NCBI RefSeq assembly: GCF_004010195.1
Contig: NC_057718.1
Span: forward strand, 103,408,733-103,446,421
Reading direction: 5' to 3'
Origin: Chiloscyllium plagiosum
Lineage: Eukaryota
DNA: 37,689 nt
Shown: piece after piece, positions 1 through 37,689 of the stretch
How positions within the stretch are numbered: position 1 is the stretch's first letter
Layout of the letters: every line of letters starts with the position of its first letter
Made by a program: the position numbers and the translations under genes
Notes under the pieces: generated by a model
The model's database searches: none
Told to the model about the DNA's origin: nothing
Seen by the model: only the letters and a program-made list of their open reading frames with translations

Positions 1-163
1 GGGAGAGGGTGTGGGATAGAGGGAGAGAGAATGGGAGAGAGGGAGAGGGAGAGGGTGTGGGATAGAGAGAGAGAGAATGGGATAGAGGGAGAGAGAATGG
101 GAGAGAGGGAGAGGGAGAGGGTGTGGGATAAAGGGAGAGAGTGGGATAGAGGGAGAGAGAATG
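1..163. repeat. GA-rich degenerate tandem repeat (gggagagagaatgggagaga / gggtgtgggatagag units), runs off window start
   Basis: Directly visible purine-rich repeated units. Confidence 0.95.
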
Positions 164-384
164 GAGTCATGTGGCTCCATTTGAGATTGGGATAAGACAA
201 TTGTAATTTGTTTTAACTCAGTGACAGAAAATTTGAGATCTGCCTGAGAGGCGTGCGCTCTCTCAATCTCTCTCTTTCTGTTTCTTCCATTTCAGCATCT
301 CTCAATACTGACAGTGTGTTAGCTTTTTAAAATGTAGATAGGTACATATTTGCATAATCCAAATTGTCAATAATTTTTGCATCA

Positions 385-578
385 AAAACAGAAATTACGG
401 GGAAAACCCAGCCGCTCTGGCAGCATCTGTAGAGAGAAAACAGAGTTCTGAAGAAGGGTCAGTGGACCCAACATGTTAACTCTGAATGCTCTCCATGGAT
501 GCTGCCAGACCTGCTGAGATTTTCCAGCAATTTCTGTTTCTGTTTCTGATTTCTCGCATCTGTAGTACTTTTGTTTTT
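385..578. mobile_element. Penelope-like element terminal remnant, partly palindromic (family A), degenerate hammerhead motif at 448-480
   Basis: Arms aaaacagaaatt..tctggcagcatc / gatgctgccaga..aatttctgtttc are reverse complements; central ctgaaga-agggtc-agtg-gaccc..gttaac. Same family at 1717, 22735 and 24594. Confidence 0.75.
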
Positions 579-934
579 AATTATTTTTGCATCTTTCCTT
601 AAGTTTGGTTTTGATAGTGAATTAGTTACTTGTTATTGACTAAGAAACCTGCGTGACTTGTTCTGAATATTGAATCATACACAGTCTGAGACCCAGACCA
701 TTGACCATATCACCACCCTGGTTCCATTTAAATCAGGTTGTGACCAACAGAGGAGTGGGGCAAGGAAAGGAAACAATGACCCCTTCCACCTTACTCGTAA
801 CAAAAACAAGATGCAATCACAACATGATCACATTATACCTCAAATCCATTAGCTGGTAATCCCCTGGAACAAGTCAATAGGAACCCATCAGTGACCTTTA
901 CATGATTTTGTGGGAACTAGTGTACATACTTAAC

Positions 935-1362
935 TTTCTGACAGTGTGGCAATCCCTCAGCATTGACCCTCTGACAGTGCGGCGCTCCCTCAGTACTGAC
1001 CCTCCGACAGTGCGGCCCTCCCTCAGCACTGACTCTCTGTCAGTGCAGCGCTCCCATAGCACTGACCCTCTGACAGTGCGGCGTTCCCTCAGCACTGACT
1101 CTCCGTCAGTGCAGTGCTCCCACAGCATTGACCATCTAACAGTGCAGTCCTCCCTCAGCACTGACTCTCCATCAGTGCAGCACTCCCTCAGCACTGACCC
1201 TCCGACAGTGCAGCACTCCTTCAGCACTGACCCTCCGACAGTATGGCGCTCCCTCGGCACTGACCCTCTGACAGTGCAGCACTCCGTCAGTACTGACCCT
1301 CTGACAGTGCAGCACTCCGTCATTACTGACCCTCTGACAGTGCAGCACTCCATCAGTACTGT
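935..1362. repeat. 33-bp minisatellite, about 13 copies (ctccctcagcactgaccctc(c/t)gacagtgcagca)
   Basis: Directly visible; gives the 11-aa repeats (SLSTDPPTVQH) in the ORF track. Confidence 0.95.
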
Positions 1363-1460
1363 ACTGCAGTGCAGTCTGCATTTTGCCCTCTGGCCGCTGG
1401 AGTGGGACTTGAATTCATTGATCTCCTAACTCATAAGCAACTGTGCTGCTGCTGAGCAAA
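1340..1460 (-). mobile_element. Head of a tRNA-derived Deu-domain-type SINE, contiguous with the minisatellite
   Basis: gcagcactcc..cagtactg..ctggagtgggacttgaa..ctgagc is the reverse complement of a tRNA-like head; similar to 35025-35135. Confidence 0.55.
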
Positions 1461-1716
1461 CACTGCCTGAAGGGAGGCCCCAAATTGTGCCTGAATGCCC
1501 TGTGACATTTTGGTTGCAAGGTGACCAACTGTCCTATATTTTAATAAACTGCCCCTTACTTGACTATATGCCTGAATCCCTTAAGGATCACTATTTGTGC
1601 TGCATTTGCAGGTCTGTCTATGTGACTCTGAGTTCACATGTCTCAATAATTTGTGTGGGATTGCAAATCTGCAGGGTAGCTGGCAGAGCTGATAGTGTAG
1701 CCATTTACAACATGAG

Positions 1717-1812
1717 ATCTGAAGAACAGTCATATTGGACTTGCAAGATTAGCTCTGTTTCTCTCCCCACATTCCCTGCCAGACTTGCTGAGTTTCTCTA
1801 ACAATTTCTGTC
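1717..1812 (+). mobile_element. PLE family A terminal fragment, degenerate
   Basis: ctgaagaacagtcatattggac...ctgccagacttgctgagtttctc..caatttctg matches the right arm of 385-578. Confidence 0.6.
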
Positions 1813-3014
1813 TTCACTTTAGATCTTTAAACATGAATGTTTTGACAGTCCTACACCAAGCCAAAACAAAATTCAATCTGTAACCATATGTAAATTGAAG
1901 TACTATTGCCTCAGCTTTGTAAAATAGCTTGCAAGCAGAAACAGGAATGTAGTTGGGGACGGGCATCATATTCAATAGAGGTGATGACTGGTGTTGCATT
2001 CAGTAGCACCAGAGAGCTCTCATCTATGAAGATTGGATCATTGTTGGTAAAGACACAGACATAAGGCATTGATATAGCAGAGGTTAGCACATCTTGAGTG
2101 AAATAACTTGGCATGACAGCTTCAGAGTGTTGCAATCAAGCTGCCCCTGCTAATGTGAAACCTCCAAACAGAAAAACTGCTCAAGTCCTTGATGGAGTGG
2201 GTTAAAAAGGTCCCGGGAATGTGATAAGATTAGACCACGCTGTCATCGTGTGGGGCGTGATTCATCGCTGGATATACACCGACATGTAACAATGCAACAG
2301 ATGTGCAAGAAATTGCATTCAGAAAACCATTTGCCGAAAATCTGTCAGTTCAGCCATTCCAAAGTGTAATGGAAATCTGCCACAGCTTGGAAAATGCCTC
2401 AGAGGGAGTCTCTTGCAGTGGTATGCAGGAAGAAGTGAGTCTGTTTTGATATAAACATTTTAAGCCCCATATCTTGTTCTTCCATCATATTGGATTTCGT
2501 TATGAGCACTATGCTTGCTTCTATCTGAACAGTACAGACTGGGGTGAAGTGATGAACTTCATCTACATTTACACAGTATAATTCAGGGAAGCCATTGCAT
2601 CAAGGATCACAGCAAGGGTTAGTTAGGTTCTCCTGCCAAAGCACAAATGTATTTGTGTAAGTTAAACAAATACTGTGTTTATCAAGTATACTGTCACCTC
2701 CTGAACAAAGATGTTCTCGACACCGTAAATTTGATCTGGTTGCTCGCACAGCTCACTGAGGCAAGAATGTGCTGTCGCTTTATGTTTTCCTTTGTAATAA
2801 CCAGCTGCCTTGGAGCATCTACTTTTTTCCTTCTTGGGATGTGGGTGCTGATTTTTAAAATGCTGGAGAAACTCAGCAGGTTTGGCAGCATCTGTGCGGA
2901 GGGAAGATCAGTATTTTTTGCCAATCCCTAACTGACCTGGAGTCAAGTGGTTCCTGAAGACTAGGTTCTGGAGTCACGTTTAGACTGAGCAGAAGTTATA
3001 GAAGTTTGAATACA

Positions 3015-3250
3015 TGTACAAACAGATTCAAGAACAGCTTCTTCCCCGTTGTTATCAGACCTTTGAACGGACCTCTCTAATATTAAAGTTGATCCCTCTC
3101 TGTCTCTGTCTGCACCTTCTCTGTGGCTGTAACACCGTATTCTGCACTCTGTTCTGCTACCCTGATGCATAGTAGAATCTGCCCGTACAGCACGCAAAAC
3201 AACACTTTTCACTGTATCTCAGTACATGTGACAACAATAAATCAATCAAA
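3015..3250 (+). mobile_element. Rex1/Babar-like LINE 3' end
   Basis: agattcaagaacagcttcttccccgttgttatcagacctttgaac translates RFKNSFFPVVIRPLN, an ORF2 C-terminal motif; 3'UTR ends cacttttcactgta..gtgacaacaataaatcaatcaa. A related tail is at about 23050-23115. Confidence 0.6.
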
Positions 3251-3254
3251 TTTC

Positions 3255-3432
3255 TTTCCCTAAAGTGAACCAGAAGGACTTTTAACAAAAAAATTAAACG
3301 CTTCCAGGGTCATTGTTATTGAGATTTATTAAGTGAATGCAAAGCCTATGAGGTACTGCAGTGGGATTTGAACCCATTCCCCAAAGCGTTTAGGTTACAG
3401 GTCCAGCGACATTGCCAGATGTCAGCATCGCC
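3255..3432 (-). mobile_element. Degenerate tRNA-derived SINE (same family as 13720-14107)
   Basis: ttccctaaagtgaaccagaagg..gtgggatttgaaccc is the reverse complement of the body and B-box of 13720-14107. Confidence 0.55.
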
Positions 3433-3473
3433 CCTGATATGCTGCTCACTCTCAAGGTCCCTCTCCTTTATCA

Positions 3474-4938
3474 TGTCACTTTTGTTGGTTCATTAGCAAT
3501 AAGTCAAAGAGCTGCAAGCCACCATTGGGAAAACAAGACAAAAGAGAGAAAAGATCAAATCTCCCTTTGGACTTGAAAAGTATTAAGTCCAGAAAATCTA
3601 CCACTCCTGAAACAATTATCCTAGACCTTAGCTGCAGGAGTAACATATTGAAGTTTTTCAACATATCAGCCAAAAACACAGCTTTAAGTTTCAAGTTGGA
3701 GTAAAGACCACATCTTTTTACTTTTCTGTATTTGTGATTGTGGACTGAAATAGGAAAAGAATAGTTTTTGAGACCAAGCTGTGGAAGGGTTTTATAAGCA
3801 AGCTACCAGCACGTGTTGTCAGTGCAGTTTGTATACACGGGTTGTGGGCCTGAGGACATTGGGGGTGGGAGGTGGTGGTGGTGGGGGGGGGGGGTGCGTG
3901 GGTAAAGGTGCAGACGAACTGTCTTCAGAGAATGTGCACAGAATGAGATTCAACTAGCAACAAGTAGCTGATTGGTCTGTGGAATGATGACCATTCGTTG
4001 ATCACAAAGACCTTTTGCCTGCCAGCAACTACGTGATTGGCTCCCAGGTCACTGATTAACTTATGGGGGTATAAACAGGTCAATCAGAAGCCTTCAGACC
4101 TCGTCAAGGTGAGATGATTCTTTCTCTTCCTCTGCATTAGAAAACATGTAAAGCTTGAAGAAAACCAGATTATTCTCCCTCACCAATTGCTGTAAGTTGT
4201 GGCTTTTACCTGACATGTCAGAGACGTTACAAATGCTGAACCAGTCACTCTGTGCCTTCTGCAAGTAATGATGTGAAGGTGCCAGTGTTGGGTTGGGGTG
4301 GACACAGTCAGAAGTCACACGACACCAGGATTTAATCCAACAGGTTTATTTGAAATCACAAGCTTTCAAAGTGCTGCTCCTTCATCACGTCCATTTGACC
4401 TGACGAAGCAGCAGTACTTCAAAAGTTTGCAATTTCAAATAAACCTATTGGGACTATAATCTGGTATTGTGTGACTTCTGACCTTGTCCTGTAGTAAATG
4501 AAAGTAACTGGAGAAAGGAGATCGAGGAGCAGCAAGTTCTGACAAACCAAAAAGTGCATCTCAGTAAATCCTATGAACAGGGAGCATTGAACAGTCTTTC
4601 CAGTTTCTCCCCCCCACCCATAACACCTAGGCTTTCTATTGTTTCTGTCTGTGTCTGTCTGCATTTGTGTGTACAGACAGTTTCATAAAGAGAATTAGAG
4701 TTTTAACTAGTACTGCTATATACTGACAGCTCATAATATATTTATTTGTAATGAAAATCTATTTACTTACAATAAATAGTAATTCTTGTCCCATACAAAA
4801 ACCTGGTCTGTGCTTTCTATCACCTAATGAGAAGTAACTTGGGGAATTCTGTGTACTTGTTATAATATTTAACTTTTGTCAGGACTCCACAAATTGAGGG
4901 GCAAGATTTCCAGTGCACTTCCCAATGAGGTATGATCA
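3474..4938 (+). mobile_element. Solo-LTR-like element with a PLE remnant inserted
   Basis: Starts tgtcac; two ATTGG (CCAAT) boxes at about 3970 and 4036; TATAAA at 4070-4075; AATAAA at 4771-4776. Homologous over about 1 kb to the reverse complement of 14808-16000. Ends uncertain. Confidence 0.55.
4277..4489. mobile_element. PLE palindromic remnant (family B), degenerate hammerhead motifs
   Basis: Inverted arms (cagaagtcacac..ggtttatttgaaat / atttcaaataaacc..gtgtgacttctg) around ccttcatc..cctgacgaag; same family as 21378 and 23485. Confidence 0.75.
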
Positions 4939-5218
4939 AGTTAAGTAATGGATGTTTTCTTATTTGAGTGTTTTTAGATCTGGACAGGTCTTTTAATCTC
5001 ACTGATTTTTGTGACAATTATTGTTGTGACTAATGTTGCATCTACTTTAATTGAAGGATCCTCAATGAGTTGCTGAAAAGGAGTTGTGGGGGGCACAAAT
5101 GGGCACCTTCTCAAGGACAAATGCCCTCACATCCCTTAAAATAATTAAAACAAATGAGAATTGAGAAACGTTGAGCCATTCGCCCTTGTGGGTCTCATCA
5201 ATGACCATTCCCATGTGA

Positions 5219-5470
5219 CGGCACGGTGGCTCAGAGGCTAGCACCGCTGCCTCACAGCAGCAGAGACGTGCGTTCAATTCTGCCCTTGGGCGACTGTTCC
5301 TCCAGACACTCCGGTTTCCTCCCACAGTCTAAAGATGTGCAGCCTGAGCAGATTCACCATGGGAAATGCAGGGGTACAGGGATAGGGTGAGTCTGGGTGG
5401 GATGCGCTTTGGAGGGTCAGTGTGGACTCACTTGGGCTGAATGGCCTATTTCTACACTGTAGGCATTCTA
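5219..5470 (+). mobile_element. HE1-type V-SINE with HER1/CR1-derived tail
   Basis: ggcacggtggctcag (A box), gcgttcaattc (B box), ctccggtttcctcccacagtctaaagatgtgcag (V domain), tail gggctgaatggcct..ctgtag. Confidence 0.85.
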
Positions 5471-5989
5471 AAGGTTTGGCACACAGCTCCCATAGTCTGG
5501 ACAGGTCAATGGTCCGCGCTGCATTCTAAGATACAACCCAATTGCCTGGGCAGGTACAGCTGCAACTGCACAGAAGAGTTCAAAACCATCCAGGACTCAA
5601 TGGTAGTTTGGTTCCAGCTGTGGTTGGATGGACTTCCTGAATTTTGAACTGGACTGCACTATGTGGATGGTACCGAGTCTCAGGGTTTGGGAGAGACACT
5701 GACAGAGATCAGCTGGTGTAAGCGGAATAATTTCTCAGACTGGGTGGTCAGCAGAAACAACTGAGGCCAGCTGTTGAAATGTTTGTTATTTGTAATTTGT
5801 TTGCCGCTGGGAGGTGGGAGTCATAGGCAGGGCCTTGTGAAGGCCACGGTGAGCTACCTTCCTCATGTTGCTACAGTCCATCCTGAAGGTTCTCTCACGG
5901 CACTCTCGGGTCAGCAATGCCAGGAATTTGGCAATGAACCAATGAACTCCCTACCCACGGGCAACACAGGAAGCTGTGTGAAGGCAAAC

Positions 5990-6635
5990 TTGCAGTTTCC
6001 CACGCCTTTGCTGCCCTTATCCCTCCTGGTGGGTAGAGATAGTGGGTATGGTAGGTGCTGTTGGAGGAACCTTGGTGAGTTACGTCAGTGCCTCTTGTAG
6101 CTGTTACAGTGTGGTGTTGGAGGGAGTGGATGTTTGCAGATGTGGTGCCAATCAAGAAGGCTGCTTTGTTCTGGATGGTGTTGAGCTTCTTGAGTGTTGT
6201 TGGAGATGCAACCATCCAGGCCAGTGGTGAGTGTTCCACCACACTTCTTATTTATGCCTTGCATATGGTGGACAGGCTTTGGGGAGTCAACACATGAGTT
6301 ATCAGAGAATTCTAAGCATTTAACCAGTTCTTATAGCCAATGAATATGGCTGGTCTAGTCACAATGCAGCTAATTGGTAACTCCTAGGATATTGATTATG
6401 GGGGATTCAGTGATGGTCACACCATTGAGAGTCAAGGGCAATGGTTAGATTCTGTTTTGATGGAGATGGTCATTGCCTGGCGCTTGTGTGCCATGGACAT
6501 TATTTGTCACTTTTTGTTCAAGCCTGGATATTCTAGCTGCATTTGTAAGCAACAGTATCAGTATCAGAGGAGTCATGAATGGTGCTGAACATTGCTGAAC
6601 CATCTGCGAACATCCCATGAGAAGAGATTGGTTCA
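5990..6635 (-). mobile_element. CR1/L2-group LINE ORF2 3' fragment, decayed
   Basis: Minus ORF VEHSPLAWMVASPTTLKKLNTIQNKAA matches the EYSP..W..L..IQ..A motif; same family as 35220-36350. Confidence 0.8.
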
Positions 6636-6644
6636 CCTGGGCCT

Positions 6645-7027
6645 GAATTGGGTTTAGAAGGATGAGCGGGAATCTGACTGAACTGTATAAAATTCTAACA
6701 GGGCTGAACTGAATAGATGCTGGGAGGATGTTTCCCCTGAGTGGGGGAGTCTGGAACCAGGGGATACAGTCTCAGTTTGGAGGGTAGGCCATTTAGGACT
6801 GAGATGGGAAACATTTCTTCACTCAGAGGGGAATGAACCTGAGGAATTTTCAACCACAGAAGACTGTGAAAGTGAAATGATTTAACATATTCAAAAAAAA
6901 GAGAGATACATTTCAAAGGGTATGGGGAGAAAGTAGGACATTGAGACAGAGGATCAGCCATGATCAGACTTACAGAAAGAATTGATTTGAATGGGCTCGA
7001 TGGTCTGTTCCTGGTTCTATGTTTCTA
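6645..7027 (+). mobile_element. CR1/HER1 LINE 3' end
   Basis: Degenerate RRMRGDL.E.YKI.....TRGHSL motif and ..ttcctggttctatgtttcta tail. Confidence 0.85.
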
Positions 7028-7287
7028 ATACAGCATGATTTGGTTTGATACTTTGATGAGATCCCAAAACCCACATTAAAAGCTCACCGGACACTACACC
7101 CAAACTGGACACACACATCAAACAGATCGAGGTTTGGATATGCATGGCACTTATACAGCCACTGACAAGAGTAAGACACCTCAACAAGATCATTTAAAAA
7201 CACTGAGCTCACATCTAGAGATAGATTTGAACAAATGACCCAAAGCTCGCTCAAACAGGTAGGTTTTAAGAAGTGCATTTAAAGTGA

Positions 7288-8040
7288 GAGTCATCGAGTC
7301 ATCCAGCACAGAAACAGACCCTTCGATCCAACCAGTCCATGCTGACCATGTTCCCAAACTAAACTAGTCCCACCTGCCTGTGCTTGGCCCATATCCCTTT
7401 CCTATTCACGTACTTGTCCAAGTGTCTTTTAAACATTGTAACTGTACCCACATTCCCCACCTATTCTGGCAGTTCATTCCACACACGAACCACTCTCTGT
7501 GTAAAATATGTTGCCCCTTGTGTCCTTTTTAAAGGTTTGTCCTCTGAGCTAAAAAATATGCACTTTGGTTTTGAACTCTCCCACCTTAGATAAAAGAGCC
7601 TTGCTAGTCACCTCATTTGTGCCTCTCATGATTTTCTAAACCTCCATAAGGTCACCCCTCAACCTCTTACATTCCAGTGTAAAAAGATCCAACTTGTCCA
7701 GCCTATTTTTATAATTCAAACCCTTCACTCGCGGCAACGTGTTGATTAATCTTTTCTAAACCCTCTCCAGTTTAATAATATCCTTTCTGTAACAGGGTGA
7801 CCAGAACGGGACACAGTGCTCCAGAAGAGGCCTCACCAATGTCCTGTACAACCTCAACATGACGCCCCCAACTCTTATACTCAGAGGACTGAGCAATGAC
7901 AGCAAGCTTAATAACTGCCTTCTTAACCACCCTTTCTACCTGTGATGCAAATTTCAAAGAATGATGTACCTGAACCCCTAGGTCTCTCTGTTCTGCAACA
8001 CTACCCAGGGCCCTGCCATTAATTGTGTAAGACCTGCCCA
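7288..8040 (-). mobile_element. CR1/HER1 LINE 3' fragment
   Basis: Minus ORF YTINGRALGSVAEQRDLGVQVH; HER1-type tail at 7290-7390. Confidence 0.9.
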
Positions 8041-8296
8041 GGCAAAAACATTTGGGAAAGATTAGAGTGCAGGCTACAGAGAGTACAGTCACCAATGGTG
8101 AAGTGATTAAAATGAGGGATGAGCAAGAGACCAGAACTGTAGGAGCACAGGCAATTGTGAGGCTGTGTCAGAAACCGGTGTCTGGGGGATTGGAAACAAG
8201 GTTTTAAAGTGGGGGCTCTCACCCTGTCCCAGAGCTGCATTAATCAAACCAGGAACTTCGATGGGTTTCAGTGGATGCTAACAGTAATCCACTTTT

Positions 8297-8402
8297 TGTG
8301 GTGCAGTGCTAGTGTCCCTCCCTCTGAGGCAGGAGATCCAGCTTCAAGTTCCACCTGCTCTGCAGGTGAGCAACAACCCATCCGAACTTGTTGATTAGAA
8401 TA
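8297..8402 (+). mobile_element. Short tRNA-derived SINE (second copy at about 18345-18450)
   Basis: gtggtgcagtgctagtgtccct..gcttcaagttccacctgctc (A/B-box-like); similar sequence at 18355-18450. Confidence 0.5.
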
Positions 8403-9796
8403 TACGAAAGGAGTCATGAAACCCTGTTAGGGCTCAATGCTCTTCTGAAGATAGCTCACCGTTACTGCGTCTGGAGGTAGAAACTGGCGGCTTTTCCTGA
8501 GGTTCAATTAAAATCAGGATCCAGAGGGCAACAGAAATCAGGCGGGCAACGTGGAAGGGTGACATGTACGGCTCAACAAAGGGCTGGAAAGTTTGTGTGA
8601 AACCTGCAGAACATCTGAGACTAAGGTTCACTTTACTATTTCCTGGGATGAAATGGCTGCGCTATAAAAGGAGAGGTTGGTGCAATGTCATTTCAGAGAT
8701 GGTCTTGTTGATCCTCTCGTTTTTCTTTAGCCTCAGACCAATTCTCCAAACACTCAATGTGTATCAGTAGTTAAACGTCTTGCTGTATTCTATCACAGTG
8801 CACAGTTTGGAGTGCTGCCCTTTATTTAAGATGATTCCCCTTGAGACAGCAAGTTAAAAATAAATTGAACAAATCGGCAAAGTCAAATACAGAACTTTGC
8901 CATCCTTTCAACAGGTCAGTATGCCATATGATAGCAGTGTACAAATGCAAACAGTTTGCTCTAATATTCTCATTTCTGCTGCTAAAGAGTACAAGTGTTA
9001 ACTGTTACAAATAAATAATTTCACACCTTTCTCTAAAACAGTAAAGAACCTCAGGCAGAGCCTTGTTCCTCTTACACTAGTATTTTATGGTAAAATGATA
9101 GTGCCAATGTTTTGTTTGGTTCTGACTATGTAACTTCAAAACTGTCTTCATTTCCAAAACATAAGGGGTTGTGAGAAGCCTTTACTTATTTTTGTTTCCT
9201 TACCCTGAAAGATTACAGTTGTACATCACCAAGACTGGACCATAGTAAAGTCAGACCAATTCTAGCAGAAGCGAGAAGGAGCTCAAAGAGTTTGTTAAAA
9301 TAAAAACAGGTGAAAAACATGGCAAAGGTGTTTAGTAATGAGAGAGGATCTCATTTGTCCCACTGCACCTGAACTGCAACCCTGAACCAGTTAGTTAGAC
9401 AAACACCTATTAGTGACTTAGACACATCAAGCATTACCTTATAAATAACTGAACGTTCCCCAAGCAATGCCAACCCCTTCGCCCTCTTCGACAGGTAATC
9501 AAAAACATCTACAGCAAATTCACACCAAGCCATGCACCAGGAAGTTGTCACAGTAGCAGAGAGTAAAAGCTGGGAAGAAAACTCTAAAATTCAATCAAAT
9601 AAATAAATATTAACGTTTAATTCAGCTTTTAAAATAGAATGCCCTTAACGCAGGACATCGAGCTATAAGTTACTATCATTAAAAAAAAGTCTAAAAAGTT
9701 GGAAGATATCATGTAAGGTAAACTTATTAGTTTGGTTATGGCAGGAAAGTCCTATTTTAATTTAGTGGTCAGTCATTCCCAGCATTGAGTGTCTAT

Positions 9797-9885
9797 TTAT
9801 TTACCAGTTAATGGCTCTCCCAGTGAATGGCTTGAGGATGATTTTCGCCTGTGTGACTTGAATACAGTTACTATTGGGGACTTGC
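9797..9885 (-). other. In-frame extension of the MEIS exon (GKSPIVTVFKSHRRKSSSSHSLGEPLT|GK*): alternative 5' splice site or terminal exon
   Basis: Open frame from the GC donor (9885) to ACTG|GTAAAT (exon end 9805) is 81 nt in the same phase; TAA at 9797-9799; AATAAA at 9796-9801 on the minus strand. Confidence 0.6.
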
Positions 9886-9944
9886 CTGCTCGATTAGATT
9901 GGTCAATCATAGGCTGGACTATCCTTCTCCTGGCATTTATAAAC
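9886..9944 (-). CDS. MEIS: MEIS-family TALE homeobox gene, 59-bp internal exon (homeodomain helix 3 end; equivalent to mammalian MEIS1/2 exon 10); paralogue unresolved
   Basis: Encodes (W)FINARRRIVQPMIDQSNRA, identical to MEIS1/2; acceptor ttccacAG|G; 59 nt; phases 2/1; donor CAG|GCAAGT. Confidence 0.95.
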
Positions 9945-9980
9945 CTGTGGAAAAGGAGGAGAAAAGAAAGGTTACTTTGA
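9945..9980 (-). promoter_or_regulatory. 3' splice site: branch-point-like AGTAAC, polypyrimidine tract and AG
   Basis: Minus strand reads AAAGTAACCTTTCTTTTCTCCTCCTTTTCCACAG. Confidence 0.85.
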
Positions 9981-11761
9981 CGCAGCTCAAGAAAGAAACG
10001 AAACAAGATGAAGGGCTAATAAACCCCGACAGCAATGGATGGTGGGAATGGGACGTGGAGATTCTCTGAGTAACTCTACTGAACTGCACCAGACTCTGAT
10101 CGAGAGTGAGCTCAGGGGTGAGGCTTTTGATTTATGTCCTTCTGCATTTTTTCTCCCCCCTCTCCCCACAGCTGGGTATCTTATAAAGAGCTGGATAATT
10201 AGACGTTCTTGGGAAACAATACCCAAGACTGCACTCTCTTCTCCTTTCAAGGCAAAATAATTGCAGCTGATAAAAAAACGTCGCTCATATGAGCATCTGT
10301 TGCCTCACCTAATTAGTGAAGAATCTCTCCTTTGTTCCACTCACTCACTGGTCTTCGACCAACCCTTCCCATTCCTTCTAGGCTACTAACTCCATTTTAA
10401 GGCTTGTGTTAGGAAAATGAACTGTGGTGCTGGTGGTCTTGCCATTAAGAAAAGAAATAAGCCGAATGTCTGGAGTTTTTATCACCAGTAACTCATGCTG
10501 CCGAGGGAGCTCAGCACAAAAGCATTCCATTTAACGCTTCTGTCTTTTCCTCCCCTACACTTTATGCAAAGTTTAGGGTCAAACAGAGGTCACCACTATA
10601 CAACCACTGACCTTCCAGTTTCTCAGTAAAGCTTAACAGTCTAAGGTCTGCAAGTTCAAAAAAAAAATCCACATAAAATCTTTCTGCAGAGAGCTTTATG
10701 TGGTGAGGAACCAGAATTTAAAAAAATAGTTTTTGAAAATGCAAACGAGGCAGCATGTCTGAAGGAACATTGAGAGTGTGGACTGATGCAGAAACACAGC
10801 CTCATCCACAACCCACTTGGAGTAAGAGGTCAGGAAAAGTCTGGTCAGAACAGCCAGAACCCATGCAGAGAGTTCAAACTGACTCTCCATTGAAGAAGAA
10901 ACAACTTTGAGTAACTTCCTTGTCCCGCAGCATTGATGTTTCATTTACTTTCACTTCTTTCTTCACCTGAACTGGAGGATGGTAAAGGCATAATTTCCAT
11001 ACATTCAAAGCACTTTGCTCAGAAGCCCACTGTGCATTTATGGGAACATTGTTGGACTGGAACCACAGGTAAGAAATCATTTGAAAATAAGGAACACAGA
11101 AAATAAGGAGAAAGGGTAGGAATGGGTCAAACAGCCCCATTGAGCCTGCTCTGCCATTCAGTCTGGCTGAACTTTACAATGACCCCACTTTCCTGGCCTA
11201 TGCCCTCAGGAATATTGGAACAGGAGGATGCCATTTAACCCCTTCAATCCGTTCAACCATTAAATGAGATGATGAAAAGGAGTCATTCAGTTCTGGTACC
11301 CAATGAATTTAATCTTCTCTGTGCACTAACTTCAATCCCCTTTAATTGGCCTGGATCTTTGCCATTGTAATATTGGTTAAAACTGTGAGCATTCCCTGTC
11401 ATTACAACTGTGCAGCTGACAGTGACTTCCGGAGTCCATGTTTGTGCATTCAAACGCAGAGATCCAGAGTAGGCTGTTGGTAATACCTTCCTTCACCACA
11501 GGGTGCACTGTTCATGTCCCACACTTGTTAATCATGAGAAATTACTTGAAGTGAGAGAATGGCCCTATCAGTTTAAATGTAAAAACTCTGGATATAGTTA
11601 TTATTTCAGTGAGGTGCAACTGGCTTTTTCCAATGTATTAATTTCATAATTACTACTAAGCACCTTCTGTAACCCTGAAAAACTACATTTGTAATTGCAT
11701 GATTTCAAGCTCCCCCATTAAAAAAAGTCCATTATTTTTAAATAATAAAATTATTCAAAAA

Positions 11762-12225
11762 AATTTACAAGGATGTTGCCAGGGTTTGAGGGTTTGAGGT
11801 ATCAGGAGAGGCTGAACAGGCTGGGGCTGTTTTCCCTGGAGTGTCGGAGGCTGAGGGGTGACCTTCTAGAGGTTTATAAAACTATGGGGGGCGTGGATAG
11901 GGTAAATAGGCAAAGTCTTTTACCTTGGGTGGGAGAGTCCATACCTTGAGGGGCATAAATTTAGGATGAGGGGGGAAAAATTAAAAAGGGACCCAAGGGG
12001 CAACTTTTTCATACCGAGGGTAGTGCGTATATGGGACGAGCTGCCAGAGGAAGTGGTGAAGGTTGGTACAATTACAATATTTAAAAGGCATCTATGAATA
12101 GGTAGGGTTTAGAGGGATATGGGTCAAATTCTGACAAATGGGACTAGATTCATTTAGGATATCTGGTTGGCATGGATGAGTTGGACCGGGGGTCTGTTTC
12201 CATGCTGTACTGTGCTATGACTCTG
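11762..12225 (+). mobile_element. CR1/HER1 LINE 3' end
   Basis: Translates FTRMLPGFEGLRYQERLNRLGLFSLECRRLRGDLLEVYK; tail ..ctgtgctatgactct. Confidence 0.92.
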
Positions 12226-12633
12226 TTTAGGATATTTCAGCTTCAGCCCATGTACATCATCCAATCTAAAAACTGCTCCCTGTAAAATTATTAGAATGTG
12301 AAGGATAATCAACGTATTTTGCTTCCTGGTTTGCTGTCTGTGAGATTTCTGCGAAGTGATTAGCTGTTTAGCCTGCTTGATGACATCACTGCTGCCGGAT
12401 GCCTGGAGACCACAATCACTCAGTGCCTGATTGAACCAGGTGCCTGGAAAAGGAAAATCCAACCACAGAGATCACTCAATAGCTCCATGGGCAGTTTTCT
12501 TCAAAGTCAGTTGTGTTCACTGACGTTTCACTGCTGACTGTGAAATGCAGGCAGGTACATTTGTGAAAATTTTTGTTTGCACTATTTTTAAAATAACACA
12601 GACAATAATTCATTCAAATGTATTGATGTTATG

Positions 12634-12905
12634 ACATAGAACATAGAAAAAAAAGCGCAGTACGGGCCCTTTGGCCCTCGATGTTGCGCCGTTCCAAGCC
12701 CACCTAACCTACACTAGCCTACTATCCTCCATATGCCTATCCAATGCCCGTTTAAATGCCCTTAAAGAGGGAGAGTCCACCACTGCTACTGGCAGGGCAT
12801 TCCATGAACTCACGACTCGCTGAGTAAAGAACCTACCCCTAACATCTGTCCTACACCTACCACCCCTTAATTTAAAGCTATGCCCCCTTGTAATAGCTGA
12901 CATCT
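12634..12905 (-). mobile_element. CR1/HER1 LINE 3' end
   Basis: Minus ORF TRGHSFKLRGGRCRTDVRGRFFTQRVVSSWNALP; catagaacatagaa tail. Confidence 0.92.
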
Positions 12906-13234
12906 GAGTGGCAAAGGAAATTAAACCCATAAAAATTATTTGCATAATTTCTCGTGGGGGTTCATTTTAAAAAAAAAACTCTTATTTGAAAAGCAAGCCT
13001 GAAAATGAAGCACCCTCCCATTTCAATTGTCCATGTTGACTGTATTAAAACATTGTGCATGGTTTTATTAAAAACACAACATACACATTGGAGATCGGCT
13101 CTTGCATTGTCACAATTGGGCAGAAGAATGCATTTGCTTATACACAGAGACAGAGGGAGAATGGCAAACTCAGCTGAGCAGGTTTAGTCCCCTTTGGGTA
13201 GAGGTATTGGTCCAAGCATGTACAATTTTGTCAT

Positions 13235-13390
13235 CTAAGAAACATTTTGACAGGTACAGAGATGCGATAGGTATGGAGGGATATGAACCAAACGCAGGCC
13301 AACGGGACTAGCTTAATTGTGAAAACTGGGCAACAGGGATAGGTTGGGCCAAAAGTCCTCTTACCACGCTGTAGACCTCTATGACTCTAC
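13235..13390 (+). mobile_element. CR1/HER1 3' tail
   Basis: ..ggagggatatgaaccaaacgcagg..ctgtagacctctatgactcta. Confidence 0.8.
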
Positions 13391-13555
13391 ATCTCTGCGC
13401 CACACTATCTAGACAGATGAACGAACCAACCCATTCACTTATTCAAATTAATGTACGCTTTACATAGGAGTGTGGAATCTAAAGGGGAGACATTTAAAGA
13501 ACAACAATAAAAAGGGGAATAGTGGATCAGGAAGACCACATGATCAAGAAGGATA

Positions 13556-14293
13556 TTATAGAATCCCTACAGTGTGGAAGCAGGCTGGTCACACTGTGTG
13601 GAGTCCACACTGCACCACCGAAAAGCATTGCAGCCAGACCCACACCTCCTCCCCTATAACCCTGCATTTACTGTACCTTGCCTGCACATCTCTGCACACT
13701 ATTGGCAATTTAGCAATAGAAGGGCGGCAACAGTCTAATGCTATTATCATTAGACTATTAATGTAGAACTCAGTTAATGTTCTGGGGACCTGCGTTCAAG
13801 CCCAGCCATGGCAGATGGTGGAATTTGAATTCAATAATAATCTGAAATTAAGAATCTACTGATGACCATGAAACTATTGTTGACTGTTAGAAAAACCATC
13901 TGATTCACTAATGTTCTTCAGCGATGGAAACTTCCAACCTTATCTGGTCAGGCTTACATGTGACTCCAGACCCACAGCAATGTGGTTGACTCTCAATTGA
14001 CCTCTGAAATAGCCTAGCAAGCCACTCAGTTCAAGGGCAGCTGGGCATGGGACAATAAATGCTAGTCAGCCAGAGACACCCACATCCCATGAGTGAATTT
14101 AAAAAAAGCATGATCAGTCCACTTTAACTTGTATATCTTTGGACTGTGGGAGGAAACTGGAGCACCTGGAGGAAACCCACATGGACACAGGGAGAATGTG
14201 CAAACTCCACACAGACAGTCACGCGAGGCTGGAACTGAATCTGAGTCCCTGGCGCTGTGAGGCAGCAGTGCTAGCCACTAAGCCACCGTGCCG
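13556..14293 (-). mobile_element. HE1-type SINE split by a nested SINE (tail 13556-13715, head 14108-14293)
   Basis: Reverse-complement match to 5219-5470 (tagaatccctacagtgtgg..; ctttggactgtgggaggaaac..gccaccgtgcc). Confidence 0.85.
13720..14107 (+). mobile_element. Near full-length tRNA-derived SINE whose tail matches the CR1/L2-group LINE
   Basis: B box gcgttcaagccc; tail gggacaataaatgctagtcagccagagacacccacatccc matches LINE tails at 27815-27880 and 36295-36345; A-rich end. Confidence 0.8.
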
Positions 14294-14530
14294 AGTTATG
14301 AGGGGAAAAGAAACAGTTTAGAGTTTTAATGTCAAACCTGTACTGTCTGAGGATGTTGTTGGTGCAGTTTCAGTCAAGTGGTTAGGGTGTGGAATGTACT
14401 GTCTGAGAGTGTGTGGGAGGCAGGTTCACTCAGAAGGGAGTTACACTTCTATTTTTAAAGTACAAATGGTAGGGAGGAAGAGATTGAGAATGGCATTTGA
14501 TGAGCTCCTTGCCTGGAGAGTCCATACAGA

Positions 14531-14767
14531 CATGCTGACTTGCGTAGATTCTCAGCACCATTTCAGCAATAAAACAGAGTTGAGGGAACTGTGGAGCAGC
14601 AGTGAATGCTCTCAGCCTGATTAATAAAGGAAAGACAACAACTTGGAAGCATGGAGTCTACAATGGATTATTGGGAGATTATTAGACGTAAAGACAGTGG
14701 CTTTTTTCTTTCTCTGTTTTTGATTGTGGACAGCAGTGGGAAATGAACTGTTTTTAAAGACCAAAGA
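14531..14767 (+). repeat. Left arm of a 237-bp inverted repeat
   Basis: Near-perfect reverse complement of 15969-16205. Confidence 0.95.
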
Positions 14768-14807
14768 CCATACAGTATCCATTCTGTGATTCAGCCACTG
14801 ATGATAG

Positions 14808-16000
14808 TGTAATGCGGGGAAAGGGAAGCAAAATGTTTAAATTAAAGATGTGATTGAAACCCGTATGTGTGCAGTCACTCCGGAGGGAATTGAAGTGACA
14901 GTGTTGGGCATGGCTAAATCTCAGCTCAGAACACTGAAAATCAAGTTAATTCCTGAGTTGTCATAAATGTTAACTATTTTTAAAATGTAAGCAGAATTCC
15001 TCAGTTACCCTAGGAGAAAGTGAGGACTGCAGATGCTGGAGATCAGAGTCGAGAGTGTGGTGCTAGAAAAGCACAGCAGGTCAGGCAGCATTCAAGCAGC
15101 AGGAGAATCGATGTTTCGGGTCTAAGCCCTTCCTGATGAAGGGCTTACACCTGAACCGTCGATTCTCCTGCTCCTTGGATGCTCCTCAGTTACTCTGTCT
15201 TTTAGACCAGTATGAGTGAAAGCACAGACCATGTTTCTGTATTCAACATTAATTACTATTGATTACAAATAAATAGATTCTAGCTACAGGTAAACAATTA
15301 TGTAAGGCTGGTATATAACTTCACGAGTTAAAACCCTAATTTACTTACAAATTCCCCTCTACACACATTGACAGATACAGGCAGGAAGTAAGACCAAGGG
15401 TGGTATGGGGAGAGGGAAAGACTGTGAAGATGGTTCTTTGATCCCTGACCACGGGGTTGACTGAAGTGATCCTTGTGGTGCTTTTCAGTCATCATTCTTC
15501 AGATGCTTTCGCTAGTTTGCGGGAGGCAAAGGGTGATTGCTTCATATTTATAAAGATTATGATTTGTTAATGAAAAGTGACAGCTTACTGCAACTGCTGA
15601 AGGACAAATAAACTGGTGTTCTTCAGCTTGAGTCATTTTTCCTGCCACAGTAAAACAGAGAGATTTCCTAAGCTGGTGGTGGTCTGAAAGCTTCTCTGTA
15701 TCTATTTCACAGCCCCCAAGCTGTACAGTTACCTGGGAGCCAATCATATAGCTGTTGGCAGGCAGAATGCCTTTGTTATTGAGAACTGGTCACTCGGCCA
15801 CAGACCAATCAAGCTCCTGTCGCTGGTTGAATCCCTGTTTGTGCACAGCCCTTGGCTCCAGTTCGTCTGCAAACCATCCACTGCTACTTGAACCAGCAGC
15901 TGCATAAACAGCACTCACAATGAGGGTCAGCTTATCTGCTTTCCAAAAGGTGTGGCAATTCCTCAACATCTTTGGTCTTTGAAAACAGTTAGTTTCCCAC
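14808..16000 (-). mobile_element. Solo-LTR-like element (same family as 3474-4938), in MEIS sense orientation
   Basis: Colinear reverse-complement homology (aaagcacagacca, aaatagatt, gttaaaac, cctgggagccaatca, gaccaatca); tgtaatg terminus at 14808. Confidence 0.55.
15009..15182. mobile_element. PLE palindromic remnant (family C) with 11-bp target-site duplication
   Basis: TSD tcctcagttac at 14998-15008 and 15183-15193; ctgatga-agggc..gaaccgtc motif at 15133. Confidence 0.85.
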
Positions 16001-16205
16001 TGCAGTCCACAATCAAAAACAGAGAGAGAGAAAAGCCACTGTCTTTACATTTACTAATCTCCCAATAATCCATTGTAGACTCCATGCTTCCAAGTTGTTG
16101 TCTTTCCTTTATTAATCAGGCTGAGAGCATTCACTGCTGCTCCACAGTTCCCTCAACTCTGTTTTATTGCTGAAATGGTGCTGAGAATCTACACAAGTCA
16201 GCATG
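15969..16205 (-). repeat. Right arm of the 237-bp inverted repeat
   Basis: Reverse complement of 14531-14767. Confidence 0.95.
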
Positions 16206-19200
16206 ATGCTCCAGCTCCTCTCCATCAAGCACCAGTCTCACAAAACAAAATCTCTCTGTGACTCCCCACAGGGTGAAACACGAGAGATATTTCATCCTGA
16301 CTGACGCCCCTCTCAGGCTGCCCCTCAATGTAGTTCACCGATTAACCTCATGACACAACGAGTTTAAGAGAAAGAGTCTTTTCAAAAAGCGACTCTTTCG
16401 GTGAAATAAATAATAGTTAAAGCTTTCACTTTGTTGATAAGTGCAAGAGTTCAGACTGGAAAAGTAACTCTGATGATTTTCATATTTCATCCGTTTTGAA
16501 CGGCGAATGAACTATTTTGAAATTAGTTGTGCTTGGATATAAAATCTCACTGGGCAACGATCAGGCAGTGATCATAAAGGGGGTCAGCCAGTAATCTAAA
16601 AGTCACCAGTCTACAATCTTAAAGAGACTGGACAGAGACCTTAAGGGGGCCACTCAGCCATCTTAAAGGAGCCACTCAGCAATCTTAAAGGGGTGGTGCA
16701 GTCTAACAAACAGATTGCACACAGAGTGAAGAAATATGCAGGCCTAAATTGCTTTGAAGCTCTCACACACAGTTCCCTACTTTATAGACAGCAATTCTCA
16801 AAATGATCAGAACATTTTTCCCTTAGTGTTTTCTTCAGAAACAGAGCTCTTTGCAAGAAACTCTGATACTTATAGTATCTAAGGTCAGTAAAAGGTTGGC
16901 TAATACTTTCCTGCAATTAGAATCACAGGTGTAAAACATTCAGTGCCTGAATGAGCCAATTAATGTTTTTTTTTTAAAAACTGCTTCATTAGCTCCTTTT
17001 GTTCCATAGCAAATCAGCATTAGAAAACTAAACTAAGTATGCCAGGGAGGAATTAGGCCGAGGATGGTGAAGGTTATCAGTATTGTGTCTTTCTGAAAGC
17101 GTTTTCTGCAATCAAGGGAGTTAATGGCCTTTCATCTTTGCAAACCTACCAGCCAACATTCCTCATCTGTGCCCACACACTGAATCCTCCCCATCCCCTT
17201 CCAAGATCCAGTGACTCTTCAGAATTCCTCTCCTAGCAGGAAGCCAGCACAACTAAAAGGTTTCCTGCAAATCTCTGAAACCAAAGCACAACTGTCGCTA
17301 TTTTCTACAACACTTTACTGATTCTTTCATCCTGCAGAATGCAATTACCCTGTGAATGAAAAGGACAATGTGCTTTTTAAGGGATGGTGCAGTGCATTCG
17401 ACGCCACAACAGTCTGTCCCACTCGCAAATGCAGAAGGCAGGACAAGAGGTTACAGCCACTTTTTCTCTTTTTAATGTTGAGCAGTGACTTGTTTTCGAT
17501 ATCCTCAGATGAAGCTGTAGTAGAGCAACAATGGACAGAGCAAACACAAGGAGGCATGACTTCTCCCACTGGGTGAATATTCTGCAATCACATTTCCCCG
17601 CATCCGTTAAATCAATAACTTATCTTGGTGGGCTGTGTTTATTTTGTAAGAACCCATTGGGATCACATCTACCTCCGCAATGTGTAGGCTACAGCAAAAG
17701 GCTTAAAGGCTGCTCAACGTAATGCAGCAACAGAATGCTTTTGCTCCACCCACCAGGGTCAAGCTGAGGTCAACTTCTCATCCCTATTTTAAGTCTTTAA
17801 ATAAATTGGTCCAGCTGCTTGTATCTGCAGACCTCCTTCGTCCTCCATCTTTGTCTCACATCTCTTCAAATGCAGTCCCTAACATACCAACTCCCACCAA
17901 ATTAAACCATCCACAAAGTGACCAGTCCCCCAAATGCTGCAGCCCAGTCACAGCAATACACACAGGTTGCAACCACACATCAGCAACCACTAGAACCCCT
18001 TTATTGTTCCTGCAAGTATTTCCACCTTCATTAAAAGTTAGCTAAAAAAGGAATAAAACACCATGGTAAAACATCTTTGGGGTTCGGCAGAACTCTGTTA
18101 TCTTCCTGTTTGAGAAACATAATTACACGGAGCTGGGATTACTTGGAAGCTTGACTTCATTGTAAATGGAGCTCTTACTTTGATCTACATAAGTTGTTTG
18201 TTATACTTATCATTTTATTACGAATTGCAGATATAAAGTACAATCACATGCAGCAGCTGAGAATCAAGTCTCTAGCATTTCTTTTCTGCTGTTACTCCAA
18301 AACCTAAATGAACATTTGTCTCACTTTCTTGATCATGGCAATAACACTCCTGTAATGTCCCTATCTCAAAGTCAGGAGCTCTGGATCCAAGTCCCACCTA
18401 CTCCAGGGGTGTGTCATAACATCTCTGGACAAATTGGTCAAAAATATCTCACACTCGGACCTGTGTAGCATCTTATTCAATTGAAATGTGTCAGATATTT
18501 TTCATCAGATGAATTACTCCTTTTGTTTGAAAGTCCAATAGACTGCTTTGTATACTTGGCTATTCCCATCAGCAACAACCACAAATTGTGATTGAATGAA
18601 TAACCTGTTCATATTGTTTCCAGTTGCCCTGAGAAGAGGAAATTTCTGAGAAAGCTTGGCCTTCTGAACACTAGCATGGGATCTTTAAGATCCACTTGCT
18701 TCCAAGTAGACCCCAGATCATTGTTCGATGCCTAATGAAGGGCTCACCTCCAAATATGGAGCAGTCCTTCAGCTCTGCACTGGGGCAGGGTCAAGTGAAG
18801 TCAATTGATCTTTGACTAACAGCACACAGGGATTTGGTAAATGTGGCCATTTCACTGACTGATTGTATGACGTTTGGTGAAGCCTAAACAAAACTCAAAA
18901 GATCTAACAGACACACTACTAGAGCAACAAAGGACCACACAAATCCCAGTGTCAGCAACAGGATCTGTACTTTCACAGTATGAGTTCTGCATTGAGGCAA
19001 CAGTTGTAGCTACTTAGCAAAGCAAAGAATTTCCTTTTAAGTCCTGCGATATTTCACAAAGATTACCTTTCTCAGCCAATAGTTTACATAAGGATTGTTG
19101 CTTCCAACAGGCATGTCTTCCTCCACTTACAAAGAAAGATCTGAGTAGACTGTCAGTTGGAGAATTACCACTCTCATTTTAATCAAGTGGACATTTGGTG

Positions 19201-19314
19201 CGATAATCCAATTATCTGGCTAAACAATTTGTTTCTTCTTCCTTTAAAACCTTTAATGCTCCAACAGAATGAGACAGATTGCTTAATTTTAGCAGAACTT
19301 GCCATTGTTGATCT

Positions 19315-19570
19315 TTTTTATTCATTGATGAGGGTCTCACTTCTCCATCCCTAATTGCCCAACAGCAGATTTCCTTCCCTGAAGGCGATTAGTGAACCCG
19401 ATGGGCTTTAACAACAAACTACAGAGGTAATAGGGTTGCCTGCAATTTAATTGCAAACGTTTTTGAAAAAAGTAGAATTCTTATCTCACCAACTGCGATG
19501 GTGGGATTTAAACACACATCTCCATGCGTCATGAATTAGTTGCTCATTTTAACATCACACCACCTCCTCC
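19315..19570 (-). mobile_element. Degenerate SINE (13720 family)
   Basis: ccatccctaattgccc, gcagatttccttccctgaagg..agtgaacccgatggg, gtgggatttaaac. Confidence 0.65.
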
Positions 19571-20321
19571 CTTGAATTAGCTCATGCTTGTCTCAACTAG
19601 GAGATTTCTACCACCAATACAAAAAGAAACATTTAAATTGGCACAAGGTGAAGCAAGTTTGGTGTTTAATGGTTTAAAACTGCATTCTGCAATATTATAG
19701 TGAGGCATTTCCTTCAGAGTCAATTCTGCCACAGCCAGAGCAATAAACAGTGCTCCAGAAACACTGGGCTGAACTACAGCACCTTACAACCACAGCGATG
19801 AGGTTCAGTTGAGATATTAAAACTCTACAAGTCTCACAACAAGTCTCACACCCACCCCGAAAGCCACCCTCTTAAAGGTTTAACAAAGATGAGTAGAGGA
19901 ACAGAGGGTCAAGGTCCAGTAAGCAGGTTGGCTGGAGGAGGTTCAGAAATGATTTACCAGGATGTTGTTGGGAATGGAGGGTTTGAATCGTAAGGATAGG
20001 CTGGGAGTTTTTCACTGAAACGTAGGAGGTTGAAGGGTGACCTTACCGAGGTTTATAAAATCATGACGGGCAAGGAAAAGGTGAATGGAAGATGTCTTTG
20101 CCCTTGACTGGAGGATTTCAAGACTAGGGGACATATTGTTAAGCTGAGAGGAGAAAGATTTAAAATGAACAAGAGGGGTAATTTTTTTTACACACTGAGT
20201 GGTTCGTGTGTGGAATGAACTTCCAAAGGAACTGATGGAAGCAGGGACAGTTTAAAATGTTTACAGTACATTTGGATAAGTCCATGAATAGGAAAGGTTT
20301 GGAGGAATATGGGCCAAGCAC

Positions 20322-20572
20322 AGACTGCAGATGGTGGAGATTAGAGTCAAGATTAGAGGGGGGTATTGGAAAAGCACAGGTTAGGCAGCATCCGAGAAGC
20401 AGGAAAATCGACGTTTCGGGCAAAAGCCCTTCCTCAGGAATGAGGAAATGAGGAAACTGAGGAAGTCCACATTGATGCCCTGGGGTTGAAGTGTTCCGAG
20501 GCGGAAGATGAGGCGTTCTTCCTCCAGGCGTCGGATGGTGAGGGAGCGGCGGTGGAGGAGGCCCAGGACCTG
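20322..20572 (-). mobile_element. Penelope-like element 3' fragment (family C): GIY-YIG domain C-terminus plus hammerhead motif
   Basis: Minus strand translates QVLGLLHRRSLTIRRLEEERLIFRLGTLQPQGINVDF (PLE R..E..I..L.T..P.G.N motif), followed by CTGAGGA-AGGGC-TTTT-GCCC-GAAACGTC. Confidence 0.88.
20405..20442 (-). ncRNA. Minimal type I hammerhead ribozyme motif, core intact; activity untested
   Basis: CUGAGGA fits CUGANGA; stem II GGGC/GCCC; GAAA; palindromic ACGU; GUC triplet. Stem I is weak. Confidence 0.55.
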
Positions 20573-21377
20573 CCAAATGCAGTCAGGTGGGACTAGTTTA
20601 GTTTGGGAATATGGTCAGCATGGACTAGTTGGGCTGAAGGATCTGTTTCTGTGCTGTAGAACTCTATGGCTACTTAAATATTCTAATTATTCTACCATCC
20701 TATGATATACCCTGCTGTGCACATAAAACTAGACAACGCAATTCAATTATTGACTGGGGTGCTGGGAAACTTATTAGTAATACAAATAAACCTACTCAGG
20801 CTCTAATTTCCATTTTTTCTGTATAGAGGGTCAACGACATAGATTTCTGGTTAACAGACAGATATCCCTCTCAACCTCATGAAAATATAATCCATCAAAA
20901 GCCTGACTTTTAAAATACAAGATCATTTGCCAGTTGTACCCGTGTTTTGTGGTGTGGTGTCTTTTGTTTATAGGCTGGTGAGCTTTTTAAGTCACTTCCA
21001 CAACATCACCACAGCAATCACTGGGATTCTAGCCACTGTTTCACCTTCTTCAGCCTTGGGATATGTTAAAAGATGATGGACCCTCAATCCAAGACAGAAT
21101 TTGCCTCTGCTCACAATCTTTGGTATGGCAGAGACTTGCTTTTCAAAACAAATGTCCCTGTAAGTCTCTACAAGGAAGGTAAACCAACCTGAATATCCAG
21201 TGCAAGCATTGCTCATTGACAATCTGGCTCAACAGGACAAGACCCAACCTGCCAGCTCCCTTTTCGCTTTCTTTTCTGAAGAAAGAGTGCTCTGTTGCCA
21301 GATTAAGCCTCCACCCAACAACACAGAGAACTGCAGGTTAAACTAGTCCAGTGTCAAGTAAGGCTGAACTCAAAATA

Positions 21378-21492
21378 TGGAGATGCCAGTGTTGGACTGG
21401 GGTGTACGAAGTTAAAAATCACACAACGCCAGGTTATAGTCCAACAGTTTTAATTGGAAGCACTAGCTTTCAGAGTGCTGCCCCTTCATCAT
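21378..21492 (-). mobile_element. PLE family B half element
   Basis: Matches the left arm of 23485-23698. Confidence 0.8.
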
Positions 21493-22334
21493 GAAGTCCC
21501 CACATCACTTGGACTCAAGACCAATTAAGAAATGAGACAATTGCAAAGCATCACTGATATTGAGGTTGTAGCTACCACTGTATACTCAGCGAATCAAAAA
21601 CCTAGGATAATGGATTAGAATAAGTCAAGCTTTCTCTGGCTTTACGGTGAGTGTTAACACCAAAGGGTGTTTATATCTGAATCAAAGATTAGCCTGTCCC
21701 TTTCCTGACAATAGGCAATTGTGCAGTCTCATCCCAGCCAGGTTGTGCACACAGCACTGTTTATAAACGTGAACAGTCACAAGCTGTCTGCATAAGGCCT
21801 GTGAACAAATGACACACTGCCTTTAATGGTACAGCTCCACAAATGGGGGAAAAATGTAATCACTCCCCTGCAGCAAACAGCTGGTGCCGACACAGAATCA
21901 TAGTTTGGTTACATCCGAAGACTGAAGCTACACGAAATTTCAAAGTTACTGAAAACCGAAGCCAAGTTTCATGAAGTCATGCTTGGCAAGAGTCTCGGTT
22001 TACTCCTCCTCCTCCTGTAAAAACTCAAGGGTACAGCAGTTGAGCTGCAATGCAAGATTTGTGAGCCAGACAGCAGGATGTGCATGGCAACTCCTCTGCT
22101 TTAGAATGTGGAATATCCCTCAAAAGCTCAGCCAAAAAGAGAAAGGAGCAGATCTCACTTCTGCCTTTTTTTTATTTGCATTTACATTATTTGTGCAAAA
22201 AATACTTCCGGCAACTGCTTCTCACTGACTGTAATCAGAATTTGCCTCAACTCCCTCTGTGTTCAAACTGTTTTGTGAACTCACCACCACCATTTCCCCA
22301 CCTCCCCTCCCCCCACACACCACCCCCCCCCCCC

Positions 22335-22347
22335 NNNNNNNNNNNNN
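22335..22347. other. Assembly gap (13 N) after a poly-C run
   Basis: N characters in the sequence. Confidence 1.
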
Positions 22348-22349
22348 AC

Positions 22350-22660
22350 TGTGTCTCTATCGTTTTCTTCAGCCCCATGACTCTGTGAGATCTCTGCACT
22401 CGGCAGATTCTGATCTCCTGCACTTCCCTGAAATTAATCGCCTCAGCATGGATGGGTATAGGCCTTTGACCATCAAGAGCTGAAACTGTGGGATTCCCTC
22501 CCTCAATCCCTCCTTAAAACAGACTTCTTTGATCCAGCACTAAGTTATCACCCATCATGTCTCTTTATGTGGCTTGGTGTCAAACCTCTGTCTGATAACT
22601 GCTCCTATGATTTACTCTGGGATGTTTTACAATGTTAAAGATACTACATAAGTACACATC
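22350..22660 (+). mobile_element. L2-type LINE 3' end
   Basis: ..ctgtgggattccctccct..ccttaaaacagacttctttgatccagc..ctgggatgttttacaatgttaaag; same family as 30960-31480. Confidence 0.65.
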
Positions 22661-22734
22661 CACGTTACTCCCGACAAACCAGAAGAGAAAATGTTTTAAT
22701 ACTATCTTAATGCTACTTGAAATACCAGAGGTCA

Positions 22735-22865
22735 TACTGGAAAACAGTCATATTAGACTCGAAATGTTAACTCTGCTTTCTCTCTCTGCTGAAGCTGCCA
22801 GACTTGCTGAGTTTCTCCAACAATTTCCAATTTTGTTTCAGATTTCCAGCGTCTAAACTATTTTT
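22735..22865 (+). mobile_element. PLE family A fragment
   Basis: agtcatattagactcgaaatgttaactctg..gctgccagacttgctgagtttctcc. Confidence 0.7.
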
Positions 22866-23484
22866 TTAATTATACCAGCAGTTAAGAGTTTGTTTAGATA
22901 GAGTCCAAGGCATTCAATTGTCTCATCATAGTTTATTCCAACTCAAACTTTGCAGAACTCCACCTATAATGATGCTATACTTTTGACTTTGTTTCTCAAT
23001 GTCACTACTTGTACTGAGGTTTTGTACCTAGGTTCCTTTGTGACTAAGATGTCACCACGTGTGGCAACATTAGACACTTTTCACTGTACCCCTTGAGTGC
23101 AAGTTACAATAAAAAAGCTTAAATTAGAGCTTAAATCCGACATGTTCCCTCTATAAATATATAAGCAATTAGTTAACCCAGTCATCCCTTATTTGACATA
23201 CAGCCATCAGCAAGGCCCTTGTTCCATTTGCTTTCAGGCATCCCTGCCAAATCTGACTCAATGATAACATGCTCTAGGTGAATGCTTAGTGCATCTACAT
23301 GCTGCTCATTCACTCCTCCACCCTCTAGTAGATTCCCCACTGGGCAGGGCAGGTTAAAATCAGCCCTTTGATGTCCTTCAAAAATAAACACTGTCAAAAT
23401 CACCACCTATTACAGTTGTTGAAACTTGCTCTACAAACTGTCCAAATTGAGTACATTGTTACAGTGCTCCACAAAATTCTGATT

Positions 23485-23698
23485 TGGAGATGCCGGTGTT
23501 GGGCTGGGGTGTACAAAGTTACAAATCACACAACACCAGGTTATAGCCCCAACAGGTTTAATTGGAAGCACTAGCTTTTTGCGCGCTGCTCCTTCATCAG
23601 GTCCACCTGACAAAGGAGCAGCGCTCCGAAAGCTAGTGCTTCCAAATAAACCTGTTGGGGCTATAACCTGGTGTTGTGTGATTTTTAACTTTCCACAC
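23485..23698. mobile_element. PLE family B palindrome with back-to-back hammerhead motifs
   Basis: Arms of about 90 bp; cac-ctgacaa-aggagc-agc-gctcc-gaaa-gcta-gtg at 23604-23638 and its mirror at 23569-23603. Confidence 0.85.
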
Positions 23699-24593
23699 AA
23701 TAATGTTCACATCACTGTAATACTGGATGAAGAAAGAATTGAACCAATGTTCATTTAACTTACTCCTTTAATTTTAGATTTAATCCATTACGCTCCATGT
23801 TTCAGAGATGAACACCATGCTTTAATATCATCGTGTCATTGAAATCTGGAGGAATAACACTCCACACTTGGAAAGCTTCCCTTTTGAAAATATTCGGTGA
23901 GTGTGCAAATTAAAGTCTTGCTCCCAAACAACACCATGTGCGTGTGTGCGTCCGTCCGTCCGTGGGGTGGGGGTGAATGGGTGCCAGTCACATTTCACGT
24001 GTTTCTCAGAGGCAGCTACTCCTACAGATCAGCACCAGCTGCAGTCATGTGTCATTTTGCTGACTCAGGGTGTGTGATATTTGATATGTGGGGATTTGCC
24101 CTGGTTGGGGCCAGTCTGAACTTTGTAGAGTTTTTTTAAGAGTTAGTATATCACTTTGAAAAGGCACTTGTTTCAAAATTCAAGCTACCTTATGACTTGT
24201 GCAGAAAGTGGGGGAAGGGTGTCCTTGGGACTGTTAAAAGTAGGCATTAATGTGAATCAAAACAATACAAGTTCACAACTTATTGGAACTATCAAAGATA
24301 AATGACAATAGCATCAAAAGGAACTGTTAATAAGAGCTCTCAAGCTGTCAGGGCATTTAAAACTTCTGCTCTTTAAATTATTTGTAAAACAAAATCCTGC
24401 CTTGAGAATTATGGAAAGAACAATGCTTGCTATTTCACTTTGTCATTTGAAGTAATCTTAAGGGTAACCAAAACTGGATGAGTGATTGCTGCATGACTAA
24501 TTTCACAACTTCACAATATCACAGCAGGGTTCCTGCCATTACAGAAAAACTCCAAGTGATTATAGACTCACTGAAGTTTGCCTACAAATTCCA

Positions 24594-24782
24594 AGCAAAA
24601 ATAGAAATTACTGAAAAAACACAGCAGGTCTGGCAGCATCTGTGAATTCATTCTGAAGAAGAGTCACTGGACCTGAAATGTTAACTTTGCTTTCTCTCCA
24701 ATAGATGTTGACAGACCTGCTGTGGTTTTCCAGCAATTTCTGTTTGTGTTTCTGATTTTCAGCATCTGGAGTTTGTTTTTGT
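24594..24782. mobile_element. PLE family A palindrome, near-intact hammerhead motif at 24653-24685
   Basis: ctgaaga-agagtc-actg-gacct-gaaa-tgtt-aac with inverted arms. Confidence 0.8.
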
Positions 24783-27597
24783 TATGAATTCCAATGCTTG
24801 TTTGCCTCAGAAAGAAGTCTTTCCCAAGAGCTGTAAATGCGCAGTTCAGGCACTGCCCTCTCTCACCCTTTCTGTCTGGACAACATCACAGAGTTAGAAC
24901 ACTCCAACACAGAAGTGTCCAATGCCTGTCATGAGGAACCGAGAAATTAGGCCCTTGCAACTTTGATAGTGACTGCGGAAACTCAGTCCAACCAAACTCA
25001 GTCCAACAATTCAGGTTGATTTGCTTAGAGCCTGCAGCGTTCCAGAAACTGAGAAACATACTTTGGCAAAGCAAAAGGGAAAAAAATGAAATATGAGATT
25101 AAACACCAATGGGATTGTTCCTGGATTGCAATCTTTAGATATTTCAGAAGACGGCAATTTGCCATGAAATTCCCTTTCAAATCCCAAAGACCAATGATTC
25201 CCAAGAGCTATTAGAACAACTCCACAAAATTCTCTCCACGCCACGTACCAAGGAATATTTACAATTCCTTTTGCTTTGAGTTAGCCAACTCATGGTTGAC
25301 ATAGTTGAGACTCTGACAATAGGTTATAAAAGGAAAAAAATAGCAGCTAGAATAAACAATATTTCAACGCTGCAAGTATTAAGGGCACAGTTAGCAATTT
25401 TTCATGTAGATAGTTATTGGGATATGGAATGCACTACCATAGGGGGATGTTCAAGTTGAGTTAAACATTGTACTTAAAAAGGAATTAAGCAAACATACTT
25501 AAGAGGCAAAATGCGCAAAGGTGCATGGATGAGAGTTTGTAACCGCTGAGGAAGAGCTCGGACTGGGTGGGTACAGTGTGTAATGTGTCTGCAATGAAAC
25601 CTATGGGATCTAAACATGCTCAAATGTAGCACATTCAATTAAGAGACAAAGAAAAGTCAGTTCCTGAAGCTGTGAAACATCACACACTTACATTATACAC
25701 AATCTCGATTCTGAGAAACTTCTGCACCTTTTTCCCTTTGAACACTGAATCCCAGCTCTAAAAACAAGACTGTTGTAAGGAATTGTTCCCCAAGTTGCCA
25801 CATAGACACCTTCCTGCTGATATTTAAAATTACAGACCACCTTGTAAATGTTGAGCACTGTGTCCCCTTTGTCAGTCTGTATGAATTTGAACATTAAAAC
25901 TACAGGAAATGAAATCCAGATAACCCAAGCTTTGTAAAAATACTGCAGCTTTCTCAGAATGTCCTGTGCAACTCCAGTGAAAATTCATTTTACAAGAACA
26001 ATTTCTTTTTATGTATCTCAGACTATGGTGTTGGATACCTGCAGTGTAATCATTTCTATTAATAATCCAAACACGCTTACAAACACAAGTTTTACAGCTT
26101 GAATTATGGAGTTTGGTGAAGTATTCCTGCAGAGTTATGTTTATCCAAAAGGGTAAGGGTTAAAACAATGTGTTATGAGACTGAAAGAAGTTGTAAAAGA
26201 GTAATTATAAATAAAAGAATAGTCTGCAGCCTGGCGGAGTCATTTATACTATCGCAACAGGACAGCCTTGAATTTTCAAATAACAGGGATTCAGATTTTA
26301 ATGCTGGAAATTCTAGAAGCTTTTGGACTGGATGTGTAACTGTACAAAATCTTTCCTCTTCTGAACTGAGTTTTTTTCCCACCACAAAAAAAATCTGCAA
26401 ACAAGAAGCGATATACCTTTGAAAGCCCTGAACCTCACTGGCATGAAATTACCTGGTGCTTGCTTGATTCAACGTCTTTTGTTTTGCTTTGTAGTGTTAC
26501 CATGTCCAATGCTGGCACACTTCCAGGATTTACTGAGTCTCCGTGCACACCAGGGAGTTTAAACCAGTTCAGATTGATCTGACTCAGTTTCAGTTTGTAC
26601 ACGCTAAGGCAGAAACCAATCCAACATACCCTGTAAAACTTCATTGGATGTGGTTTACTGCAAACTCAATCAAGCTGTTCTTTTTCCTTAACTAATGTGC
26701 ACAGAAGAGCACTTTGGCATATCTATGTATTACTATGACAGCGAGTGATTTAAATAGTTTTTAGTTTGCATATTGAGGTCAAGTAAAACCTGCAGCCATT
26801 TTTCAAACTGTACTCGGGCAACGAAAAAATCAGGTTCAAATTTCACTCAAAGAGTCTAATGGAAACATACACAGAGGCTGTATCCAGACAAGACAGGTTT
26901 GGATCTGCACACAATATAAAATACATTAACTATATTGAGTGTCACTGGACATTTTATCACGCTTCTGAAGTGAAAAACTAATAATGTAAGTAAAAAAATT
27001 AATTCCATGGAATTCATATTGCTGATTTAAGCAGGTGAATATTTAGTGTGTTTATGTGGCATTTGTTATTTTAATTGCTGTTGGGGAACGTTATTAAAAT
27101 CCAGTGGATATTTGTCCATTTCTGTTTAATGATTTCTTAGTTTTAGATGGATATTGCTCAGTTTCTGTTCACCAAAGGTGTAAGGGACGTAGGGTCAAGG
27201 TGGTTGTAGGGAGTTAGGTCGCAGATCAGCCCTGACCTCCATGAATTGGAGACCAGCTCACAGACACTGGATGGTCTCCACCTTTCCCTATGCCACAGAA
27301 TAGGCAACTCTAGGATATTTTTCCTCCAATGTAACAGCACACTGCAAAGTGGCATTGAGCCAGATCTGCAACTGATATTCCTGAACTCAATAAAGGAACT
27401 ATAAAACGAATCATGAAAATAATTCTGCTTCTTTGAAAATGTTGTCTGTGGTTATGAGTAAAGTAATACTCTGCAGCTTGACCTATTCATTCATTCAAGT
27501 GCCAAAGCACATCATGATAGAATCTGTGACAGTTGACAGAGTGACATGGCAAATGTTTGTTCATCAAACTATTATCCAATTTGTGGGTATCAGTAAC

Positions 27598-27880
27598 ACA
27601 CCACTCACCTTCCAAACCTGGGACCACTTCCATTTGGAAGGCTAAGGGCAGCAGATACATGGGAGCCCCTGCAAGTTCCCCTCCAAGCCACTCAACTGAC
27701 TTGGAAATATATTGCTGTTGCTTCAGTGTCACTGGGTCAAAATCACAGAATTCCTTCCATGGGGGCAGCTACATGCCAAGGACTGCAGCAGCTCAAGACA
27801 ACATCATCTTCTCAAGGGACAACTTGGGATGGGCATTAAACGCTGGCGCTGCCAGCAACGCCCACATCCTAAGAATGAAA
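27598..27880 (+). mobile_element. CR1/L2-group LINE 3'UTR
   Basis: Homologous to 35940-36345. Confidence 0.8.
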
Positions 27881-28114
27881 TGGTTCTGCTTTCTCACCCT
27901 CACTTGCACATCAAGGAACAAAGAGATCCCACAGTTCTCAAACTAACATCAACAAATGTCCACTGCTAACTTTAACTACTACAGTGCATAGGGTGAAAAC
28001 AAAACCTGAAGGATTTCAGTTCACTCCCATTCTGCTGATATTATAAATTAAACTTCTTAAATCCTGTTTCCATTTCAAAGTGCCTGACACCTACCAATCC
28101 TCTGAAGTTGCCAA

Positions 28115-28615
28115 TAGGAAGGATGTTGTGCAACTGGAAATGGTTCAGAAAAAATTCACAAGGATGTTGCCAGGGTTGGAGGGTTTGAGCTATAGGGCGA
28201 GGCTGAATAGACTGGGGCTGTTTCCCTAGAGTATCAGAGGCTGAGGGGTGACCTTCTAGAGGTTCATAAAATCATGAGGGGCATGGAGAGGGTAAATCGA
28301 CAAGGTCTTTTCCACAGGGTAGCAGAGTCAAAAATGAGAGGGCATAGGTTTAGGGTGAGAGGGGAAGGATATAAAATGGATCTAAGGGGCAACTTTTCAC
28401 ACCCAGGGTGCTACGTGTATGGAACGAGCTGTCAGAGGAAGTGGTGCAGGCTAGTACAATTGCAACATTTAAAAGGCATCCAGATGGGTATATGAATAGG
28501 AAGGGTTTGGAGGGATATGGGCCGGGTGCTGGCAGATTGGGTTGGGATATCTGGTCAGCATGAACAAGTTGGATCGAAGGGTCTGTTTCCGTGCCGTAAA
28601 TCTCTATGACTCTAA
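28115..28615 (+). mobile_element. CR1/HER1 LINE 3' end
   Basis: RKDVVQLEMVQKKFTRMLPGLEGLSYRARLNRLGLF; ctctatgactcta tail. Confidence 0.92.
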
Positions 28616-28769
28616 GTCAACTTAATTGCATCAAAATCAATTCAAGGAGGCAAGACATCCCTTGCTTTTCCAGTCAGCTGGGTTGGACACTAAAGCTGGT
28701 GTTGCAAGTGATTCCTATGTCCCCCAGTTAATTTCAGAAATGATCCAATAAATTATTGTCTAGCTAACA

Positions 28770-29190
28770 TGAACATGGAAGCCATGAGCAGGAATAGGCC
28801 ATTCGGTCCCTTGAACCTACTCCATCAATCAATCTAATTGTGACTGACTTGAGTGTGATCTCATTGCCCATTCCTGCCGACCTGCACCCTGGTTAGTCAG
28901 AAATCTACCACCTCAGCCTCAAAACTATTCAATTACCTCCCTCCTGCCCCAACCTCCACACCACTGTCGAGGGAAGAGAATTCTCCTTCAAGAGTAAGAA
29001 AATGACCAAATCTGCTCAGAATCTGACATGCTTCAATATCTTTACCTCTCATTCTGCTCAACTCCAGTGAGCACAAGACCAACATTTCCTCATTAAAAAA
29101 ATCACTCATTGCAGTCAACGGAGTCTTCTCTGATCTGCTTCTAACACATTCCTTTCTCAAAAAAGGAAAAAAAAATGACTGTGAAAGCTA
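28770..29190 (-). mobile_element. Old CR1 3' fragment
   Basis: gagcaggaataggccattcgg tail; degenerate LELSRMRGKDIEACQIL. Confidence 0.65.
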
Positions 29191-29444
29191 CTCCGTATTC
29201 ACAAACTGCTTACAAGACCTACAAAGACCTACAGTCACACATTAAGTCATTGACTCTTAATGTCCTTCAGGACAATGAAAACCAGGAAATAAGTATTTTC
29301 TTGGCAGTCTTAACACCACAACAACCATATATAAAACAATAACAGTTCTCTACCTCTTTCTCATATGATCACAGGGATGTGGGCATCACTTGCTATGCCA
29401 GTGTTTACTGCCCATCTCCAACTGCCCAGAGGATAAGACAGCCA

Positions 29445-29690
29445 CAGAGAGCACAGAGCGCAGAAACACACCCTTTAGTCCAACATGTCGAACTAATCCC
29501 AATCTAAACTAGTGCCACCTGCCTGCTCCTGGCCCATCTCCCTCCAAACCTTTCCTATTCATGTACTTATCCAAGTGTGTTTTATGTATTGTAAATTGTA
29601 CCCACATCCACCACTTCATTCTACATGCAAACCACCCGCTGCATAAAAAAATTTCCCCTCATAACTTTTTAAAATCTCTCTCCTCTTCTC
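29445..29690 (-). mobile_element. CR1/HER1 tail nested in a minus-strand SINE (29365-29940)
   Basis: Matches 7300-7560; flanks gggatgtgggcatc..cccatctccaactgccc and gcagatttcctttcc..agtgaagcagatggg belong to the 13720 SINE family. Confidence 0.75.
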
Positions 29691-30959
29691 TGGGGTCACA
29701 ATTTAACCAGGCCACACAAGGAACGCAGATTTCCTTTCCTCAAGGGCAGTAGTGAAGCAGATGGGGTTTTAAGACAAATAGTTACATATGTGCCATTAGA
29801 CCTGCTTTCCATTCCATATTTTTGTTGAATTGAAATTCCAACATCAGCTGTGTTGCGATTTGCACCCACACCCCAAGAATATTAACCTAACGCTCTAAGA
29901 TCACGCGCTGAGTGATAACACCACTTACACCACCTCCTCCCAACTTTACCTGACAAACTCAATAATGTGGCCAATACTTTACATTCCAAGCTTTATGTTG
30001 CAGTTCAACAAAAGGAATGAAAAAATTCAACATTTTTTTTTGATTTATTTAGTATTAAAGTTTTAGGTGCAGTGCAATGTAATATTGGGCACAGTGCCAT
30101 CAATATGTTGTCCCTTAGGTTTCCGCTTGCTGCTCAGTGCTCTGTGTAGGCAACTCGCATTGACGCTATGATCAAAGCCATGTCATGTGGATAACCTTCA
30201 GTTCAAAGCCACCTATAGCTGATGGTTTACAGTTCAATGAGACAGCTATGGTACTTTTGTTCTGTTTATATTACACGTCCCTTGTAAATGCACTTAACGA
30301 AAGGGTTCATTAAATATTTGTGCAGGCGCGCAACCACAAAGTGAATTAATTCCACCAGCTAGAGGCACTCAGAAAAGGCGCCCAATGTACAGGGCTGATT
30401 TTAACTCCTGCAAGCTTCATAAGAAATAACAGCAGGAGTGGGTGATTTGGCACTTTGACAAGATCATGGACAACTCACCCCCAAGCCTCATCTCCCCTTT
30501 TGTGCCAGCTTCTCAACTCCTAAAAATCTACCTCCTCTTTAGGTGCTTCCAGTGATCTAATCTCTACAGCTTTCTGGGGGGAACAAACTTCCAGCATTCA
30601 TGCCCTTTTAGTCTCCTGCACAAACCTGGCAGGAGCAGGAGGAGATCAGTACGAGGCAGTGGGATATAACAAGCCTCCAGCAGCTGACCTGAAGGAGTTC
30701 CCCCACACTGCTGCCTAGCTCTCAGGGAAGTGGGCTGGGTGCTAACAGGAAGTACCGGGGAGTGGGGGAGGCTTCTGAGGGTGGGGGGAGAAAAGGTCCT
30801 AGAAGTCTGAGCAGAGGTTCCCACATGGGAACACAGGCTGCCTGTCTGAGTTGGAGGTAAGCCATTGTGCTTTTCCCATGCAGGCTCCTCTGAGAATTAC
30901 ACCTAGTCTCTGAAAGGATCACCATTGCCTGTCCTGTTCTGCATGTCGCTTCAGCACTC

Positions 30960-31480
30960 GTGATCACTGACCTACTTTGGCTCCTGGTCTGGCCACACCT
31001 CTGTTTCAAGATTCTCACCCTTTCTCCAAGATGCTCCACAGTCTTATCTCTCCCAATCTCACTAATTTCCTCCACCTCCAAACCCCTCTGAGAAACCCAT
31101 GTTTCTCTCACCCTTCTTTCTTGACCATCCCTCCAATTTCCATCACTCCGGCACTGGCAGCCAGGCTTTCAGCTGCCTGGACCCTGAGCTCTGCAATCCC
31201 CTCCCTCATCCCTCTCTGCCTGTCAGATGCTCTCTGCCTATCCAGCCCCCAAACCTGAAGAAGGGTTATACCCAAACGTTGACTCTCCACCTCCTGATGC
31301 TGCCTGGCTTGTTGTGTTCTTCCAGCCTCCTGCTCGTCTACTTCAGCTGCTCCTTAAAGACAAACTCTTTGGCCAGGCATTAATGTATCAGCCCTAACAT
31401 CTGTTTATGTGCCTCAATGCCAGAATTTGGTTCATTATGTTCCTGTGAAGCCCCTTGAGATAGTTGAACATGTTACAGGC
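30960..31480 (+). mobile_element. L2-type LINE 3' end with a PLE family D remnant (about 31240-31343) inserted
   Basis: ggctttcagctgcctggaccctgagctctgcaat..ctccttaaagacaaactcttt; insert ctgaaga-agggt-tat-accc-aaacgttgac..gatgctgcctggctt. Confidence 0.7.
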
Positions 31481-32264
31481 TCAATGGAAATACAGATTGA
31501 GAGTGTTGCTAAGAAACACTTGGCTTCACTGCCTGAAACAATGGGGTTAGGAATAAATCCTGCAGAAGCCAATCGAATAGATGAAGATAAGGGGGTGAGG
31601 GTTCTGTTTACATTAACTGGCACTCCCCTCCTGGTTTTGACAAGCAGATAGGGTTAAAACTAGCCACAACCACAAATTGATTACCAGTCCTTGTGAGTAG
31701 TCACCTAACACAATCTGATGATCTTGAACACGTTCCTTTCTCTTAAAATGATCTTTATTGTCTTTCGGTATTTTCTCCACCTCTCGGGTGCTTCCCCCCA
31801 CCACACCACCAGCCCTCCCAGCCCAAACCTACCAACAATATTGACTCTGTATCGATCAATCTGCAACATTTAAAGACCTTTTTTAAGTGTGTTACATGAT
31901 GACTGGGGTAAAAGTGCAAAATGGTCAAATTGTGAAATCTGACCATTCCTTATTGATCACGAATTACTGGAGATTACTTGGGACAGAACAGGTAATTTGA
32001 AAGTTCGTTTGGAAGAACTGGATGCTATTGGATGGGGATTGGATTGTTTAAATTCCAGTCTCTATCACGGTGAAGCCTGCGTTAGCTTTTTGGCCAGGGA
32101 ACATAAGGAAGTACTCTATATCAAAAAGAGCACTTACTCATAACACACCTTCCACACAGTGAAATGGCCCAAGGCTTTTCACATTAGCAGTTAGCAAACA
32201 GAATTTGACACAATGCCACACAAGGACATTTAAGGGCAGATGAATAAAAACACAGTGAAAGAAG

Positions 32265-33160
32265 TGGATAATACAAAAATTGGTGGAGTTGCGGATAGTG
32301 AGGAGGACTGTCAGAGGATACAGCAGGATATAGATCAGTTGGAGGCATGGGCAGAAAAATGGCAGATGGAGTTTAATCTGGACAAATATGAGATGATGCA
32401 TTTGGAAGGTCAAGTACAAGTGGAAATTATACAGTGAATGTCAGAACCCTTAGGAGTATTGATACGCAGAGGGATCTGGGTGTGCAGGTCTACAGCTCAC
32501 TGAAGGTGGCAGTGCTGGTAGATAATGTAGTAAAAAAGGCCTGTGGCATGCTTACCTTCATTGGAAAGGGCATTGAGTATAAGGATAGATAAGTTATGCT
32601 GCAGCTTGATAAAATTTTAGTTAGGCTTGGAATATTGTGAACAATTCTGGTCAGAAGGATGTAGATGCTTTGGAGAGGTTAAAGAAAAGGTTTACCAGGA
32701 TGTTGCCTAGTGTGGGGGATTTTAGCGATGAAGAAAGGTTAGATAGCCTGGGATTGTTTTCACTGGAACGCAGGAGGTTGAGGGGCAACCTGATAGAAGT
32801 TTATAAGATTGTGATTATGGATAGAGCGGCAAGTATGAGGCTTTTTCTCAGGGTGGAGGGGTCAATTACTGGGGGAACACAGGTTCACGGTGTGAGGACA
32901 GGAGTTTAAAAGAGATGTGCGAGGCAGGTGTTTCACACAAAGGATGGGGAGTACCTGGAACATGCTGCCAGAGGAGAGGGGGTGGAAGCAGACACAATAG
33001 CAGCATTCAAGTAGCACCTGGACGGATACATGAACAGGAAGGGAATAGAGAGGTATGGACCCTGTAAGGGAAGACAGTTTTAGTATGGAAGGGCAAAACG
33101 TGTCAGCACAGGCTTGGAGGGCCGAAGGACCTGTTCCTGTGCTGTATTGTTCTCTGTTCT
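32265..33160 (+). mobile_element. CR1/HER1 LINE ORF2 3' region, frameshifted, inserted in a minus-strand L2 remnant
   Basis: DNTKIGGVADSEEDCQRIQQDIDQLEAWAEKWQMEFN (ADDTK region) and RFTRMLP..LERRRLRGNLIEVYKI. Confidence 0.93.
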
Positions 33161-33377
33161 CAGCAGGCTCTGGTGGGTGGTGGGAGGAAAGAGGGAGAGA
33201 GTTTTAGGGAGGTAATTCTAGAGCTCAGGCAGATGTAGCTATGGCCACCAATGGTTGACACTCAGGGGACTCAAGAGGTCAGAAGTAGACTATGGCACTC
33301 ACTTGATATCACACGGGGAACCCCCAAGGACCTGTCACCACTCTCTAATCTGTTACTAGAATCACCAAATAATTTTG

Positions 33378-33720
33378 CTTATTTAGATGTGGGTGTCACT
33401 GTCTTGGGCAGCATTTATTGTCCATCCCTAATTGCCTAGAGGGCAGTTGTAAGGATCAACCACATTGCTGTGGGTCTGGAGTCACATACAGGCCTGGCAA
33501 GGATGGCAGCTTTCCATCCCTGAAAGGCATAGGTGAACAATTAACAATGTGACATTGTTAATTTGTGTGACAATTAACAATGACTACCATTAGGTTAGTT
33601 TTTGCCCCTCTTGAATTCAAATTCCAGCCTCAACCATGATGAGGTTTGAATCCAGATCACTGGAGCATTTGCCGAGAGTTCTAGCGCACTCATCCAATGA
33701 CATTACCACTCTGCCACCTG
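33378..33720 (-). mobile_element. SINE (13720 family)
   Basis: cagcatttattgtccatccctaattgcc, caaccacattgctgtgggtctggagtcacat, ttgaattcaaattcca. Confidence 0.8.
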
Positions 33721-34719
33721 CAACAAAGTAGACATGGTCAGTCAGGGGCAGAATCGTAGGCAAACAAGGAAAACAGGGACAGAAGGAGGCCTTTCAGCCC
33801 TTTGAGTCTGTTCCATCATCCAATATGAATATAAGCCTAGCCCTCAACTCCAGGTGACCAATTAGAGTCACACAATGACATTTAATGGGTATTTGAACTG
33901 AGGGAGTAAGGTAGTTTAAAGGAGGATTAATCTGAGACTTTACTGAGAGCATCTGATGCCAGAGAGACTAACATCTGCCTGAGTGTTTGCCATATCAATG
34001 ATGTAATGGTGTTGGGCACTGGCCAATTTACCTTTGCTATTAAAGTCTTTGAATATACTTTCATAACAAGATGTCTTGCACAGAACAAGCATGCAGTTAA
34101 CCCAGTGAGGAGGTAAACCTAGGAACAGAGGACTAATTCCTCTTTATAAGCTGTTACTGTCTGGCTCAGCACAGATAAAAGCCCCCAAGACAGATGGTCA
34201 GATCTGCTTCCCAGGCCATCTACCATTACTTGTCAAATCGGCATGGGTTGGTTCTGTCAATTTGAGTCTTTTCATCGAGAGCAGGGAAAGTCAGAGGTGG
34301 ATTTGGTGGGGGGGGAGAGCTTGAATTTATCGCTGTAGAACAGGTGAGGCAGTTACACAAAGAAAAACTGTGACCAAAAGACGGCAGTCATTATTTATAA
34401 CAGTGATAAAACAGCAAAATAGACATTTCAAATCTGATAGCAAATGGCAATTGTATTACGTTGGTGAGGTGGGATTATTTCACTTCTCAAATGTTCCTTT
34501 TGTTGTAAGACAGCTTTAATGCTTAGGAAGGCACTGCATATTAAAAAAGACTGCACAGGTGGATATTTTACAAAATTCAAAATTTCAATTGAAACTCAAC
34601 AATCTGCTCTGGATTTAAAATTTAACAGATTAAAATCTCAATTTATTAAATGGAACAGTTGGTAGTGGAGTACATTAGAACCTCTGACCCCTTAAAAAAA
34701 GGTTAAAAACATAGAAAGG

Positions 34720-35135
34720 CTTACATTTATATAGCGCTTTTCATGACTATCAGACATGTCGAAGGGCTTCACAGTCATTAAAGTCCAGTCACTGGCGTCA
34801 TGTCATGAAGCTGGAAGTCAATTTGCACACAGCAAGCTCCCACAAACAACACTGTGATAATGAACAGATAATCTGCATTGTTTGTGATGCTGATTGAGGG
34901 ACAATTGTTACTCAGGGCATCATGAATAATTCCCCACGTTCCTCTTTGAGATAGTGATATTGATCTTTTATATTAACCTGTGCCCTTGGTTTCACATCCC
35001 ACCTGAAGGACAACACAGTGATAATAGCAGCACACCCCCAGTACTGGACCGGAATGTCAGCCTGGGTTATTCTGCCTAAGGGCTGCATTGGAATGTAAAC
35101 ACAGTATCTTGTGACCTAGAGCAACAGTAACCATG
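34720..35135 (-). mobile_element. Deu-domain-type SINE (SacSINE1-like), near full length
   Basis: catttatatagcgctttt tail; gcacacagcaagctcccacaaac core; gcagcac..cagtactg..tgtcagcct toward the head. Confidence 0.6.
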
Positions 35136-35219
35136 TCCTATCACCCATCTTTCCACCCTATCCCCATGTTCTTTGATATTCCTGGAGACAAAAATTGTGT
35201 GTCCTCTATACTTGAATCG

Positions 35220-36350
35220 AACTCCCATGCCTTTGACATTCAGTAGCATTACCCTCACTGAACCGCCCCTCTATCAAATCCTAGGGATTACCATTGACCA
35301 GAAACTGAACTTCTGGATCAGTGGTGCTGGAAGAGCACAGCAATTCAGACAGCATCCAACGAGCAGCGAAATCGACGTTTCGTGCAAAAGCCCTTCATCT
35401 CCCCACCTCCACCCTCCCCTAGCTTATCTCTCCACGCTTCAGGATCTCTGCCTTTATTCCTGATGAAGGGCTTTTGCCCAAAACGTCGATTTCGCTGCTT
35501 GTTGGATGCTGCCTGAACTGCTGTGCTCTTCCAGCACCATGATCCAGAATCTGGTTTCCAGCATCTGCAGTTATTGTTTTTACCTCAGAAACTGAACTTG
35601 TCCAGCCATATAAATACAGTGGCTATGAGAGCAGGGCAGAGGCTGGTAATCCTGCAGTGAGTAACTCACCTCCTGACCGCCACCCTCCCCCTCCCACCCC
35701 CCCAAGCCTATCCACCATCTACAAGGCACAAATTAGGAGCGTGATAGAATACTTCCCACTCGTCTGGATGGGTGCTACCACAACAATACTCAAGAAGTTT
35801 GACACCATCCAGGACAAAGCAGCCATTTGATTGGCACCACATCCACTCCCTCCACCACTGATGGTCAATAGCAGCATTGTGTACTATCTACAAGATGCTC
35901 TGCAGAAATTCATCAAAAACCCATGGTGAATCCACATCCACTTCCAAACCCATGACCACTTCCATCAAGAAGGACAGGGGTAGCAGATACGTGGGATCAC
36001 CACCCCCTACAAGTTCCCTTTAAAGCCACTCACCCTCCCGATTGGAAATATATCGCTGTTCCTTCACTGGGTCAAAATCCTGGAATTCCCTCCCTAAGGG
36101 CATTGTAGGTCTACCTACGGCACGTGAGAGATTCAATGATGGTAACACCATTGAATGTCAATGGCGGTGGTTAGATTGTCTCTTATTGATGACGTTCATG
36201 GTCTGGCATTTGTGTAGCGCAAATGTTACTTGCCACTTGTCAGTTGAACATTGTGCAATCATCAGCTCAAGACGACGGCTCATCACTGCTTTCATAAGGG
36301 TAACTAGGGACTGGCAGTAAATGCTGGCCTAGCCAGAGATGCTTACAAAA
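35220..36350 (+). mobile_element. CR1/L2-group LINE 3' 1 kb, interrupted by a PLE and an inverted fragment
   Basis: ILGITIDQKLN|LSSHINTVAMRAGQRL..LSTIYKAQIRSVIEYFPLVW..TLKKFDTIQDKA. Confidence 0.88.
35313..35585. mobile_element. PLE family C palindrome with 14-bp target-site duplication
   Basis: TSD cagaaactgaactt at 35299-35312 and 35586-35599; ctgatga-agggc-tttt-gccc-aaaacgtc at 35460. Confidence 0.9.
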
Positions 36351-36379
36351 AACGCAATGGCTAAGCACTCACAGCTCTT

Positions 36380-36670
36380 GTGGATAGAGAACTTCAAAGA
36401 TTCACAACCTTCTGAAGAACTTAGCTGCATCTCAGTTTTAAGTGACCAGCCAATTAGCCAGAGTCTATGACCTTTGGCTGTAAACATCCAAACTGCTACA
36501 GGGTCAACACCCTGTAACCTTTGATATATTTCAGTGAGATTTCCTCTCAGGCATCTAAACTTGAGCAATACAGTTGTGGTCTGTTCATCCCCTCATATGA
36601 GGCAGCCTTTTGACTAGTCTGGTACATTTTTGTTGCATTGCTCCTCATTGAAGTGTACCCTTCCTCCAAT
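36380..36670 (-). mobile_element. Old CR1 3' fragment
   Basis: Minus ORF LKFRCLRGNLTEIYQRLQG. Confidence 0.7.
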
Positions 36671-36774
36671 AAAGCAATGAAAACCACTCAGAATTGTCTT
36701 TGTTCTGTTTGGAATGTTATCCCTAATAGTTGAACTGTTGATAACTTTTTTTTCATTTACTTCTGCTGAAATTC

Positions 36775-37689
36775 AATAGACAATAAGTGCAGGAGTAGGC
36801 GATTCTGCCCTTCGAGCCTGCACCACCATTCAATATGATCATGGCTGATCAACCTCAATCAGTGTCCTGTTCCTGCCTTATCACCATAACCCTTGATTCC
36901 ACTATCTTTGAGAGCTCTATCCAACTCCTTCTTAAATGAATCCAGAGACTGGGCCTCCACTGCCCTCTGGGGCAGAGCATTCCACACAGCCACCACTCTC
37001 TGGGTGAAGACGTCTCTCCTCATCTCTGTCCTAAATGGTCTACCCCGTATTTTTAAGCTGTGTCCTCTGGTTCGGCACTCACCCATCAGCAGAAACTTGT
37101 TTCCTGCCTCCAGAGTGTCCAATCCTTGAATAATCTTATTCGTCTCAATCAGATCCCCTCTCAGCCTTCTAAACTCAAGGGTATACAAGCCCAGTCACTC
37201 CAATCTTTCAACATAAGATAGTCCCGCCATTCCAGGAATTGACCTTGTGTACCTACGCTGCACTCCCTCAATAGCCAGAATGTCTTTCCTCAAATTTGGA
37301 GACCAGAACTGCACACAATATTCCAGGTGCGGTCTCACCAGGGCCCTGTACAGCTGCAGAAGAACCTCTTTGCTTCTATAATCAATTCCTCTTGTTATGA
37401 AGGCCAGCATGCTATTAGCTTTCTTCACTACCTGCTGTACCTGCATGCTTGCCTTCATTGACTGGTGTACAAGAACACTCAGATATCTTTGTACTGCCCC
37501 TTTACCTAAATTGATTCAATTGAGGTCGTAGTCTGCCTTCCTGTTCTTGCCGCCAAAGTGGATAACCATACATTTATCCACATTAAACTGCATCTGCCAT
37601 GCATCTGACCACTCACCAAACCTGTAATCTCCTAACATCCTCATCACATTTCACCCAGCTTTGTATCATCAGCAAATTTGCTAATATTA
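36775..37689 (-). mobile_element. Relatively young CR1/HER1 LINE ORF2 3' region, frameshifted
   Basis: LLQLYRALVRPHLEYCVQFWSP and RRLRGDLIETNKII..TRGHSLKI..FTQRVVAVWNALP. Confidence 0.95.

Follow-up and report, generated by a model that had tools for sequence, protein, structure and literature searches.

Layout of the Meis1 exon 10 locus

The window, by which we mean the whole stretch of 37,689 nucleotides that was analyzed, belongs to the shark Meis1 gene. In a protein comparison the best match was the bamboo-shark RefSeq model P0003, with 27 residues identical. When P0003 was placed exon by exon along its contig (C9), exon 10 was the only one of its exons held by the window; exon 11 starts 33,357 nt past the GC donor (acceptor at 103385260). 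At their C-terminus, the solved MEIS homeodomains finish with exactly the peptide that exon 10 encodes. The features of the locus are listed below, with a slash marking each exon–intron boundary.

Ending at 9945, minus strand: acceptor AG of exon 10, read from the sequence.
9886..9944, minus strand: Meis1 exon 10, 59 nt, which codes for the last part of helix 3 of the homeodomain (W-FINARRRIVQPMIDQSNRA); read from the sequence and contained in P0003.
9878..9888, minus strand: upstream GC donor CAG/GCAAGTCC (codons A-G-K-S), the major donor (roughly 75%); junction contigs in 3 of 4 runs, 8 of 11 U1 matches, -7.4 kcal/mol.
9805..9885, minus strand: exon 10', 81 nt, 27 codons, the ancestral, alternatively spliced coding segment; identified by its frame, homologues and junctions.
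9797..9807, minus strand: downstream GT donor CTG/GTAAATAA, the minor donor (roughly 25%); junction contigs in 3 of 4 runs, 8 of 11 U1 matches, -5.3 kcal/mol.
9796..9801, minus strand: AATAAA at positions +4 to +9 of the GT donor, a candidate poly(A) signal read from the sequence.
9690..9795, minus strand: conserved non-coding block that opens intron 10 (core 9794-9735), common to the Meis2 paralog and a mammal-like read-through ORF.

The GC of the upstream donor (CAG/GCAAGT) occupies 9885-9884 and the GT of the downstream donor (CTG/GTAAAT) 9804-9803. Between them, exon 10' reads in frame and without a stop from 9885 to 9805 as GKSPIVTVFKSHRRKSSSSHSLGEPLT. Reading on across the GT donor gives GGT AAA TAA, with the in-frame TAA at 9799-9797. 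Further into intron 10, the conserved block holds ACTAAA at 9766, ATTAAA at 9761 and a U-rich tract from about 9700. The original prediction had described this layout (exon end, GC donor, 81 stop-free nucleotides, GT donor, TAA and AATAAA) exactly.

Intron 10 of shark Meis1 (C9:103385260-103418617) spans 33.4 kb; its counterpart in the Meis2 paralog is 2.4 kb long, and those of the human and mouse Meis1 genes measure 1.1–1.2 kb (table 1 of PMC3140891). Shark Meis1 exon 11 (L006, C9:103385260) has an alternative upstream acceptor 19 nt away, compared with 21 nt in Meis2, and the spacing of 19 rather than 21 nt puts the GFLLDPS extension out of frame. The minus-strand stretch 10319-10281 of intron 9, some 340 nt ahead of the acceptor of exon 10, matched a mammal-like genomic ORF at 10 of 13 residues (E 0.12) and is probably a conserved non-coding element. 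Introns 9 and 10 also contain decayed LINE-type reverse-transcriptase ends (37515-36862, 12966-12712, 7935-7293 and others), which we take to be CR1/L2-like, and a dispersed repeat that is also present at locus L007. No Rfam family was found in the window.

Use of both donors and conservation in the shark paralogs

For the RNA analysis, 4 of 22 listed runs were examined, one each from four studies and from unspecified tissues, all of them in the form of contigs. The RNA status of the runs was guessed, all 18 small-share runs being treated as presumed RNA; contigs that span the 33-kb junction argue for RNA as the material. In three runs from three studies (X6, X2 and X9), contigs leave the window both at 9886 and at 9805, and at both positions the loose ends run into exon 11, agreeing with its first bases at 29 of 29 letters in runs X6 and X2 and at 28 of 29 in X9. 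The depths of the two arms (9886/9805) were 77.2/27.5, 39.4/12.1 and 70.5/21.1 in X6, X2 and X9, which corresponds to 10' inclusion of 26%, 24% and 23%. Each value is a ratio of two contig-arm depths at a single place within a run, the least objectionable way of using depth, but the estimate of about 23–26% is rough, depth being a poor measure of abundance. Neither junction was present among the contigs of the fourth run, X13, which comes from a related organism with an unchanged hexamer; this run yielded one unspliced contig, from 9878 to 9691, at a depth of 3.3. Both splice forms are expressed, and 10' lengthens the protein by 27 amino acids, placed just behind the homeodomain, in, very roughly, one-quarter of transcripts. 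The predicted junctions at 9886 and 9805 were therefore both seen, each joined to exon 11, in three of the four runs, and the first two products that had been proposed, the normal protein and the form longer by 27 residues, have junction support; both had already been published as exon 10/10'.

By itself, neither the open frame nor the hexamer is remarkable: 15.5% of the 81-nt windows in nearby intron are stop-free, and the window holds 19 copies of AATAAA on its minus strand, or 0.5 per kb. The pattern of GC donor, spacer and GGTAAATAAA had three matches in the 3.56-Gb genome, namely Meis1, the Meis2 paralog (C10) and an unrelated place on C29; a reversed control of this pattern had none in the same genome. 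The Meis2 paralog is 82% identical to Meis1 over 9947-9796 and has retained both donors (the GC site and the GT site, CTG/GTAAATAAA), set 81 nt apart and with the frame intact. Because the pattern is rare in the genome, is conserved in the paralog and has both donors joined to exon 11, the arrangement is not a product of chance. Between the two shark copies, 10' differs at 6, 6 and 9 first, second and third codon positions, with 11 non-synonymous and 6 synonymous codon changes, a bias that suggests only modest constraint at the protein level between these paralogs. A third Meis-type exon 10 (L005:1355-1450, on the unplaced contig C101618) has a GT donor and no 10'; this locus is probably Meis3. 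The presumed Meis3 locus on C41 contains N gaps.

An ancient alternative donor after the homeodomain

Alternative 5' splice sites of exon 10/10' in Meis/hth were described by Irimia et al. in 2011, who reported GC at 46% of the boundaries at the upstream donor position, regarded the event as a bilaterian innovation and found the 10' sequence conserved into non-bilaterians, where it lies within one exon (PMC3140891). Four features place shark Meis1 in this system: the host is a Meis gene with its exon 10, the upstream donor is GC, the segment is in frame and homologous, and both donors lead to exon 11. The position of the site after the homeodomain, the phase (1) and the absence of 10' from the third paralog agree as well with the published account (PMC3140891). 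Homology to the cnidarian and bilaterian peptide was judged from database proteins. The species list of that study includes no shark, and the word "shark" does not occur in the available text of PMC3140891. Shark Meis2 keeps 10', and the available text of the published account contains no discussion of poly(A) or of a stop at the donor. With inclusion of about 23–26%, subject to the roughness of that estimate, the shark lies nearer to pattern 2 of Irimia et al. (amphioxus, hemichordates) than to pattern 3 (vertebrates, very low).

The peptide is present in protein models of sharks, rays, a chimaera, gar, teleosts, frogs, birds, turtles and mammals, and also in those of hemichordates, molluscs, nematodes and cnidarians, and it is exactly 27 codons long in nearly all vertebrate copies. 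Predicted MEIS1/MEIS2 isoforms with GKSP[IV]VTVFKS include XP_043552609.1 (isoform X1), whose 27-mer is identical to that of the bamboo-shark models P0003, P0131, P0168 and P0171; the RefSeq and Ensembl isoforms of this kind are predictions, and in sharks none of them ends at GK. The similar GKSP.VTVFKS peptide that had been put forward for predicted tetrapod MEIS isoforms is present in many database models. The spread of 10' from cnidarians to mammals also bears on the proposal that the switch predates the split of sharks and bony fishes: the switch is indeed older, but the date is far too young, the event being bilaterian and the peptide reaching down to cnidarians. For the same reason, the polarity implied by an "insert" of 27 residues is reversed, since 10' is the ancestral sequence, which cnidarians include constitutively, and it is the canonical short protein that is derived. 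For Meis2, Irimia et al. scored 10' as lost in mammals and interrupted in chicken (PMC3140891), although an open 27-codon 10' survives in some mammal and bird Meis2 copies (P0081, P0111, P0122, P0153, P0157 and P0159).

In an alignment of 48 proteins selected because they carry 10', F351 and G343 are invariant and V348, V350, K352, R355 and K357 are at least 90% conserved, so that a hydrophobic and then basic core is the conserved part, and these residues persist all the way from cnidarians to mammals. AlphaFold predicts a helix from 317 to 342, followed by pLDDT values below 50 from residue 344; 10' is thus predicted to be disordered directly after helix 3. None of the solved structures contains 10', the six PDB sequences all ending at or before ...QSNRA. 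The basic RRK patch had been called NLS-like or kinase-like. The basophilic-kinase consensus is [RK][RK]x[ST] and the core of a classical monopartite NLS is K[KR]x[KR]. Scored with these patterns, 63 of 100 distinct 10' peptides, that of the window included, carry the kinase pattern and 2 of 100 the NLS core. Of the two suggestions, the kinase pattern therefore fits better, and 10' as a rule lacks the core of a classical monopartite NLS. A predicted MEIS NLS lies in the homeodomain (PMC13379096). We suggest that 10' would serve as a disordered, basic, Ser/Pro-rich linker from homeodomain helix 3 to the activation region, and that this linker would tune MEIS1 through phosphorylation or through contact with DNA or a partner.

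Exon 10 of shark Meis1 very probably carries two competing 5' splice sites that are the published 10/10' event; the junctions, the frame and the conservation, in the paralog as well as across animals, are observed. The codons for Ala-Gly-Lys-Ser spell CAG/GNAAGT, and a donor at this place inside 10' would remove 10' from most transcripts. The GC donor, with otherwise near-consensus pairing to U1, would win about three times in four, and the GT donor 81 nt downstream, with a non-consensus A at +5, about one time in four, both being joined without a change of phase to exon 11 at a distance of 33 kb. A simple and crude calculation gave U1 duplexes of -7.4 kcal/mol at the GC site and -5.3 kcal/mol at the GT site; the stronger duplex at the GC site is in line with donor use of about 3:1. 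The switch may lie in the wobble position of the Gly codon, such that GA would provide no donor (10' constitutive), GC a weak one (10' alternative) and GT a strong one (10' lost). At least 79 metagenome loci, which are related to each other, comprised 5 coral-type loci with GA and an intact 10', 45 genomic loci with GT and no 10', 9 that look spliced and 20 off the pattern. No vertebrate-type 10' was found among these listed loci, and neither a GC case nor a GT case with 10' among the genomic ones.

The non-coding block that follows 10' is conserved. Its similarity to the Meis2 paralog was equaled by 0 of 5000 shuffles and 0 of 742 window chunks, the copy of 9794-9690 in shark Meis2 being shifted by 35 nt. 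A back-translation test against eight ORFs was clear for two (0 of 150 shuffles as good), among them the mammal-like read-through ORF, and weak or null for the other six. The block may be a splicing element or an enhancer. On the minus strand, 9794-9690 contains GGGAA...TTTCC, which might pair into a weak hairpin, as well as GGACTTTCC, which we take to be close to a kappa-B site. Folding of 10' together with the intron gave no sign of a conserved RNA structure: the folds differ between the paralogs, and Meis1 has only a hairpin of -5.2 kcal/mol.

This block enters into a different reading of the vertebrate 10', which we regard as quite unlikely. It holds that 10' is a decaying relic, with the GT junction as tolerated leakage and the sequence kept mainly by an overlapping element at the RNA or DNA level, made up of the context of the GC donor and the conserved block. 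The independent losses of 10', at least nine in number, and the very low levels at which tetrapods and zebrafish include it (PMC3140891) would fit such decay, as would the degenerate but open copies in the mammal-like Meis2 ORFs P0111 and P0122, the modest synonymous bias between the shark paralogs, the non-coding block adjoining 10', and the GT donor without 10' at L005. However, a decaying segment does not sit well with a length that hardly ever departs from 27 codons in vertebrates, with the same residues from cnidarians to mammals, or with inclusion near one-quarter in three shark studies. The exon 10/10' switch is real, expressed, ancient and already described. What our analysis adds to it is modest: the inclusion of about one-quarter in the shark, the retention of 10' in shark Meis2, the conserved block of intron 10 and a lead on transcripts that end in this intron.

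Transcripts that may end in intron 10

The third predicted product, an intronically polyadenylated protein ending ...PLTGK-stop, is without direct support. Among 43 named chondrichthyan Meis1/2 models with exon 10, 31 carry 10' and continue, and none ends at GK. No poly(A) ends were found in the four runs, which is a weak test because contigs drop rare and short branches. In a tally that counted ORF ends as stops, 11 of the 22 genomic read-throughs had an ORF that closed at the codon after GK, and none of the 14 full-length read-through models did; in the remaining 11 genomic and all 14 full-length cases, Y, W, C, S or I replaces the stop. The stop is present in sharks, in one basal teleost and in many mammal-like ORFs of both Meis1 and Meis2. 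Where the stop is replaced, the donor hexamer is lost with it, so that the cases with annotated truncated models are precisely the ones that lack this hexamer. No full-length protein ending at or just after GK was found in tetrapods or sharks (21 matches/48 candidates; 1/8), in searches of proteins clustered at 90%, which hides short isoforms, with at most 15 members listed per cluster. None of the four translated novel mouse Meis1 long-read transcripts contains 10' (PMC13379096, S2 Data); two Ensembl transcripts and a further, non-coding one in that mouse set come without a protein.

Teleost annotations point in another direction. RefSeq models of nine teleost species end in intron 10 after 10' (P0070, P0183-P0190, P0194, P0196), and three teleost read-through models, plus one degenerate case, are named without an isoform number. 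The teleost Meis1b models that end inside intron 10 also include P0191 and P0206, and the tails differ in frame and length. Intron retention or artefacts of annotation may account for these models. The RT-PCR primers of Irimia et al. span exons 10–11 (PMC3140891), so transcripts ending in intron 10 would have been missed by that design. We found no paper on a Meis form polyadenylated in intron 10 or on the GKSP peptide in the open-access literature, most subscription journals lying outside it; four supplement files of Singh et al. 2018 have no MEIS1 or MEIS2 entry, the available text of PMC7759197 holds nothing on either subject, and that of PMC12946277 concerns exons 1 and 12.

A functional truncated MEIS form arising from intron 10 appears doubtful to us, and we give still less credence to the idea that the AATAAA overlapping the donor is the conserved trigger of this form. 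Set out in full, the three-way switch, which we hold unlikely, would make exon 10 plus 10' a composite terminal exon as well: with the GT donor free of U1, the AATAAA beneath it, or ATTAAA at 9761, would be used, and the product would keep the homeodomain intact, lack the activation region and probably act as a competitive inhibitor. Such a switch might explain why 10' is conserved and yet rarely spliced in tetrapods. The hexamer lies inside the U1 footprint, which makes its uses in splicing and in polyadenylation mutually exclusive. The two shark paralogs share CTGGTAAATAAA without a difference, and the X13 organism has the same hexamer, but a match of the paralogs at the four unconstrained positions has a probability of about 0.2 by chance, and the first 100 nt of the intron are all conserved. 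The overlap of AATAAA and donor may be a by-product of a donor inside a conserved block, and we would read G-K-stop and AATAAA mostly as by-products of a phase-1 GTAAAT donor in that block; G-K is the reading of any phase-1 GTAA[AG] donor.

Half of the genomic read-throughs, mammal-like Meis1 and Meis2 included, do end after GK, and the other half exclude the hexamer at that position, as do all full-length models. The models of nine teleost species that read past the 10' donor to a stop in intron 10 would fit the three-way switch, although their variable tails may have the origins given above. Long introns behind weak donors favor intronic polyadenylation, and the shark Meis1 intron measures 33 kb. 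Hexamers are available at 9801 (AATAAA), 9766 (ACTAAA) and 9761 (ATTAAA). No U/GU-rich element follows AATAAA, the U fraction being 0.20–0.30 over the next 60 nt; a fraction of 0.6 is first reached at 9695-9676, where it would suit ATTAAA at 9761 only loosely. The unspliced X13 contig passes both hexamers without a tail. The shark models and the mouse long-read transcripts weigh against the truncated form in the same way. Its invisibility to primers in exons 10 and 11, and the absence of the word "polyadenylation" from the main text of PMC3140891, would be consistent with its having been overlooked.

We return to the two competing donors and consider whether 10' could have a second use besides splicing. 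It seems improbable, but conceivable, that 10' is a module spliced into about one-quarter of shark transcripts, the low tetrapod level being a later loss, that also serves as the terminal exon of transcripts ending in intron 10. U1 occupancy of the donor that hides the hexamer, aided by the conserved block, would then set the level of the truncated form. The mode of function of 10' was left as an open question in 2011 (PMC3140891), and such a module, if true, would answer why 10' is conserved yet rarely seen, assays across exons 10–11 being blind to it. MEIS1 matters in leukemia, in the limb and the eye and in restless legs, and its output is tuned through its C-terminus. With its apparent inclusion of about one-quarter, the shark is a vertebrate in which the 10' isoform is abundant, and this eases a test of function. 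The teleost annotations lie outside the reach of the original RT-PCR design, and the transcripts they suggest, if real and translated, would provide a natural dominant-negative MEIS1.

The secreted/membrane switch of IgM mu is a composite-terminal-exon case of intronic polyadenylation. Shark Meis1 resembles it in a weak 5' splice site, a long intron and an intronic stop with a hexamer; it differs in that the hexamer lies within the donor and that neither a well-placed downstream U/GU element nor a poly(A) product was observed. MEIS1A, which has a stop in exon 12a, and the homeodomain-less MEIS1D / MEIS1-HdL are further truncated forms of MEIS (PMC3140891; PMC13379096; PMC3157405). These forms are like 10/10' in that splicing tunes the C-terminus of MEIS. 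They keep exon 11 or lose the homeodomain, whereas a product ending in intron 10 would keep the homeodomain and lose exon 11 onward.
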